Assembly: GCA_002429485.1 (NCBI GenBank)
Contig: DIZX01000015.1
Location: 86,044 to 150,043 of the forward strand
DNA from: Patescibacteria group bacterium UBA6017
GTDB lineage: Bacteria > Patescibacteriota > Saccharimonadia > UBA4664
Direction: 5' to 3'
Length of the DNA: 64,000 nucleotides
In this document: piece after piece, positions 1-64,000 of the stretch
How the letters are laid out: each line of letters opens with the position of its first letter
Numbering within the stretch: position 1 is the first letter of the stretch
The notes under the pieces: generated by a model
Database searches by the model: none
The model's input: the letters and a program-made list of their open reading frames with translations, nothing else
Told to the model about the DNA's origin: nothing
Program-made: the position numbers and the translations under genes

Positions 1-3
1 AGG

Positions 4-204
4 ATGCCAAAGCTTAAGACACACAAAGGAATGGCCAAGCGTATCAAAGTGAGCGCTACCGGTAAGCTAATGCACCGTCGTGCCTTCCGTAACCACATGC
101 TCGCCCACAAGTCGGCCTCGGCTAAACGCGAATACGTGAAGGAATTCCAAATTTCTGCTGGCGACAAAGCCAACGTTAAGACAATGCTAGGAAGTTATAA
201 GTAA
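4..204 (+). CDS. rpmI: 50S ribosomal protein L35
   Basis: The 66-aa basic protein [16 protein letters not shown]... matches the bL35 family. It sits immediately upstream of rplT, as in the conserved infC-rpmI-rplT operon. Confidence 0.9.
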
Positions 205-554
205 TGAGAATCAAACGCGGCGTTACTACCCACGCCAAACACAAGAAGCTAAGGGCACAGACCAAAGGCTATAGCCTCGTCCGTCGTGCCAGCGTTCGCC
301 AAGCCCGCCAAGCCGTACTGAAGGCTCTTCAGTACCAATACCGCGACCGCCGCAACAAGAAGCGCGACCTGCGCGGACTCTGGATCACGCGCATCAACGC
401 CGGTGTTCACCAGTTCGGCCTGTCCTACTCCGCCTTCATGGGCGCCGTCAAGAAAGCCGGCATCACTCTGGACCGCAAGATCCTCGCCGAGCTAGCCGTC
501 AGTCAGCCCAAGGCTTTCGAAGCCGTCGTAGACGCCGCCAAAGCCGCCAAGTAG
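204..554 (+). CDS. rplT: 50S ribosomal protein L20
   Basis: The 116-aa protein has the bL20 signature (RIKRG...[13 protein letters not shown]...). Its start overlaps the rpmI stop (ATGA). Confidence 0.92.
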
Positions 555-593
555 TCCTTCGCCCCCTCAGACAATACCGTTTTCAATCAAAAT

Positions 594-622
594 GACCTCC
601 TCTAATCAAGGTGGTCTTTTTT
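594..622 (+). terminator. Rho-independent terminator after rplT
   Basis: Imperfect GC hairpin gacctcc-N9-ggtggtc followed by TTTTTT. Confidence 0.5.
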
Positions 623-862
623 GATGTTTATGACCTCACCGTGATAACAGCCCCCATCGCGCCCCATATCAACCCCCGGGCACCCGCATCACATAACATA
701 CCGCCAAACTGACACAAGTTCCCCTCACAAAGTGTCAGTTTGGCGGTACCCCAACCAATATGCGTGCCCAAGATTTTATGTCGAAACGAATTAAAGAATT
801 AATGTAAGAATAAGCAGTATCTTCGCAAAAAAGGATCATCCTAATTATAAGAAAAATTAATT

Positions 863-1981
863 CTATTCGAGCTTAAAAGCCACCGACTGTTCGTCAATAA
901 ACTTTGCTATCTTTTTCCTAAATACCGCACTATCAAACTGCTTTGCTTGCTCCCGAATGACCGCCTCATCAAACTCCATACCTTCAAATCGTTTCACTGC
1001 ATCTACCAATGAGCGCCCAGTCTGATGGTCAAACAAAACCCCTGTTTTGCCATCAATAACGTACTCTGGAGCACCGCCGCCATCAAACGCGATCGTGGGA
1101 GTCCCAGCCGCCATTGCCTCTAGCGGCACCATACCGAAGTCTTCCTCGGGCGGAAACACCAAACCCTTGGCCCCCGCAAACAATCGATCCCGATCCTCAT
1201 CGCTCACCCGACCAAGAAATTCGATATTGCCCTTGGCCCGCGGCCTCTGCCTGGCAATCTCCTCCCCCGCCCCTGCCACCTTCAAGGGCAAACCCAGCGC
1301 GTTAAAGGCATCAATCGCCACGTCGAGCCGCTTCGAAGCCACCTGCCTACCAACGATCAAATAGTAGTCGCGTTCAGCCGAATGCATCTGGCTCAGCTTA
1401 TCGGTAACAATCGGCGGATAAATCACGATCGAGTCCCGATGATAGTACTGCTTAATCCGACGCTTGATGTGCTCGGAGTTGGCCACGAACACATCCACCC
1501 CCTGTGCCGCCTTATAATCAACTCGCCGCAGCACGCCCACCACCAGTGGAAACACTATCCGCGCCAACCAGTTGAACTTACCAAACGGCATGTTCTTCAG
1601 CCGCCACTCATAATCGGTCCAATAGTACCGCACCGGTGTGTGGCAGTAGCATATATGCAGGGTCTTATCGTCGGTTCGCACATACTTCGCCTCCGCTGCG
1701 CACGAGGAAATCACCAAATCATAGCCACTCATGTCCAGCATCTTAAACGGTAACCCTAGAAATATCGGAAACAGCTGATGTTTATGTTTCAAAAGCGGAA
1801 TCTTATCCAAAAACGTCGTTCTCACGTCGGCCCCAGCGAATTCCGGGAACTTTTCGGGCAAATAAGCCGCTGTATATATTGGCGCATTTGGATACATTTG
1901 ATGTAATTCGTACAACACTTTCTCGGCTCCGCCAGGGGAAACCAGCCAATGATGCACCAGAGCCACACGGAGCTGCGCCAC
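863..1981 (-). CDS. Glycosyltransferase family 4 (GT1-fold, GT-B)
   Basis: 372 aa. The N-terminal VALVHHWLVSPGGAEKV motif and C-terminal EDFGMVPLEAMAAGTPTIA (EX7E-like) are typical of group-1 glycosyltransferases. Confidence 0.8.
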   Translation of the reverse strand: MAQLRVALVHHWLVSPGGAEKVLYELHQMYPNAPIYTAAYLPEKFPEFAGADVRTTFLDKIPLLKHKHQLFPIFLGLPFKMLDMSGYDLVISSCAAEAKYVRTDDKTLHICYCHTPVRYYWTDYEWRLKNMPFGKFNWLARIVFPLVVGVLRRVDYKAAQGVDVFVANSEHIKRRIKQYYHRDSIVIYPPIVTDKLSQMHSAERDYYLIVGRQVASKRLDVAIDAFNALGLPLKVAGAGEEIARQRPRAKGNIEFLGRVSDEDRDRLFAGAKGLVFPPEEDFGMVPLEAMAAGTPTIAFDGGGAPEYVIDGKTGVLFDHQTGRSLVDAVKRFEGMEFDEAVIREQAKQFDSAVFRKKIAKFIDEQSVAFKLE

Positions 1982-3465
1982 TAGTAGGCACCTCGGCCAT
2001 TCAATATCGTCAGCACAGTTTTAAACAGGATCTTCATATCCAGCAACAGGCCCCAGTGCTCGACGTAGAAGATATCGAGCTTCACCCGGTCGTCGTAGCT
2101 TATATCGCTGCGCCCCGAAATCTGCCACAAACCGGTGATACCCGGCTTCAAGGCCAAGAAGATCGCGCCCCGCTCGCCGTAGTGCTCCAGCTCAGCGTTG
2201 ATAATCGGCCGCGGGCCGACCAAGCTCATGTCGCCCTTAAGTACGTTGAATAACTGCGGCAATTCATCAAGACTCGTCCGGCGCAAGAACCGTCCCAAAC
2301 GGCTCACCCGCGGGTCATTCTCCACCTTTTGTGCTACCTTAAACTCTTCGACCAAGTCGGGACGGCCCATGGCTTTAAACGTTTGCTCAGCCGACTTGTA
2401 CGGGCGGCCCGGCCCGTCGCAATACCGCCACAGCATCGTCCTAAACTTCAATACCGCCACCGAATTACCGCTGCGGCTCAATCGATGATGCCGAAACAGC
2501 ACCGGCCCCTTGGGGTCGCGCAGCTTCACCAGCAACGCCACCGCCAACAGCACCGGCGACAGCACGATTATTCCAAAGATTGCTCCAAGCAGATCAAATA
2601 TCCGCTTGGCAATCCGGCCCCAACCATCGAGCGGTGTGAGACGTATCTCTATCAACTGCACTCCCGCCAGAGTACCCAGCACCGAATTTGATGCGTACAA
2701 CCCGAATTGGTTTGGCACGAAGCGGTACCCAATCTGATGATTAGCCGCATAGTTCACCAAGTCCAAAATCTCCTCTGAATCCAAGGCCGAATCGGCCTGT
2801 ATCAGCTCGTCCAGACCGCCATCCGGTGCCACCGCAGCCAACGCCTCCTCGAGCGTTGCGAACACCGGGGTTCCCTTCATCCGCTTCGCCGCCCCCTTGG
2901 CCGTATCCACGCAGGCCAGCAGCCTGTATCCCGAGAACGTCTGCCTCAAATCGGGCGCCATCCGCTGAGCAATGTCGCCGCTACCGATAATAATCGTGTT
3001 GTGCACCCCAACCCCGAATTGAAACAACCAACGTTGTAATGAACGCACCAATATACGCGAAGTCAGTACAAAAATCAGGCCCAAGCCATAGGCATATATC
3101 GGCACCGCCTTCGACGGAAACAGCGAAACCGGGCGAAAGAAATCCAGCAAGATAGTTAACATTACTCCGCTCGATACCGCCACGAACACCTTCCCAATCT
3201 CGCCGAGCTTCCCGCGCAAATTGGACTGTGCATACAAGCCGGATAAAGCAAAAATAAGAATCCACAACGGCAACAGAATTGAGATCACCTGAATAAACTC
3301 AATCGCCGGTATCGGATGGGCCACCGGCTTACCCTCAAGCTTCACGCGGAGAATATAGCTCAGTACGAAAGCACTAAGCAGTGCCAGGAAATCTAGTGGC
3401 ACCAGTATTACGCTAAAAAATAATTCGCTTCGTTTGCGCATAATTTTGGTGACTCCATTGTACAC
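1981..3465 (-). CDS. Undecaprenyl-phosphate hexose-1-phosphate transferase (WbaP/exopolysaccharide-type polyprenyl glycosylphosphotransferase)
   Basis: 494 aa with N-terminal TM helices and a C-terminal bacterial sugar-transferase domain (LKGDMSLVGPRP...PGITGLWQISGRS). Its stop overlaps the GT4 start. Confidence 0.85.
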   Translation of the reverse strand: MYNGVTKIMRKRSELFFSVILVPLDFLALLSAFVLSYILRVKLEGKPVAHPIPAIEFIQVISILLPLWILIFALSGLYAQSNLRGKLGEIGKVFVAVSSGVMLTILLDFFRPVSLFPSKAVPIYAYGLGLIFVLTSRILVRSLQRWLFQFGVGVHNTIIIGSGDIAQRMAPDLRQTFSGYRLLACVDTAKGAAKRMKGTPVFATLEEALAAVAPDGGLDELIQADSALDSEEILDLVNYAANHQIGYRFVPNQFGLYASNSVLGTLAGVQLIEIRLTPLDGWGRIAKRIFDLLGAIFGIIVLSPVLLAVALLVKLRDPKGPVLFRHHRLSRSGNSVAVLKFRTMLWRYCDGPGRPYKSAEQTFKAMGRPDLVEEFKVAQKVENDPRVSRLGRFLRRTSLDELPQLFNVLKGDMSLVGPRPIINAELEHYGERGAIFLALKPGITGLWQISGRSDISYDDRVKLDIFYVEHWGLLLDMKILFKTVLTILNGRGAY

Positions 3466-3472
3466 CGCTACC

Positions 3473-4144
3473 TTAAGCTTCTGTAATCCCTATCTGACCC
3501 TTCAACCGCTGCCAATCCACGACATCCGCGAGCGATAGTCCGAGCCCCGTAAAATAAGCCGCAAGCTCGATTGGCGCAAGGGCGCCGACTTCTTCATCGG
3601 CCCTCATTATCGTTCGCATAAAATCATGCTCTTCGCCCGGCATCACCAGCCACTCCTCGACACCGCCCTCCGCGTAATAAGTGGGCGTTACGATACTATG
3701 CGGCTTCACGAATATTACGGCCTCCTCGACTGCTCTGGCGCCCAGCTCCAGGGCGTGCTGCCGAAATGCCGCCAGGGTTTGGCCTCCGTCGGCCAAATCA
3801 TCCACGCCCAATATCACTCGACCCTGGACCTGCTCCCGAACCAGCTGCATCGTGATCTCAGCCTCACCCGCCTCACCGATCCCGGTATATCGTCTTATCC
3901 GGCAAGGCACCACCCCGTGCACCACTCCGTAGCCCATCAGCACATCCAATACCATCCGCGCCGGCAGACCGCCGCCCATCAGTATCGGTACCACCACCAA
4001 ACTATCCGGCTGATCCTTATATCGCGCCAATATCTGCCCTGCAACAACCGTAGCCTTGTCTCTCAGTTCCTCATAAGACACCACCCGAAACCGGCTGGCG
4101 TGATGCTTAGCCAATTTATCGCCGCGCCCAAGGTGTGAGTTCAT
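3473..4144 (-). CDS. Type I phosphoribosyltransferase (HGPRT-like)
   Basis: 223 aa. PRPP-binding motif VILGVDDLADGGQTL; the N-terminal half resembles hypoxanthine/xanthine-guanine PRTases. Confidence 0.6.
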   Translation of the reverse strand: MNSHLGRGDKLAKHHASRFRVVSYEELRDKATVVAGQILARYKDQPDSLVVVPILMGGGLPARMVLDVLMGYGVVHGVVPCRIRRYTGIGEAGEAEITMQLVREQVQGRVILGVDDLADGGQTLAAFRQHALELGARAVEEAVIFVKPHSIVTPTYYAEGGVEEWLVMPGEEHDFMRTIMRADEEVGALAPIELAAYFTGLGLSLADVVDWQRLKGQIGITEA

Positions 4145-4190
4145 GGATTGATGATCGCCAATTTAGTTTTAGTGTAAATATAATTGCAGT

Positions 4191-4540
4191 GTCAGATCAG
4201 TAGTAAGCCGGATTCTGTCATGGATGATCATCTATCTTGGAGCTATGTTGCCATAGCCCTCGTGCGGCACGTACGCTCAAACGAGCGAGCAGCTCCCCTT
4301 GCGGGATGTTTGAGCAGCCTTGCAGCAGACGGGGTTTACCTCTCGCACCGGTCACCCGGATAGACTGTGCGCTCTTACCGCACTCGTTTCACCCTTACCT
4401 GTCTTACGACAGGCGGTATCGTTTCTGTGGCACTTTCCCTACGGTCGCCCGCGATTGCCGTTAGCAATCGTCCTGCTCTATGCTGTCCGGACTTTCCTCA
4501 CCGATGCTTTCACACCAGCGCGATCATCTCCTGATCTGAC
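4191..4540 (-). ncRNA. rnpB: RNase P RNA (bacterial type A)
   Basis: On the minus strand the 5' P1 strand gucagaucag pairs with the 3' cugaucugac. It contains GAGGAAAGUCCGGAC...CAUAGAGCA (P4/CR-I), GGGUGAAACGAGUGCGGUAAGAGCGCAC (CR-II/III) and ACAGAAUCCGGCUUAC near the 3' end (CR-V). Confidence 0.9.
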
Positions 4541-4609
4541 CCCCAGATTATGCCAGAATACAGCCCAAAGTTCAAACATAACAATTATTACGTTGTCGAA
4601 ACTACAACA

Positions 4610-5227
4610 TTAGTCTTTAATCACACGCTCAGAAACATCGATCTTCATCGACCAAGTACTCTTCTGCTTCCGATAATTTTGAAATTCTCCCTCTTCTACC
4701 AAATCAGCCCGCACCGGTTCTATCAGGCGATCTATAAACAATCGCCCGTTCAAATGATCCACCTCATGCTGCAACAAAACAGCCGCCCAACCCGTCACCT
4801 TCAGCGCAATTTCATTCCCCGATCTATCAAGTGCCTCCACCTTCACCGTCGCCGAGCGCCGCGTCTGGCCCCAAGTCGTCGGAAAATTCACACACCCCTC
4901 GTGCTTCTCAACCATCGTCTTTGACCGCCACACAATCTTCGGATTCACCAGCACCTGCAGGTCGTAATATCCCCGCCGCCCGATCGACAGATCCACAATG
5001 CAGATCTGCTTCATCACCCCTACCTGATTGGCGCTCAATCCCACCGTCCCCGGCCGCGTCCGATCCCTCTCCGCCCCCGGCACCGCTTTATTGCCCTTTC
5101 CATAGACAAAATCGAGCAGCGCATCGATCTCCATCTGCTGTTCTTTAACACGAAGCTCCCGCCGGCTCAGCGGCGCACACGCTTGCCTCAGTCGTGGATC
5201 GTCTTCCGCTAGGGGCAAAAAATTCAT
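4610..5227 (-). CDS. def: Peptide deformylase
   Basis: All three PDF motifs are present: GLSANQVG, EGCVNFP and QHEVDHLNG. Confidence 0.88.
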   Translation of the reverse strand: MNFLPLAEDDPRLRQACAPLSRRELRVKEQQMEIDALLDFVYGKGNKAVPGAERDRTRPGTVGLSANQVGVMKQICIVDLSIGRRGYYDLQVLVNPKIVWRSKTMVEKHEGCVNFPTTWGQTRRSATVKVEALDRSGNEIALKVTGWAAVLLQHEVDHLNGRLFIDRLIEPVRADLVEEGEFQNYRKQKSTWSMKIDVSERVIKD

Positions 5228-5239
5228 AATTACTATTCC

Positions 5240-5725
5240 TTAAAGAGTTTTCGCCATCCGCACTAAATCAATGGCACCCCACGGTGTTACCTCACCAGTT
5301 TCCACGTAGCCGAGCTTTTCATAATACGCCTTAAGCCACGGCGCCAGTGACATATAATCCAGTTCAATAACCGCCATGCTAAGATCACGCGCATAATTTT
5401 CAATTGCCTCCATAGTTGCAGGCCCCAACCCCTTCCCGCGCAGTTCACTCGAGACCGTCAGCAACCCGAAATGAAGCTTCTTCGGGTATCTCTCAACGTA
5501 AACACAGCCGACCACCCGACCGTCCTGCTTAGCAACATAAAACTCACTCCGCTCAGTTCTCTTGCGCAGTTCGGAAGCGTTTATGCGAGGCCGCCCCTTA
5601 GCTTCATCCTGATATGAATAAGCATCATTTATCAACGCGACAGTCGCATCGATATCGGTTTCAGATATCCGTTGGAGTGTAATATCTATGAATTGGAAGT
5701 AATTTGCGAGTACCAGCATATTCAA
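5240..5725 (-). CDS. GNAT family N-acetyltransferase
   Basis: 161 aa. Acetyl-CoA binding motif (V..GCVYV...RGKGLGPATMEAIENYA). Confidence 0.7.
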   Translation of the reverse strand: MNMLVLANYFQFIDITLQRISETDIDATVALINDAYSYQDEAKGRPRINASELRKRTERSEFYVAKQDGRVVGCVYVERYPKKLHFGLLTVSSELRGKGLGPATMEAIENYARDLSMAVIELDYMSLAPWLKAYYEKLGYVETGEVTPWGAIDLVRMAKTL

Positions 5726-5749
5726 ATATTAACATTTTCCAATCTATCG

Positions 5750-6280
5750 CTACGCCGAATATGTCCAGCCCGGCTGCCAAGCCCATGGAGCTGACACAAC
5801 CACATCAAGATCCTTGCCCAGCAGATGCTCTTCTAGCCCATATTGGGTCGCCCGATGCCCAATTATCATAATGGTCTTATTGTCATAATTTGCCTTCAGA
5901 TCGGCGAGAAACTCACGCATACGCCTCGATGTGTCCCCATAACTTTCGCCGCCGGCAAATGGTTCGTGTATACGCTTCGCCTTCTGCTCTTCAACCTCAT
6001 TCTTTGGTGCCTGAGTCAGCTCGCCATAGTTGCACTCCCGCAACCGCGAGTCAATGATTATTGGAATCGACGTATCCTTAAATGCAATCGCGGCAGTTTT
6101 GTAGCTTCGCTGTAGATCGGAACAAAACACTACAACGGGCGAATTATCCCTATGCCGCTCACCCAATTCAGCTGATTGGCGAAGTCCCAGCTCTGATAGG
6201 TCAACATCGTTCCATCCGGATGAAAGCTTAGCCTCGTTATCCATCGAGGTCGAATGCGCCTCAAAAATAATCGTTATCAT
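5750..6280 (-). CDS. Histidine phosphatase family protein (phosphoglycerate mutase-like)
   Basis: 176 aa with the PGM-like fold pattern (..HS.S..N.....G..D..L...G..QA..LG..., IMIIGHRATQ). The N-terminal motif is AHS rather than the canonical RHG, so catalytic competence is uncertain. Confidence 0.5.
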   Translation of the reverse strand: MITIIFEAHSTSMDNEAKLSSGWNDVDLSELGLRQSAELGERHRDNSPVVVFCSDLQRSYKTAAIAFKDTSIPIIIDSRLRECNYGELTQAPKNEVEEQKAKRIHEPFAGGESYGDTSRRMREFLADLKANYDNKTIMIIGHRATQYGLEEHLLGKDLDVVVSAPWAWQPGWTYSA

Positions 6281-7683
6281 GATGGCCGTTTACTTCCGAC
6301 TATAGCTCGCCAAACCCCGCGCTTCCCGCTAATTCTCACCCGCCTTCGTTCATTCAAATGAGTCTTGTCATAAACCGAAGGCAAATTAGCCGCACGATAC
6401 TTCTCCCGCAGCGCCTGATACCAACCGACCCCGTAAATCTGCCAGAATTCATCCTCGGGATAATATGCGTGCGCATATAGCCATTTCCTACCCCCGAGTT
6501 CCCGCACCTTGTTTTCAAGCTTACGATTAACATCCACAAACGCTGCCTGAGAGGTAGGTCCAGGACCCCAAACTCCCACGTTTATAATTTGTTCCGCATC
6601 AAGATGGTTAAACTGCAATTTTGAGTCTTTGTCGGGCGGTAAAGGACAAAGCCACAATGGATATATGCTTAGTTCGCTTTCAACCCAGTTCAGAAAATCA
6701 GATCCTGAAGCCGCAGGCAATGCCAGGTCCTGAATAATGTACTCTTGCGAAAATCCGCTAGCATCTAACGCTATATACATCCGGCGAGTCTTCAGGAGTG
6801 GATTAAGCAAAAACCGCGTGAGGCGGCTAAATGGCACCCCAAAACGCTCGAAAACATACCTACCAGTCCAGAAAGCACCCCGATCATACCTAAACAAATA
6901 GTCCTCAAGTGGGTAGCTTTCTGCGAGATTACCGCCCTTCACGGCCTTTTCGACGCCCAAATAAAACCATTGATCGCGGGCTCGCAAACATCGCCGTACC
7001 GGCCCATTCGGCGCATCACTCAAGCGCCCGGCAATAATTACGCCCCGATCCTTCGCGTACAAGATGCCGTCTATAAAATCATAATCCATACTCAGTACAC
7101 GCTTGAGAGTCTCAACCGCATCTGCGGCGCTTATTACAGGCAAATACTCCAACTCCACATATTTAGCGGCCTTAACAAGCTGCACTTGCGCCGCCGTCAC
7201 CACTCCGAGGGAGCCATACGCTCCAGCCGAACCATAAAACAGATCAACGTGGTCTTGGGGTGACGCAATAACGACGCTGCCGTCAGCAAGAATCACCTCA
7301 AACCAATTGAGTGTTCGATTGAAGCATCCCGATTTAAATGAGCTGCTCTCCCCTGCACCACCTTGCAGGCCACCGCCGACCGTAATACCGGGGAACTCCA
7401 TCACCACCTTTGGTATCAGCCCGTACTTAAGCGTTGCTGCTACCAATTTATCCATTGGCACATTGGGCTCAACAGTGGCGGTTTTCGTTGTAGTATCAAC
7501 AACAAGAATTCTGTTTAGGCCCCTTACATCAACCATATTTGCCGCCTTAAACGACTGAGAACGTGTTGAGTTCGTTGAACCATGATAAATCCGAAATGGC
7601 TTTTTCGAATCATAAAACGACCGCACCTTCTCGGCGATCGCTTTTACGGACTGCTGATGTTGTATGTCCAAAATATCGTTCAT
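6277..7683 (-). CDS. FAD-binding oxidoreductase (PCMH-type FAD_binding_4; DHCR24/DprE1-like fold)
   Basis: 468 aa. FAD-binding segment (YHGSTNS..., FPGITVGGGLQGGAGESSSFKSG). The start overlaps the phosphatase gene stop. Confidence 0.7.
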   Translation of the reverse strand: MNDILDIQHQQSVKAIAEKVRSFYDSKKPFRIYHGSTNSTRSQSFKAANMVDVRGLNRILVVDTTTKTATVEPNVPMDKLVAATLKYGLIPKVVMEFPGITVGGGLQGGAGESSSFKSGCFNRTLNWFEVILADGSVVIASPQDHVDLFYGSAGAYGSLGVVTAAQVQLVKAAKYVELEYLPVISAADAVETLKRVLSMDYDFIDGILYAKDRGVIIAGRLSDAPNGPVRRCLRARDQWFYLGVEKAVKGGNLAESYPLEDYLFRYDRGAFWTGRYVFERFGVPFSRLTRFLLNPLLKTRRMYIALDASGFSQEYIIQDLALPAASGSDFLNWVESELSIYPLWLCPLPPDKDSKLQFNHLDAEQIINVGVWGPGPTSQAAFVDVNRKLENKVRELGGRKWLYAHAYYPEDEFWQIYGVGWYQALREKYRAANLPSVYDKTHLNERRRVRISGKRGVWRAIVGSKRPS

Positions 7684-7696
7684 ACTAAATAATTCC

Positions 7697-7772
7697 TGGT
7701 CGGGGTGACAGGACTTGAACCTGCGACCTCTCGGCCCCCAGCCGAACGCGCTACCAACTGCGCCACACCCCG
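7697..7772 (-). tRNA. tRNA-Pro (anticodon GGG)
   Basis: Cloverleaf: acceptor cggggtg/caccccg, anticodon loop cuGGGgg, T-arm GGTTCAAGTCC, CCA encoded. Confidence 0.85.
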
Positions 7773-7813
7773 ATAACTGTCAAAGTATGCTTCAAAATGC
7801 TCCTCATGGCAAG

Positions 7814-8245
7814 CTACCGTCCGGTATGACCGAATGCGCCTTCGCCTCGTTCCGTCTCATCATGCTCGTCCACCACCTCAAACGTCGCCCTCTCCACCGG
7901 CGCCACCACCACCTGTGCAATCCGGTCGCCATCGGTCACAGTGTATGACTCAGCCGACAAATTCACCAGTATCACCATCAACTCGCCGCGATAATCAGAA
8001 TCAATCGTTCCCGGCGAGTTCACTATCGAGATCCCGTGCTTGGCCGCCAACCCGCTCCGCGGCCGCACCTGAGCTTCGTACCCCGCCGGCACCGCCAGAT
8101 ACAGCCCGGTTGGAATAAGCGCCCGCTCCAGCGATCCCAGCCTCACCGGCGCATCAATATTGGCACACACGTCAAACGCCGCCGCCCCGGCCGTCTGATA
8201 CTCCGGCAATGCGTGCCGGCTTTTATTGATTACCCAAACCTTCAT
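7814..8245 (-). CDS. dut: dUTP diphosphatase
   Basis: 143 aa. dUTPase motifs ([22 protein letters not shown]-terminal FGHTGR). Confidence 0.9.
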
Positions 8246-9204
8246 GAGACTCCCTCCAGTTGCGCAGCTTCAAGTCGATCTCCACGCGCATCAATAGCAC
8301 TAATCGCGTAAGCACAGCCCAAAATCACTGCCGCCCCCGCTAGCGCCATCACAGAAGGTATTTCCCCGTACAGACAAAACCCGATCACAGTTGCGAATAC
8401 CCCTTCCAGCAGGAGTAAGTTGCCCACTACGTAGGCTTTTAGATGACCAAAAACATAATTTATCAGGAACAGTCCTACCACGTTCAGCACCGAGGACATG
8501 CCCAGCCCAATCCAACCGCTCATAGAAATATGTTGAGGTATCACAGGCTCATGCAGGGCCATAGAAACAATAAAAAGCGGGATCCAGGTGAGCAACAATA
8601 TTAACGTGGTGTTTTGGTAGTTCGAAAACGATTTTGGGTGGTAGCGCGACAGCATGTAGCCTATATCAAACCCCAACATGCCAATAATGGCGGCCGTTTC
8701 GCCCCAGCCAACCTGTAGCGAGTCTAGCCTCAGGCCCGTCAGCATAGCCAAACCCACCACCGAGATGACGATGAAGGGCAAGGCGGCCAGCCTCAGCTTC
8801 TCCCGAAACATTACCCAGCCCAAAATACCAAGAATCGGCAGCGACGATACAAACGACACCGTGCTCAAATCGGCGTTCAGAATCGCAATAGTAAAGAATC
8901 CTACCCCGATTGTATTCGCAAGAAATCCCCGTAGGCCGTACATAGCCCAATCTCGACCTCTTATCTGCCGCAGAAAATCAACACTAAAGCTGCGTCGAAA
9001 AACCACCAACGCGATCAATCCGGCAAGGAACATCCGCAAATACACCTGCTGCCAAGGAGCAAAACTGCCGTCCATCATTCGAACCCAGACGCCCATGAAA
9101 ACGAAGAGCAGCGCCAGCAACACTGTGGCCAGTACGGGCTTTATTTTGTTAGCGGTCGTTTTTGTCACTGTATATCCGTATATAATTTCAAGCCTCCGTG
9201 ACAT
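8242..9204 (-). CDS. EamA/DMT family transporter
   Basis: 320 aa with about 10 predicted TM helices and two EamA-like repeats. Overlaps dut by 4 nt. Confidence 0.65.
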
Positions 9205-9385
9205 CGTCGCAGCCTACCAACTTTTCCCTGCGTGAAGCAGGTGGGTGCCCTCAGTCACAAAGTCCACGGACTAGGACAATCTTGAGCTCCCGTTGGTAGT
9301 AGTACAGAGAAAAATCTATGAGCTGCTAACGTATGGCACAGAGACTCCTCTATTGTACGGGTCCTACCATCAAGAGCAAGCGGAT

Positions 9386-10018
9386 CTATAGAGCTGCGCT
9401 TGCCGGCACCAGCAGCCGAACAATGGCAATGATGACCGTACCTACCACTGGGGCAATAAATTGATACCCCAGCAGCATCACCGCCATGAGCATCACAAAC
9501 CCGGCCTGTTCAATCCGGTCCATCACGTCGCGCATGCCTTCCGGGGCCATAGCATACAGCAACCGCGAGCCGTCGAGCGGCGGAAACGGAATCATGTTAA
9601 AGACAAACAAACCGACATTCACCAATACGATCGCAAAGAAAAAATCCTGAGCAACCGCCGCCAACGGTAAGAAGTTCAGGCACATGGCAAAAAATATCGC
9701 TAAGATCAAGTTCGTAAACGGTCCGGCCATTGCCACCAACGCCGCGCCCCACCGTCCGCCCCGCACCGCCCAGGGGTTAAACGGTACCGGTTTGGCCGCC
9801 GCAAACACCACCGGCGAGCCCACCAAAATCAGCAGCAACGGCAGCGCCAGTGTGGCGAACGGGTCGATATGAGATAGCGGATTGAGCGTCAGCCGCCCCT
9901 GATCCTTGGCCGTCGTATCCCCTAAATAGTGCCCCATCCAGGCGTGCGCAAACTCATGCAGTGTCAGCGCCAGGATGAGTGCGATTACTTGTTCGGCAAT
10001 TTGAATCGGATTGTGCAT
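9386..10018 (-). CDS. Site-2 protease family zinc metalloprotease (M50)
   Basis: 210 aa polytopic membrane protein with an HEFAHAWMGH (HExxH) motif inside a TM helix and a downstream LDG motif. Confidence 0.75.
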   Translation of the reverse strand: MHNPIQIAEQVIALILALTLHEFAHAWMGHYLGDTTAKDQGRLTLNPLSHIDPFATLALPLLLILVGSPVVFAAAKPVPFNPWAVRGGRWGAALVAMAGPFTNLILAIFFAMCLNFLPLAAVAQDFFFAIVLVNVGLFVFNMIPFPPLDGSRLLYAMAPEGMRDVMDRIEQAGFVMLMAVMLLGYQFIAPVVGTVIIAIVRLLVPASAAL

Positions 10019-10104
10019 GCAAGCATTGTACTATAATCTCGCTCTAGTAATTGACTTACCAGATAATATTAGCTACACTAACAAAGTTGTTTTAAGGAAT
10101 TCAC

Positions 10105-10347
10105 ATGTCATACGCATGCGACATCACAGGCAAGGGGAAGCAATTCGGTAATAACGTACCGTTTTCCCAAAAGAAGACCCGCAAAGTCTGGAAGCCAAAC
10201 CTTCAGCAAAAGACCATCCTCATCGGTGGCCAGAAGGTTCGCCTCAAGCTTGCTACTTCTACTATTCGAACTCTCAAGAAGTGGGAGCGCGAGGAGATTG
10301 AGCGCGCCGCCAAATTGGCCGCCAAAGCCGCCCCAGCCGCCGCTTAA
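10105..10347 (+). CDS. rpmB: 50S ribosomal protein L28
   Basis: 80 aa. The N-terminus (C..TGK....GN.V..S...T.R...PNLQ...) is typical of bL28. A strong terminator follows it. Confidence 0.85.
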   Translation: MSYACDITGKGKQFGNNVPFSQKKTRKVWKPNLQQKTILIGGQKVRLKLATSTIRTLKKWEREEIERAAKLAAKAAPAAA

Positions 10348-10363
10348 ATCCCCCGCCCCATTC

Positions 10364-10392
10364 AAAAAACCGCCCTCTCGGGCGGTTTTTTT
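10364..10392 (+). terminator. Rho-independent terminator after rpmB
   Basis: aaaaaaccgccctctcgggcggttttttt: a perfect 7-bp GC stem followed by a T7 run. Confidence 0.85.
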
Positions 10393-10436
10393 GTTCTATC
10401 GAAACTTTTTAAGTGTATCGTCGGGCGATGTTTCGG

Positions 10437-11051
10437 CTATGAGCCGGCGCGAGTCAGCACTACCACCTGCGTTTCGGTAGGTGCTTCCTTGGAGTTCACG
10501 CGCAACTTCGATTCTGGCTCGGGATTCACACCCATCTCCTTCAAGAACAGATCCACGCCGTCCTGCGGCATCGGATACTTCGAGACCCCGTCGTCGTAGT
10601 GTACGGGCACTACATAGCCCGGCTCGAGCTGCGCCACTACAGCCGCGGCCCCCTCGGCGTCGAGCGTGAGGCCCTTGCCGCCCACGGGCACCACCAGCAC
10701 GTCGACCTGTCCTAAGTGTTCAACTTGCTCAGCGTCGAGCTTGCCGGAGATGTTTCCAGCTATCACCACGTTCACTCCATCGATCAAAATGCTGTAAACA
10801 GTACTACGATAACCATCCTCATCAATATGCAGTCGAGCGGGCACGCCCGTAATCATGGCTCCCTTCACCTCGTACTCGCCTGGACTATAAATGCTCATGG
10901 CACCCGCCAGCACAGGCCACTCGCCCGCCTCGGCCGGTCCCGAAAGTGTCACCACGTCCGCCTTACCCGCGCCGAGTGGGTCGCTGATCACGTTCAAATT
11001 CTTGCCTGACAGCTTCACGCTTCCCGCGCCTAAATAGGTAATATCCATCCG
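10437..11051 (-). CDS. MBL-fold metallo-hydrolase
   Basis: Beta-lactamase-fold pattern with His/Asp-rich segments. I started it at the internal MDITYLGAGS to avoid a 32-nt overlap with the upstream gene; the ORF extends to 11099. Confidence 0.55.
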   Translation of the reverse strand, partial: RMDITYLGAGSVKLSGKNLNVISDPLGAGKADVVTLSGPAEAGEWPVLAGAMSIYSPGEYEVKGAMITGVPARLHIDEDGYRSTVYSILIDGVNVVIAGNISGKLDAEQVEHLGQVDVLVVPVGGKGLTLDAEGAAAVVAQLEPGYVVPVHYDDGVSKYPMPQDGVDLFLKEMGVNPEPESKLRVNSKEAPTETQVVVLTRAGS

Positions 11052-11067
11052 TGTCTCCTGATTATTC

Positions 11068-11742
11068 TTACTGCGTAAACTGGCCGCGGCCGGACGCACG
11101 CTTTGTTTTGACTTCTAGCATCTCGCCGAACTTCACATCACTGTGGGCCAACGGCTTCTCCTGACCATCTATGATCACGATCTTGCGAGCTTCGAGCACC
11201 ATGGTAATAAACCGATCGTTCAAGCTCAACCGGTACTGGTACTCATCGGGAGTGAGCGCCGAATAGTTGAGCTCCCGGCCCATCTCCTTCTCCATCTCCG
11301 CTACTACCTTCGCCAACCGAGCCTTATTGATATCGCCGACTACAAAGATGTCGACGTTCGTGCGGGTATCTCGAGCAAACGAGCCCGTGAGAAATGCGAA
11401 GCTGATTGATCCCGTCGACCGAAGCCGCTTGATGATCTTATCTTCTTCGCGAGTCTCTTTGACCACCGGGTCGCTCGACTTCGCCGGCATACTCGTGAAG
11501 ATACTTCGCAGCTGCTCGTAGTATTCATACTTCGGATTTACTTCGTAGTAGAGACGGTTGTTCGAGCCGTCGCTGCTCACCAAACCAACCGACAATAAGT
11601 TGGCCAACTCGCGTCGCACCGAGTTAATCTGCTCATCAATCTTGCGCGTAATTTCGCGGACATAAAACGGCCGTCCGGGGTTATTAAAAAAAAGGCTCAA
11701 GAGCTTCACTCGTGTTTTCGAACCAAACAGTTGTTCGACCAT
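11068..11742 (-). CDS. Winged-helix DNA-binding domain fused to a minimal nucleotidyltransferase domain
   Basis: The N-terminus (FYVREITRKIDEQINSVRRELANL) looks like a wHTH. The C-terminus has the Pol-beta-like NTase motif GSFARDTRTNVDIFVVGD (GS-x9-DxD). Confidence 0.5.
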   Translation of the reverse strand: MVEQLFGSKTRVKLLSLFFNNPGRPFYVREITRKIDEQINSVRRELANLLSVGLVSSDGSNNRLYYEVNPKYEYYEQLRSIFTSMPAKSSDPVVKETREEDKIIKRLRSTGSISFAFLTGSFARDTRTNVDIFVVGDINKARLAKVVAEMEKEMGRELNYSALTPDEYQYRLSLNDRFITMVLEARKIVIIDGQEKPLAHSDVKFGEMLEVKTKRASGRGQFTQ

Positions 11743-11795
11743 ATTATTTCCTCACGCCCTAATCTATATTTGCTGCGATAAGTATAGCAAAACGG

Positions 11796-13163
11796 TCACC
11801 TGGGAACAATCGACCACATAAGTGCGGCTGCCGCGGCACCCATTACGGCAAAACTGGCCCATAATCCGAGCTTGGAGAGCCATTTACTGCGGTATTCACC
11901 CATCACGTCCTGGCGGCTCGCAATCCGCGCAATTAGGTAAATTAACGGTACCGCAGCTATGCCGTTGAACACCGCAGTGAATATTAAAGCTTTGATCGGA
12001 TCAAGTCCGATGAAGTTGAACACCAAACCAGCCAACGTTCCGAAGATGATTATGAGGTAGAATTCTCGCGCCTGTTTGAACTTTCGAAACAGACCTTCGT
12101 GCCAATTGAACGTCTCCGAAAGCGCATACGACGAGGACCCCGCCAACACCGGAACACTCATCAACCCGATGCCGATCACGCCGACCGCGAAGATAACTTT
12201 CGCGATATAGCCGGCGTTCGGGAAGTTGTGAACCAGCGGCTCGAGGGCTCGTGCGGCGTCGGCCGCCGAGTCGATATTCGTGACGCCCGAGCTGCCCAGC
12301 ACCACTGCCCCCACCACGATCACGAACCACGCCGTCACATTTGAAAACAGCATTCCGAAAGCCGTATCGATCCGCAACCGCCTCAGATATGGCGCGGTCA
12401 GTCTCGGCACGCCGCCACGCTGAGCCAGCCTATGGGCCGCTATTTCATCTTCGACTACCTCGCTCGTCTGCCAGAAAAACAGATACGGCGAAATAGTGGT
12501 CCCGAGTATTGCCACCAAAATATACAGGTATTCCGGGCTCCATTTGATTTGCGGGATAATCGTCGCGCGCAGTACATCGCCCCAGGGAACATTCACCAAA
12601 AAGGCCGTGATCGGGTAAGCCAGCAGCGTTATTGCCAGCCACTTCAGGATGCGCACGTACGTCTTGTAGGGCACAAACACTTCCAGCAGCAGCATCACGA
12701 TCGAAAATACCACCGCCAGCAGCGCAAATGGCAGCCCCGGCACCAGCAATTGTGTACTGGCCGCCATCGCACCAATATCGGAACCGATGTTTAGCGTGTT
12801 CGCCACCACCACCAGCGCCACCACCGGATACAAAATCTTCTTTGGGTAACGTTCGCGGATCACCGCGGCCAATCCCTTGCCCGTCACCGCCCCGATACGC
12901 ATACAAGCCTCCTGCACCGCTGTCATCAAGGGATAGGTAAGAAACATGGTCCATAACAGCGCATAGCCAAATTGTGCCCCGGCCTGAGAGTAGGTCGCCA
13001 GCCCCGACGGGTCATCATCCGCAGCACCAGTCACAATTCCCGGTCCGAAGATTCGCAGAGCCCGGCCAAACCCATGTTGCAACGACCTGCGCCTAGAGCC
13101 CGCCGGCGCTTTTGTGGCGGCTAGTTCCGCCTCGGTTATAGCCTCGTCGGGCAGGAGAATCAT
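11796..13163 (-). CDS. mntH: NRAMP family divalent metal (Mn2+/Fe2+) transporter
   Basis: 455 aa. Nramp signature GPGIVTGAADDDPSGLATYSQAGAQFGY and a polytopic TM profile. Confidence 0.85.
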   Translation of the reverse strand: MILLPDEAITEAELAATKAPAGSRRRSLQHGFGRALRIFGPGIVTGAADDDPSGLATYSQAGAQFGYALLWTMFLTYPLMTAVQEACMRIGAVTGKGLAAVIRERYPKKILYPVVALVVVANTLNIGSDIGAMAASTQLLVPGLPFALLAVVFSIVMLLLEVFVPYKTYVRILKWLAITLLAYPITAFLVNVPWGDVLRATIIPQIKWSPEYLYILVAILGTTISPYLFFWQTSEVVEDEIAAHRLAQRGGVPRLTAPYLRRLRIDTAFGMLFSNVTAWFVIVVGAVVLGSSGVTNIDSAADAARALEPLVHNFPNAGYIAKVIFAVGVIGIGLMSVPVLAGSSSYALSETFNWHEGLFRKFKQAREFYLIIIFGTLAGLVFNFIGLDPIKALIFTAVFNGIAAVPLIYLIARIASRQDVMGEYRSKWLSKLGLWASFAVMGAAAAALMWSIVPR

Positions 13164-13229
13164 AGTGTTCTAAGCATAAGCAAATTCACCCTCACTGTCC
13201 AGATAAGTCTCCACACTAATCAGGCACGC

Positions 13230-13952
13230 CTACCGCGGACGAGTCGCCGCCACCTTAGCCGCGGCCAGTTCGAATGAGCTATCGAGCGGCTGCAACTCCT
13301 GCACCCCATGACGGCGCTTCAGGGCTGCCAACAGCAGCTTATCGGCCAACTGCGGATTCTTGGGCAGCACCGGTCCGTGCAAATAGGTCCCAATCGCCTC
13401 TCCCGACACCGCCCCCTCGTACCCGCTCTTGGGATTATTGCCGCAACCCTTCGAAACCTTCGCCAAAGGCAATTGCCCCTTGTCGAGCTTGGTTGCCCCG
13501 GAATGATTCTCAAACCCTACCAACGCGCCCAATTCATCGTTTTTTGCCACCACGTTACCGATCATCCGTACGCTCCCCGCCCGCGTATTGGCGTTGAACA
13601 CCCCGATTCCGGGTATTACATCACCGCCCCCGGTCACAAATTCTCGGCCAAACAACTGATACAGTCCGCAAATCACCAGCATCGGCACGCCGGCCTTCGC
13701 CATTTCCCGCAGCTTGTCTCCGTGGCGCACCAAATCGGCTCCCACCGCTAACTGACCCGAATCCTGCCCGCCGCCGCCAAATACCAGATCTACCGCCTCC
13801 CAGTCGAACGCCTCGCCAATCTCCACCTGGCGCACCTCAGCCCGTAAACCGCGCCATTCCAGCCGCTTCACCAATGAAATAATATTGCCCATATCCCCGT
13901 AAATATTCATTTCCCGCGGGTACAGGTGTGCAATCACAATCGTCTGGCTCAT
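13230..13952 (-). CDS. gatD: Lipid II isoglutaminyl synthase, glutaminase subunit GatD (CobB/CobQ-like GATase)
   Basis: 240 aa type-1 glutamine amidotransferase (catalytic Cys in LVICGLYQL; His in YLHGP). It lies immediately downstream of murT with a 4-nt overlap. Confidence 0.85.
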   Translation of the reverse strand: MSQTIVIAHLYPREMNIYGDMGNIISLVKRLEWRGLRAEVRQVEIGEAFDWEAVDLVFGGGGQDSGQLAVGADLVRHGDKLREMAKAGVPMLVICGLYQLFGREFVTGGGDVIPGIGVFNANTRAGSVRMIGNVVAKNDELGALVGFENHSGATKLDKGQLPLAKVSKGCGNNPKSGYEGAVSGEAIGTYLHGPVLPKNPQLADKLLLAALKRRHGVQELQPLDSSFELAAAKVAATRPR

Positions 13953-15325
13953 CGCGGCATCTCCTGCATTGTTTTGCTCCGGCTTTGAAGCAATTTACGG
14001 ACCTCAAGCATGGCGGTGTAGGTAGGCAAAATATATGCCGTTTCTCCTACCGGTGTCGCTGCCACCAGCGCATCAATCCCTTCAGCCAAGCTCGCCGCCG
14101 GCGTGGACTTCACTCCCGCATAATGCAGCCGCATCGCCATATCCGACCCTCGGATTCCGGCCGTCAAAACCGTAGGATTTGAGCCTGCCAGAGCCTCAAT
14201 CGGCACATCCCACAGCCAAGACACGTCGCGCCCATCGGCCGCCAAATCGTTAATCACAAACATCGCCCGTACCGCCTCGCGTCCGATCACAAACGTCTGC
14301 AGCACCTGCGTGAACCCAGCCGGATTCTTAATTAGCAGCAGCACCAAAGTGCGCCCGTCTATCTCCACCCGCTCCACCCTGCCAAAAGCTGCCTGAGTGA
14401 CGGCCAGCGTCTGCTGGATCAGCTCCACACCGATGCCGACCCCCTGCCCGAGGCTGATAGCGGCCAGTGCGTTGTACAGGTTATAAGTCCCCGGCAAAGG
14501 AAAGTCGTACGTACTGCGCTTACCGCGAATAGCGGCCACAAACCGACTGCCCATTCGATCCGCCGTCTCCACATTCGTAATCACCACCTCGCCCGCCGGC
14601 CTCGAAAAATCACCCTTCGGGCAACGATAATGCCCCACATGCCCATAAAATACCCGGCTAAACTCGAGCCGGCTATGGCACTCCGGGCAACGATCCGAAT
14701 CAATTGCCGTCTGATGCTCGCCCACCGGGTTCACGGGTACCCCTTCGATGCCAAAATAATGCACGTCTGCGGGCTTCCCCGCGTACTTCGCCAAGCTCGC
14801 CACCAAGGGATCATCGGCGTTCAGATACAGTTCAGCCGAAGTCGCGGCGATTCCCTCGCCGATCAACTTGGCGGTCGTATCTAGCTCGCCGTACCTATCC
14901 AACTGATCCCGAAATAAATTCGTCACGATGATGTGCGTTGGCTTAATCTCCGGCGCCACCAGCCGCAAGCTAGCCTCATCTACCTCAAACAACCCCACTG
15001 TAGCGGTCATTTTGCCGCGCATATCCGCCGCGGCAATCAGTGCCGACACCACCCCGCGCTTCAGATTCGAGCCGCTGCTGTTGGTTACCACCTTTACGCC
15101 ATGGGCGCTCAGTATTTCACCAATCAGCTTGGTAGTAGTAGTTTTGCCGTTGGTGCCTGTGACCACAATCACCCCGCCGCTCAGTCCCGCCGCCAGTTTG
15201 CCCGACAAATGCGGATCCAGCATTTCAGCTACCACTCCGGGCAATGCCCCGCCGCCGCCACGGCCCAGCAGTTGGCTCAAGTGGGCCGCCGTCTTGGAGG
15301 CAAGCAGAGTCAGGGTTACGTTCAT
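13949..15325 (-). CDS. murT: Lipid II isoglutaminyl synthase, Mur ligase-like subunit MurT
   Basis: 458 aa. Mur-ligase ATP site GTNGKTTTT, a Cys4 zinc ribbon (CPECH...CPKGD) and a C-terminal DUF1727-like region. Confidence 0.88.
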   Translation of the reverse strand: MNVTLTLLASKTAAHLSQLLGRGGGGALPGVVAEMLDPHLSGKLAAGLSGGVIVVTGTNGKTTTTKLIGEILSAHGVKVVTNSSGSNLKRGVVSALIAAADMRGKMTATVGLFEVDEASLRLVAPEIKPTHIIVTNLFRDQLDRYGELDTTAKLIGEGIAATSAELYLNADDPLVASLAKYAGKPADVHYFGIEGVPVNPVGEHQTAIDSDRCPECHSRLEFSRVFYGHVGHYRCPKGDFSRPAGEVVITNVETADRMGSRFVAAIRGKRSTYDFPLPGTYNLYNALAAISLGQGVGIGVELIQQTLAVTQAAFGRVERVEIDGRTLVLLLIKNPAGFTQVLQTFVIGREAVRAMFVINDLAADGRDVSWLWDVPIEALAGSNPTVLTAGIRGSDMAMRLHYAGVKSTPAASLAEGIDALVAATPVGETAYILPTYTAMLEVRKLLQSRSKTMQEMPR

Positions 15326-15351
15326 AGCACAAGTATAGCCGAAACTAGCGC

Positions 15352-16251
15352 TTAAGCCTCACTCCGCCCGTCAGTTCGGAGCAAAAACTCTCGGACCATT
15401 GGCGCGGCTTCACTAGCATTCTCGATCCAATGAATGCTCGGGTTGCGCTTAAACCACGTCACCTGTTTCTTGAACAGCGACAGGTGTTCGTACATGCAAT
15501 CCGTCTTGGCCTGCTCGAGGGTTTTGGCGCCTATCAGCAGCCCCTTGAACGCCCGATAGCCCATCACCTCCAGTGCCGGATTATTCCATCCGTACCTCTC
15601 GCCAATTACTCGGATTTCATTAATAAAGCCTTCTTCAAGCATTTTATCGATTCTGTGTTCAATCCTTTTTTGAACAACTTGTTTGTTCAACGTCGTACCT
15701 AATACCAGTACATCGGGCCGGACTTCCCGGCGCTTCTGGCGTGCTTCTCCCGCCGTTTCAATCGCCCGAATCACCCGCCGGCGGTTGGCTCGATCGACGT
15801 ATTCAAAGGCCCTGGGATCCTTTGCCAGCAGCAGTTCATGCAGCTGCGTGTCCGTCATTGCTTCCAGTTTTTGGCGCCGGTCCGGATTGCCCGCCGCCGG
15901 AAATTCGTAATCAAATATCACCGCATCCACATACAGTCCGCTCCCGCCAACCAACAGCGGCAATTTGCCACGGGATGAAATCTCGTTAATCTGCGTCTCT
16001 GCCAGCTGCTTAAATTCCCCAGCGCTCAGCCGCTCGCCCGGATCCACAATATCCAGCAAATGATGCGGTACCTGTGCCTGCTCGTCCGCCGTCGGCTTGG
16101 CCGTACCGATATCCATGCCCCGATAAATTGTTCGCGAGTCCGCGCACACCACCTCACCATCAAAAACCTGCGCCAACGCAATCGCCAACCCGGTCTTACC
16201 TGTGGCTGTCGGCCCCACAATTGCCACAAACTTCATACCATGATCAATCAC
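15352..16251 (-). CDS. miaA: tRNA dimethylallyltransferase
   Basis: 299 aa. P-loop IVGPTATGKT and the conserved DSRTIYRGMDIGTAKP. Confidence 0.9.
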   Translation of the reverse strand: MIDHGMKFVAIVGPTATGKTGLAIALAQVFDGEVVCADSRTIYRGMDIGTAKPTADEQAQVPHHLLDIVDPGERLSAGEFKQLAETQINEISSRGKLPLLVGGSGLYVDAVIFDYEFPAAGNPDRRQKLEAMTDTQLHELLLAKDPRAFEYVDRANRRRVIRAIETAGEARQKRREVRPDVLVLGTTLNKQVVQKRIEHRIDKMLEEGFINEIRVIGERYGWNNPALEVMGYRAFKGLLIGAKTLEQAKTDCMYEHLSLFKKQVTWFKRNPSIHWIENASEAAPMVREFLLRTDGRSEA

Positions 16252-16676
16252 AACTGCTCCTCGCTCTCAGGAGGCCACCACATCAACGAATCCACCCCCA
16301 CGATAGATTCCGCGCTCACACTTACACCTTCCGCTTCCAGCAGCTGCGCCTGAGCACTACGCCCACCCGGAAACGCCCCCGCCAAGCCACCCCGCTTATT
16401 CACTACCCGGTGCCACGGCAGCTCTTCCGAGCCGAAATGCGCTATCCCGCCCACGATCCGCGCCGCCCGGGGACTGCCGCACAGCGCCGCAATCTGCCCA
16501 TACGTCATCACCCGCCCAGACGGAATCCGCGCCACGAGAGAGTAAACCAATTCATTGAGAGTAATACCGGTGTCCATGGGCGACATTATGACACACTCCC
16601 CCGTAAAATGAAGAGGATCGGCTAGCGTATCGCCAGCCGATCCCGTCCAGGTTTGTTCACATTTGATCGAAGCCAT
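16248..16676 (-). CDS. Alkyltransferase-like protein (ATL; MGMT/Ogt DNA-binding domain, active-site Cys replaced by Trp: PWHRV)
   Basis: The domain has an HTH (VMTYGQIAALCG) and PWHRVVN in place of the Ogt PCHRV. The ORF extends to 16898, but I placed the start at the Met whose ATG overlaps the upstream transferase stop (TAATG); an alternative start is M at 16586. Overlaps miaA by 4 nt. Confidence 0.7.
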   Translation of the reverse strand: MASIKCEQTWTGSAGDTLADPLHFTGECVIMSPMDTGITLNELVYSLVARIPSGRVMTYGQIAALCGSPRAARIVGGIAHFGSEELPWHRVVNKRGGLAGAFPGGRSAQAQLLEAEGVSVSAESIVGVDSLMWWPPESEEQL

Positions 16677-17293
16677 TATGCGGCGGCTACCCACCCGAAA
16701 TGGCGCCTTTTGCCCACTACGAGAATGTGGATCGACGTCAGGAACACCCGAAGCTGTCGCTCCAGACTCGGATCGTCCAGATATTCGAGGTCGTATCGGA
16801 TGACGTCGGAACAAGACGATCGGATCTGATGCCACCCCGACAAACCGGGGCGAACCTGCTTCCGACGATCCTCCCAATAAGCAATCCGCTCCTGACATCC
16901 CTCGTTGCGCCGACGGATCTTCTCAAAGTTGAGTGCCAGCAAAGGTCGCGGCCCCACCATGCTCATGTCTCCACGCAACACGTTGAGCAGTTGCGGCAGT
17001 TCATCGATCCCCCGATCACGCAGAGCTTTGCCGATCGGCAACATGTTCGCGTTGCCCAACTCGGCAAAATCAAGCGTCACGCCCGCGTTATCGTGCGGGC
17101 GTATCGTCCGGAGCTTGAAGCACGAAAACTCGCGCCCTCCTCGCCCGACTCGCTTCGAGATATAGAACGGCGGGTACCCGTAGGTCAGCCACATCACCGC
17201 AGCCAGGATCAATAGCCCCAGCATCGCAGGAACAAAAAGCAGTCCCGCAATCAGTACGTCCATCATGCGCCTCACTATCATCGCCCCAATCAC
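16676..17293 (-). CDS. Small bacterial sugar transferase (monotopic phosphoglycosyl transferase, PglC/WcaJ C-terminal-type)
   Basis: 205 aa with a single N-terminal re-entrant helix and the LRGDMSMVGPRPL motif. Confidence 0.8.
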   Translation of the reverse strand: MIGAMIVRRMMDVLIAGLLFVPAMLGLLILAAVMWLTYGYPPFYISKRVGRGGREFSCFKLRTIRPHDNAGVTLDFAELGNANMLPIGKALRDRGIDELPQLLNVLRGDMSMVGPRPLLALNFEKIRRRNEGCQERIAYWEDRRKQVRPGLSGWHQIRSSCSDVIRYDLEYLDDPSLERQLRVFLTSIHILVVGKRRHFGWVAAA

Positions 17294-17365
17294 TTTGTAG
17301 AAGGTACGTTACTAAAACCTCAGACGCCCTCAATATACCATGAAGCACAAGCGTTTATTCATGCG

Positions 17366-17866
17366 CTAGACGCCCAGCTTACCGTGTATCTCCCACAAAC
17401 GCTCAAGCCATACCTCATCCGTACGAATCTTCTCCACCATATCAAGCAATCGGAGCATATATTCACGGCTGTAGCCTACCGCAACTGCCTGCTGGCTCCA
17501 AAAGGCCGCACTAAACGGATAGCGCAGTTTATGGACCACAAACCGGTTCCACCGCTCAATTAACGCCGGATCTACTACAGACTCGAGCTCAACCGGCATC
17601 GGCGGAGTATCAAACATTTTAGCAATCTCCTCCCGGTTAGACATCGTCTCGTAGAATTCTGCCTCCTCGGCCAACTTAATTGCCCGCCACAATTCCTCAT
17701 CATGCCGATGCACCGCGGCCACATCAAATTCATTCACATACCGATTCCATGTTTCATCCAGGTAGCTATGCAGCAGCCAGCCCACGCGCCAGGAATCCGG
17801 CTCGCGTTCAATTTCATCCAAGTTGACGCCCGCGCTATGCGTCTGCTCCCTCGGCAAATCCGCCAT
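17366..17866 (-). CDS. Hypothetical protein
   Basis: The ORF extends to 18070 but would overlap thrS by 89 nt. The first in-frame ATG clear of thrS is at 17866 (MADLPREQ...). No recognisable domain. Confidence 0.35.
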   Translation of the reverse strand: MADLPREQTHSAGVNLDEIEREPDSWRVGWLLHSYLDETWNRYVNEFDVAAVHRHDEELWRAIKLAEEAEFYETMSNREEIAKMFDTPPMPVELESVVDPALIERWNRFVVHKLRYPFSAAFWSQQAVAVGYSREYMLRLLDMVEKIRTDEVWLERLWEIHGKLGV

Positions 17867-17981
17867 CCGACGTATATCCGGGAACACACTAGCCCGGTAC
17901 ACCTCAATTTCATTAAGCTCGGGGTGTTTCCTCAGATGCGCCCGAGTATAAGCCAGATGTAGCAGTATCGCGGGCACGTTG

Positions 17982-19832
17982 CTACAGCGTGCTCTTCTGT
18001 GACCGCTGCGCCACCTCTCGCTGCACTGCCGCCGCAAACTCATCCACGCTGAGGCTGCCGTCAAACTCACCGTGTCCCGTCCGCAGCCGCGGGCTCACAA
18101 TGCCGCTCTCGCGCTCTTTGTCGCCAATCACCAGCGTATACGGCACCTTGGCCAGCCCCGCCGCCCGGATCTTCTTGCCCACGCTCTCGGGCGCGCTATC
18201 TACACCCACCCGTATGCCCTTAGTCTCGAATTCAATTCTCAACTCCTCGGTGTAATCCAAAATCGCATCGGTCTCGTTGATCGGTGCCAGCCGCACCTGC
18301 TCGGGGGCCAGCCAGGTCGGGAACGCCCCCGCAGTATTCTCGATCAGTTGCACCATAAACCGCTCCAGCGATCCCATCACGGCGCAGTGCATCATCACGA
18401 TGCGCTCCCGTTCGCCAGATTCATTCGTGCACGTTAGATCAAATCCTTCGGGCTGATTAAAGTCGAGCTGAATCGTGGCTGCCTGGAACTCTCGCCCAAA
18501 CGCATCGCGTGCCATAAAGTCAACTTTCGGACCGTAAAACGCCGCCTCACCGAGACCGTCCGTATACTCCACGCCCTTCTTCTCGATGGCGGCCTTCATC
18601 TGAGCCTCGGCCTGCTGCCAGTTTTCCTCAGATCCACTGTAGGCTTCCATATTCTCAGGATCGTGGCGGCTAAAACGGACTTTTAACTTAATTCCGAACG
18701 TCTCGTTGAATTTTTCAATCACGTTCCAGAGTCGGTCAATCTCACCCTCTACCTGATTGGCGCGAGCAAACACGTGCGCATCATCCTGCGTAATCGACCG
18801 CACCCGTGTGAGTCCGCTCAACTCACCGCTTTGCTCATCGCGGTACACCATGGTCGTTTCGCGGTAACGAATCGGCAAGTCACGATAGCTGCGCGGCTGC
18901 GAGGCGTAAATCTGCGTGTGATGCGGGCAGTTCATCGGCTTCATCGCAAACGTGTGGCCTTCACGCGTCTCGATCTTAAACAGCCCGTCCGAAAACTTCT
19001 TCCAGTGCCCGCTCTTCTCGTACAAATCTTTCTTGGTAATGTGAGGAATCGTCACTGCCTGGAAACCGCCGCCAATGGTTTGGCGCAGCTCCTGCACATA
19101 ACGGTTTAACTCCTCTCGTATGAGCGTTCCCTTGGGCGTATACAGCGGCAAACCGCCTCCCACTAGATCTGAAAACACGAACAAATCCAGTTCTTTTCCT
19201 AGCTTGCGGTGGTCGCGTTTTTCAGCTTCCCGCAGGAGCTCCAAGTGCTGATTTAATTCGGCTTTTGTTGTAAATCCTACACCATATATTCTCTGTAGCT
19301 GAGCATTCTTTTCGTTTCCCCGCCAGTAAGCGCCAGATACCCGCATCAGTTTAAAGGCTCCAACCTTGCCCGTAGATTCTACGTGCGGACCGCGGCACAA
19401 ATCAGTAAACGGGCCATCAGTATACGTTGTAATTTCATCTACTTTTGCTCCCTCTCCCACTCCCAGCTGCGACCGATCAATATCTTTCGCCACGGTAGTT
19501 CCGTGCTTTTTGAGGTCATTTAGCAGGTCCACCTTGTACGTCTGGCCCTTGTTGCCGAAGTACTTCACGGCCTCATCGAGCTGCATCGACGCTCGTTCGA
19601 ACGCAAAATCCGCTTTCACAATCTCGTGCATTTTGTGTTCAATTTTGGCCAAATCTTCGACTGTGATGGGATTTGGCGCGTCCACGTCATAGTAGAAGCC
19701 GTGTTCCACCACCGGCCCGATGCCAAACTTCACTTCCGGGTATAATTCCTGAATTGCCGTCGCCATAATATGCGCCAGTGAATGCCTCATCGCATATAAT
19801 TGCTGCTCTTGTTCTTCTTCGTGATTGCTCAT
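17982..19832 (-). CDS. thrS: Threonine--tRNA ligase
   Basis: 616 aa. Class II motifs, RDHRKLGKELDLF, and editing-domain HxxxH (RHSLAHIMA). It begins at the N2/editing domain, with no N-terminal TGS domain. Confidence 0.9.
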   Translation of the reverse strand: MSNHEEEQEQQLYAMRHSLAHIMATAIQELYPEVKFGIGPVVEHGFYYDVDAPNPITVEDLAKIEHKMHEIVKADFAFERASMQLDEAVKYFGNKGQTYKVDLLNDLKKHGTTVAKDIDRSQLGVGEGAKVDEITTYTDGPFTDLCRGPHVESTGKVGAFKLMRVSGAYWRGNEKNAQLQRIYGVGFTTKAELNQHLELLREAEKRDHRKLGKELDLFVFSDLVGGGLPLYTPKGTLIREELNRYVQELRQTIGGGFQAVTIPHITKKDLYEKSGHWKKFSDGLFKIETREGHTFAMKPMNCPHHTQIYASQPRSYRDLPIRYRETTMVYRDEQSGELSGLTRVRSITQDDAHVFARANQVEGEIDRLWNVIEKFNETFGIKLKVRFSRHDPENMEAYSGSEENWQQAEAQMKAAIEKKGVEYTDGLGEAAFYGPKVDFMARDAFGREFQAATIQLDFNQPEGFDLTCTNESGERERIVMMHCAVMGSLERFMVQLIENTAGAFPTWLAPEQVRLAPINETDAILDYTEELRIEFETKGIRVGVDSAPESVGKKIRAAGLAKVPYTLVIGDKERESGIVSPRLRTGHGEFDGSLSVDEFAAAVQREVAQRSQKSTL

Positions 19833-20079
19833 ATCTTCTCCTTTATATACAAAAAACGACGCACAATTGCTTGCGCGTCTGGACCCTTTTGGGGCGGTTC
19901 CACCAGACTTTCTCGGGCGAACCCAAGACTCTCATAGTTTCCGGTGAACGCCACCGGCAACGAGGCTCGCGGGTTGGTTGGGCCCGGTCAGCACCTTATT
20001 GAACTAGGCTGATTATCGCAAACTATACTGCTCTAGGCAATCCCAGCAAACGAGTAGCCTTTCTACTTCCCCAATAATG

Positions 20080-20775
20080 TTACTCGACGAAGGGCGGCCG
20101 CTCACCTTTAGCCAACTTGTCTGCAATTTCACGAGCTTCCTGAGGTGATTCAATCAACCCACTCTTTGGCCACTCGCTTTTATTTTGATTGGGCTCGCCT
20201 TGGTCAGGAACATCAGTCTCCTGCGAAGCCACCTCAGCAGCTATACTTTCTTGTGGCCCATTCATCGCGCTCAACTGTTTATCTTGTCGAATTGCGTCCA
20301 GCACCTGGCGAGACTGGTTTGCTCCTAGTTGAGCTACTTCAATACCGGCGGCCTTGCCCGGAGCTTCTGCCTCAATCTGCGCCTTAGCGGCCGCATCCGC
20401 CACGGCCAATCGGGCTATCCTAGCCAGTCTCGCCGACTCCGCACTCGATCCCGGAGTTATCACAGGTCCCGTACCTTCCAGCTGAGCCGGAGACTGAACG
20501 GCATTCACCTCGGCAGCTTCCTGCTCCCCACGAGCGACAATTCCCTTAGCTCGAGCTTCAACTCCGACATGGGTCGTTCCGCTTGATTCGATAGCCTGCG
20601 CCGGCTCAGGAGCATCAGGATCCTGCTCCGTACGAGCCTCCTCCGCTCGTCGGGCAAAAATATCTGCCATATCCTGCAGCGCGTTATCTTTCGGACTTAC
20701 GCGCTCTTTTGAGGCCTCAAAAAGATCTCCCTGCTCAAATTCCTGATCATTTCCGCCTGAACCCTGTTCGCCCAT
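20080..20775 (-). CDS. Hypothetical acidic, low-complexity protein (predicted disordered)
   Basis: 231 aa rich in E/A/Q/D/G with no recognisable domain. It lies upstream of thrS in the same orientation. Confidence 0.4.
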   Translation of the reverse strand: MGEQGSGGNDQEFEQGDLFEASKERVSPKDNALQDMADIFARRAEEARTEQDPDAPEPAQAIESSGTTHVGVEARAKGIVARGEQEAAEVNAVQSPAQLEGTGPVITPGSSAESARLARIARLAVADAAAKAQIEAEAPGKAAGIEVAQLGANQSRQVLDAIRQDKQLSAMNGPQESIAAEVASQETDVPDQGEPNQNKSEWPKSGLIESPQEAREIADKLAKGERPPFVE

Positions 20776-20782
20776 TGCTCGC

Positions 20783-20989
20783 CTATTCCTTCCCCGGAGG
20801 GTGCTCTTTCTCAGATGTATGCTCTACGCGCTCGGGGCGCTTCCAGCCGTTATCATCCTGATCTGGTGCATCATCTAACGCTTCGTACGGCTCGGCCTTA
20901 CTGCCCAATCCCGTCGGGCGCTTTGGAGCCCTTGCCCGCTCTAATGCTTCTTGAATTCGTTTGTTTTCGGCTTCGGCCATTTTTGGCAC
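20783..20989 (-). CDS. Hypothetical small charged protein
   Basis: 68 aa. Lies 8 nt upstream of the acidic protein gene. Confidence 0.3.
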   Translation of the reverse strand: MPKMAEAENKRIQEALERARAPKRPTGLGSKAEPYEALDDAPDQDDNGWKRPERVEHTSEKEHPPGKE

Positions 20990-21156
20990 CCCTAAGTTAT
21001 ATAACTATCATACCAAATCCCGGCTGGAATGAATCCCCCAGATAGACGCATCTTTACATATGACAGATTGATGTTATAGTTTAGCCAGCACCTTAAGTAG
21101 TGTAGTTACCCCCTGTTTTCCCCGCTTTTGTCCCAAGAACCCAGGAGGTTCCTTCG

Positions 21157-22887
21157 ATGTTCATGACCCCTCAGCACGAACCGAACCAGCCAGACCCGAC
21201 CGAGGAAACAGTTGACCCGGCAGAAGCCCTGCGTCAGCATGCCCTCCTCACCGAGGAAGTCGCCGCATTGCGCCGCCGACTCGCGGACTCACCCACCCGT
21301 TCGCGGGATCTCGAGAACCGAGTGCTGCAGCTGCAGACCTCGCTCTCAACGCTGTCAGCCCAGAACGAACGCGTCGTGAAGGCGCTCAGGGCGGCCCGCG
21401 AGCAGATCGTCACGCTCAAGAGTGAGGTCGACCGACTGGCTCAACCGCCATCGGCCTACGGCCTGATCGTCGAGACGTATGACGACGCCACTGTCGACGT
21501 CCTCACCAGCGGCCGCAAGATGCGCGTCGCGGTGTCACCCTCGATCGATCCGGGCGAGCTCAACCAAGGCCGCGAGGTCATGCTCAACGAGGCGCTCAAT
21601 GTGGTCGCAGTCTGCGGCTACGAGCGCATCGGCGAGATCGTGACGGTCAAGGAGGTGCTGGACGACGACATCGACAAGGATCTGAAAGACCGAGTTCTTG
21701 TAGTCGCCCACGCCGACGAGGAGCGTGTCTGCCGCAGAGCCGGAAGCCTTGTTGGCGAACCCATCCGAGCCGGCGACGCCCTGTTGCTCGACACCCGTTC
21801 CGGTTTCGTGTACGAGCGCATCCTCAGAGCTGAAATCACCGACCTGGTCCTCGAAGAGGTCCCGGACGTCGGCTACGAGGACATCGGCGGACTAACCGGT
21901 CAGATCGAGGCTATCCGCGATGCCGTGGAGATGCCCTATCTGCACCCGGACCTGTTCCTGGAGCACAAGCTCAAGCCGCCGAAGGGCATCCTGCTCTACG
22001 GCCCTCCCGGCTGCGGCAAGACGATGATCGCCAAGGCCGTCGCGGCATCTCTGGCCAGAAAGGTTGCGGCTAAAGAAGGTAAGCCCTTGGGCAACGCCTT
22101 CTTCCTCAACATCAAGGGCCCCGAGCTGCTCAACAAGTACGTCGGTGAGACCGAGCGGCACATCCGCCTGATCTTCCAGCGTGCCCGCGAGAAGGCCTCC
22201 GACGGTACCCCCGTGGTTGTCTTTTTCGATGAGATGGATGCCCTGTTCCGCACCCGCGGCTCAGGCGTCTCCTCCGACATCGAGACCACCATCGTGCCAC
22301 AGTTGCTCTCCGAGATCGACGGCGTCGAGCGGCTCGAAAACGTCATCGTCATCGGGGCCTCCAACCGCGAAGACATGATCGACCCCGCAATCCTGCGGCC
22401 GGGCCGGCTTGACGTCAAGATCAAGATCGAACGTCCCGACGCTGAAAGCGCCCGGGACATCTTCAGCAAGTACCTCACGGCGGACCTTCCGCTACACGAG
22501 TACGACCTGGCTGAACACGGCGGTTCCGCTCAGCGGACCATCGAGGACATGATCCAGACCGCTGTCGAACGGATGTACTCCGAATCCGACTTCAACCGGT
22601 TCCTCGAGGTCACCTACGCCGGCGGCGACAAGGAGGTTCTCTACTTCAAGGACTTCCTCACTACCTCTCAGAAGGGCATCCGAGTCGAGCATCTGCTCAC
22701 CTCCTGCCGTGACGAGTTCAAGGAGAATGAGGATCTCCCCAACACCACCAACCCCGACGACTGGGCTCGCATCTCCGGCAAGAAGGGCGAGCGCATCACC
22801 TACATCCGCACTCTCGTGACCGGCAAGGACGGTACCGAACCCGGTCGCTCCATCGAGGCTGTGGCCAACACCGGCCAGTACCTCTAG
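21157..22887 (+). CDS. arc: Proteasome-associated AAA+ ATPase ARC/Mpa (actinobacterial type, C-terminal GQYL)
   Basis: 576 aa. N-terminal coiled coil, OB/inter domains, Walker [10 protein letters not shown], Walker B VVFFDEMD, second region of homology, and a C-terminus ...ANTGQYL. AGGAGG RBS 10 nt upstream. GC and GC3 are markedly higher than neighbouring genes. Confidence 0.88.
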
Positions 22888-22901
22888 GCCACAAGCTCCA
22901 C

Positions 22902-22949
22902 GGCCGTCTGCTGTCCACGATGCGTGGACAGCAGACGGCCTATCTTTTT
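22902..22949 (+). terminator. Rho-independent terminator after arc
   Basis: ggccgtctgctgtccacg-atgc-gtggacagcagacggcc: 17-bp perfect stem followed by tatcttttt. Confidence 0.85.
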
Positions 22950-22950
22950 G

Positions 22951-22980
22951 CCAAAACAAAAACCGCCCCAAAGGGCGGCT
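22951..22980 (-). terminator. Rho-independent terminator downstream of tRNA-Val(GAC)
   Basis: The minus strand reads gccgccctttggggcggtttttgttttgg. It is convergent with the arc terminator. Confidence 0.7.
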
Positions 22981-22992
22981 AAGATAATTACT

Positions 22993-23068
22993 GGTGGGTC
23001 CTAGAGGATTCGAACCTCTGACCTCCTCAACGTCAATGAGGCGCTCTAGCCAACTGAGCTAAGGACCC
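22993..23068 (-). tRNA. tRNA-Val (anticodon GAC)
   Basis: Acceptor gggtcct/aggaccc, anticodon loop uuGACgu, T-arm GGTTCGAATCC, CCA encoded. Confidence 0.85.
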
Positions 23069-23205
23069 GGGCCGTTACAAGTGGATAATATAGCTTAAAT
23101 CGACCCTACAAGCAATACATACAATGAAATTAGCACTCCCATATGCCATAATCCATTCCTACGGTGTAATACTGTCGCTCCCCTTTAGTCCCCCTACCCG
23201 AGAAG

Positions 23206-23823
23206 GTGATGGAAGTGTCCGCACGTCCGATTCGAAGCATCGAACAACTCGCCAAGCTAGTTACTCAGCTCGGCCTTCGTCTCCAGCGCAAAGCCGACCG
23301 CACCGCGCGGTCCAAGGCCCGAATCACGAAGCTCAAGAAGCAGCTCGCCGATGAACGCGCGCGGCTCATCGCTTTAAATGCCAAAGACGACGCGCTAAAC
23401 ATGCGCGACAGCGCCAAGATCTGGGTATTCGACGAGGGACACCCAGAACTACGCCACGGCCAAAACGTCGAACTCGGCTCCGGCACAGGTTCACATCGAT
23501 CTCAACGCGAGGGAGCCCTGCAGTTCGAGGTCGATGAGCAAACCACAATTGATGAAATCAGGTCACGCTTCTCTGAGGAATTCGACTCGGTTGTCGAAAC
23601 AAAGTACTTCATTCGCAAGAATCCTCTCAAGCGCGAATTCAGGTGGCTGCTCGACAGATTAACTACAGCGTCAGCCCCGTCACAAGAAACCTTCACCATC
23701 TACCCCCTGGTGACTGAAGAATTCTTCAGAGCATCCGTCCAGCGGTTTCGCAGTGCGGCCATCACCCTCGAGCTCATCCCTGACCCCGATGCAGACGGCT
23801 CGACCGAGAACGCTACACCCTGA
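23206..23823 (+). CDS. Hypothetical protein (N-terminal basic coiled coil)
   Basis: 205 aa with a K/R-rich predicted helix (LQRKADRTARSKARITKLKKQLADERARL) and an unknown C-terminal domain. It lies between the two tRNA-Val genes. Confidence 0.45.
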   Translation: MMEVSARPIRSIEQLAKLVTQLGLRLQRKADRTARSKARITKLKKQLADERARLIALNAKDDALNMRDSAKIWVFDEGHPELRHGQNVELGSGTGSHRSQREGALQFEVDEQTTIDEIRSRFSEEFDSVVETKYFIRKNPLKREFRWLLDRLTTASAPSQETFTIYPLVTEEFFRASVQRFRSAAITLELIPDPDADGSTENATP

Positions 23824-23914
23824 CCCAACCCCATCCGGCGGAGGCGAATACCGCCCCCGCCGGATGCCCAACCTTTCCGCATTTATCAAAATAAGCTACA
23901 ATTTCGTGGTCTAA

Positions 23915-23991
<77 letters not shown>

Positions 23992-24101
23992 TAGAAAACG
24001 CCCCTTTGTGGGGCTTTTTCTTATCCAACTTATGCTTGCACCATTACCCCCACAAAACATACACTAATTGTACTATCTGCCAACATAAGAGGTACAGGAG
24101 C

Positions 24102-25229
24102 ATGCTGAGTAGGCAAATCGCCGACAAAATTTGCGCCAAAGTGAGTGCTCTGGTAAATCAGAACCTCCGTCTTACCGATGCCGATGGCAAAGCCCTCTCG
24201 CAAACAGTGGCTCTAAAGCCAGAAAATCTCAAAATTAACACCATTCCCTGGGCCATTCCGTTCTACTACGGCGGCAACATTGTCGGCTACATTGTGCTCG
24301 ATGCCGAAATGCCGAACCACGAAGAGATTGCCCCGCTCATCCGCTCCATCGCCGAGCTCGTCATGCACCAGTCACTGGTATTGGAACAAATCCCCCACCA
24401 AGATGAGCGCCTCGATAAATTTATCTACGACCTGCTCAACCAACCCCAGCCCGAATGGTCGCTGTTGGCCGCCGAAGCCCGCTTATTCGATATTGAGCTC
24501 GATCGGCCTCGAATCGCCATTGTCATCCAGATCGACGACCCCACCCTCACCGCCAGATATCAAGACCCCACGGGGGACCGCGAAATCCGCCTCACCCGCT
24601 ATAAGTTCGGCATCAACCGCGCACTCAATTCGTTCTACACCTCCAGCCGCGAAAACGTGGTGAGCTACCTTGGCGGAACCTCCTTTTGTATCCTCAAAGA
24701 TCTCTTGGGTTCGGGCGAGCGCGAGCATGAACTAGATACCGCCCTCGAAGGCTTCAAAAAGAGCCTGGGCGTGATCTACAGCATCCTCAAGAGTGAGCTC
24801 AAGCCGCCCACTACCGTCGGTGTCGGCAATTACCATCCCGGGCTCGAAGGACTGCGCCAGAGCTACCACGAAGCCACCTCCGCCATCGAGCTGGGCGCCC
24901 AGACCTGGGACGTCGACCGCATCTACCACATCGATGATTTCGGCGTGGTCGCCCCACTGCTATCAGGTGTTGATGAAAACAATATCTACTTCTCCCGCGA
25001 GCTCCTCGACCGCGTCGGTGAAAATCACGAAATTATTCAGACCCTCGAGGCCTTCTTTAGCTTCGATATGTCGCTCACCCGCACCGCCGAAACCCTCAAG
25101 ATCCACCGCAACACCCTGGTTTATCGCCTCGACCGCATCACCGAAACCCTCGGCCTAGACCCGCGGGTATTCGACGACGCCATTCAAATTAAACTAGCTA
25201 TTTTATATAGCCGATTTGTGGAGCGTTAA
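24102..25229 (+). CDS. CdaR/PucR family transcriptional regulator (paralog 1)
   Basis: C-terminal PucR-type HTH (AETLKIHRNTLVYRLDRITETLGLD). I placed the start at MLSRQIADKI, which has an AGGAG RBS and aligns with the paralog's N-terminus; the ORF-track start at 23982 would overlap the tRNA. Confidence 0.75.
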   Translation: MLSRQIADKICAKVSALVNQNLRLTDADGKALSQTVALKPENLKINTIPWAIPFYYGGNIVGYIVLDAEMPNHEEIAPLIRSIAELVMHQSLVLEQIPHQDERLDKFIYDLLNQPQPEWSLLAAEARLFDIELDRPRIAIVIQIDDPTLTARYQDPTGDREIRLTRYKFGINRALNSFYTSSRENVVSYLGGTSFCILKDLLGSGEREHELDTALEGFKKSLGVIYSILKSELKPPTTVGVGNYHPGLEGLRQSYHEATSAIELGAQTWDVDRIYHIDDFGVVAPLLSGVDENNIYFSRELLDRVGENHEIIQTLEAFFSFDMSLTRTAETLKIHRNTLVYRLDRITETLGLDPRVFDDAIQIKLAILYSRFVER

Positions 25230-25231
25230 GC

Positions 25232-26413
25232 ATGCAGCTCAACTCCGCACTCGCCAGACAAATCGCCGATAAGGCCAACCAAGTGCTCAAGCGCGACCTC
25301 TTGGTGGCCGATCTTTCCGGGCAAATCCTGGCCGGTATCCCCACTCAAAGCTTCGTTTCCGAAGCCTTATCGGCGGCCCAAACCGGACGCTCTACCACCT
25401 CGGATTTCAACGACCGCCAGACCAAATGGTGGCCGTTTGTCTACGACGAGCGCACCGTGGCAGTATTTGGGCTCCCTCTTGATACCGGCCCGATCACCCA
25501 GGAAGCTATCACCCTCCTGCAGGGCCTCGCCGAAGTTATCGTTTATCAGCACTTCCTGCTCGACAAAATTCAGTCGGCCGAACGTGTCCGTGCCGACTTT
25601 CTGCGCCAACTCCTCACCGCTCCCAGTATCGTACCAGCGGACATTCATCATCAGGCCGACATTCTTCAGCTCAATCTGCGCGTTGCCCAGGTTGCCATCC
25701 TTATCCATCTCGACGGATTTGAAACCTCGGTCCGCACCAAATTTGCTCAGCTTTCATCCGAAGAACAGCAATTACAAATCGACTCCTCCGCAGAAGAACT
25801 TAACAGCAGTATTCGTGATGGCTTCAAGAACCTCCAGGAAAACCTTGTGGCCTACCTCGGCGACAACCAGTTTGTTCTCCTCAAGGGCCTCACCGGCGAG
25901 TCGCTCACTACCCTCAACACTATCAGGCAGATCAACGAATATGCCAGAACCCTACAGAGCGTTACTACCAATCTCGCCCTGGAACAGCCCATCACTATCG
26001 GTGTCGGGCAGTACTACCCCGATCTCGCGGGTCTGCGCAAAAGCTACCAAGATGCCAAGCTGGCACTCGAAGTCGGCGCCAAGGTCTGGGGTAGCAGCCG
26101 GATCTACCATATTAAACAAGTTGGGATGTTCATCACCCTGGCCAGCACCAGTCAGGAGCGCAAGGCCGAACTGGCCCACCAAATCCTCTCCCCCTTGCTG
26201 CGCGACGAGCAATTATTCAAAACTGTTCAAACCTTCCTTGCCTCGGGCCTCAACCTCACTGACGCCGCCGGTAAGCTCCACATTCACCGCAACACCCTTA
26301 TTTATCGGCTCGATAAGACAAAAAAACTCATAAACTTAGACCCGCGGCACTTCGATGACGCCCTCCAGATCAAACTCGGGCTAATGTTTTATCAGGATCA
26401 AACCCCCGCATAA
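25232..26413 (+). CDS. CdaR/PucR family transcriptional regulator (paralog 2)
   Basis: 393 aa with the same architecture (ARQIADKANQVLKRDL...; HTH LHIHRNTLIYRLDKTKKLINLD). Starts 3 nt after paralog 1. Confidence 0.75.
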   Translation: MQLNSALARQIADKANQVLKRDLLVADLSGQILAGIPTQSFVSEALSAAQTGRSTTSDFNDRQTKWWPFVYDERTVAVFGLPLDTGPITQEAITLLQGLAEVIVYQHFLLDKIQSAERVRADFLRQLLTAPSIVPADIHHQADILQLNLRVAQVAILIHLDGFETSVRTKFAQLSSEEQQLQIDSSAEELNSSIRDGFKNLQENLVAYLGDNQFVLLKGLTGESLTTLNTIRQINEYARTLQSVTTNLALEQPITIGVGQYYPDLAGLRKSYQDAKLALEVGAKVWGSSRIYHIKQVGMFITLASTSQERKAELAHQILSPLLRDEQLFKTVQTFLASGLNLTDAAGKLHIHRNTLIYRLDKTKKLINLDPRHFDDALQIKLGLMFYQDQTPA

Positions 26414-26612
26414 CGTCGTATTCGGGGTGGCACTTTATGCCATGGCAGCCAAATTTAATATTTTTATTCAGACCATTTCACAAACCACACCCAACTTTCG
26501 GCTGTAAATTTTGTATGACCTTGCCTATGCTGTATTTTGATGCTGGAGTATCTTGTAACTGTCAGTTGCGCAAAATCTACGCAACGAAGCATTCTATTTA
26601 ACTGAGGTAGAG

Positions 26613-26840
26613 ATGAAAAATAAATTTTCGACGACCTACGATGACTTCTTTTTGGAGCTCCCACCGGCATACAACCTAAACGACATCGAGATCCAGGACG
26701 AGTACGAAAATCAAACCGATCAAGTAGACCGAGGTCTAAGTGAAGAACAAGTGTCTCAGATAGCAGTCGACTCGCTGAGCGAGGTTAAACGCCTCAAAAC
26801 GACACCAAGAACCGACAAAAACAACCCGATTTCCCAGTAA
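26613..26840 (+). CDS. Hypothetical small acidic protein
   Basis: 75 aa with a GAGG RBS. No recognisable domain. Confidence 0.3.
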   Translation: MKNKFSTTYDDFFLELPPAYNLNDIEIQDEYENQTDQVDRGLSEEQVSQIAVDSLSEVKRLKTTPRTDKNNPISQ

Positions 26841-26895
26841 AAATAAGCGGTCGAGAATAGGTTCCATTCAGTCGCTATACGCGGCTTTATTGGTA

Positions 26896-26924
26896 CTTGA
26901 CTGTTCGGTTCTTGTTCGGTATAT
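26896..26924 (+). promoter_or_regulatory. Sigma70-like promoter
   Basis: TTGACT-17 nt-TATATT. Sits about 45 nt upstream of the 26970 gene, which has an AAAGGAG RBS. Confidence 0.5.
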
Positions 26925-26969
26925 TGGTTCTCAGAGGGTGACATAGGGTTTTACTTAAAGGAGTGTTTC

Positions 26970-27380
26970 ATGGCAGAATCAATCGAACAATTACGTATCT
27001 ACAAGTCCGCCCGGGCAGCCGAGGACCAAGTTTACGAGCTCGTCAAACAGTTCCCCGCCGATCAATTTTACGGTCTAGGCAACAACTTGCGTCGCTCCAG
27101 CGCCGCCGTTTCCCACCACATCATGGGCGCCCATCGGCTCTTCAGCTACCGCCTCAAGCTCGACGAGCTCAGCGCCATGCGCCGCGAGGCTGAAAATACC
27201 ATGCAATACCTAGAAGACGCCCGGACACTTGGCGCTACCGATGAACTCATCAGTGAGTACACCGGTGTCATTAAGCAGTCCTGGGGCCTATCGAAATGGC
27301 TCAAAATTAAGCTCATCGAAAAGCAGGAGAAAGCCGAAGTCGCGGCCAAGGAAGAGTTGGTAGCGGCTATAGCTTCGTAG
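26970..27380 (+). CDS. Four-helix-bundle protein (TIGR02436-like; 23S-rRNA-IVS/Avd-type fold)
   Basis: 136 aa. The pattern IYKSARAAEDQVYELVKQFPADQFYGLGNNLRRSSAAVSHHIMGAH matches the four-helix-bundle protein family. Confidence 0.55.
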   Translation: MAESIEQLRIYKSARAAEDQVYELVKQFPADQFYGLGNNLRRSSAAVSHHIMGAHRLFSYRLKLDELSAMRREAENTMQYLEDARTLGATDELISEYTGVIKQSWGLSKWLKIKLIEKQEKAEVAAKEELVAAIAS

Positions 27381-27403
27381 TAAATAATACAACAAGCCTC
27401 GAG

Positions 27404-27433
27404 CAGCCCCAGGTACAATGGGGCTGCTTTTTA
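27404..27433 (+). terminator. Rho-independent terminator
   Basis: gcagcccc-aggtacaat-ggggctgc followed by ttttt. Confidence 0.8.
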
Positions 27434-27517
27434 AGCTCCCTTGAGCCTATGCCTTTGGCTGCACGGAACGCTGACTTTGCGTAAGCCGAACTCTACCCCC
27501 TATAATATCTATGCTTT

Positions 27518-27683
27518 ATCTTGTCAGGCGTTTACGCTGCAGTTCAGTATTCCGCTCCGCTCTACCCCTTTTTTTCATCTAATGTTGCATTTGTGTTCAG
27601 TGCTGCTGGGGAGGCGACATGTCTATTCTTGGTAACGCTGGAGAGGCGATGTTCGGCTACGATAGTGCCGCGCCTGACAAGAT
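27518..27683. repeat. 166-bp element bounded by 13-bp perfect inverted repeats (atcttgtcaggcg / cgcctgacaagat)
   Basis: The inverted repeats are at 27518-27530 and 27671-27683. A TATAAT sits at 27501-27506 just upstream. There are internal direct repeats gctggggaggcgacatg and gctggagaggcgatgtt. Confidence 0.45.
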
Positions 27684-27767
27684 GTAGGGCAGGAATCACT
27701 CATAAGATCGAGTTCGCGGCACCAGTAGCCGAATGTCGCCGAACCAGCACGATTCCCAGCCCATCCC

Positions 27768-29051
27768 CTATTCAAAATACCGCACCGTCCCAAACGGTAT
27801 TTTATCTACCATCGGATTCTTACTCTTCATCACGGCCGCCGGCATCACCCGCAGTTCCCCATATCTATCGTTGAGCGTGTTCATTGCGTCTTCCAGCCTG
27901 TCCTGCCTAGCGTCCTCGCTCTCCCACAGATACAGCTGATCCGATTTCACCGGCTCCACCTCGTAAGCCGTCATTGCCAGCGAGCTAACCACCCGGTCGG
28001 GCCACTGCTCGCGCGCATGCCCATACAACTCCAGCGCCCGCCCATACAGCTGATCGGCCCGGTGCGCACTCGTTTGGTACATCTTGCGCTCGTGCCACCC
28101 CCGCGGGCCGTTCCAGCCTCGGCGCGGGCCCCAAGCCGGCTCCCGCACGTAGCCGAGCCACAACATAAACCCCCGCGCCGCCAGATCATTCTGGTGCAGC
28201 CGCCGTGCCACCTTAGCGCAGGCCTTGTACAGCAACGTCGCCATCTCCTCAGGATCAGACGTGCGATGCTCCAACACGTAGCTGCGTCCCACCGTGCGAA
28301 TGCCGTACTCCACCTCAGTCTCATACCCCCGCAATTTCAGATACCAATGATGCCCATTCACGCTCCGAAACACCTGCTTGCAAAGCACCGCCTCGCTCGC
28401 CCGGTAAAAATCCAGTGTCGTAAAAATCCCCGCCTCATTGAGCCGCCGCTCCATCCGCCGCTTAATGTACGGCAGCTCCACCAAATTCATGAAACCATAC
28501 ACCGCCTCCAAGTTACCCCCATCGATCTGATAAAACCCGTCCGGCTTCATAAACCCAGCCGCCACCTTGGCCAGCCACCGGTTCTGCCCAATCCCCACGT
28601 TCACCTTCATGTAATCCCCCACCTCCTCGCGCACCCGCTGCTTGATCTCGCGGCCAATGTCCTCCAGGGACCGCCCCTTCAGCAACCCCCGCATTCCCCG
28701 AAAATCTATAATTCCTTCATCCACCGACTTCATCTGCGTCACCGGCGAATAACTCTCAAAAATCTCCCGCATCTGCTTATTCACGTACTGATACTTGGCC
28801 GCGTCGCTCTCGCACATCACAAAATCCGGCGCCACCTGCCGCGCCTCGCCGTTGCGCGTGCCCAACCCAATCCCCAACTTCTTAGCCTCATACGACGCCG
28901 CTATGCAAATGGCGTAATCATTCAACCGGTTCGTCACCCCCACCGGCCGCCCCCGCAGCAGCGGATTAGCCTGCTGCTCCGTCATGGCAAACGCCGAGTT
29001 GAGATCAATATGCATAATCTCCGCCGGCTCCGGATTAACCCTCAGCTCCAT
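27768..29051 (-). CDS. dinB: Y-family DNA polymerase (DinB/Pol IV-like)
   Basis: Catalytic motifs HIDLNSAFA and SVDEGIIDF (Asp/Glu triad). Start placed at MELRVNPEPAEIMHIDLN; the ORF extends to 29090. Confidence 0.85.
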   Translation of the reverse strand: MELRVNPEPAEIMHIDLNSAFAMTEQQANPLLRGRPVGVTNRLNDYAICIAASYEAKKLGIGLGTRNGEARQVAPDFVMCESDAAKYQYVNKQMREIFESYSPVTQMKSVDEGIIDFRGMRGLLKGRSLEDIGREIKQRVREEVGDYMKVNVGIGQNRWLAKVAAGFMKPDGFYQIDGGNLEAVYGFMNLVELPYIKRRMERRLNEAGIFTTLDFYRASEAVLCKQVFRSVNGHHWYLKLRGYETEVEYGIRTVGRSYVLEHRTSDPEEMATLLYKACAKVARRLHQNDLAARGFMLWLGYVREPAWGPRRGWNGPRGWHERKMYQTSAHRADQLYGRALELYGHAREQWPDRVVSSLAMTAYEVEPVKSDQLYLWESEDARQDRLEDAMNTLNDRYGELRVMPAAVMKSKNPMVDKIPFGTVRYFE

Positions 29052-29059
29052 ATCTCCCC

Positions 29060-29419
29060 CTATCCATAGAAGATTTCCTTGAGCTTCCACTCCAGCGTGT
29101 CCGGATCCAGCTCCACCCGAAACGCCGTCTCGTCTGCCGAGAAGCTAAAAATATGCACCCGCTTGGTCCCTCGCCGCTCCGGGTGGTACAGCCCCATGAT
29201 CGTGAGCTTCCAGCGCTTGCCGCGCCATTTCATCACGTGCGGCACCACGCGCATCACGCCCCGCGGCCCCGGCGCAAACGACGCCAGCACGCTCACCGTC
29301 TCATCGCATTCTTCGCGCATAGTTCGAGCCCCTTTGCTCTCGATACTATACCGAACGTATACCGAACGCAAGCATGAGCAAAACCGAGAATTAATGCGCG
29401 CTAAAAAACTACCTGCCAA
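29060..29419 (-). CDS. Hypothetical small protein upstream of the Y-family polymerase (possible polymerase accessory factor)
   Basis: 119-aa ORF (possible internal start MREECDE...). It is co-oriented with the polymerase and its stop is adjacent to the polymerase start. No S24/UmuD peptidase motifs. Confidence 0.35.
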   Translation of the reverse strand: MAGSFLARINSRFCSCLRSVYVRYSIESKGARTMREECDETVSVLASFAPGPRGVMRVVPHVMKWRGKRWKLTIMGLYHPERRGTKRVHIFSFSADETAFRVELDPDTLEWKLKEIFYG

Positions 29420-29473
29420 TAAAACAGGTAGTTTTTGTAGACTAATTTACATCAAAATCATCGATGGTGCCCC

Positions 29474-30049
29474 TTACGCCGCCACTCGATACAGCCCCCG
29501 CTCCTGAATATACTCAAACACCCCATCATCAAGCTCAGCCGGCCGCTCACCCGCCCGCAGCTGGGCTTTCACCTGCCGCGAAGACGCTTCTGTATGCTCA
29601 GCTAAATCAAGCCACTGCACCCGCAAATGCCCGTCCGACTTGATCTCCGGCCCCCCCGCGCGCCGTGCGACGGCAAAACTCAAACTGCGAACAATCTCGG
29701 AATAATTCCACGTATCAAGCGTGGCCAGCACGTCAATTCCCACTATAAACACAAATTCCGTATCCGGATAATGCGCCATCAGTCGCCCAAACTCGGCCAT
29801 AGTATGCGCCGCCGGATCCGCAGCCCCATCCGGAGCCCCCTCACGCATCGCCGGCTCACCCGCCACTGCCAGCCGCACCATCGCCATGCGGTCCACCAGC
29901 GCCGTCACGCCGGTCTTATGCGCCGGAGCAGGGTTTACCAGAAACCACACCTCATCGAGCTCACAAGCGCCTATAGCCGCTCGAGCCATCGCAATATGAC
30001 CAAGATGTACGGGGTCGAACGTTCCGGTGAGCAATCCCACCCTGCTCAT
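29474..30049 (-). CDS. nadD: Nicotinate-nucleotide adenylyltransferase
   Basis: (H/T)xGH motif GTFDPVHLGH. I placed the start at MSRVGLLTG to avoid an 80-nt overlap with gmk; the ORF extends to 30133. Confidence 0.8.
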   Translation of the reverse strand: MSRVGLLTGTFDPVHLGHIAMARAAIGACELDEVWFLVNPAPAHKTGVTALVDRMAMVRLAVAGEPAMREGAPDGAADPAAHTMAEFGRLMAHYPDTEFVFIVGIDVLATLDTWNYSEIVRSLSFAVARRAGGPEIKSDGHLRVQWLDLAEHTEASSRQVKAQLRAGERPAELDDGVFEYIQERGLYRVAA

Positions 30050-30053
30050 CGAG

Positions 30054-30713
30054 CTAAACCTGCTCCGATTGAACTCGACTCGAGATAAGGCCATAGACTT
30101 CCTTGGCCGCCTGTTCGCTCTTGCCCGTGGCATTCACCACCCAAGTGTAAAAATCCAACCCCCGTGCCTGCTCCAGCTCCCCTACCGCCTGCTCCAGCCG
30201 GCGCTCAATTGAGGCCGCATCGTTGGTTCCGCGGTGCTCCAGCCGGCGCCTCAGCTCCACGATATCGTCCTGATCGGATCCATCCGTAGGCTTAATAAAA
30301 ATACACAAAGTATTTGGCAAAATTTGGTGCACAAACGCACCGCCATTAATTTCAATTTCCAACAGTACCGTCACGCCACTGCGTAAATGCTCCAAGATCG
30401 GTTCCAGTGGCGTGCCGTAACGGGCGCCCTCGGTAAGCCCGTTAGCCTCCAAAAACCCTCCGGCCCGCTCGAGCTCTTCAAACTCATCCCTACCAGCAAA
30501 AGTGTACTTATGGTGATGCACCTCACCCGGCCGAGGCTCACGAGTAGTAGTAGATACCGACAGCCAAAGCTTATCCCCGGCAAACGCGAGCATTTCGTCG
30601 ATGACTTTACCCTTACCTGCCCCCGCCGATGGACCGGAAATAATCACTAACTGACCTGGAAGACCTTCGAATTTGCTTCTCAACTCATCAATCGCCGCTT
30701 GATCCTGGGGCAC
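30054..30713 (-). CDS. gmk: Guanylate kinase
   Basis: 219 aa. P-loop ISGPSAGAGKGK and the GMP-binding region SVSTTTREPRPGEV...Y.F. Confidence 0.8.
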   Translation of the reverse strand: MPQDQAAIDELRSKFEGLPGQLVIISGPSAGAGKGKVIDEMLAFAGDKLWLSVSTTTREPRPGEVHHHKYTFAGRDEFEELERAGGFLEANGLTEGARYGTPLEPILEHLRSGVTVLLEIEINGGAFVHQILPNTLCIFIKPTDGSDQDDIVELRRRLEHRGTNDAASIERRLEQAVGELEQARGLDFYTWVVNATGKSEQAAKEVYGLISSRVQSEQV

Positions 30714-30866
30714 TTTATCTCCTTTGAATTACATAAAATGTGGCACTGCTATAAGGCCGTATTGTAATGTGACTTCTTGATGCCAACAACCCCTGGCGGC
30801 ACTTTTCCCCAATTTGGCAAAAGTTATCCCCTGGCATTTTTACCAGTCATATGACAACATGTAGTC

Positions 30867-31310
30867 ATGAAATGTCCGTTTTGCAGGTCCAGCCAGACCG
30901 AAGTCTACAACACCCGAGCCACCAAGTTCGCCACCCAGATCTGGCGTCGCCGGCGCTGCCTGAGCTGCCACGAGGGCTTCACAACGTACGAAGCCGCTGA
31001 CCTAGGATTCCTTCAAGTCAGAGCCCAAAACGCCTCACAAGGCCCCTACAGCCGCGCCAGACTATACTCTGGGATCGCTGCGGCCTTCGAACCCGCCAAG
31101 GCCGACTCGACTATCATCGATGCCGTCACCGACACGGTCGAAAGCAAGCTCCTCGACCTCAAAAACCCAATTATTGTTTCGGATCAGATTGCCGCCATCA
31201 TTCTCGCCACCCTCAAACACTTCGACACCTCGGCCTTCCTGCGCTATCTGGCCTCACACGCCGACCTACGCTCGAAATCCGAGCTCAAACGTCAGCTCAA
31301 AAACTACTAG
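30867..31310 (+). CDS. nrdR: Transcriptional repressor NrdR
   Basis: 147 aa. N-terminal zinc ribbon MKCPFC...RRRRCLSCHEGFTTYE followed by an ATP-cone domain. Confidence 0.9.
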   Translation: MKCPFCRSSQTEVYNTRATKFATQIWRRRRCLSCHEGFTTYEAADLGFLQVRAQNASQGPYSRARLYSGIAAAFEPAKADSTIIDAVTDTVESKLLDLKNPIIVSDQIAAIILATLKHFDTSAFLRYLASHADLRSKSELKRQLKNY

Positions 31311-31374
31311 GGCCTGCCCCGCGGTGCCCATAAGGACACGACGGAACAGGCCATAAAACCATGCCGGACCCCAG

Positions 31375-31890
31375 TCACCCGGGGTGAATCATGAAAAGCA
31401 CCCACAGGACACCCCACGGCCACGCAACCATTGCCACCGGCAGGGCCGCAAACTCAAAGATGTCCCCGATGTCCGGGTCGAATGTCAGGCCGCCCAGATG
31501 CTTGAACTGCACGTACTTGAGCTTCATCTCTGAGGCCGTGTTGTTTGCCTCGGCGAGAAATACATAAAGTCCAAGCACGAGGGTGACCGTCCACTGGGTG
31601 TAGTCAAAACCCCTCACCAGACCCAACAGCATCCCGAGGGAAATAAAGATGGCTTCGTATTGAAACGCCTTCTCTCGCCAGATCTGACGGCGCACCGTCC
31701 AGAGCATATACGGGAAGCTATGGATCGACCCCGTAAAGGCATCCATCCTCGTACGACCCGCCGAAGGATCTATCTCGCCGTCAATGGCAACAAGTTTCGC
31801 CTTCTTGGCATCGAACCAACGACCACGGAAAGCCTGAATCTTCGCGTCGAGAAAGTCATCTAGACGCCGAATGCGGCACAACCAATTCAT
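31375..31890 (-). CDS. Hypothetical membrane protein
   Basis: 171 aa with about 4 TM helices and no recognisable domain. Confidence 0.4.
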   Translation of the reverse strand: MNWLCRIRRLDDFLDAKIQAFRGRWFDAKKAKLVAIDGEIDPSAGRTRMDAFTGSIHSFPYMLWTVRRQIWREKAFQYEAIFISLGMLLGLVRGFDYTQWTVTLVLGLYVFLAEANNTASEMKLKYVQFKHLGGLTFDPDIGDIFEFAALPVAMVAWPWGVLWVLFMIHPG

Positions 31891-31994
31891 TGCCGACCCC
31901 TCTCGGTCTAGCGTACTCCCCCGACTCTCGAAGGCACCCCGATTATAACTAAAAACGGGCCCGAGGGCCCGTTTTTAGTTTGAGGAGAAGTAAG

Positions 31995-32684
31995 TTACTT
32001 CTTTTCGCGGCGATCCTTGTCGCCTTCGTTCTCTTCAGACACCACGATTGGGTCCTCTTCCATAGCGCTTTCCGGCACTCCGCCCTCAACGGCCTCGTCG
32101 AGCTCAGCCATCTCGGCATCAGAACGCGGCGGGTCAACCTTAGCGACCAGCACGGTGAGGTCCTCCTCGACAAACTTCACACCCTTGGGCAGTTTGAGGT
32201 CAGCCAGCGTAATCACCTTCTCGAAATCATCCAGTATGGCAATATCAACTTCAATCGCCTGAGGCAGGTCGCCCGGCAGGCATTCCACCTCGATCATCTC
32301 AAAGCCCTTCATGAGCATGCCTTCATCCTGGAATACCGCATTGGATTCACCGATGTAGTGAATTGGCACTTCAGCCTTGAGCACTTCGTCCATCCGAACG
32401 ATATAAAAGTCGACGTGAGTAATCTCGCCCCGTGCGCTGCTATGCTGCACGTCGTGAATTAGTACGTTTCTAGCCTTGCCTTCGCCCACTTTGAGCGCCA
32501 CAATCTTGTTTCCGCCCGCAGTGCGGTATATCTTCTCGATCGTTTTGCCATCCAGCACCAGCGACTCCGAAGCCACCCCATTGCCGTAAACTACCGCCGG
32601 CACTTTGCCCGCAGCTCGCAGTAAGGTATTTTTCTTTCCAGTTTCGGTGCGTTTTTCGGCAACCAGTTCAATCATATCCATCAT
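31995..32684 (-). CDS. rplY: 50S ribosomal protein L25/general stress protein Ctc
   Basis: 229 aa. bL25 N-domain (KRTETGKKNTLLRAAGKVPAVVYG) plus a Ctc-type C-terminal extension with an acidic tail. Confidence 0.88.
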   Translation of the reverse strand: MMDMIELVAEKRTETGKKNTLLRAAGKVPAVVYGNGVASESLVLDGKTIEKIYRTAGGNKIVALKVGEGKARNVLIHDVQHSSARGEITHVDFYIVRMDEVLKAEVPIHYIGESNAVFQDEGMLMKGFEMIEVECLPGDLPQAIEVDIAILDDFEKVITLADLKLPKGVKFVEEDLTVLVAKVDPPRSDAEMAELDEAVEGGVPESAMEEDPIVVSEENEGDKDRREKK

Positions 32685-32709
32685 TTCATCCTTTATCCGA
32701 AATTAACTG

Positions 32710-33039
32710 TTATTTACCCTTCTTGACGAAGGTTTTAGATTTGGAAACCCAGCGATGAAATTCTGCAATTTCACTCGCAGTAATTGCTCCCTTGGAAGCA
32801 AATTTGGCTTCTTCGCTCTGACGCAAATCAGATTTACGCTTGCCCCCGCTCTTGCCGTTCACCGACACCGTTGCCAGCACCGGTAATGAACAATTATGGC
32901 ACGATAACTGCACGAAACAGTACAAATCTATATCGCCCAAAAAACGTATATCATCAAAATGATAATTTGTTTCGCACGAGGGGCACTTATAAAACTCTTG
33001 CAGATTGCGAATCAATTCTTGTAAGTACTTCGGCTGCAT
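32710..33039 (-). CDS. Hypothetical zinc-ribbon protein
   Basis: 109 aa with CPSC...CHNC (two CxxC pairs) and a Lys-rich C-terminus. Confidence 0.4.
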   Translation of the reverse strand: MQPKYLQELIRNLQEFYKCPSCETNYHFDDIRFLGDIDLYCFVQLSCHNCSLPVLATVSVNGKSGGKRKSDLRQSEEAKFASKGAITASEIAEFHRWVSKSKTFVKKGK

Positions 33040-33117
33040 GGGTATCCCCTCGTTACTAGCTCATCTTAGCACCCGCGCCGACGCGTGAGCAAACATAGGA
33101 ATTAAGGCCGTTTGCCC

Positions 33118-34173
33118 CTAGGACTTACTTCGCCGTTTTTGGAGGTCCCGCAGGAATAGCCCGCCCATAGCCAATATCATCGTGCACACCAACACCGCGA
33201 AGCCGATTAACTTAATCATTGAGTTCGAAGTAAGCGCCACCATGCCAAAAACCGCCACCACCGCGTACACCACCAGCACGGCTTGGCGCTGGTTCAGGCC
33301 CGCATCGAGCAGGAGATGGTGAAAATGCTGCCGATCAGCCGAAAACGGCGATACCCCGCGCAAAATTCGCCGCACCGCCGCCCACACCGCATCCAGAATC
33401 GGAAAACCCAGCACCAAGGCGGCCGTCGCCAGCTTAGCCCCAGAATAAATCGACAGCATAGCCAAAGTCAGACCCAAAAAATAAGCCCCCGAATCGCCCA
33501 TGAAAATTTTGGCCGGATAGAAATTGTGCGGCAAAAATCCCAATGCCGACCCCGCCAGAATTATTGCCAATAGTGCCACCGCCGGCTGATGCACGTTCGG
33601 ACCCACCGCCACAGCGAACATCACCAGTGCCGCAATCCCCGACACCCCGCACGCCAAGCCATCGAGCCCATCCAAGAAATTGATCGTATTGGCCAGACCC
33701 ACCATCCACAGCAGACTCAGGATATTAGCGACCGGCATCACGTGAAAATGTGCCCCCAGCAGCTCGAAATTCATCCGACCCCAGCTCAAGTCAATCACGC
33801 CGCCAAACGGATTTGTGATCGCTGTGATGCCGATTCCCCCGGCCAGCGCCACGCCCGCCGCCAGAAACTGACCCGCCAGCTTAATTCCCGGCGACAGATC
33901 GCGAATATCGTCGATCACCCCCACCGCCACCAAAATCAAACAACCCAATAGCAGGCTGGCCAGCTGACGCGACATCGGCAGCAATACCATCACCGCTATC
34001 ACGAAGGCTGCAAATATCGCCACCCCGCCCAAATAAGCGACCTCGCGAGTATGAATTTTGCGATTGGTCGACGGCCGGTCCACGATCCCGCGAGCCAAGG
34101 CGTATCGACGCACCCATGGAGTCAGCCCTGCACTCAGCACAAAAGCCAGCCCAAACCCAAACAAGTATTCCAT
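33118..34173 (-). CDS. Polyprenyl-phosphate N-acetylhexosamine-1-phosphate transferase (MraY/WecA family, GT4)
   Basis: About 10 TM helices and motifs FLDGLDGLACG and DSGAYFLG. The ATG at 34173 overlaps the upstream GT2 stop by 1 nt; the ORF extends to 34296. Confidence 0.8.
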   Translation of the reverse strand: MEYLFGFGLAFVLSAGLTPWVRRYALARGIVDRPSTNRKIHTREVAYLGGVAIFAAFVIAVMVLLPMSRQLASLLLGCLILVAVGVIDDIRDLSPGIKLAGQFLAAGVALAGGIGITAITNPFGGVIDLSWGRMNFELLGAHFHVMPVANILSLLWMVGLANTINFLDGLDGLACGVSGIAALVMFAVAVGPNVHQPAVALLAIILAGSALGFLPHNFYPAKIFMGDSGAYFLGLTLAMLSIYSGAKLATAALVLGFPILDAVWAAVRRILRGVSPFSADRQHFHHLLLDAGLNQRQAVLVVYAVVAVFGMVALTSNSMIKLIGFAVLVCTMILAMGGLFLRDLQKRRSKS

Positions 34174-35867
34174 TATTTCTTCGTAGCCTTCTCGGTCACA
34201 TAAAATTCCAGGTATTTGCCAAACATCAGCCGCGTTTGCGAATTCAGCGCCGCCAGCGCGCCGAAGCAAATAGTCACGACCGGCAGAAGCGCCCATTGAG
34301 CCACCATTCCGATAAACCGCGCCTTGCGGTACCTTTCGGGCTTCGGCGGCAGGGATATCAGGCTCAGGAGCACGGTGATCACGATCGATACCGAGGCTAA
34401 CGTGAGAATTCTAGATGTGATTATTGGCAAGTTATGCGCCAAAGATTGATAGGCAAACCCGCGGTTCAGATACAGCGGCAGCCAGCCCACAAACGTCAAG
34501 ATAAGCGGTGCCGTAGCCCAGGAAAAGTGAGACTCAAACAACCGCCCGATCTGAACCGCTTTATTGCTCCAGGGAATTTGCTTGTTGAACAGGGAGTTGC
34601 GAACCACGAACGGAAAATCACTCACACCCCAGGCCCACCGGCGCAGCTGCAGGAACTGAACCTGAAATGTCTTCAAGTAAGTCCCCGCCAGCACTGCGTC
34701 TTGATATACCGGAGTAAAAACCGGCACTACTTCATGATCGCCATCGAACACAAAATATGTACGCCAGTACTGGTGGCCGTCCTCCACAATCGAAGTAACG
34801 CTCCAATAATCAGTCGCAATCAACGCCTTCAATGATTGCGCATGAGCAGCGAAGTTACGCAACCGGTGCGGACGCATCGTCTCCATCAACAGCCAGAAAG
34901 AGTTCCCTGTAGCAATCACTCTCATCGGGGCCGGTACGTCCCAAATATTGTTATAGAACATCGGTACGGGCTGGTAGCTTCGCTGCACCCGCTTGGTATC
35001 GATGGCGTACAGATAAGATAAATAGCTAAAGTAGTTCTTGGCCGCCCGGTGATCGGAATCGAAAGTAGTCACCACCACCCGCTCCGGATCAATTCCCCGC
35101 TTCAGAACCTCGGCGGTCAGTACCCGTCCGGCGAAGCTAATGTTACCGCCTTTGCCGCGAACTTCGCCGACCATTCCATCCGGGTGTTTCACGGCTATGG
35201 CCATAGCAAACTTATCGCCAAACTCCGCCACCAATGAATGCGCATTAGCCTCGGTCTCGGGGCCCCCGCGTTCCTCGTATGCCACCACCAACATGATCTG
35301 TTTGAGCGGAAAATCTACTTCCGTGAGCGATTTCACCGACGGATGCAGTATATCCATCGATTCGTTGTAGGTCGCCAATACCACTGCGTGATAGATCGTG
35401 GCAGGATCCATAATCTTATCCGACCGCTCCGCCAGGCCAGCTACCCGCTCTACTTCACTCTGCAGTTCCTGATACTGCAATCGAGTTTTCCGGTCGGTAA
35501 TACTCCAAATACTGGCTAAACTGGGATGTTGCTGGCGCATTGCCGCAAGCTGACCCTTAACCTCCTGCAAGCTGCCCTCCAAATGGCGCAGCTGCTCCAG
35601 CCGCCCGTTCCAATCAACGCTTTGTGCGAGATGCAATCGGCGATAACCCCTGACCAAGTAGCCGCTCATCCTAAACGATTTGATCGTCCAGTAAAGGTCG
35701 TAGGCAATAATGAAGTACGCCACCGCTATGGGATAGATCAGGCTCAGCAAAATTGGCAGCAACAGCGTCAGCCAGGTAATGCTGCCCGGCAGAATCTCCA
35801 TCGCGCGGGTAAACCAACGCCGGTCGAAGTAACGCACGCTACTCAATTTCGTAGTATTTTGACTCAT
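34173..35867 (-). CDS. Processive family-2 glycosyltransferase (cellulose/chitin-synthase-like, QxxRW)
   Basis: 564 aa with N- and C-terminal TM bundles, a cytoplasmic GT-A domain (DSDH), and QLRRWAWG (Q(R/Q)xRW). Confidence 0.75.
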   Translation of the reverse strand: MSQNTTKLSSVRYFDRRWFTRAMEILPGSITWLTLLLPILLSLIYPIAVAYFIIAYDLYWTIKSFRMSGYLVRGYRRLHLAQSVDWNGRLEQLRHLEGSLQEVKGQLAAMRQQHPSLASIWSITDRKTRLQYQELQSEVERVAGLAERSDKIMDPATIYHAVVLATYNESMDILHPSVKSLTEVDFPLKQIMLVVAYEERGGPETEANAHSLVAEFGDKFAMAIAVKHPDGMVGEVRGKGGNISFAGRVLTAEVLKRGIDPERVVVTTFDSDHRAAKNYFSYLSYLYAIDTKRVQRSYQPVPMFYNNIWDVPAPMRVIATGNSFWLLMETMRPHRLRNFAAHAQSLKALIATDYWSVTSIVEDGHQYWRTYFVFDGDHEVVPVFTPVYQDAVLAGTYLKTFQVQFLQLRRWAWGVSDFPFVVRNSLFNKQIPWSNKAVQIGRLFESHFSWATAPLILTFVGWLPLYLNRGFAYQSLAHNLPIITSRILTLASVSIVITVLLSLISLPPKPERYRKARFIGMVAQWALLPVVTICFGALAALNSQTRLMFGKYLEFYVTEKATKK

Positions 35868-36268
35868 CGTACCGCCCCAAAAGCCTGAGCTATGATAAAA
35901 CCAAATATGCTCACCACTACCGCCGTTACCAGCAGGAAAAAGCTCGCCAGACGGCTGCGGGTGAAGCTATGGTACGCAAACAGCGAGTTTACTACGGTGA
36001 TTAATATCGTCACCATCACGATTTCGAACGGGAAGTACCATGGCCCCAATCGATCAAATAACGTAAAGCTCGAGAAATGCACCGGCACCAGGCTGTCCGT
36101 CGGGCGCATCCGCAGCATCAAGCTGATCAAGTTAACCGCGTTCACACCCAAAGCCACGCTCAAAACCGCCATCGACATGCGATCATGAAAAAAGCGCCGG
36201 CTGAGCACCTCGCTGGTCCGTTCTCGAATAGTTTGCCGAAACTTAGTTAATGGCTGGAAGCCTATCAT
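35864..36268 (-). CDS. Hypothetical small membrane protein (first gene of the GT2-WecA operon)
   Basis: 134 aa with 3-4 TM helices. Overlaps the GT2 gene by 4 nt. Confidence 0.45.
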   Translation of the reverse strand: MIGFQPLTKFRQTIRERTSEVLSRRFFHDRMSMAVLSVALGVNAVNLISLMLRMRPTDSLVPVHFSSFTLFDRLGPWYFPFEIVMVTILITVVNSLFAYHSFTRSRLASFFLLVTAVVVSIFGFIIAQAFGAVR

Positions 36269-36311
36269 GAATCGAATTATAGCACCCTGAGGTAAGAATC
36301 ATTATCTGTAT

Positions 36312-36385
36312 TGGAGCGGGTAGAGGGAATCGAACCCTCGACTCAACCTTGGGAAGGTCGCGTTTTACCCCTAAACTATACCCGC
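36312..36385 (-). tRNA. tRNA-Gly (anticodon CCC)
   Basis: Acceptor gcgggta/tacccgc, anticodon loop uuCCCaa, GGTTCGATTCC, CCA encoded. Confidence 0.85.
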
Positions 36386-36397
36386 GAATATAAAAAC

Positions 36398-36472
36398 TGG
36401 AGCCGATGAAGGGATTCGAACCCATGACCTACGCTTTACGAAAGCGCCGCTCTACCAACTGAGCTACATCGG
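36398..36472 (-). tRNA. tRNA-Thr (anticodon CGT)
   Basis: Acceptor gccgatg/catcggc, anticodon loop uuCGUaa, GGTTCGAATCC, CCA encoded. Confidence 0.85.
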
Positions 36473-36542
36473 CGTAACCAGGATAGATTAGCAAATTACG
36501 GGCAAGATTTCCAGAGCACAGCACAAGGACTATACTAATGCC

Positions 36543-37757
36543 ATGTTAAATACAGCCACCTCCCTAATTCTACGCGCCGGGCACCAACTAGGCCTGGATG
36601 ACGCTATTATTAACGATTTCCTCGAACCGAATCGAGAGCATATTTTCGAGATTGGGCTTACGGGCGGTAAGAGCTTCAAGGCCTACCGCGTCCAGCATAA
36701 CGATAACCATGGACCATACAAGGGCGGCATCCGCTTCCATCCGGACGTAAACCTGGAGGAAGTCCGCGCCCTCGCCACCCTCATGAGCCTCAAGACGGCT
36801 GCCGTCGGTCTCCCGCTCGGTGGCGGCAAAGGCGGTATATCCGTAGATCCCCGCCAGCTCTCCCCCGCTGAGCTTGAAGAACTCAGCCGCGCCTACGCCC
36901 GGCACCTATCGCCGCACATCGGACCGCACAAAGACGTCCCGGCGCCGGACGTCAACACCAACCCCGCCATCATCGACTGGATGGTCGACGAATTCGAGCA
37001 AATCACCGGCGACACCACCAAAGCCAGCTTCACCGGCAAAAGCCTGGGTGCCGGCGGCAGCCTAGGGCGCGATGCCGCCACCGGCCGCGGCGGCGTGATC
37101 ACGCTCGCCGAGTACCTCCGCCTCAGCGGTCAGGCCGACCGCCAACTCACCGTGGCCGTTCAGGGCTTCGGCAACGTGGGATCGTTCTTCAGTACTGTGG
37201 CCGCCACCGACCACCCCCAATGGAAGCTCGTGGCCGCCAGCGACACCAGCACTGGCCTCACAAATCCAAACGGCCTCGATGCCACCGCCTTATCCGAACT
37301 CAAGGCCTCACATGGCCGCTTCACCGACTACCATGCCGCGGGCGTCACCCAAATCTCGCCCGACGATATGATCGCCCAGGATGTCGATGTACTCGTGCTC
37401 GCTGCCCTCGGTGATACCGTCACCGAATCTAACGTTTCCCGAGTGAAGGCCAAAATCATCGTGGAGCTCGCCAACGGCCCCATCAATGAGGCTGCCAGCG
37501 ACCAGCTCGCCGCCTCAGACACCGTCATCCTGCCCGACATCATCGCCAACGCCGGCGGGGTCATCGTGAGCTATCTCGAATGGGTCCAGAACCTGGCCGA
37601 CGAGCATTGGACCGAGCAAAAAGTTAATTCTGAGCTCGAACGCTATCTCATCCCAGCCATTCAAGCAATGTACCGCACCGCCAAGGACGAGAAAGCATCG
37701 CTAAAAATTGCCGCCTTCATGAACGCGCTAGCCAAGCTCACTACCTCCGCAAAATAA
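36543..37757 (+). CDS. gdh: Glu/Leu/Phe/Val dehydrogenase (glutamate dehydrogenase)
   Basis: 404 aa. Catalytic Lys motif GGGKGG and an NAD(P) Rossmann GFGNVG. Confidence 0.88.
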   Translation: MLNTATSLILRAGHQLGLDDAIINDFLEPNREHIFEIGLTGGKSFKAYRVQHNDNHGPYKGGIRFHPDVNLEEVRALATLMSLKTAAVGLPLGGGKGGISVDPRQLSPAELEELSRAYARHLSPHIGPHKDVPAPDVNTNPAIIDWMVDEFEQITGDTTKASFTGKSLGAGGSLGRDAATGRGGVITLAEYLRLSGQADRQLTVAVQGFGNVGSFFSTVAATDHPQWKLVAASDTSTGLTNPNGLDATALSELKASHGRFTDYHAAGVTQISPDDMIAQDVDVLVLAALGDTVTESNVSRVKAKIIVELANGPINEAASDQLAASDTVILPDIIANAGGVIVSYLEWVQNLADEHWTEQKVNSELERYLIPAIQAMYRTAKDEKASLKIAAFMNALAKLTTSAK

Positions 37758-37760
37758 AAA

Positions 37761-37793
37761 AGCTAATAGCTAGCCGTATCTGCTAGCTATTAG
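37761..37793 (+). terminator. Putative terminator hairpin after gdh
   Basis: agctaatagctagc-cgtatct-gctagctattag stem with weak downstream T content. Confidence 0.4.
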
Positions 37794-38122
37794 GACTATT
37801 TGAAATCTGGACTACGCTACGTACTAAGCAAAACCCTTGTGCTTTGGGAACTTTCGCTCGTACCGCTCTGCCAGAAATTCATACTTTTGCTCGAGAGCCC
37901 GCTTGGCTTCATCCGGACTCATGTAGAACACATCATACAGATCCTGCTGCTGCACCTGCATGTTTTGCGATTTGATTTTGCGAATTCTTGATCGGCCCAC
38001 GGTATCAACCCCACTCAATTAGTTGTAGGACAAGTATGTCCAAATCCAACTACCAGAACTTCAGCACTTGTTCCAAAGCTTAAGGTCTTCTATGAGCAAA
38101 GTTTTGTCTATTCAAACCTGCC

Positions 38123-38548
38123 CTAATACGTGAGATATATCTTATATATATATCCGGTAAAACCGTTGTAGCGTACCTGTTGCCATTGCGCATCGCTGTC
38201 GCTCAAAAGCTGCACAACCGTGCCGCCATTAAGATCGGTAACTATAGCCGTAGAGGCCGATTTTCCGACCCGCATATGAACGATTGGATACGAATTTGTC
38301 GTGGCAGTGGGCACCGCTGGCGTAGGAGCCGGCGTCGCTACGGGAGTCGGACTAGGAGTTGCGCTAACGGTTGGCTTTGGCGTTGTGCTCGGCGACACCG
38401 ACGGCGATGCGCCAAGCTTAAGCGGGCGCAGCAGAATATCGTTAGCCAAGCTGCCGCGACCGCCCAGAGCCATCGTGGCCTCGGTGAGTCCGCCGGCCAA
38501 CACCGCCAATATCACCAGGCTGCCGAACGTTGCTGCTAACCTCTCCAC
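38123..38548 (-). CDS. Secreted SH3b-domain protein with a Pro/Thr-rich linker
   Basis: 141 aa. Signal peptide, PTPKPTVSATPSPTPVATPAPTP linker, and a C-terminal SH3b-like fold (VRYNGFTGYIYKIYL). Confidence 0.5.
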   Translation of the reverse strand: MERLAATFGSLVILAVLAGGLTEATMALGGRGSLANDILLRPLKLGASPSVSPSTTPKPTVSATPSPTPVATPAPTPAVPTATTNSYPIVHMRVGKSASTAIVTDLNGGTVVQLLSDSDAQWQQVRYNGFTGYIYKIYLTY

Positions 38549-38557
38549 GATCTATTC

Positions 38558-38932
38558 CTACTGTTGGTAATACTTGATATACAAGAACACAATGGACGCA
38601 GCCACCCCGACAATCACCAGTAAGCCAACTACGAATTGCAGTACTATCTTCCATCCGCCGCCGCTTTTGGCGGGCGCTTTGCGGACCTGCTGCTTCGGCT
38701 CCGATTCGGCTGCGCGGCTCGCCGCCGGATTCATTGGCCTCATCGGCATACCGGAGGGACGAGTCTGAGCGGCCGGGCGAACCGGCTCCGCCATCGGTCT
38801 AGGCGCAGCCGACGGCCTTACACCCGGATCTTGCACCGGAGGGGTTCCGGCCGGCCTTGACGGGCGGGCAAATCCGTCCATTCTCCGCGGCCCCATATCT
38901 GTCATTCTACGATTCGGTCTTGGTTGATCCAC
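38558..38932 (-). CDS. Hypothetical Pro-rich protein with a C-terminal TM anchor
   Basis: 124 aa with a P/R/A-rich cytoplasmic region and a C-terminal TM helix. Confidence 0.4.
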   Translation of the reverse strand: MDQPRPNRRMTDMGPRRMDGFARPSRPAGTPPVQDPGVRPSAAPRPMAEPVRPAAQTRPSGMPMRPMNPAASRAAESEPKQQVRKAPAKSGGGWKIVLQFVVGLLVIVGVAASIVFLYIKYYQQ

Positions 38933-39009
38933 GCTCGTTTGCTACCTATTACTCTCTCGATAATATCACATTCTGAGATTAATGCTTATGCTCAGAAAAA
39001 TCGCCCTGC

Positions 39010-39633
39010 ATGTTATGCTCATGGCAAATTATGTCAAACTTCCGTACCAGCCGAACTTTCGACGTCTTATTCCTCCTGATGATCACCGGGCTGCTCGTTT
39101 TCGCTACCGCAAAACGCCAGTCTATCGGCGACAAAATGTTCTTTCTCAGCTACCATCCCACCGCCAGAACCATCCAACTGGCCTATGATGCCGGGCTGTC
39201 CGACTCCGGCCGCACCCTGCTGTACCGCACCGACCCACAATTCGCCAACCGCCAGGCCATTATCGCCGAATGCGATATCGAACGGCTCGGCTGCCTCAGC
39301 TCCAAAGGCCAAACCTTTATCCTCGATGACCCCGCCAAACCTGCTCAAACCATCGTCACCGGAGCCCATGAGATGCTCCATATCGCCTATCGCCGCCTTT
39401 CCCAGAGCCAAAAAAATGACCTGGCCCCACTGATCGATCAAGCCGTCGCAACAAACGCCGCCAATATTAATGACGAACTAAAGTCCGAAACTACCCCCGA
39501 AGACCGCCGCGACGAGGCCCATTCACTACTGGGCACCGAGTACAAAAATCTTCCAACCGAGCTCGAAAGCTACTACGCCCAGTATTTCTCAGACCGGTCG
39601 AAAGTATTGGCCGCCGCCGCTTCGGACAATTAG
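39010..39633 (+). CDS. Hypothetical membrane-anchored protein with an HExxH motif (putative zinc metallopeptidase)
   Basis: 207 aa with an N-terminal TM helix and GAHEMLHIAY. Confidence 0.4.
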   Translation: MLCSWQIMSNFRTSRTFDVLFLLMITGLLVFATAKRQSIGDKMFFLSYHPTARTIQLAYDAGLSDSGRTLLYRTDPQFANRQAIIAECDIERLGCLSSKGQTFILDDPAKPAQTIVTGAHEMLHIAYRRLSQSQKNDLAPLIDQAVATNAANINDELKSETTPEDRRDEAHSLLGTEYKNLPTELESYYAQYFSDRSKVLAAAASDN

Positions 39634-39636
39634 GTC

Positions 39637-40077
39637 TTAGCGACCCGGCAGCATCAATCGCCACACCGTGGTCTCATCCCGCTGCACAAATCCCAGCTTC
39701 GCATACAGTTTATGAGCATCTTTACGCACCGTTTTTGAGGTAAGGTTGACCGATTCGGCCTCAAATGGAGCCTCACCAATCGCGGTGCGCATGAGCTGGG
39801 TGGCTATTCCCTGCCCCCGAAAGGCCTTATCCACTACGTAATCTTCGATCCAAGACTTAATCCGGCGCGGTTGGTATACGTCTACCCGTTGCACCATTCC
39901 ACGGATCACCCCGTCTACCCGTGCCACATACAGGCTTCCCGCCATTTGCACAATCTGGTCAAGCCGCTCCAAGTCCAGATTCTTGGCCTCGAGCGACAGC
40001 TGCGGCAGCAAATGATTAATCTGCTCAACTGCCTCGGGTGTTGCCTCGGTCAAAATTTCGATTACTACTTCAGCCAT
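39637..40077 (-). CDS. GNAT family N-acetyltransferase
   Basis: 146 aa. RGQGIATQLM acetyl-CoA motif. Confidence 0.7.
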   Translation of the reverse strand: MAEVVIEILTEATPEAVEQINHLLPQLSLEAKNLDLERLDQIVQMAGSLYVARVDGVIRGMVQRVDVYQPRRIKSWIEDYVVDKAFRGQGIATQLMRTAIGEAPFEAESVNLTSKTVRKDAHKLYAKLGFVQRDETTVWRLMLPGR

Positions 40078-40171
40078 TAATTACCCTTCATTGCATCGAT
40101 CCTATCATATAAACTGGCAATTCTAAGTCAAGCTCCTTGAACTACTAATTGATTCAACCTGGTTTAGGGCC

Positions 40172-40885
40172 CTATCTGTACTCCGGATTCTCAAAATCAA
40201 ACCGAGCTCCAGCATCCCATTCCCGGCGTTGGTTGCCATAGGCTGGGATACCCCCGCTGTCCTTCAGCAGCTTTGCCATGTGCAACAGGTTCCACGCCAT
40301 AAAAGTGGTGTTTCGATTAGTAAAGTCGTTCTCGGGTCCCCCCGAACCCTCATCCAGATATGACGGCCCCGGACCCGCCTCTCCGATCCATCCCGCATCT
40401 GCCTGAGGAGGAATAGTATAGCCAAGGTGCTGTAGGCTGTACAACAAGTTCATTGCACAATGTTTCACCCCGTCCTCGTTCCCGGTAATTATGCATCCTC
40501 CTACTCGGCCGTAGTACGCGTACTGCCCTGCCGCATTCAACTCACTCGATCCCCCGTACAGCCGCTCCACCACCCGCTTCATCACTGAGCTGTTATCCCC
40601 GAGCCAAATCGGCCCGCACAGCACCAAAATATCGGCCGCCATCACCTTTTTCGCGATCTGAGGCCACTCATCGGTTTTCCAGCCATGTTCGCGCATATCC
40701 GGCCACACTCCGGTCGCAATGTCATGATCCACCGCCCGAATTACCTCGGTTTTCACCCCGTGCTTATCCATGATTGCCCGGCTTTTCTCGAGCAAACCGT
40801 CGGTATTGCTCACTTCCGGCGACTTTTTCAATGTCGCATTGATAAATACCGCACTCAGACCGGAAAAATCGTAACTCTTCATCAT
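40172..40885 (-). CDS. Flavodoxin-like fold NAD(P)H-dependent FMN reductase family protein
   Basis: Start placed at MMKSYDF, which has an AGGAG RBS. FMN-reductase-like pattern (LCGPIWLGDNSS...). Confidence 0.6.
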   Translation of the reverse strand: MMKSYDFSGLSAVFINATLKKSPEVSNTDGLLEKSRAIMDKHGVKTEVIRAVDHDIATGVWPDMREHGWKTDEWPQIAKKVMAADILVLCGPIWLGDNSSVMKRVVERLYGGSSELNAAGQYAYYGRVGGCIITGNEDGVKHCAMNLLYSLQHLGYTIPPQADAGWIGEAGPGPSYLDEGSGGPENDFTNRNTTFMAWNLLHMAKLLKDSGGIPAYGNQRREWDAGARFDFENPEYR

Positions 40886-41325
40886 TTCAACTCCTGCATT
40901 ACCATTAGGAATCGAATGTCTCACGATTTAACAGCAAAAACATCTGATATTTCTACCATTCAATATCCCCGGCCCAGCCAAACCCGGTATCGCCTCTAGT
41001 GCGATACCGGGTTTGGAAGCCAGAAAGCGGGCTGGTCAATCGACCGCCCTGGATCGAGCCCAAACCTTTCCAGAATGCCTAATGCCAATCTGAGCGGAGC
41101 AACAACAAAGTTCAATGCTGCATTGAACCACATACAACCCTCCTCTCGTCGATTTCGAGCTTCCGAAACTACCCTAACAAACAACTCCGAGGCAGACTTC
41201 GACCATAGCACCAGATTTCCTGGTACTTTCTTCAATCAATTTGGCATGATGCCAACCCCGTACCCCGATGATCTCAACCGGTACCTCAACATGAAAAAAG
41301 CGCCACTTGCGTGACGCACTTTTCA

Positions 41326-41401
41326 TGGCGGGCTCGACCGGTTTCGAACCGGCGATCTCCTCCGTGACAGGGAGGCGTGATAACCACTTCACTACGAGCC
41401 C
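41326..41401 (-). tRNA. tRNA-Asp (anticodon GTC)
   Basis: Acceptor gggctcg/cgagccc, anticodon loop cuGUCac, GGTTCGAAACC, CCA encoded. Confidence 0.85.
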
Positions 41402-41493
41402 ATAGGTTTAAAACCTCGTAATCCTACCATCTAACCCCGCCCCGAGCAAGACTTGGCGACGTCATGCCGCACTATCTTGCTCGGGGCTAGTGT

Positions 41494-42645
41494 TTAGGCC
41501 TTGATGTATTTGTTGATCTTGGCCTTCTTGAGCTCACCGGCAAAGTACTCGGTGAAGTCGACCGTCTTGATCAAAATGTGCTGCGCGTGAATCGATCCGT
41601 CGTCTTTCTTCTCGATGACCTTGATGATCTCGAAGCCATACTGATCTTTGATCGGATCGGACACCTGACCGGGCTGCAATGCCTCTGCTGCCTTCTGTAG
41701 CTCGTCTGGGAGCTGTCCTTTGGTGAAGAAGCCCAGATCGCCGCCGCCGGCCGCGTCGGACGCCTGTGAGTTCTTCTTGGCCGCTTCAGTGAAGTCGCCG
41801 CCTGCCTTGATGTCTTTGAGGACGTTCTGCGCCTTAGTTTTGGCGGCAGCGGTCACGGCCGGGTCGGAAGTCACTTTGTCTTCCAGGTTCTTGGCCAGCA
41901 ATTGCTTATATACCACGTTCTTGAGATCACCAATGTTCCAACCGTAGATCTGATTTAGAGTCTTGAGCAGGGTATCCTTGCCGCCGTAGCGCTGGTAAAG
42001 CTGATTAATTAGATCATTTACCTCTTTGTCGGTCACCTTGACCTTCTTGGCAGAAGCAATCTGAGCCGTCAGCGAGTCGCTGGCCAGCTTGTCGAGCGCG
42101 TGCTCCTTGATCTGTACTACCAATTTCTTGCCGTCGGCCGAATTGAAATCCACTGCCGGCTGATTGTTGAGTTTGGCATTGTTCTGGTAGGCGCGCTTAT
42201 TGGCATCGACTTCAAACAGATACGACTTATAGGTCACGAAATGTCCGTTCACACGCTCAACCGGGTAAGGCACCACCGATGCCACTGCTTTTACAGCCGG
42301 GTTTTCGCTGCGATAGGCATAAATCAATACACCGAATATCACTACTACTACGGCCACAAGGCTAATTGTTATCGCCGCTGCCTTGATGGCGATACTGCGG
42401 ATGTCGCGCACCTTGACGGGCTCAATTACCGGGCTGGCTGCATCTTCGGTCTTCTCAGCCACCGGCTCAGGAGTTACGGGCTTGTCTGCCTCGACCACTT
42501 TAGGAGCCGCCTTCTGAGTTTTTTCGACTTTTTCGGCCTTCTTTACCTTCGGTGCATCTGCCGATTTGGCTGGCGCCTTAGGCTTTTTTAACGGATCTAA
42601 TTCCTTGGACTCGTCCTTGGCAACCTTGTCATTATTACTCGGCAA
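41494..42645 (-). CDS. Peptidyl-prolyl cis-trans isomerase, parvulin type (PrsA/SurA-like foldase)
   Basis: 383 aa. Lys-rich N-terminus, one TM helix, chaperone-like domain and a parvulin domain (GGDLGFFTKGQLPDELQKAA...). Confidence 0.75.
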   Translation of the reverse strand: MPSNNDKVAKDESKELDPLKKPKAPAKSADAPKVKKAEKVEKTQKAAPKVVEADKPVTPEPVAEKTEDAASPVIEPVKVRDIRSIAIKAAAITISLVAVVVVIFGVLIYAYRSENPAVKAVASVVPYPVERVNGHFVTYKSYLFEVDANKRAYQNNAKLNNQPAVDFNSADGKKLVVQIKEHALDKLASDSLTAQIASAKKVKVTDKEVNDLINQLYQRYGGKDTLLKTLNQIYGWNIGDLKNVVYKQLLAKNLEDKVTSDPAVTAAAKTKAQNVLKDIKAGGDFTEAAKKNSQASDAAGGGDLGFFTKGQLPDELQKAAEALQPGQVSDPIKDQYGFEIIKVIEKKDDGSIHAQHILIKTVDFTEYFAGELKKAKINKYIKA

Positions 42646-42720
42646 AACAAACTCCTCATCTCGAGCCTACCCATCGGGTAAGTTCGGTAATTATATGGTT
42701 ATAATGCTAACTTAGATCAC

Positions 42721-43260
42721 TCACTGTGTCGACCCACCGCCACCCCGACGAACCGCATCCAGGAGCTGGGAATGTATCTCTGCCGGCTTGTGGATCGTCT
42801 TCATCTCCAGATCGCCAACGTATGTCCGAACCGTAATATCACCGAAGCCAAACAGCACCGCCTGAAAGCCCGCAATGTGATAATTCACGTTCGAAATCAC
42901 ATCAAGTTGCCACTCATCTACTTTGCGATCAAAAAAGCCTTTTTGTTTGATTACCAGTATTCTGCGGCTGGTTACCAGATACACCGTATAATACCAACCC
43001 ACCCAGCGATAAAACCAGCCAAAAAACACCACTGCCACCGCTACCCACACCAGTTTCAGCAGTGCCCCGGGAAGCCAATCAACGGAGTAGATTTGCTGGA
43101 AATCCAGTGGCAGCACGGCCACCAGAATAATTAGCAGCCCGCCAATGAGTGCCTTGCGCATCACCAGCGGGTGCTGCCTAAACACCAGCTCCACGGTTTC
43201 ACCCTCGAGCTGGCCGGGAAATTCCTTCGGCGCCGCTTTGGTGGAGTTGTTATTGCTCAT
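42721..43260 (-). CDS. Bacterial PH-domain membrane protein (YdbS/bPH_2-like)
   Basis: 179 aa with two TM helices followed by a PH-like domain. Confidence 0.5.
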   Translation of the reverse strand: MSNNNSTKAAPKEFPGQLEGETVELVFRQHPLVMRKALIGGLLIILVAVLPLDFQQIYSVDWLPGALLKLVWVAVAVVFFGWFYRWVGWYYTVYLVTSRRILVIKQKGFFDRKVDEWQLDVISNVNYHIAGFQAVLFGFGDITVRTYVGDLEMKTIHKPAEIHSQLLDAVRRGGGGSTQ

Positions 43261-43468
43261 GCTTAGATTGTATCATTGAGAGTAGTTACGGGTGCAACTT
43301 CACATATGCTACGAAGTTCAAGGCAGCCTCTCGGGATATACGCGCTGCGTCATCTCCAGAGGCTGCCTTGAGTTCCACCGGTCTAAGTGCTGCACCCGCA
43401 CACTTCGTCTGATGAAACCTGTCGCGCACCGTGTGCGACTGACAATCAAGCAGTAGAGAGGCCCGAAA

Positions 43469-43834
43469 ATGAACTCCTGTGGGGATGATACTATCCCGGT
43501 CGAACCGATCTTCGACTGCAATGCTCAATTTCCGCTGTCCAGCGCTCTTCACTCGTTGGGCGACGATCTTGTCGGCATTGGCAACGACACCGGCAAAATC
43601 CTGGTCTTCGACCGCATCTACCTGGAGGATCTCATCAAGCAGATCAAGCAGGGCGCCACCGGCAACTTCTCTGGCATCATCCAGATCGAGAAGAGTTCCG
43701 AGCGACACTACATCTTGTTCCTGGTCCACTGCCCGGACCGTCAGATCGAGATCACCGCACCGGAGGTCAAGCATTTCCTCGAGGACGCCCGAAAGGGTGC
43801 TTTCGACAAAGTCCTCCAGGACGCCGCCGCCTAG
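43469..43834 (+). CDS. Hypothetical protein
   Basis: 121 aa. The ORF is GC-rich and has no recognisable motifs; possibly a roadblock/LC7-like fold. Confidence 0.35.
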   Translation: MNSCGDDTIPVEPIFDCNAQFPLSSALHSLGDDLVGIGNDTGKILVFDRIYLEDLIKQIKQGATGNFSGIIQIEKSSERHYILFLVHCPDRQIEITAPEVKHFLEDARKGAFDKVLQDAAA

Positions 43835-43955
43835 GGCTCACCACCCAACCCCGTTCATCCGGACCTCTCAACATCAGGGCAACCTAACGGAACCTGGGTG
43901 GCATCACGCCGCCACTCAGGTTCCGTACCCAATCTTCAGCTATAATACAAAACAT

Positions 43956-44031
43956 GCCTCAGTAGCTCAGTGGATAGAGCGTCTCCGTCCTAAGGAGAGC
44001 GTCGGGGGTTCGATTCCCTCCTGGGGCACCA
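43956..44031 (+). tRNA. tRNA-Arg (anticodon CCT)
   Basis: Acceptor gcctcag/ctggggc, anticodon loop guCCUaa, GGTTCGATTCC, CCA encoded. Confidence 0.85.
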
Positions 44032-44035
44032 TAAT

Positions 44036-44062
44036 AAAAACACCGCTCATTGCGGTGTTTTT
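44036..44062 (+). terminator. Rho-independent terminator after tRNA-Arg
   Basis: aaaaacaccgc-tcatt-gcggtgttttt. Confidence 0.8.
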
Positions 44063-44584
44063 ATTATGCATATCAATGGAATCGGTGAAGCGAAGCGGAA
44101 GTTGCGAAGCAACCAGGTCACCGGTTCGGCCGTAGGGTCGCGCAGCGACATTGCCGACTGGGGCACCAGAGCGTTAAACCCAGGCACAAGGGATTCGCAG
44201 CTACCGTTAAGTAACTGCGATAATGCTGGATGTGGGGCAGAGCTGAATCCGCCCCACATCCTTGCAGGCAACTCTACTCTCCCCTTTTTTGCTCCCGGGC
44301 GGTCCGACGCCTGTTGGCGTCCAACTTGCCCAACTGCTCTTTGAGCCTTACCGCCGGAGTCTTCTTCGCGAGCCACTTTCCCGCATTGCGGCCGGCCTCA
44401 ATCATTCTCTCTTCCGATGATTTAGCCACCATCTTCTCCTTCCATAGTTCGCCCGCTGATTCGAACGAAAGTTTGGGGTGAAAGTTCGGGGTAAAGCTAC
44501 TAAAATTCTACCGCCACAGCTCGACGATTTACAGCACGACCATTTCATCAAACATGGGATGCCCCATGTGCTTTATCGATATTC

Positions 44585-45013
44585 CTAGCTCAGGACCCTA
44601 TCGATATCCGATTGATCAAGATATTTATACGAGACTCGATCGTCTGTATAATGCCGAGTCCGGTAGATTTTTCGATCCTTTATCTCACACACAGCAACAA
44701 CAGGCGTACGAAAGCGCTTGCCATTAGTGACATCGGTATAACTCTCCACGAACTCCACCATCACTACCTGCCTTACCGCATCAGCAGCCGCATAAACAAA
44801 TTGATACTCCCTATCGGAAATTTGAAAGGTTCGTTTAATAAGATTACGCACCTGCTCGCCTTCTACAGTGCGAAAAACTGCGCCGTCCGGGCCAATATTC
44901 ATCTCTGTAACCCTGAAATCAGGATGTAGCAAAGCAATACCATCTTCCGGGTTGCTTGTGCGCTCAGATTCAAATGACGCCATAACTAAATCGATAAGTT
45001 CTTGTTCTGTCAT
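44585..45013 (-). CDS. NTF2-like/SnoaL-like protein (paralog A)
   Basis: 142 aa and about 70% identical to the next gene. The fold assignment rests on size and pattern only. Confidence 0.55.
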   Translation of the reverse strand: MTEQELIDLVMASFESERTSNPEDGIALLHPDFRVTEMNIGPDGAVFRTVEGEQVRNLIKRTFQISDREYQFVYAAADAVRQVVMVEFVESYTDVTNGKRFRTPVVAVCEIKDRKIYRTRHYTDDRVSYKYLDQSDIDRVLS

Positions 45014-45131
45014 ACCCCCATACTACCCCATAAAATGGAGCAGGCCCCGGAAGTAGCCAAAACTACCTCCAGAGCCTAACAACCAAAACAAGAACTATTG
45101 TGAATGGCATCATATTGCCGAATTGTAGACG

Positions 45132-45560
45132 TTAGCCAAGTACACCATCGATGGTAGAGGTATCGAGATACAGGTCGGACAGTCGATCGTCTGTGTAGTG
45201 CCGCGTCCGGTATATCTTGCCGTCGCGTACCACGCAGACCGCCACAATTGGAGTTCTGTACCGCTTTCCGGTCACAGTATCCGTGTAGCTCTCGACGAAT
45301 TCAACCATCACCACTTGGGCCTCCTCGTCGGCCAACACGTGTACGATCTCGTATTCACGATCAGAAATCTGAAAAGCACTTCTGATCAGATTTCGTACGT
45401 TGCTCCCCGCCAGGGAACGAAATACCGTACCGTCCGGTCCAATGTTCATTTCGGTAGACCGAAATTCCGGATGAAGCAGGGATAAACCTCCAGCTACGTT
45501 CCCCTCTCTCTCGAATGTGAATGACGCCATGACAAGCTCCACAAGCTCTTTTTTGGTCAT
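45132..45560 (-). CDS. NTF2-like/SnoaL-like protein (paralog B)
   Basis: 142 aa tandem paralog of 44585..45013. Confidence 0.55.
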   Translation of the reverse strand: MTKKELVELVMASFTFEREGNVAGGLSLLHPEFRSTEMNIGPDGTVFRSLAGSNVRNLIRSAFQISDREYEIVHVLADEEAQVVMVEFVESYTDTVTGKRYRTPIVAVCVVRDGKIYRTRHYTDDRLSDLYLDTSTIDGVLG

Positions 45561-45689
45561 ATCTATATATTAATGCATAAAAATGAAATGAGACTCGGGA
45601 GCAGCGCAAATGCGCGCTGCTCCCGAGTCTCTTAGGACCATCCAGTCAGCCCGAAGGCTTCAGGATTGATCCCGCGATCGCACCCGCCG

Positions 45690-46406
45690 CTAGGCGGTGG
45701 TGACGACCGTGTTGCGCTCGACGATGGCGACCTCGCCGGCGTTGGACATCAGGCCGGGAGCCTTCGTGCCCTTGAGGTAGGTCTCCGTGGAGATGAGCGC
45801 CGTGACGTGCCAGGCGGTCAGGACCTCGTTGAACTTCGTCAGAGCGAAGGCGAAGGCCTGCCGGAACGGACGCCGGTTGGCCTCCACCGAAGCCCAGAAC
45901 AGCCCCTGAAGACCCTCGTGATCACGCATCTCGGCCGTGAGACCCGACAGCACCTCGAGGGAATCCTGGAGCGACTCGATCATCTCGAGGTAGCGCCTGA
46001 AGACCGCCGTGTAGCTGCCCTCGCGGAGAACCTCGATGATGTCGCGGGCCGCCTTGGCATCCGGCACCAGACCGGCAGCCACGAGCTCGGCGTAGAACGC
46101 GTCGAGATCGAGCGATGTCGTGGGTTCGAACGGTTCGTAGTCCCCCACGGACATCACGCCGATGAGCTGCTTGACGTAGCTCGAGCAGACCCCGAGCTGA
46201 CCGCTTGCGGCCTCGAAGTTGGTCACAGCCAGACCGAGATGACCTCGTCCTGCGCCGTAGCTCAGTGCTTCGTCCGTCATGATCGCATCCTCGACAACAG
46301 CGTTGCCGGCGAAGAACGACGCGAGTGCCTGTGACAGCGCTCGCTCGGCCGGAACCGTGAACTTCTTGCTGGCGTTGCTCGTGGGGTTGTGATCGATACC
46401 ACCCAT
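45690..46406 (-). CDS. Hypothetical protein (compositionally atypical, GC3-rich)
   Basis: 238 aa with no recognisable domain. Codon usage is strongly G/C-ending, unlike its neighbours. Confidence 0.5.
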   Translation of the reverse strand: MGGIDHNPTSNASKKFTVPAERALSQALASFFAGNAVVEDAIMTDEALSYGAGRGHLGLAVTNFEAASGQLGVCSSYVKQLIGVMSVGDYEPFEPTTSLDLDAFYAELVAAGLVPDAKAARDIIEVLREGSYTAVFRRYLEMIESLQDSLEVLSGLTAEMRDHEGLQGLFWASVEANRRPFRQAFAFALTKFNEVLTAWHVTALISTETYLKGTKAPGLMSNAGEVAIVERNTVVTTA

Positions 46407-46441
46407 AATGCACCCCTTTCCAAGGGTTTTGATGCGGTGTG

Positions 46442-48079
46442 CTACAGAAGGGCGTAGCTCCCCTGTGTTACCTTTCCATTCTCCACCTCGAAGACCGTCG
46501 TAACCCCGATTCGCTCGAGGAATTCGCGGTCATGAGAGACCACGATAACGGTCCCTGAGTACCCCATCAACGCAGCTTCGAGCTGCTCCTGGGCCTCAAG
46601 ATCGAGATGGTTGGTCGGCTCGTCCAGGACGAGCAGATTGGGGCCTTTCGCCATCAAAGCGGCCAGCATCAGCCGGGCACGCTCTCCAGGCGAAAGACTC
46701 CCGATAGGACGCAAGACATCGTCAGCAGTTAAATCGAACTTGGCCAGAAGTGTCCTGGCTTCGCTTTCATCCACCCCGCCGACCTCGCGCATCAACGCTT
46801 CAAGTGCGTTGCCGCACTCCAGCATCGAGCGCTGGTCTTGGTCCATCTTGCCTAGATGTACTCCTTCCCCTAGACGGATTCGGCCGGTCTCGGGAGAGAT
46901 CCGACCAGTCATGAGAGCCGCAAGCGTTGTTTTGCCGGATCCATTGGGTCCGATAATCGCAACTCGCTGCCCAGAATTGATCTCAAGCGACGCTGGTCCA
47001 AAACGAAAATCCGAGCCCGGGTATGAAACCGTGCACTCATCAAGCCGCAGTACCTGCTCGCCGCTGCGCGATGCCGCCGTCAGCTGAAGCCGAAGCTCCC
47101 AGCTTTTTGGAGGCTGTGCCACAACGGTCAGTCGCTCAAGTGCTTTTACCGCTCGGCGCTTGTCGCCGGCAGCACTACTGGCCCCACGAGCTGCACGATG
47201 GTTTGCGCTCAACTTGTCGTTGTCGCTAGACCTACCGGCACCGCGCGAAACCTCCTTGCTAGCCCGCGTCACAGTCGCCTGCAAACGCTTCACCTCATCG
47301 AGGTAGTCGCTATACTGCCGCGATCCTGCCGCTAACGCCTTCGCTCGTGACTCCCGGTACTGGGCGTAACCCATCCCGTAGAGCACCAGCTCGCGCGTAT
47401 TGGCATCAATCTCAGCGACAGCAGAAACAGTGCGGTCGAGAAACCGCCTGTCGTGCGACACAATGAGCATCGAAGCCGGCGATATCTGAACGAACTCCTC
47501 GAGGAGGGCCAGGCCCTCCAGATCAAGGTTATTCGTCGGTTCATCGAGCAGTAAAACATCAAACCTGGAGAGCAAGATGCCCGCCAGGCCGATCTTCACC
47601 TGCTGGCCGCCCGAAAGTTCGCCGAACGTACGAGACGTCAACGATATCGGTAGCCCCAGCTTCTCAAACGCCTTGTTGAGGTTGGTATCAAACTCGTAGC
47701 CGCCAAGCGCTTGGTAGTGCTCAATGGTGTCAGAGAAAGTTTGAATGCTTGCCATCTCGGTCGGAGAAGTCCCCGCGAAAGATGACATCACATTCTCAAG
47801 CTCAAGTAGGCCCACTCGACGCTTCAGATTATCCAGCACCAACTCATCGTTGATAGCTGAGTAATCCTGCGGCACGTAGCTCACAGTCTCGCCTTCGCGA
47901 TACTGCACAGTGCCATGCGAGAGCTCAATAAGTCCGGCCATAGCCTTGAGCAAAGTGCTCTTACCGGCACCGTTAGGGCCGAGAAGTCCGACCTTTTCGC
48001 CGGATGCGATCGACAAGCTGACATCAGAGATGACAGCTTGTCCGCCGAAACGAACAGTTACATCGCTGATGGCAGTCAT
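46442..48079 (-). CDS. ABC-F family ATPase (tandem ABC domains without TMD; translation-factor/ribosome-protection type)
   Basis: 545 aa. Two Walker A sites (GPNGAGKST, GPNGSGKTT), two LSGGQ signatures (LSGGQQ, LSPGER) and an inter-domain linker. Confidence 0.85.
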   Translation of the reverse strand: MTAISDVTVRFGGQAVISDVSLSIASGEKVGLLGPNGAGKSTLLKAMAGLIELSHGTVQYREGETVSYVPQDYSAINDELVLDNLKRRVGLLELENVMSSFAGTSPTEMASIQTFSDTIEHYQALGGYEFDTNLNKAFEKLGLPISLTSRTFGELSGGQQVKIGLAGILLSRFDVLLLDEPTNNLDLEGLALLEEFVQISPASMLIVSHDRRFLDRTVSAVAEIDANTRELVLYGMGYAQYRESRAKALAAGSRQYSDYLDEVKRLQATVTRASKEVSRGAGRSSDNDKLSANHRAARGASSAAGDKRRAVKALERLTVVAQPPKSWELRLQLTAASRSGEQVLRLDECTVSYPGSDFRFGPASLEINSGQRVAIIGPNGSGKTTLAALMTGRISPETGRIRLGEGVHLGKMDQDQRSMLECGNALEALMREVGGVDESEARTLLAKFDLTADDVLRPIGSLSPGERARLMLAALMAKGPNLLVLDEPTNHLDLEAQEQLEAALMGYSGTVIVVSHDREFLERIGVTTVFEVENGKVTQGSYALL

Positions 48080-48216
48080 GGTAGTCGCCTCCGTGTCCTA
48101 GGGGAAAAATGGTACTCTTAGCTGTCAATCAAACTTAACAACAATAAGCAGAAATATTTAACCATATTTCACGAATAATTACAATACCATGTACCATGCT
48201 CGCGGTACTTTAACTC

Positions 48217-48705
48217 CTAGAAGCCGTGGTGCTTCTCTTGATCGATTTTGTAGCTATGCAGCTCTTTCTCGTCAAACCACAGCTTCAATTCCTGTTTGGC
48301 TTCATCCGAGTTACCCGAAGCATGAATCAAGTTGCGGATCCCCTGATCCTTAGAGTCGGTGTAGGCAAAGCTATGGTGTGCAAAGTCGCCCCGAATTGTG
48401 CCCGGTGCAGCCGATTTCGGCTCGGTACCACCCACTATGCGGCGCACATTCTCCACGGCCTCTACGCCCTCGAGAGCAATCGCCACTACTGGGCCTTCGG
48501 TCATCAAGTTCACCATATTATTGAGCACGTGCTCGCCGCGGCGTTCGGCCAGGTCAAAATAATGCTTTTTGGCAAAATCCTCGTCGATCCAGACCATCTT
48601 CATGCCGACAATCTTAAAGCCGACATCCTCAAAGCGCTGGAGCAGGCGCCCGACCAGTGATCGTTGCACGCCGTCCGGCTTTATGACAATTAGGGTTCGT
48701 TCCAT
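48217..48705 (-). CDS. ndk: Nucleoside diphosphate kinase
   Basis: 162 aa. ERTLIVIKPDGV and active-site NLIHASGNSDEA (His). Confidence 0.9.
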   Translation of the reverse strand: MERTLIVIKPDGVQRSLVGRLLQRFEDVGFKIVGMKMVWIDEDFAKKHYFDLAERRGEHVLNNMVNLMTEGPVVAIALEGVEAVENVRRIVGGTEPKSAAPGTIRGDFAHHSFAYTDSKDQGIRNLIHASGNSDEAKQELKLWFDEKELHSYKIDQEKHHGF

Positions 48706-48707
48706 AG

Positions 48708-50000
48708 TTATACTTTCTCCTTGGTTTTAGTTACATATTCAATAAAATGCTTTTGGGCCGCTTCAGGCTCGGGAGCGATAATCGCAAATCTCAGTCTCCC
48801 TGGAGCCAGCATTGCTTCGGCCACCCGCCGCACATCCGCCACCGTCACGGCCTCAATGAGTTGGATTGTCTCCTCGATCGACTTCACCGATCCGAGGAGG
48901 GCCATCTGGGTACCGATGCGGTCCGCTATGCTGCCGTTACTCTCCAAGCTCATTTCCAGCCCGGCAATCAGCTGCTGCTTGGCCTTATCGAGCTCCGTCA
49001 CGCTCACTGTCTCCGTCCGAATCAGGTCCAGCTCATGCAGCACCGAATCAAGCGCCTGCTGGATCTTATCGAGATTAACACCAGCGTAAGCCTCAAACAA
49101 CCCCGTATCCACAAACGCATTCACCTCGGCGAACACCGTGTAGGCCAATCCTTGGCGCTCACGCACGTTGGTAAACAGCCGCGAGCTCATACCCCGGCCC
49201 AAAATAGCTGCCACCAATCTGGCCGCCGGCTCATCCTGGTCGTCGTAGGCATAACCGCGCGACGCCACCATAAAGTGCGCCTGAGCCGTTGGCTTAGCGA
49301 GAGTCACCGCCAATTCGTCGCCCAGCTCCTCGGCTACCGGCACAATCGGCGCCAGCTCGGCCGATTCCAGGCCGCCCAAGCTCTCCTGCAGCTGCGCCAC
49401 CACCGCCGCATGATCCACTGCCCCGGCTACGGCTACCACCAAGTTGTTTGGTCGGTAGCGCTCGCCCAAATACTTCACAATCTCATCCCGCGACACCGTG
49501 TTGATCACCTCTTCCGAGCCAATAATATCTCGGCCCAACGGATTATCCGGAAAAATCAAACTCGGCACCAAGGTACCAATGTAGCGCGACGGGTCATCCC
49601 GAAATACATTCATTTCTTCAATAATAACGTCCCGCTCGCGCTCAAGTTCCGGTCCGTCCAGTAACGGACTCTTCACCATGTCGCTCAAAATATCCAATGC
49701 CAGCGCACCGTGACGAGCCGGTACTTTGATATAAAACGAAGTCACATCCTCGGTCGTGTAGGCATTATTGTAGCCGCCCACCGCATCGACCGCCTCAGCA
49801 ATCGCCTGAGCCGACGGATACTTCTTGGACCCCTTAAACAACAAATGTTCCAAAAAGTGCGACACTCCGCCGTTAGTGGCATATTCCTCGAATCTAGAGC
49901 CGGTACCCACCACAATATTTACGGTCACACTGCGAGCATCGACCAGACTGGCCGTTACTATTCTTAATCCGTTGTCGAGTGTAGTCTGATTAACTTTCAA
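48708..50000 (-). CDS. M16 family zinc peptidase (insulinase-like)
   Basis: 430 aa. Inverted zinc motif HFLEHLLF and a downstream E. Confidence 0.8.
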   Translation of the reverse strand: MKVNQTTLDNGLRIVTASLVDARSVTVNIVVGTGSRFEEYATNGGVSHFLEHLLFKGSKKYPSAQAIAEAVDAVGGYNNAYTTEDVTSFYIKVPARHGALALDILSDMVKSPLLDGPELERERDVIIEEMNVFRDDPSRYIGTLVPSLIFPDNPLGRDIIGSEEVINTVSRDEIVKYLGERYRPNNLVVAVAGAVDHAAVVAQLQESLGGLESAELAPIVPVAEELGDELAVTLAKPTAQAHFMVASRGYAYDDQDEPAARLVAAILGRGMSSRLFTNVRERQGLAYTVFAEVNAFVDTGLFEAYAGVNLDKIQQALDSVLHELDLIRTETVSVTELDKAKQQLIAGLEMSLESNGSIADRIGTQMALLGSVKSIEETIQLIEAVTVADVRRVAEAMLAPGRLRFAIIAPEPEAAQKHFIEYVTKTKEKV

Positions 50001-50593
50001 TTACTGCTTCTCCTACGGTGCATATAATACCAGATAACCCAGGCTACTACCGCCAACACCACTCCCAGCGAGAGGACGTGCATGTACTTCGATATGCTCC
50101 CCAAATTATCACCGACCGTAAAGCCGACCCACACAAACAGCGCCGTCCATACCGCCGAGCCTATCGTGGTGTATAGCAGGAACTTTCCGAGATTCATGCC
50201 CGCTATCCCGGCCGGATAGGCTATCAGCCCACGCACCACCGGCAGACAACGGCCCAACATCGTCATCCAGGCACCATATTTCTCAAACGCCGCGTGAGTG
50301 CGGTCGAGGTCCTTCTTGGTGATAAACACGTATTTGCCGTACCGCTCCAAGATTGGGTGGCCGCCATACTTACCTATGCCGTAGCCGATAAGTCCGCCTG
50401 TCACCTGAGCTGCAACCCCCAAAATGAATACCACCCACACATCAAAGCGCCCCGTGGCTGCCAGAGCGCCGCCAATCGCCAGGAGTACCTCCGACGGGAT
50501 TGGTATGCCGAAGCTATCCAGTATCAATCCCGTCGCCAACCCGACATACCCAAGCTGCGACAGCAGGTCACCAGCTATTTGGGTATAATTCAC
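49997..50593 (-). CDS. DedA family membrane protein
   Basis: 198 aa. DedA/SNARE-associated signature (VVRGLIAYPAGIAGMN...). Confidence 0.75.
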   Translation of the reverse strand: MNYTQIAGDLLSQLGYVGLATGLILDSFGIPIPSEVLLAIGGALAATGRFDVWVVFILGVAAQVTGGLIGYGIGKYGGHPILERYGKYVFITKKDLDRTHAAFEKYGAWMTMLGRCLPVVRGLIAYPAGIAGMNLGKFLLYTTIGSAVWTALFVWVGFTVGDNLGSISKYMHVLSLGVVLAVVAWVIWYYMHRRRSSN

Positions 50594-51387
50594 TATTTAA
50601 TGCCCGCCATCAGGAGAATTACGCCCACCACCACCCGGTACGCCGCGAATACGGCCAATCCGTGCTTCGACAGGTATCTGAGCAAGAATTTGATCGCCAG
50701 GTACCCTGTCACGGCGGCCGACACTATCCCGGCCACGTATAGCCAAGGCGCCGTGCCCATTTGCGCCATATTCGTCGGATCCACTAGCACCTTGAGCGTC
50801 GCTCCGGTGATAATCGGCGCCGACAGCAAAAATGACAGTCGCGTGGCGCTCACACGATCAAAGCCCAGCGCCCGGCTAATCGTGATCGTAATCCCCGAGC
50901 GCGATATACCAGGCACCAGCGCCAGTGCCTGGGCCACCCCCACCGTCATCACCCTCGGCAGGGTGACATCCGCCAGATTAAGCTTGCTCCAGGAGTACTT
51001 GTCCACGAGGTACATCACTATACCCACCCAGATCAGGTTAATCGCTACTAGGCGACCGTCGCGGAAGATTGTCTCGGCGTAATGCTGTACCAATACTCCG
51101 GCAATCACACCGGGAATCGTAGCCAGAATCAGATACAGGCCCATTTTGCGCTTCGGCCCGCCCATCACAAAATCACGGCCGATCTCCCAGAAGTCACGCG
51201 CGAAGAAGGCGTACAAAGCAATCAGCGTGCCCACGTCCAGCGCGGTATCAAAAGCCAGCCCCGAATATTGAAAATTCAAGAAATGTCCTACCAGGATCAG
51301 GTGGCCGGACGATGAAACTGGAATAAATTCTGTGAGTCCTTGGGTAATACCCAGAATAATCGAATCAATCAACTGCATAACCAGCAT
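50593..51387 (-). CDS. uppP: Undecaprenyl-diphosphatase
   Basis: 264 aa. BacA motifs GITQGLTEFIPVSSSGHL and PGISRSG. Confidence 0.88.
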   Translation of the reverse strand: MLVMQLIDSIILGITQGLTEFIPVSSSGHLILVGHFLNFQYSGLAFDTALDVGTLIALYAFFARDFWEIGRDFVMGGPKRKMGLYLILATIPGVIAGVLVQHYAETIFRDGRLVAINLIWVGIVMYLVDKYSWSKLNLADVTLPRVMTVGVAQALALVPGISRSGITITISRALGFDRVSATRLSFLLSAPIITGATLKVLVDPTNMAQMGTAPWLYVAGIVSAAVTGYLAIKFLLRYLSKHGLAVFAAYRVVVGVILLMAGIK

Positions 51388-51417
51388 TATAGCTGGGCGT
51401 TACCGCTTCGGCTACTA

Positions 51418-53373
51418 CTATTGCGGCTGAGAAGCCGCCGGCGCCAAAATTATGTCGACCTGATGCTTCAGCGCCCGACCTCGCAGACCCCTAGGGTCAA
51501 GCGCCAGGGCGTGCTCCGCCGCCGCCTTGGCCTCGGTCACCTTGCCCCGGCTCAGGTACACGTTTCCCATGAGGGCCTCCAGATTCGCCAGCGTCGGCGC
51601 CAGCGTTTCATCGGCTCCGCGGTTACTCACCACGGCCGACGGATACTGCGCCAACATTGCCTTTGCTACCTGCAACGCCTCGTCCGGTTTCTGCTCATTG
51701 AGCAGTGCGCTGGCCAGATCAAGGGCGTAGTCTGGATGATTGAACCGGTCCAGCTCCAGTGCATGGCGGAAGGCCGCTTCAGCCCCTTTATAGTCAGCTT
51801 TCTGCGCCAATATCCGGCCTGCCAGCTGATAATGCTGCCCATCCGACGGATCCAGCCGCTGCGCCGCATGCGCTCGGTCGAGTGCCAAGACCAAATTGCC
51901 CGCGGCATCCGGACCGCCCTCACTCCCCGACACGAACAGATTGATTCCCTGCGCACTAACGGTGTCGGGGTTATATATGATCCCCGAGCTAGCCCGGCCA
52001 AAATCCTCCGCCGCCAAGACATAATCCCCGTCCGTCTGAGCGTTGCGGCCGCGCATAGTCCAGGTATCGCTGAAATATAGGCTCACGGTCGGAATCAGCA
52101 CCAACGCCGCCACTGCCGGCCACTTCCATCCCAAAGCTACCCACTTATGCGACTTTTGAACGTAAATCAAGCCTGTGAACATACCCACCAACCCCAACAG
52201 CGCCGGATATCGGGCATCGATATCGAGTCCGAAGTGCATTAACAGTCCAAGGGTTCCCAGCGCCACCGGCACCAACTCGGGCTTGGCCACCAATCCCCGC
52301 AGGGATCCCAGCAACATAATCAGCAATATCACGGCCAGCAACCCCGCCCCCACCAGCCCCAATTCAGCCAGCACTTGAGCGTAAACATTGTGAGCGCTCG
52401 TTGATGCACTCACCACGCGCTTCTGATACTGCGGGTGAACGTCCCCGAACGCTCCCGCGCCCACACCGCCTACCGGATTGGCCTTCCACATATCAAATGC
52501 GCTCGACAGGAAATACAGCCGGTCGCTCCCGCTCGTCGACTCACCCTTAACTGCCTCGCTGAAGCGTGAGCCAGGTGCCACCTTAGCGCTATGTTGCACC
52601 GTCAGAGTGCTCAACTTCACCAAGCCGGCACTCAACCCGAATGCCAAAAATCCACTGAACACAAAAAGTATCCAGAAGCGCAAAGAAAGCTTTACCAAAA
52701 GCAAATACAGACCAAGAATAATGAACAATATAACGGTAGCTGCGCGCGAATCGGTCAGCCAAAACGTCGCCATCCAGAGCGAAGTCAGCCCAAACCATGC
52801 CCACTGCATCCGGCCCTTCGAACGGCGCATCAAGTCCATCCCGATCACAATCGCCGGTATCAGATAAGCAGCGGCCGGATTCGCCCAGTAGAATGTACCC
52901 GTGAGACGCCCGTACTCACTCGTGAGGTACATCCATATAGCTACAGCGCTAAATACCCCGGCCGATACCAAATACGCGCCAACTACCCACTTGCGACCCA
53001 AAGCCGTGCCGCTTACGGCGTATGCCAGGCGAAATGCCAATGCCGCCATTACCCACTCCACTATCCAGATGGTGCTCGAGTACCGATTAGCCGTCCACAA
53101 TAGCGACAGCAGCGCGAAGCCGATAAACAGGCTAAAACAAACCACCAGCAGCCCGCGCGCCAGCACCCTCGAAGCCGGCTGACGCCACACCAGCAACGCC
53201 CCGAGCAGCAGCGCAAAGCCGCTGATGAGCATCCCGAGCGGCTCCTGCCCCCCGCTCAGCCACGGTGCCACAGCAACTGCCAGGCACACCACTAGCGCCT
53301 TCGTAATCACCGGCCGCATCGTACCGCTTTGCTCTGCCTCTTCCATAACCGTTATTGTAGCAGAATTTGACAT
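51418..53373 (-). CDS. O-antigen ligase/polymerase family membrane protein with C-terminal TPR repeats
   Basis: 651 aa with about 12 TM helices, a Wzy_C-like loop, and C-terminal TPR-like repeats (AEAAFRHALELD..., AKAAAEHALALDP). Confidence 0.65.
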   Translation of the reverse strand: MSNSATITVMEEAEQSGTMRPVITKALVVCLAVAVAPWLSGGQEPLGMLISGFALLLGALLVWRQPASRVLARGLLVVCFSLFIGFALLSLLWTANRYSSTIWIVEWVMAALAFRLAYAVSGTALGRKWVVGAYLVSAGVFSAVAIWMYLTSEYGRLTGTFYWANPAAAYLIPAIVIGMDLMRRSKGRMQWAWFGLTSLWMATFWLTDSRAATVILFIILGLYLLLVKLSLRFWILFVFSGFLAFGLSAGLVKLSTLTVQHSAKVAPGSRFSEAVKGESTSGSDRLYFLSSAFDMWKANPVGGVGAGAFGDVHPQYQKRVVSASTSAHNVYAQVLAELGLVGAGLLAVILLIMLLGSLRGLVAKPELVPVALGTLGLLMHFGLDIDARYPALLGLVGMFTGLIYVQKSHKWVALGWKWPAVAALVLIPTVSLYFSDTWTMRGRNAQTDGDYVLAAEDFGRASSGIIYNPDTVSAQGINLFVSGSEGGPDAAGNLVLALDRAHAAQRLDPSDGQHYQLAGRILAQKADYKGAEAAFRHALELDRFNHPDYALDLASALLNEQKPDEALQVAKAMLAQYPSAVVSNRGADETLAPTLANLEALMGNVYLSRGKVTEAKAAAEHALALDPRGLRGRALKHQVDIILAPAASQPQ

Positions 53374-53445
53374 CTCAGCTTTTTCTCAGTATATTCTCTA
53401 AATTCGTGAAGCTACCAATTATAAGGACACCAAGCCATTAAAGCT

Positions 53446-54696
53446 ATGCTTACTCGCATCACCCGAACCGGCAAACCTCAGGGTTTGCTGATTATTCCTG
53501 CCATCATACTCATACTTTCTACCCTAGTGAGCGATCTGCCGTCTGCCAGTGCCATGATCGCGATTGCTCCCGGGCCGGTGCTCACCCTCGACGCCGCACA
53601 ACCGCCCGTTATTACTCAGCGCGCCATCACCGCCACTACCCCACCAGGCTGGGAAAGTGGGTATTTCGCCAACTCTTTCGAGTATGGCTACGCCTCATCC
53701 AGCGCCTCCACCGCCCCAGACAGTACAAGCGTGAATGTGATCTCGATTGATCCCGCCGCGACGCCGCTCGCCAGCCCCCTGCACGTCCTTATCGATATCA
53801 GTGAGCAAGATCCTAACGTCACGCTCTACCTCATGGTCCGGGCCAACCTCCAGAGCGGAATTCCATGCGACTGGTCACACCCCCTGCTCATCAATGACCC
53901 TTCGATGTACGTAGCGCCGCCAGATCCTACACCGACCCCCACGCCAACCCCTACTCCTACGCCCACACCTAGCGCCACGCCCTCCCCCGCGCCAGCACCA
54001 ACACCCATACCTCCAGCTGTCGTGTGCCCCCGGCTTCAATTCGTGGGCGTACGCGGCTCCAGCGAAACTAAATATGATAGCGGAGGCTACGGGAGCACTG
54101 TCGCCAATATTAAGGATATTATCGAAAAGAACGTTCCTGGCACCAAAAGTACGCCGATCGACTACCCAGCCATTCCCGTTGGCTATGGTGGACCCGACTA
54201 TCTCAGCCTGTATGAAAAGAGCATGGCCAAAGGCCGAGACGCTCTGGATGCTTTTCTCACTAAATTTATTGGCGATTGCCCTCACACCTACGTAATTCTT
54301 GCAGGCTATAGCCAAGGCGCCCAAGTAGCTGGCGACGAGTTCGCCTACCTGACTACCGCCGAAAAGGGCCATATTGCAGCGCTCATACTCATCGGCGATC
54401 CCCGCTTCAACCCCAACCAACCCTCGGTAGATAATGGCAACTACGATAAAAAGCTTTCTGGCATCTACCAGTTCGTGGTTCCCCAAATGCGCATTATCCC
54501 CGATATCTGGGTACCCAACGTAAAAAGCTACTGCGCCAAAGGCGACCCTATATGCAACTTCACCGGTTCAAATCTGCCAAGCTGCCGCCCAGGCTCGAAG
54601 AACTGCCAGCACATTCTATATGCCGATAAAGGGTGGACAAAAATTGCCGCTCAATGGGCTATAAGACACTGGAGAACACTTCCTTCATTACCATAA
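53446..54696 (+). CDS. Secreted cutinase-like serine hydrolase with Pro-Thr linker
   Basis: 416 aa. Signal/TM segment, N-terminal domain, (PT)n/PSATPSPAPAPTP linker, and a C-terminal cutinase fold (CPRLQFVGVRGSSE, GYSQGAQV nucleophile elbow, conserved Cys pairs, Asp/His near the C-terminus). Confidence 0.7.
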   Translation: MLTRITRTGKPQGLLIIPAIILILSTLVSDLPSASAMIAIAPGPVLTLDAAQPPVITQRAITATTPPGWESGYFANSFEYGYASSSASTAPDSTSVNVISIDPAATPLASPLHVLIDISEQDPNVTLYLMVRANLQSGIPCDWSHPLLINDPSMYVAPPDPTPTPTPTPTPTPTPSATPSPAPAPTPIPPAVVCPRLQFVGVRGSSETKYDSGGYGSTVANIKDIIEKNVPGTKSTPIDYPAIPVGYGGPDYLSLYEKSMAKGRDALDAFLTKFIGDCPHTYVILAGYSQGAQVAGDEFAYLTTAEKGHIAALILIGDPRFNPNQPSVDNGNYDKKLSGIYQFVVPQMRIIPDIWVPNVKSYCAKGDPICNFTGSNLPSCRPGSKNCQHILYADKGWTKIAAQWAIRHWRTLPSLP

Positions 54697-54760
54697 AAAT
54701 GCTTATCTCAGTAGCGCAAGTTAGATTTTTCACTCGCAAAAGATTATCATCATCAATATT

Positions 54761-55018
54761 ATGAAACCATCAAAAAACCAATTGATAGCAACATTCGTCG
54801 GACTACTCGGTGCTAGCCTATTTATATTCGGGGTAATGTATACTGCGATGCATTATCTAGACCCTCACGCAACAATTAACGTCGACTTTTTCCTGGTTCC
54901 AGGCGTACTCCTCCTAGTATCAGCGCCTATTATTCTAAAAAAGCTTATCTGGTCTGTGATATTCACGACAATCGGCCTACTCTTTTTCCTTTGGGTATAT
55001 TCCGGTATTTTCCAGTAA
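54761..55018 (+). CDS. Small membrane protein, paralog 1 of 3
   Basis: 85 aa with 2-3 TM helices and a conserved C-terminal KKLIW...LWVY motif. Confidence 0.5.
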   Translation: MKPSKNQLIATFVGLLGASLFIFGVMYTAMHYLDPHATINVDFFLVPGVLLLVSAPIILKKLIWSVIFTTIGLLFFLWVYSGIFQ

Positions 55019-55058
55019 CCTGTCAGATTAACAAACTAAAAATTACTATCGCCCCAGA

Positions 55059-55325
55059 ATGAAAACTACTACAAAGCTGAAAATTATCGCCTGGATACTA
55101 TCCTTGGTCGGAATCGGAACCATAATCGATGGGCTAGCTTATAACATTAATCATCTAGATAGTTATCTCGATCAACCTCACTACTTTCTCCGAGATAACG
55201 AAGTCGCAATAGGGTATATCTTGCTCGTGATAGCATCAATTATCGTCCGCCGCTACATATGGGCTGGCGTACTGGTTGGCATAGCGACGATATTCGAATT
55301 ATGGGTATACTTCTCTACCCTTTAA
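55059..55325 (+). CDS. Small membrane protein, paralog 2 of 3
   Basis: 88 aa. RRYIW...LWVY motif. Confidence 0.5.
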   Translation: MKTTTKLKIIAWILSLVGIGTIIDGLAYNINHLDSYLDQPHYFLRDNEVAIGYILLVIASIIVRRYIWAGVLVGIATIFELWVYFSTL

Positions 55326-55359
55326 GAGCGCTTAATTTAAACATCGATAAGGTAAATCA

Positions 55360-55686
55360 ATGAGTTTTAGAATGTTGTCAGCTCAACAGGCCAAGCCAAC
55401 AAGCTCCCAGATACTGCTTTCGATAGCTCTTGGGCTTTCTGGAGCATTCCTAATAATTCTCGGCATTATTTTTTTCTTTGGTAATCAATTTGCCTTAGTT
55501 ATGGGCTCTGTTGATGGCACAAATACACTTATACTGCTTTTTCTTTCAGGATTGCCATTTGTAATCCTCGGCACTCTTTGTCTACTAGCTATCCCGATTA
55601 TTCTGCACAAAAGATGGATTCTATTCACGCTGATTGGCGGCATTCTAATCGGCCTCGCCTACCTCTTCCAAGCTTTTCAAGACTAA
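55360..55686 (+). CDS. Small membrane protein, paralog 3 of 3
   Basis: 108 aa with a divergent but alignable C-terminus (HKRWILF...). Confidence 0.45.
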   Translation: MSFRMLSAQQAKPTSSQILLSIALGLSGAFLIILGIIFFFGNQFALVMGSVDGTNTLILLFLSGLPFVILGTLCLLAIPIILHKRWILFTLIGGILIGLAYLFQAFQD

Positions 55687-55766
55687 GGGCCACGAGCCGG
55701 AGCACCCCCACCCCGAAATTACTCTTATTGGAATACTATTCTGAAAAGAGTAAAATCGCAGACCTA

Positions 55767-56165
55767 ATGTACCCAGACTCATTACCCCCACCAATTTCAG
55801 CCCAAACTTTCTACGTGCTCCTCGCGCTGTCACTCGATGAGTTGCACGTTTACGCCATCAAAGGCGCCGTATTCAACTACTCGCTCGGCAGCGTCAACCT
55901 GACCGCCAGCCGGCTCTATGCCCTCGTAAACCAGCTCGAAGACGAAGGCATTATCGACCTAATCGGCCGCCGACCAGCCGGAAAATCGCGCAAAGAGCGA
56001 CAACACTACGCCATCTCGCCCCATGGCGCCATCCGCCTACAGGAAGAACTACTCCGTCAAAACCACGCGGTCAAAATCGCCAAGGCCCATGACCTGCTCG
56101 ACAACAAAACCCCCACCGACATCCAGCGCCTCCTGCTAAAAACCGCCCCCAAAACCTCATCCTAG
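55767..56165 (+). CDS. PadR-like winged-helix transcriptional regulator
   Basis: Start placed at MYPDSL (the ORF extends upstream to 55578). PadR pattern: YVLLALSLDELHVYAI...LGSVNLTASRLYALVNQLEDEGIIDL...YAISPHG. Confidence 0.55.
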   Translation: MYPDSLPPPISAQTFYVLLALSLDELHVYAIKGAVFNYSLGSVNLTASRLYALVNQLEDEGIIDLIGRRPAGKSRKERQHYAISPHGAIRLQEELLRQNHAVKIAKAHDLLDNKTPTDIQRLLLKTAPKTSS

Positions 56166-56205
56166 ATTGTGCGACGTGGTAGCATAGAAGCATAAGGGGT
56201 TACAC

Positions 56206-57129
56206 ATGGCCGAATTACACCTATCTGAGCTCGTCACCGACTTCCTGGAGCACCTGGAGATCGAACAGAACCGCTCACCCAAGACCATCAGCAACTACGA
56301 TCACTACCTCCAGCGACTGGTCGAATTCGCAGGCGACTGCGACATCGCCAAGCTAGACGCCGAAATGGTCCGCCAATGGCGCCTACACCTCAACCGTACC
56401 AAAGACGTTTCCGGCAACGAACTCACCAAAACCACCCAGAACTATCACCTCATCGCCCTGCGCAGCTTTCTCAAGTACCTCGCCAAGCGAGATATCACCG
56501 CCCTCGACAGCGCCAAAATCGAACTCGCCAAAACCGTCCGCCCTCAAGTGACCTTCCTGGAAACGGAGGAGGTGCAGCGCCTGCTCGAGGCCGTCGACAC
56601 CTCCAACCCCATCGGCCTGCGCGACCGCGCCATCATCGAGCTGCTATTCTCCGGCGGCCTGCGCGTATCCGAGCTCGTCAACCTGAATGTCACCCATATC
56701 AACCTCGACCGGCGCGAATTTATGGTGCGCGGCAAGGGCCAAAAAGACCGCCCCATCTTCATCTCACCCACCGCCGCCGACTGGATGGACCTTTACCTCA
56801 AAAGCCGCCACGACGACGGCCAACCCCTCTTCATCCACTACTCCGGCTCCCAAGACTCTGCTGAGGGCGGCATGTACACCCGCCTCACCGTTCGCAGCGT
56901 TCAGCGACTCGTGAAGCGCTACGCCACCGCCGCCGGCATCACCAAGGACGTCACCCCACACACCCTGCGCCACAGCTTTGCAACCGACCTGCTCATCAAC
57001 GGCGCCGACATCCGCAGCGTCCAAGGTCTGCTCGGCCACGCCAACATTGCCACCACCCAGATCTACACCCACATCACCGACCCACAGCTCAAAGCCGTGC
57101 ACGAGAAGTTCCACGGCCGCAGGGCCTAA
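56206..57129 (+). CDS. xerD: Tyrosine recombinase XerD/XerC
   Basis: 307 aa with an N-terminal SAM-like core-binding domain and catalytic R..HxxR..Y (HTLRHSFATDLLINGADIRSVQGLLGHANIATTQIYTH). Confidence 0.85.
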   Translation: MAELHLSELVTDFLEHLEIEQNRSPKTISNYDHYLQRLVEFAGDCDIAKLDAEMVRQWRLHLNRTKDVSGNELTKTTQNYHLIALRSFLKYLAKRDITALDSAKIELAKTVRPQVTFLETEEVQRLLEAVDTSNPIGLRDRAIIELLFSGGLRVSELVNLNVTHINLDRREFMVRGKGQKDRPIFISPTAADWMDLYLKSRHDDGQPLFIHYSGSQDSAEGGMYTRLTVRSVQRLVKRYATAAGITKDVTPHTLRHSFATDLLINGADIRSVQGLLGHANIATTQIYTHITDPQLKAVHEKFHGRRA

Positions 57130-57144
57130 ACCGGCCGGTCTAAT

Positions 57145-58134
57145 CTAGTAGTTACACCCGTCAGACGTCGCCAGGTTGTTCATCACGTTAAAGCCCTTGC
57201 AGATATTCGTATCCGAATACATCACATAGTTGAGGCCATTCGAGGCTCCGCCATTGATTGGCAGCTTCGAAATCACTCGACGGTAAGTCTGCCCTGCCCT
57301 AGCCGTCACATCGATGGTCGCCGTACCATCGGGTACCTTTACGATTGTACCGCCATTGAGGAACGTCATTCTGTATGAAGTGGGGCCGTAGCGTGAACGC
57401 AAGCGGAAGAGATAGTTGGACGCTCCGCCCAAACCATTAATAATCGCGTAGCAGTTATAATGGCTCGTTATTGGAGTGCCAGCAATCGCGCGCGAATTAC
57501 CGGGTACGCAATTGCCGTTAAATTGCTGCGGCGTAACCGTTTGAGCATAGGTAATCGTCGATCCCGCGGCCCCGCGAGGCACAAACACAGCATTGGTTAG
57601 CGGGATATTCGTATTGCCCGCAAACATCGCGTTCGGATATTTCACGATAGCCACCTCCATTGGGGGCGCCGCATAACCATATCCCCCCGCCCCCGGCAAT
57701 GCCCCCGCCACGTTAAATGACGCCGCAGTCGTAACGTTCGACTGATTCCATTCAATCACAACTCTGTTATACCCTGCCGACCCGGGATCGATCGTTTTAG
57801 CAACATCATTGTGTTCCAAGATACCCGTGGGCGAGCCAGAAAACGATATCTGCTGACACGTCCAGCCGGCCGCTCCCGTAGCATCATAGGTCGTGTTTGC
57901 CGCACCCGGTGTCGCACACGTTTGATTCGTCGTCACTGCACCGCTCAGGACCTTGGCCGCAGCATCTTCTATCCCCGCCTCAGCCGCATAATAAGCCCGT
58001 AGCGTCTGTTCCGAGTCTTCCGACTTGCGCAGCTGGACCGCCTCAAGCGAGACCAGACTAATAGTAATCACCAACAGCAAAAGGCTCAGCATAATCGTGG
58101 TAAAAAGCGATACGAAACCGCGTTCATTTCTCAT
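57145..58134 (-). CDS. PilX-like type IV pilus minor component
   Basis: Start likely at MRNERGFVSLFTTIML (the ORF extends to 58173). It has an N-terminal hydrophobic helix and no prepilin G-F/E motif. Confidence 0.5.
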   Translation of the reverse strand: MRNERGFVSLFTTIMLSLLLLVITISLVSLEAVQLRKSEDSEQTLRAYYAAEAGIEDAAAKVLSGAVTTNQTCATPGAANTTYDATGAAGWTCQQISFSGSPTGILEHNDVAKTIDPGSAGYNRVVIEWNQSNVTTAASFNVAGALPGAGGYGYAAPPMEVAIVKYPNAMFAGNTNIPLTNAVFVPRGAAGSTITYAQTVTPQQFNGNCVPGNSRAIAGTPITSHYNCYAIINGLGGASNYLFRLRSRYGPTSYRMTFLNGGTIVKVPDGTATIDVTARAGQTYRRVISKLPINGGASNGLNYVMYSDTNICKGFNVMNNLATSDGCNY

Positions 58135-58739
58135 CGTGGTACTGCTCCAGATTTTAAGGTTATAGCTGAACAATAATTACGGTCATAATTTGTCGGACCG
58201 CAGGCCACATTGGCCCCTGATCCCGTAGTAGTACCGTTATTCGAGGCCACCGTTAGTGTCAAATTCACCTCCGGCTTCAAAATGTTACCGGGCGGAACCA
58301 CCCCCGAGAACGCCGTTACCGAAACTATGCTCGAGGTAATCGCCTGGGGACTTGTACCGGGAACCACACAGTTGGGCGTTCCAAGCACTCTCGGCGAATT
58401 CGCCCGAGTCAGAACACCTACCAACGGAGTCAGAGGAAACGGATGAGCGACGTAATAGATAGTCTCCCCACCGCTGCTGGTATTAGTCAGGCACAAAGTG
58501 TTGGCAGCGCTCGGCAATACCCCATTCGAGGTTCGGACCGCCCGCACGAGCTCATCCATCGCCGTCCGGGCGTTATCCTCGGCAATATTAGCCGCTACGG
58601 CCTGATTATGTATATGAACCACATTAATAAACCCGATCACCACTATCATCAGCATAAAACTGAAGATTGCCATGGCCATCAACAGCTCAATGAGCGTAAA
58701 TCCTGCCTCGGTGTCTTTAACTTTGCTTGTTATGGGCAT
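58131..58739 (-). CDS. Type IV minor pilin (prepilin-type N-terminal methylation domain; PilW/PilV-like)
   Basis: 202 aa. Class III signal ...EAGFTLIELLMAMAIF. Confidence 0.65.
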   Translation of the reverse strand: MPITSKVKDTEAGFTLIELLMAMAIFSFMLMIVVIGFINVVHIHNQAVAANIAEDNARTAMDELVRAVRTSNGVLPSAANTLCLTNTSSGGETIYYVAHPFPLTPLVGVLTRANSPRVLGTPNCVVPGTSPQAITSSIVSVTAFSGVVPPGNILKPEVNLTLTVASNNGTTTGSGANVACGPTNYDRNYCSAITLKSGAVPR

Positions 58740-59344
58740 GTTACCCCCGGAAATTCCTTCGGATCAAAGCGCAGGTTCGTAAGCTTCGTTGCAATTCGGT
58801 TTGAAGCCGTACCACCGCCAAGCGCGGAAAATTGATATTTGAGAATAAAATCATAGGCACACTCCGGTGCGCCACCCGGGGTGACATAGATCTCCATCGT
58901 AGAAGTCGGCACATTGGCAGCCGCAGCACCCCCTGCTGCCGCGGGGCCGGCCTTTGGTACCCACTCGGTCGTACCGGGCACCGTAGTAACCAGCTCCATA
59001 TGGAAACACTGCCCGCTCGAACACGAACCAACCGCCGCGTTATCTATCCCCAGATAATTCGCACCGCTGCCGGCCCGAAACTCCGACCAAGTATGGTTAT
59101 CCCGGAAACTTCGCAGTGCCTCCACCTGACCCTGAGAGGCAATCGCCACCTGCGTGCGCTCCTTGGCCGTCTGCCCCGTCCGAAACGCCGCCATAGCCAC
59201 GACCGTCGAGCTGATCAACACCGCCGCCAAAATCGCCAACGCAAAGGTAACCTCCACGAGCGTATCACCCCGCGAATTATTCCAGTTTCTGGCAAATATC
59301 GACTTAAGCATAACTACCTTCAATATATCACGCGCGCAGCTCAC
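58730..59344 (-). CDS. Type IV minor pilin-like protein
   Basis: 204 aa. RGDTLVEVTFALAILAAVLI, a prepilin-like N-terminal helix. Confidence 0.55.
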   Translation of the reverse strand: MSCARDILKVVMLKSIFARNWNNSRGDTLVEVTFALAILAAVLISSTVVAMAAFRTGQTAKERTQVAIASQGQVEALRSFRDNHTWSEFRAGSGANYLGIDNAAVGSCSSGQCFHMELVTTVPGTTEWVPKAGPAAAGGAAAANVPTSTMEIYVTPGGAPECAYDFILKYQFSALGGGTASNRIATKLTNLRFDPKEFPGVTCP

Positions 59345-59345
59345 T

Positions 59346-60044
59346 CTAGTTCAACCTCCGTGCCAGACCGCTGGCATCGACACGGATATCGGCGGTATGG
59401 CCATCAAGATCCTTCAGGGTCAGGTTAAGTGTCCCGTTGACGCACGTGGCATTCTCGAATGATTGTCGCGCAGTATTTTGAAACGCATTTGCCGATGACT
59501 TTATGGCTGCCGGGCATACGTCCAACAATCCCGAGCTCGTCCTCACAAACAGCATCCCACTGACCTGACCCACACTTGCGGCCGGAGCGCTTACCTGGAC
59601 CCCCGCAGGCAATCCTATCGCTTGGCTGGTAAAGACGCATGCGGCCGGCGGCGGTGATCCCGGCAGCCCCGGAATCGCCTTATAGGAATCAATCGTGAAT
59701 ACGACGCTGGCTCCGGTACTGTCGACCGTCCATGATGTCCCCGCAAACACGACCGGATTCGCAACCGATGGCCCCGGTCCTCCCGCGCATTTATCTACTC
59801 CAGTCCCGATCGTACCGAGGTTAGTCGAGTTCACCCCTGCCACCGCCTGCGTTTGGGCGCTCGAAACGCTCGACACCAGCTTCTCGATGTTCGAGTCGAA
59901 CTGCGCCCGACTCCGCAAAGCTCGCTGCCCAATAAACGCTATCGACGCCAGAGACGCGCTGATCGCCATCACCAAAATGATCTCTACCAGGGTAAATCCC
60001 GACTCACTCTTAAACGTGTGTATTCTAGCCATAAGTACTTTCAA
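59346..60044 (-). CDS. Type IV minor pilin (FimT/GspH-like)
   Basis: 232 aa. ...SESGFTLVEIILVMAI prepilin cleavage/methylation motif. Confidence 0.65.
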   Translation of the reverse strand: MKVLMARIHTFKSESGFTLVEIILVMAISASLASIAFIGQRALRSRAQFDSNIEKLVSSVSSAQTQAVAGVNSTNLGTIGTGVDKCAGGPGPSVANPVVFAGTSWTVDSTGASVVFTIDSYKAIPGLPGSPPPAACVFTSQAIGLPAGVQVSAPAASVGQVSGMLFVRTSSGLLDVCPAAIKSSANAFQNTARQSFENATCVNGTLNLTLKDLDGHTADIRVDASGLARRLN

Positions 60045-60077
60045 TATAGCACAGTCGCAGTCAATGGGGCTCGCCCG

Positions 60078-60905
60078 CTACAGGCCGTTTAGCCCCAAAT
60101 ACCACGCCACAATAGGCCTGGCAAACAAGAACGCCACCACCGTTCCGCCCACCAAATACGGCCCAAAGGGAATCAAATCCTTGCGACTCTTCAGTTTCGA
60201 CACCAGCAACACCACCCCAATCAGGGCTGCCGCATTAAACGCCACCAACAATCCCACGGCCGTTCCCTGTGCGCCCAGTATCAGACCCATCGCAAACGCC
60301 AGTTTCACGTCTCCCATGCCCATCGCTTTGCCCTTCGTCACAACCACAAGCAGCCCGAATGCCCCGCCGGCAAAGACCGCGGCCATCAGCGCTCCCAGCA
60401 ACACCTGGGGTGAGTGAGTCAGCCACGCCGTCACCGCCGAGTATATCAGTGCCACCGCCACTAGCGGCACGATGATCCTGTCCGGCAGGATCATCCAGCG
60501 AGCATCATATACCGCTAGCACCAACAGCAGCACGAGCAGCACGAGCCAAAAGCCCAGCTTCACGAAACCCAAGGAGCTTATTGGCAATATTACCGCCACC
60601 GACACCGCAAATGCGCCGGCTGTCACCAGCTCAGCCACCGGTGTGTCCTTAATCGCCGCCCGGCAGTATCGGCACTTGCCGCGTAGCACCATCCACGACA
60701 ATACCGGCACCAGATCGATTGCTGCCAGAGTATGCCCGCAATCAGAGCATACGCTCCGTCCCTTCGCCCAGCTTCGTTTCACTTTGAGCCGCCAGACTAT
60801 GGCATTGATCGCCGATCCGAACATCAGGCCGAATAATCCCCCGATCACCCCGTACGAAACCACCATCACCATTTGTGCATCATTAAACATAACCAGATTA
60901 TACAC
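60078..60905 (-). CDS. pilD: Prepilin peptidase (A24 family)
   Basis: 275 aa. Zinc-binding CSDCGH...CRYC tetracysteine and polytopic TM helices carrying two catalytic Asp. Confidence 0.85.
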   Translation of the reverse strand: MYNLVMFNDAQMVMVVSYGVIGGLFGLMFGSAINAIVWRLKVKRSWAKGRSVCSDCGHTLAAIDLVPVLSWMVLRGKCRYCRAAIKDTPVAELVTAGAFAVSVAVILPISSLGFVKLGFWLVLLVLLLVLAVYDARWMILPDRIIVPLVAVALIYSAVTAWLTHSPQVLLGALMAAVFAGGAFGLLVVVTKGKAMGMGDVKLAFAMGLILGAQGTAVGLLVAFNAAALIGVVLLVSKLKSRKDLIPFGPYLVGGTVVAFLFARPIVAWYLGLNGL

Positions 60906-60937
60906 AAAAAAAGAGGCCCGAAGGCCTCTTTTTTAAA
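60906..60937 (-). terminator. Bidirectional rho-independent terminator between pilA and pilD
   Basis: aaaaaaagaggcccgaaggcctcttttttaa. Confidence 0.8.
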
Positions 60938-60950
60938 GGTCGAACAAGTA

Positions 60951-61421
60951 TTACTTGTTGTCGCGGCAGATTACGCCCTGCTCAAGACCCATGTTCACAC
61001 TGTAACCGCGGCCGGCTGTGCCGTCGCAGAAGAGACCGTTGCGGTAACTGACCACACCGGTACCAGGTGTAGCAGTGTAGGCTACATAGCCGTAAGCGGC
61101 ACCCGTTGTCGGATCATTGAAGTTACCACCCGTAATGAAGGTGCTCCCCACGAATGCCGGCGTGGCACCGAGGAATGCCGGGGTTGCGGCGCAACCAGCC
61201 AAAGCGCCTGACCCTGGGTAGCAACCGTTGTAGTTACCGGCGAAGCTTTCGATCTGAGCAGCAATACGGCTCAGGTCGTTCTTGCGCTGAGTGTCACGAC
61301 GGCTCTTCTGGGCGCCCGAGACTGCCAGGAACACAATTACGAGCAGCAGGCCCGCGATGGCCAAGACGAGAACTATTTCTATAAGGGTAAAACCCTTCTC
61401 TTTCTTGAGTAGATTACTCAC
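60951..61421 (-). CDS. pilA: Type IV major pilin
   Basis: 156 aa. KGFTLIEIVLVLAIAGLL class III signal peptide, Glu at +5, C-terminal Cys pair. Confidence 0.8.
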   Translation of the reverse strand: MSNLLKKEKGFTLIEIVLVLAIAGLLLVIVFLAVSGAQKSRRDTQRKNDLSRIAAQIESFAGNYNGCYPGSGALAGCAATPAFLGATPAFVGSTFITGGNFNDPTTGAAYGYVAYTATPGTGVVSYRNGLFCDGTAGRGYSVNMGLEQGVICRDNK

Positions 61422-61511
61422 TATGTACTCACCTTTCGATTATTTTACGTTGAATTATTACAACTTGGATCTAGTATCCCGCTTATGCTATGGCGGTGTC
61501 AAATGATTTTC

Positions 61512-62738
61512 CTATTTCAGATTATCAATCCCGCCGCTGCCGACCAACGAATACACCGGCATCAATATTGCCGCAATCACACCGCCGACCGTCACGCCCA
61601 ACACCACCATCATAATCGGCTCGATTGTGGTTGAGATATTCTTCACTTCTTCATCAACTTCATTCTCGTAATAAGTCGCCACACGGTCCAGCATCGAGTC
61701 GATCGCGCCCGATTGCTCACCAATCCTGATCATCTGTGGCACCAGCGTCGTAAACGTCACTTCACCCTCCAGAGTACTCGACAGCGCTTTTCCGCCCCTC
61801 ACTCCCTCCATGGATTTTTCAAGAACCTTCTCCACGTGTACGTTATCGATGGCATTCTTCACGATCCTAAGAGCCTCCAGCATCGGAATACCGCTCTGGA
61901 GCATCGTGCCGAGGGTCCGCGAGAACCGCGCCATGTATACCTTGCGGTAAATCTTACCGAATATCGGCACATTCAACTTGAGATGGTCAGCCGCCGCCCG
62001 GCCATTTTCAGTCTTCACGTAATTTTTCACCGAATACCCGAGCCCACCCGCACCAAGGATGCACAGGTACCAATAATTGACGATAAAATTCGATATTGAC
62101 ATCAGAATCTGGGTCAGGAATGGCAGCGGCTTATGAAGGTCCTTGTACAATCCCCCCACTTGCGGCAGAACCGTTGTAAGCATAAATACCAGAACCAGCA
62201 TGATTACACCCAAGACGATCACCGGGTAAATTAGTGCGCTCCGGATCTTACCCACAATTGCCGCGTCTTTTTCTTGCTGGTCGGCAATCCGCTCGAGCGA
62301 CTTATCCAGCGATCCGGACGTCTCACCGGCAGCCACCAAACTTACGTAGATATCACTGAATACTTCGGGGTGCTTAGAGAATGACTGACTCAGGCTCGTC
62401 CCGGATTCCACGCTAGTCACTACTTCGGCCACAATACCGTTGAGAGTCTTATTAGTAATCTGGTCCGACACCGTATGGAGCGATTGTGTGAGCGGCAAAC
62501 CGGCGTTAATCAACGTCGACAGCTGGCGGGTAAAGATTACCCGATCTTTCGACCCCACCCTGTTGCCGATGCCGTTTTTGGCTAGAAACCCGACGGCGGC
62601 TTTCGACTTGATATCGATCGGAAACAAGCCCTGCGCCATGAGCAATTTTGCGGCTGCGCTTTCGTTTTCGGCCTGCACCTCAGCCTTGATGAGCTCGCCA
62701 CTCTCGGTTTTATGAGCAGTATAGTTAAAAGTTTGCAT
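61512..62738 (-). CDS. pilC: Type IV pilus assembly platform protein PilC (GspF family)
   Basis: 408 aa with two GspF-like repeats and 3 TM helices. Confidence 0.85.
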   Translation of the reverse strand: MQTFNYTAHKTESGELIKAEVQAENESAAAKLLMAQGLFPIDIKSKAAVGFLAKNGIGNRVGSKDRVIFTRQLSTLINAGLPLTQSLHTVSDQITNKTLNGIVAEVVTSVESGTSLSQSFSKHPEVFSDIYVSLVAAGETSGSLDKSLERIADQQEKDAAIVGKIRSALIYPVIVLGVIMLVLVFMLTTVLPQVGGLYKDLHKPLPFLTQILMSISNFIVNYWYLCILGAGGLGYSVKNYVKTENGRAAADHLKLNVPIFGKIYRKVYMARFSRTLGTMLQSGIPMLEALRIVKNAIDNVHVEKVLEKSMEGVRGGKALSSTLEGEVTFTTLVPQMIRIGEQSGAIDSMLDRVATYYENEVDEEVKNISTTIEPIMMVVLGVTVGGVIAAILMPVYSLVGSGGIDNLK

Positions 62739-62741
62739 ATT

Positions 62742-63815
62742 TTACCCGCGCATCAACCTTTCCATCTCGTCCAGATCGACGGCGAAGTTCTTGGCTTCAT
62801 CGTAGGTAATCTTGCCTTCTTGTACGAGCTGGATCAGCTGACGGTCCATGCTCTGCATCCCGTACTCTGCCCCGGTCTGGATGACCGCATCCAATTGATG
62901 CGTCTTGCCTTCGCGAATAATATTGCGAACAGCGCCGGTAGCCACCAGAATCTCTGCTGCCACCACGCGGCCGCCACCGATACCCGGTACCAAACGCTGG
63001 CTCACAATGCCTTGGAGCATACCCGCCAACTGCACCCGAATCTGCTGCTGTTGATGCGGCGGAAATACGTCGACCATCCGGTCGATCGATTGCGCGGCGC
63101 TATTGGTGTGGAGTGTCGCCAGCACCAGGTGTCCGGTTTCTGCAATCGTCACAGCCGCTGCAATCGTCTCCAGGTCTCGCATCTCACCGATCAGCACCAC
63201 GTCGGGATCTTGACGCAGGCTCGAACGCAGGGCCGCGGCGAAGGAGTAGGTATCATAATGAATTTCGCGCTGCACCACGATCGATTTTTTCGAACTGTGC
63301 GCGTACTCGATCGGATCTTCAATTGTGAGGATGTGCTTGCTTTGCTCGGTGTTTATCTTGTCTACCATAGCCGCCAGGGTAGTACTTTTGCCGGAACCCG
63401 TAGGACCGGTCACCAGCACCAACCCGCGTGGGAACTTGGTAAATTCCAGCAATACCTTGGGCATTACCAGATCCTCGAGAGTTCGGATTTTCGACGGAAT
63501 CAACCGCAGTGCCGCCGCCAAGTTGCCGCGCTCATGAAAAGCATTTACCCGGAAGCGCCCATAATTTCCAAAAGCAAACGAAAAGTCCACTTCCTTGTCT
63601 TTAAGGAGGATCTCTTTCTGGTCGTCATCCAAAATCGAAAATACTAACTTTTCGACATCAGCCGGCTCCAATTTTGGCGCCTCGTCGATAGCCTTTAAAC
63701 TACCGTCGACCCGCAGCATTGGCGGCAACCCGACCTGCAAGTGTAAGTCTGAAGCTTCAAACTTAATAACCTGCTCCAGCATTGTTTCGATTTTGAGCGC
63801 ACTTCTATCCAACAT
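62742..63815 (-). CDS. pilT: Type IV pilus retraction ATPase PilT
   Basis: 357 aa. Walker A GPTGSGKST, His box, GMLQG and AIRNLIREGK motifs typical of PilT. Confidence 0.88.
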   Translation of the reverse strand: MLDRSALKIETMLEQVIKFEASDLHLQVGLPPMLRVDGSLKAIDEAPKLEPADVEKLVFSILDDDQKEILLKDKEVDFSFAFGNYGRFRVNAFHERGNLAAALRLIPSKIRTLEDLVMPKVLLEFTKFPRGLVLVTGPTGSGKSTTLAAMVDKINTEQSKHILTIEDPIEYAHSSKKSIVVQREIHYDTYSFAAALRSSLRQDPDVVLIGEMRDLETIAAAVTIAETGHLVLATLHTNSAAQSIDRMVDVFPPHQQQQIRVQLAGMLQGIVSQRLVPGIGGGRVVAAEILVATGAVRNIIREGKTHQLDAVIQTGAEYGMQSMDRQLIQLVQEGKITYDEAKNFAVDLDEMERLMRG

Positions 63816-63877
63816 TCACCTCTACTGATATCACCATTAAAGCACAAGAAGGATGAGAATGCACACCGCAGACCATT

Positions 63878-64000
63878 CTAAAAATCAGCAGCGACTCGGG
63901 CAACTTCTTCCAGTGTCGTCAGCGCATTTAGGACCTTGAAGTAACCGTCCTGTTTCATTGTCAGCATGCCGTCTTTGGCTGCTTGAGTTTGAATATCGGT
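63878..64000 (-). CDS. pilB: Type IV pilus assembly ATPase PilB (GspE family), C-terminal fragment; gene continues beyond the window
   Basis: The C-terminal peptide ...KDGMLTMKQDGYFKVLNALTTLEEVARVAADF* is typical of PilB/GspE C-termini. Confidence 0.6.
   Translation of the reverse strand, partial: TDIQTQAAKDGMLTMKQDGYFKVLNALTTLEEVARVAADF

Follow-up and report, generated by a model that had tools for sequence, protein, structure and literature searches.

An ARC/Mpa-type proteasomal AAA+ ATPase gene lies in the 64-kb stretch of DNA analyzed here (the window), and the explanation that we favor, with a probability of roughly 0.65 for the whole of it, is that a soil or permafrost Saccharibacterium, a member of an obligate epibiont lineage, acquired this gene from Actinomycetota related to Intrasporangiaceae and Dermatophilaceae. 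The ARC gene would have passed from an actinobacterium to the epibiont as a 1,939-bp single-gene insertion beside tRNA-Val(GAC), carrying its own promoter-like site, Shine-Dalgarno (SD) sequence, and terminator. The product is possibly a stand-alone or host-directed unfoldase that may be impaired in this population. Features of the locus are listed in Table 1.

Table 1. Features of the ARC locus in the window
Feature	Position	Strand	Remarks
Native 65-aa ORF, left flank	20783..20989	-	Small unannotated family beside thrS, both in sister Saccharibacteria that have ARC and in those that lack it
Inserted cassette, 1,939 bp (promoter-like region, SD, ARC CDS, terminator)	21018..22956	+	Blastn versus L172 and L174
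Promoter-like site TTTACA-16-TG-TATAGT	21053..21080	+	Consensus scan; start codon about 77 nt downstream
Shine-Dalgarno AGGAGG	21143..21148	+	Read directly; 8 nt before ATG
ARC/Mpa proteasomal AAA+ ATPase gene	21157..22887	+	576 aa
7-residue insertion DIDKDLK, OB2 loop	21667..21687	+	About D171-K177; alignments
Codon 366	22252..22254	+	ACC (Thr) in the window; CCC (Pro) in L083 and L084; TCC (Ser) in L177
Deletion junction	22645..22656	+	Single copy TTC AAG GAC TTC; codon-level comparison and alignments
Codons for C-terminal GQYL (20S-docking motif in Mpa) and stop codon	22873..22887	+	ORF; Mpa alignment
Intrinsic-terminator-like hairpin	22902..22950	+	Perfect 18-bp stem, 3-nt loop, T-rich tail; inside the insertion
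tRNA-Val(GAC), native flank	22992..23068	-	Right end of the insertion lies 35 nt from the tRNA 3′ end
tRNA-Val(CAC)	23915..23991	+	

The window gene encodes an ARC/Mpa-type ATPase

In a profile search with the whole protein, the window ARC scored 746.1 bits against TIGR03689 ("proteasome ATPase"), well above the curated equivalog cutoff of 504.75 bits. Its domains are arranged as a coiled coil (residues about 21–97), OB1 (101–160), OB2 (161–222), and AAA (278–425); the latter three correspond to the Pfam matches Prot_ATP_ID_OB_N (PF17758, E 4e-24), Prot_ATP_ID_OB_C (PF16450, E 4e-20), and AAA, so that the tandem OB interdomain of the ARC/Mpa family is present. The AAA domain is followed by a beta-hairpin, a truncated lid, a beta-grasp domain, and GQYL. 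Mycobacterium tuberculosis Mpa (7px9) aligned to residues 31–576 with an E value of 2.6e-212, the C-terminal ...NTGQYL included, and Mpa residues 531–609 matched the C-terminal beta-grasp (residues 497–576) through to GQYL. The motifs GPPGCGKT (Walker A), FFDEMD (Walker B), KYVGE (pore loop), and RPGRLD were all found; the AAA large subdomain has both Walker motifs, pore loop 1, sensor 1, and the arginine fingers, and these motifs lie in columns that do not vary among relatives. At the N terminus, AF2 placed helices at residues 21–43 and 46–94, residues 31–97 aligned to the Pup-binding coiled coil of Mpa, and 4 of 52 coiled-coil residues were novel relative to the donor clade. The coiled coil is thus of the ARC/Mpa kind, and its binding of Pup is putative. 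GQYL serves in Mpa for docking to the 20S proteasome (PMC8223512, PMC9599533), and 20S docking by the matching motif of the window protein is putative.

Other AAA families were excluded. PAN models gave 229–236 bits against a cutoff of 500, the CDC48 model gave 211 bits, again under its cutoff, and scores for the PAN, CDC48/VAT, and Cpa families as a whole fell far under the family cutoffs (500–803 bits), the double OB, the beta-grasp, and GQYL being specific to ARC. Antiphage defense ATPases (PADLOC IetA, TRIP13) reached at most 91 bits in a generic AAA match confined to residues 224–467, and NCBIfam IteA reached 88.7 bits against a cutoff of 510. These data bear out the initial annotation, which had identified an ARC/Mpa-type ORF ending in GQYL; the contrary case that it had allowed for, a non-ARC AAA family with a GQYL tail by chance, is contradicted by a TIGR03689 score above its cutoff and PAN and CDC48 scores below theirs. 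The "full Mpa architecture" that it described holds for the coiled coil, the OB domains, the AAA motifs, and GQYL, but not for the lid, which lacks 21 residues, or for OB2, which carries a 7-residue insertion.

The surrounding genome and the Pup-proteasome partners

Because the ThrRS of the window is 77–80% identical to proteins named Saccharimonadales or Saccharimonadia, the surrounding genome is assigned to Candidatus Saccharimonadia (TM7, CPR) and not to an actinobacterium. Other genes of the window include MurT/GatD, NrdR, L25, RNase P, and 6S.

In the donor-like actinobacterial loci L089 and L091, pup, dop, pafA, prcB, and prcA all lie within 10 kb of ARC; the Pup of L089 is a 68-aa protein. 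When Dop, Pup, PrcB, PrcA, and PafA from a donor-like locus were used as tblastn queries, no match was obtained in the 64-kb window (best E 0.67), nor did the window contain any Pup-sized ORF ending in GGQ or GGE; neither trmI nor dop, pup, prcBA, or pafA adjoins the window ARC. The same tblastn and GGQ/GGE searches found no pup, dop, pafA, or prcAB in the few related sister loci searched, so that the co-occurrence typical of a Pup-proteasome locus (pup, dop, pafA, and usually prcB/prcA) was seen neither in the window nor in those loci. Within the window, this agrees with the earlier statement that Pup, Dop/PafA, and PrcAB are lacking beside ARC. The 65-aa ORF adjoining ARC was considered as a Pup-like partner and dismissed, since it matches no Pfam family, does not end in GGQ or GGE, and belongs to a family that also adjoins thrS in sisters that lack ARC. 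The literature searched yielded nothing relevant on ARC, the proteasome, or pupylation in Saccharibacteria, Patescibacteria, or CPR, and did not describe ARC or other Pup-system genes from any CPR bacterium.

ARC lies in a discrete 1,939-bp insertion

Blastn located the empty site in L172 and L174, the closest sister Saccharibacteria (ThrRS 93% identical to that of the window): the sequences up to window position 21017 and from 22957 onward are contiguous there, and the loci are otherwise collinear with the window, with exactly the 1,939 bp absent. A 4-nt CAAA duplication (21014–21017 and 22957–22960) flanks the cassette, and the insertion junctions were identical in five assemblies (two from JGI and one each from Logan, ENA, and NCBI). 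DNA homology to actinobacterial ARC loci, as detectable by blastn against L089, begins at the first SD base (21143); identity to the nearest actinobacterial ARC is 81.6% and is confined to 21143–22891. For the 125 nt that precede the SD, an origin in Actinobacteria was rejected, given that their MAFFT similarity to the 3′ end of trmI did not exceed that of shuffles. This upstream part contains a motif, CCAGATA(G/T)ACGC(T)ATCTT(T/G)ACA, that overlaps the promoter-like site and is common to the ARC cassettes of the window and of the related Saccharibacterium L085 (score 27, versus 14.4 ± 2.3 in shuffles, none of 500 reaching 27). The terminator hairpin had no blastn match in the actinobacterial or sister Saccharibacterial loci compared.

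Both tRNA-Val genes that the initial annotation had reported, one beside ARC and a second beyond it, were recovered. Its view of the tRNA as an island-insertion site stands insofar as the cassette lies in a variable hotspot close to tRNA-Val(GAC), but the insert consists of one gene, lacks an integrase beside it, and shows no att repeats derived from the tRNA. A tRNA-targeted integrative island was rejected: an integrase is missing from the insertion, the closest XerC/D-like gene lying 33 kb off, a search for repeats found none derived from the tRNA, and the borders are marked by the CAAA duplication only. Further right, at tRNA-Val(CAC), the MAG contig L177 departs from the window.

ARC is patchy among sister Saccharibacteria. 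The related L085 and L176 also carry it, each at another site within this tRNA-Val hotspot. In 80 Saccharibacterial loci of more distant kin among the matches listed (at most 62% identity), no ARC lies within 10 kb of thrS. The L085 copy shares the 5′ cassette of the window, and the L176 copy is from a different donor; related Saccharibacteria would accordingly have captured ARC from Actinomycetota in at least two separate events. Independent captures for the window and L085 are no longer favored in view of the shared 5′ noncoding motif, six derived residues, and a sister topology that is one parsimony step shorter; in the neighbor-joining tree the two were sisters in 9 of 100 bootstraps, the protein signal being weak either way.

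Donor, composition, and selection

The closest relatives of the window ARC (84% amino acid and 82% nucleotide identity) reside in canonical actinobacterial TrmI-ARC-Dop-Pup-PrcB-PrcA-PafA loci with a GC content of 66–67%. Identity to the donor-clade ARCs is 84–88%, the named relatives are Oryzihumus, Segeticoccus, Phycicoccus, Knoellia, and Pedococcus, and in trees the window ARC nests within the actinobacterial clade. This points to an Actinomycetota lineage related to Intrasporangiaceae and Dermatophilaceae as the probable donor, a claim graded as part of the whole explanation above. Horizontal acquisition from an actinobacterial donor or host, as proposed in the initial annotation, is therefore supported by the recipient named from ThrRS, the donor loci, and the empty site in sisters, and the homology search that it suggested indeed returned actinobacterial nearest neighbors. 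Moreover, the donor-like actinobacterial contigs and the Saccharibacterial contigs carry neighboring ENA accession numbers (ERZ272486xx), suggesting the same sample series. Cultured Saccharibacteria live on Actinobacteria, and laterally acquired genes have served as clues to the identity of hosts (PMC11659515); from this analogy and the neighboring accession numbers we infer that the donor may also be the host.

The GC3 of ARC is 0.816, versus a mean of 0.639 (SD 0.076) for the 59 other ORFs of the window (z = +2.3, rank 3 of 60), and that of donor-like ARC genes is 0.866–0.898. The foreign G/C-ending third positions noted earlier are thus real but not unique, because ORF 45690–46406 (0.837) and the XerC/D-like gene at 56206–57129 (0.818) are equally high. 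The third-position C excess of the window ARC is shifted toward the strand bias of the recipient; the gene is partly ameliorated, with a composition between those of donor and recipient. Branch dN/dS was about 0.11 for the window, 0.24 for L085, and 0.07–0.08 for actinobacterial branches, which points to purifying selection on the window ARC after transfer; these values are averages over whole branches and say nothing on the period since the lid deletion described below. The window branch was most conserved in the C-terminal beta-grasp/GQYL module (3 of 79 residues novel, versus 7–11% elsewhere), which in Mpa contacts the 20S proteasome (PMC9599533).

Lid-helix deletion and variants near pore loop 2

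The AAA helical (lid) subdomain of the window ARC lacks 21 residues (KDFNSGAMIQNIVDRAKKMAI) and so departs from that of the family. The missing segment, corresponding to Mpa residues about 511–531, is the helix after the beta-hairpin (FNSGAMIQNIVDRAKK...) and carries the SGA motif. It was lost in none of 124 actinobacterial relatives compared, at least 17 of its residues being conserved in at least 98% of them, and the ARCs of L085 and L176 also keep it. Comparison at the DNA level with five relatives (L085, L089, L091, L176, and L004) revealed two copies of an 11-nt repeat, TCAAGGACTTC, 63 nt apart and enclosing the 21 codons, where the window has a single copy. This pattern indicates that a 63-nt slippage deletion between the repeats removed the lid helix. 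The deletion is in frame because the repeats lie 63 nt apart, and the open frame is therefore no evidence of selection. All five assemblies recovered carry the deletion allele. In AF2 models, which had low mean pLDDT values overall (59 for the window protein and 65 for an undeleted relative as control), do not predict stability, and serve for contrast only, the lid and beta-hairpin region (421–530) of the control reached pLDDT 70–91, with about 84–87 for helix 496–517, whereas the window protein, modeled with the same alignment, reached 27–49 from residue 471 onward.

Two further changes were found. Neither the nearest actinobacterial relatives (A1 set, P0036) nor L085 has the DIDKDLK insertion of OB2, and less than 80% of the 126-sequence alignment is occupied there. 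Codon 366 is tri-allelic at nucleotide 22252 among assemblies that are 99.88–99.99% identical; the position does not vary among the 45 aligned actinobacterial relatives (A2) and equals M. tuberculosis Mpa T379 in the loop bearing pore loop 2, whose contact residues in Mpa are V384–S386 (PMC8755798). The lid deletion, the OB2 insertion, and the tri-allelic codon had all gone unmentioned in the initial annotation; of these, the lid deletion is directly relevant to whether the protein can still serve as an unfoldase. Because the lid helix is lost and a residue by pore loop 2 that is invariant in relatives segregates as Thr, Pro, or Ser, the motor in this population is probably weakened or altered.

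Alternative explanations

The gene could instead be a decaying remnant, useful or neutral after transfer and now being inactivated, with the lid deletion and T366P/S as steps toward a pseudogene. A segment retained by all 124 actinobacterial relatives, L085, and L176 is gone, a simple slippage event explains its loss, a codon that is invariant otherwise has three nonsynonymous alleles among genomes sharing 99.9% identity, AF2 confidence in the C-terminal region falls steeply compared with the undeleted control, and the closest sisters do without ARC. However, the 576 codons contain no stop or frameshift, the promoter-like site, SD, and terminator are intact, the branch-averaged dN/dS is 0.11, the deletion allele is in all five assemblies, and a single nucleotide that was hit twice fits selection or a hotspot better than random decay; we consider decay possible but unlikely. 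More doubtful still is that a close copy of the host ARC is kept to meet Pup-tagged proteins, 20S, or ARC subunits of the host, either processing host-derived pupylated proteins or acting as a poison subunit or competitor that disturbs Pup-proteasome proteolysis in the host. Purifying selection on a protein 84–88% identical to donor-clade ARCs, the strong conservation of the beta-grasp/GQYL module, the retained coiled coil, the lack of own Pup or 20S genes in the window, and the presence of ARC in three related epibiont lineages, one by a separate capture from another donor, would all suit such a role. Yet the gene is linked to neither a secretion signal nor a delivery system, Saccharibacteria are not known to exchange proteins with their hosts, the lid helix kept by L085 and L176 makes the deletion no general feature, the coiled coil of L085 is its most diverged structured part (25% novel residues), and the conservation may just reflect limited time since transfer. 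It is correspondingly improbable that the lid-deleted, pore-2-variant allele is a dominant-negative form, and there is little to favor the view that related Saccharibacteria, having captured ARC at least twice from Actinomycetota as probable hosts, kept it as an interface with host machinery.

That the gene is native and belongs to a full Pup-proteasome set located in another part of the genome is very improbable. The contig measures at least 380 kb, of which the window covers 64 kb, and ARC sometimes lies apart from other Pup-proteasome genes; against this stand the clean 1,939-bp presence/absence polymorphism relative to the closest sisters, the patchy distribution among sisters and absence within 10 kb of thrS in the 80 distant loci among the matches listed, the nesting inside the actinobacterial clade with outlying GC3, and the lack, in the literature searched, of any paper linking Patescibacteria with pupylation. 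That an actinobacterial fragment was joined to a Saccharibacterial contig during assembly or binning might be suspected from the ERZ272486xx numbers of the donor-like contigs, which suggest the same sample series, and from the divergence of L177 at tRNA-Val(CAC). Such an artifact has a negligible chance of being the explanation, since five independent assemblies have the same junctions, the ARC DNA, only 82% identical to the nearest actinobacterial copy, does not come from contaminating reads, and the flanks carry a nonactinobacterial promoter and terminator.

Predicted function and significance

Under the favored explanation, acquisition from an actinobacterium as a single-gene insertion, the protein would form a hexameric AAA+ ring, grip substrates by its N-terminal coiled coils, and thread them via the pore loops. 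A stand-alone or host-directed role is proposed because the window shows no genes for a Pup ligase, for Pup, or for the 20S core: ARC may act in the epibiont as a partner-less unfoldase or remodeler, or on host-derived Pup-tagged material.

For soil lineages of Saccharibacteria, this recently acquired and still donor-like ARC predicts a host, a relative of Intrasporangiaceae and Dermatophilaceae with about 67% GC, apparently from the same sample series. ARC appears to be kept alone under purifying selection in a parasite genome of about 1 Mb, and is found at three sites of one hotspot; such recurrent lone ARC suggests use without the usual partners, or partners supplied by the host. The lid-less allele, together with three variants by pore loop 2, makes a natural experiment on what an AAA+ motor can lose and keep. 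Were the gene a copy directed at the host, it would be a case of molecular mimicry in which a bacterium living on other bacteria imitates a component of proteolysis in its host; if a full Pup system lies elsewhere in the genome, or the gene is dead, this would be an ordinary lateral transfer.

Comparison with known systems

The window ARC has the classic AAA clade module in common with archaeal PAN, CDC48/VAT, and Cpa. With M. tuberculosis Mpa and actinobacterial ARC (PDB 7px9, 5kwa) it shares the domain order, GQYL, and the conserved Walker A/B, pore loop 1, and arginine fingers, but it differs from them in its occurrence in a Saccharibacterium (CPR) with no adjoining partner genes, in the missing lid helix, in the OB2 insertion, and in the polymorphic residue at the position of Mpa T379. 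In proteasome-less Actinobacteria such as Corynebacterium glutamicum, pupylation and ARC act without 20S, e.g., on ferritin (PMC8223512), which provides a precedent for an ARC unfoldase without a proteasome core; those bacteria, however, keep Pup, PafA, and Dop in the locus, whereas none is visible in the window and ARC seems a lone import into another phylum. As an example of gene transfer from host to epibiont, mammal-associated Saccharibacteria have laterally acquired the arginine deiminase system (PMC8764695), and in both cases a reduced-genome epibiont gains a discrete function laterally; unlike in that transfer, the cargo here is one component of a multipart proteolysis system and not a self-sufficient metabolic operon.

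Results

The 576-residue ARC product scored 746 bits against the NCBIfam equivalog TIGR03689 (proteasome ATPase; cutoff 504.75), and Pfam assigned it two proteasomal-ATPase OB domains and one AAA domain. Its top solved structure was Mycobacterium tuberculosis Mpa (7px9; E 2.6e-212), in an alignment that begins at the coiled coil and ends with the terminal GQYL, so the initial annotation as ARC/Mpa with a C-terminal GQYL was upheld. The alternative of a non-ARC AAA family was also checked, and the protein fell far below the cutoffs of the NCBIfam PAN, CDC48, and FtsH models. The Mpa architecture claimed for it was found in the coiled coil, OB domains, AAA module, and GQYL, but a 21-residue lid helix is missing, and the alignment places a 7-residue insertion in OB2. 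Judged by sequence, the protein is therefore an ARC/Mpa family member lacking one defining structural element.

As initially proposed, Pup-system genes were absent from the window: no Pup-sized ORF ending in GGQ or GGE was found in the 64 kb, and tblastn of it with Dop, Pup, PrcB, PrcA, and PafA of a donor-like locus gave no match (best E 0.67). By context, the ARC lies outside any Pup-proteasome locus in this 64-kb window.

The genes surrounding the ARC were then compared with other genomes. Window ThrRS is 77-80% identical to Candidatus Saccharimonadales/Saccharimonadia proteins and 75% to a Patescibacteria protein, and the MurT/GatD, MiaA, NrdR, L25, and guanylate kinase neighbourhood is common to the window and those Saccharibacterial relatives; by its sequence, the window DNA is not actinobacterial. 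Two sister Saccharibacterial loci, L172 and L174, whose ThrRS is 93% identical to that of the window, above any other locus, were collinear with it on both flanks and had no ARC. Window positions up to 21017 and from 22957 were contiguous in these sisters, and the window therefore has a 1,939-bp insertion, which carries the gene with its predicted signals. The two tRNA-Val genes annotated nearby were confirmed. Insertion into a tRNA island holds insofar as the ARC entered a tRNA-Val hotspot, but neither an integrase nor, by repeat search, a tRNA-derived repeat was found in the insertion. A chimeric assembly was excluded, because the junctions were identical in five assemblies and DNA identity to any actinobacterial copy was only 82% at most. 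The identical protein is also encoded in an NCBI MAG, on ENA contigs, on a Logan contig, and on one of 380,560 bp from JGI.

Features of the window and of the ARC insertion, by position
Feature	Position	Strand	Remarks
RNase P RNA class A	4188-4539	-	267 bits
6S RNA	9189-9347	-	53 bits, just above gathering score
Variable hotspot	19833-24100		between thrS and two PucR/CdaR-like regulator genes, around tRNA-Val pair
65-aa ORF and 231-aa acidic low-complexity ORF	20080-20989	-	upstream of thrS
ARC insertion	21018-22956		bounded by 4-nt CAAA duplication
Promoter-like TTTACA-16-TG-TATAGT			predicted; inside insertion, upstream of ARC
Shine-Dalgarno AGGAGG	21143	+	inside insertion, before ARC
ARC gene	21157-22887	+	
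ARC codon 366	22252-22254		
Terminator hairpin			predicted; inside insertion; perfect 18-bp stem
PucR/CdaR-like regulator	23982-25229	+	GGDEF_2 + HTH_30
PucR/CdaR-like regulator	25232-26413	+	GGDEF_2 + HTH_30
238-aa ORF	45690-46406	-	GC3 0.837; no family match; overlaps opposite-strand 222-aa ORF
Esterase-like gene	53446-54696	+	416 aa; cutinase/carbohydrate-esterase-5 domain (PF01083, E 4e-24)
XerC/D-like tyrosine recombinase	56206-57129	+	GC3 0.818; under XerC and XerD equivalog cutoffs

The nearest ARC proteins (589-593 residues) shared 84% identity with it across 99% of the length. Both of those viewed in context belong to actinobacterial loci of canonical layout (TrmI, ARC, Dop, Pup, PrcB, PrcA) on contigs of 66-67% GC, with a 68-residue Pup ending in GGQ and, in one of them (L089), PafA further on. 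Together with the empty site in the closest sisters, this bears out the proposed horizontal acquisition and the expected actinobacterial neighbours. Named relatives at 77-81% identity were Oryzihumus, Segeticoccus, Phycicoccus, Knoellia, and Pedococcus. DNA identity to the nearest actinobacterial copy was 81.6%, and DNA homology to it was confined to the stretch between 21143 (the Shine-Dalgarno sequence) and 22891, shortly after the stop codon. Adjoining ENA numbers (ERZ272486xx) of the donor-like and several Saccharibacterial contigs suggest that they co-occur in one sample series.

ARC GC3 was 0.816, compared with 0.866-0.898 in donor-like genes, 0.95-0.98 in more distant Intrasporangiaceae-like genes, and a mean of 0.639 in the other window ORFs (z = +2.3). 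The initially noted excess of G/C-ending third positions is thus real, but two other window ORFs, the recombinase and the 238-aa ORF, were equally high. The third positions have moved toward the C excess typical of plus-strand window genes, and this shift and the intermediate GC3 fit partial amelioration. Across the window, the plus strand was strongly and uniformly richer in C than in G (GC skew per kb -0.06 to -0.34), less so over the ARC gene (-0.07 and -0.12) than over most of it. This negative skew, from 1 to 64000, is independent of gene strand; minus-strand genes, the majority, are G3-rich and plus-strand genes C3-rich, a pattern that a single replichore would show in a genome of very strong strand bias.

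Nei-Gojobori three-taxon decomposition gave dN 0.056 and dS 0.50 (ratio 0.11) for the window branch and ratios of 0.07-0.08 for actinobacterial branches; over most of its Saccharibacterial time, the ARC was therefore maintained as a working coding sequence. Its novel residues were most frequent in the N-terminal tail and OB domains and fewest in the C-terminal beta-grasp/GQYL part (3/79).

The missing residues, KDFNSGAMIQNIVDRAKKMAI, form a helix following a beta-hairpin, which we take from classic AAA proteins to be the lid helix bearing the SGA (sensor-2-position) motif. At least 17 of the 21 columns were conserved in at least 98% of the actinobacterial relatives (124 compared), and the ARCs of two related Saccharibacterial loci, L085 and L176, retain the segment. 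An 11-nt repeat, TCAAGGACTTC, was present as two copies 63 nt apart in all five relatives inspected at the DNA level and as one in the window; the loss reads as a slippage deletion, in-frame by construction. AF2 was run on the window protein and an undeleted relative (P0003) with the same 46-sequence alignment. In P0003, the helix (496-517) with the surrounding lid and beta-hairpin (421-530) had pLDDT 70-91, falling to 33-63 beyond 530, whereas the window protein had 27-49 from residue 471 onward and its hairpin was not predicted. This contrast is only weakly indicative.

Codon 366 was ACC, CCC, or TCC in assemblies otherwise differing at 1-7 positions per 10-22 kb: nucleotide 22252 was A, C, or T, giving Thr, Pro, or Ser, among the window and its near-identical assemblies L083, L084, and L177 (otherwise 99.88-99.99% identical). 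Thr366 was invariant in 45/45 aligned actinobacterial relatives. Its counterpart in Mpa is T379, which precedes the pore-loop-2 contacts V384-S386 (PMC8755798) by five residues. That one base was hit twice independently points to selection or a hotspot.

Two other Saccharibacterial loci carry an ARC in the same variable hotspot, which was delimited in the window, L085, L086, and L172-L176. In L085 (ThrRS 88%), a 594-residue ARC directly adjoins thrS, at the far side of the conserved 65-residue ORF, a position taken in the window and L172 by a 231-295-residue ORF. In L176 (ThrRS 78%), a 565-residue ARC follows tRNA-Val(CAC) in reverse orientation, within a 5-kb insert with aminotransferase and small HTH genes. 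The latter was only 68-74% identical to every ARC compared, the window's included, matched Nonomuraea- and Streptosporangium-type loci best, and had GC3 0.89; it represents an independent capture, from a different donor. The L176 ARC (2882-4579) has a complete lid helix and GQYL and a short, divergent N-terminal region. It too has an insertion in the OB2 loop that is extended in the window protein. Other hotspot cargo comprised MazG-like and HTH/AbiEi-like genes in L086 (ThrRS 82%), an Rce1-like gene in L172 and L173, and a Mu Gam-like gene in L085 and L172-L174. Among the matches listed, no ARC occurred within 10 kb of thrS in 80 more distant loci.

The 65-aa ORF family has only 33 database members, with no annotation, and the contexts examined were Saccharibacterial contigs; its larger partner (231-295 aa) is missing in L085. 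Both tandem regulators recur in every sister locus. For the first, the longest ORF extends into tRNA-Val(CAC), and the source-contig gene call starts later (375 aa). In L177 (GCA_002413465.1, DHWZ01000047.1; 12822-15714), the match to the window ends at 23977, inside tRNA-Val(CAC), past which glycine-cleavage genes (GCV_H, GCV_T) replace the CdaR-like genes, reflecting either a MAG mis-join or a rearrangement at the tRNA. Elsewhere, seven tRNA genes are scattered in the window. The esterase-like protein matched the acetyl xylan esterase structure 1qoz (PDB; E 4e-10) and, weakly, PE-PPE, and its gene adjoins a low-GC stretch at 54-56 kb (GC 0.45-0.48). It may be an enzyme that attacks the cell envelope, or a further import.

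Discussion

The window ARC emerges from these comparisons as an imported gene that bears putative expression signals and was shaped by purifying selection, with Pup/20S genes absent nearby. The intact empty site in its closest sisters implies that this copy was inserted after that split. In phylogenies, which were distance- and parsimony-based only, the window and L085 ARCs were sisters in only 9/100 neighbor-joining bootstraps, but under parsimony the topology with the two as sisters was one step shorter. Common to both are a 5' non-coding motif that actinobacterial loci lack (score reached by 0/500 shuffles), 22 identical bases before the ATG, and six derived residues, of which no actinobacterial sequence matches more than three. 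The motif, bases, residues, and parsimony favour a single capture for this type and later movement within or between Saccharibacteria.

The protein would form a hexameric AAA+ ring, its coiled coils binding substrates and its pore threading them. With no Pup ligase of its own, it would be a partner-less unfoldase or act on host-derived components. We tentatively prefer a partner-less unfoldase in the epibiont (probability about 0.4) and consider action on host-derived components improbable; host mimicry, a more novel alternative, seems equally improbable. In this population the ARC is probably weakened; that it is heading to loss is unlikely, though less so than these two host-related readings.

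In the literature searched, neither ARC nor any Pup-system gene was reported from CPR bacteria, and the novelty is that of a known family in an unexpected organism. Other genes are known to have entered Saccharibacteria by lateral transfer (PMC8764695, PMC8406219). In Corynebacterium, ARC has a proteasome-independent role, and pupylation acts on ferritin without the 20S core (PMC8223512), a precedent for ARC working without a proteasome core; however, Corynebacterium keeps Pup, PafA, and Dop, whereas the 64-kb window is without them.
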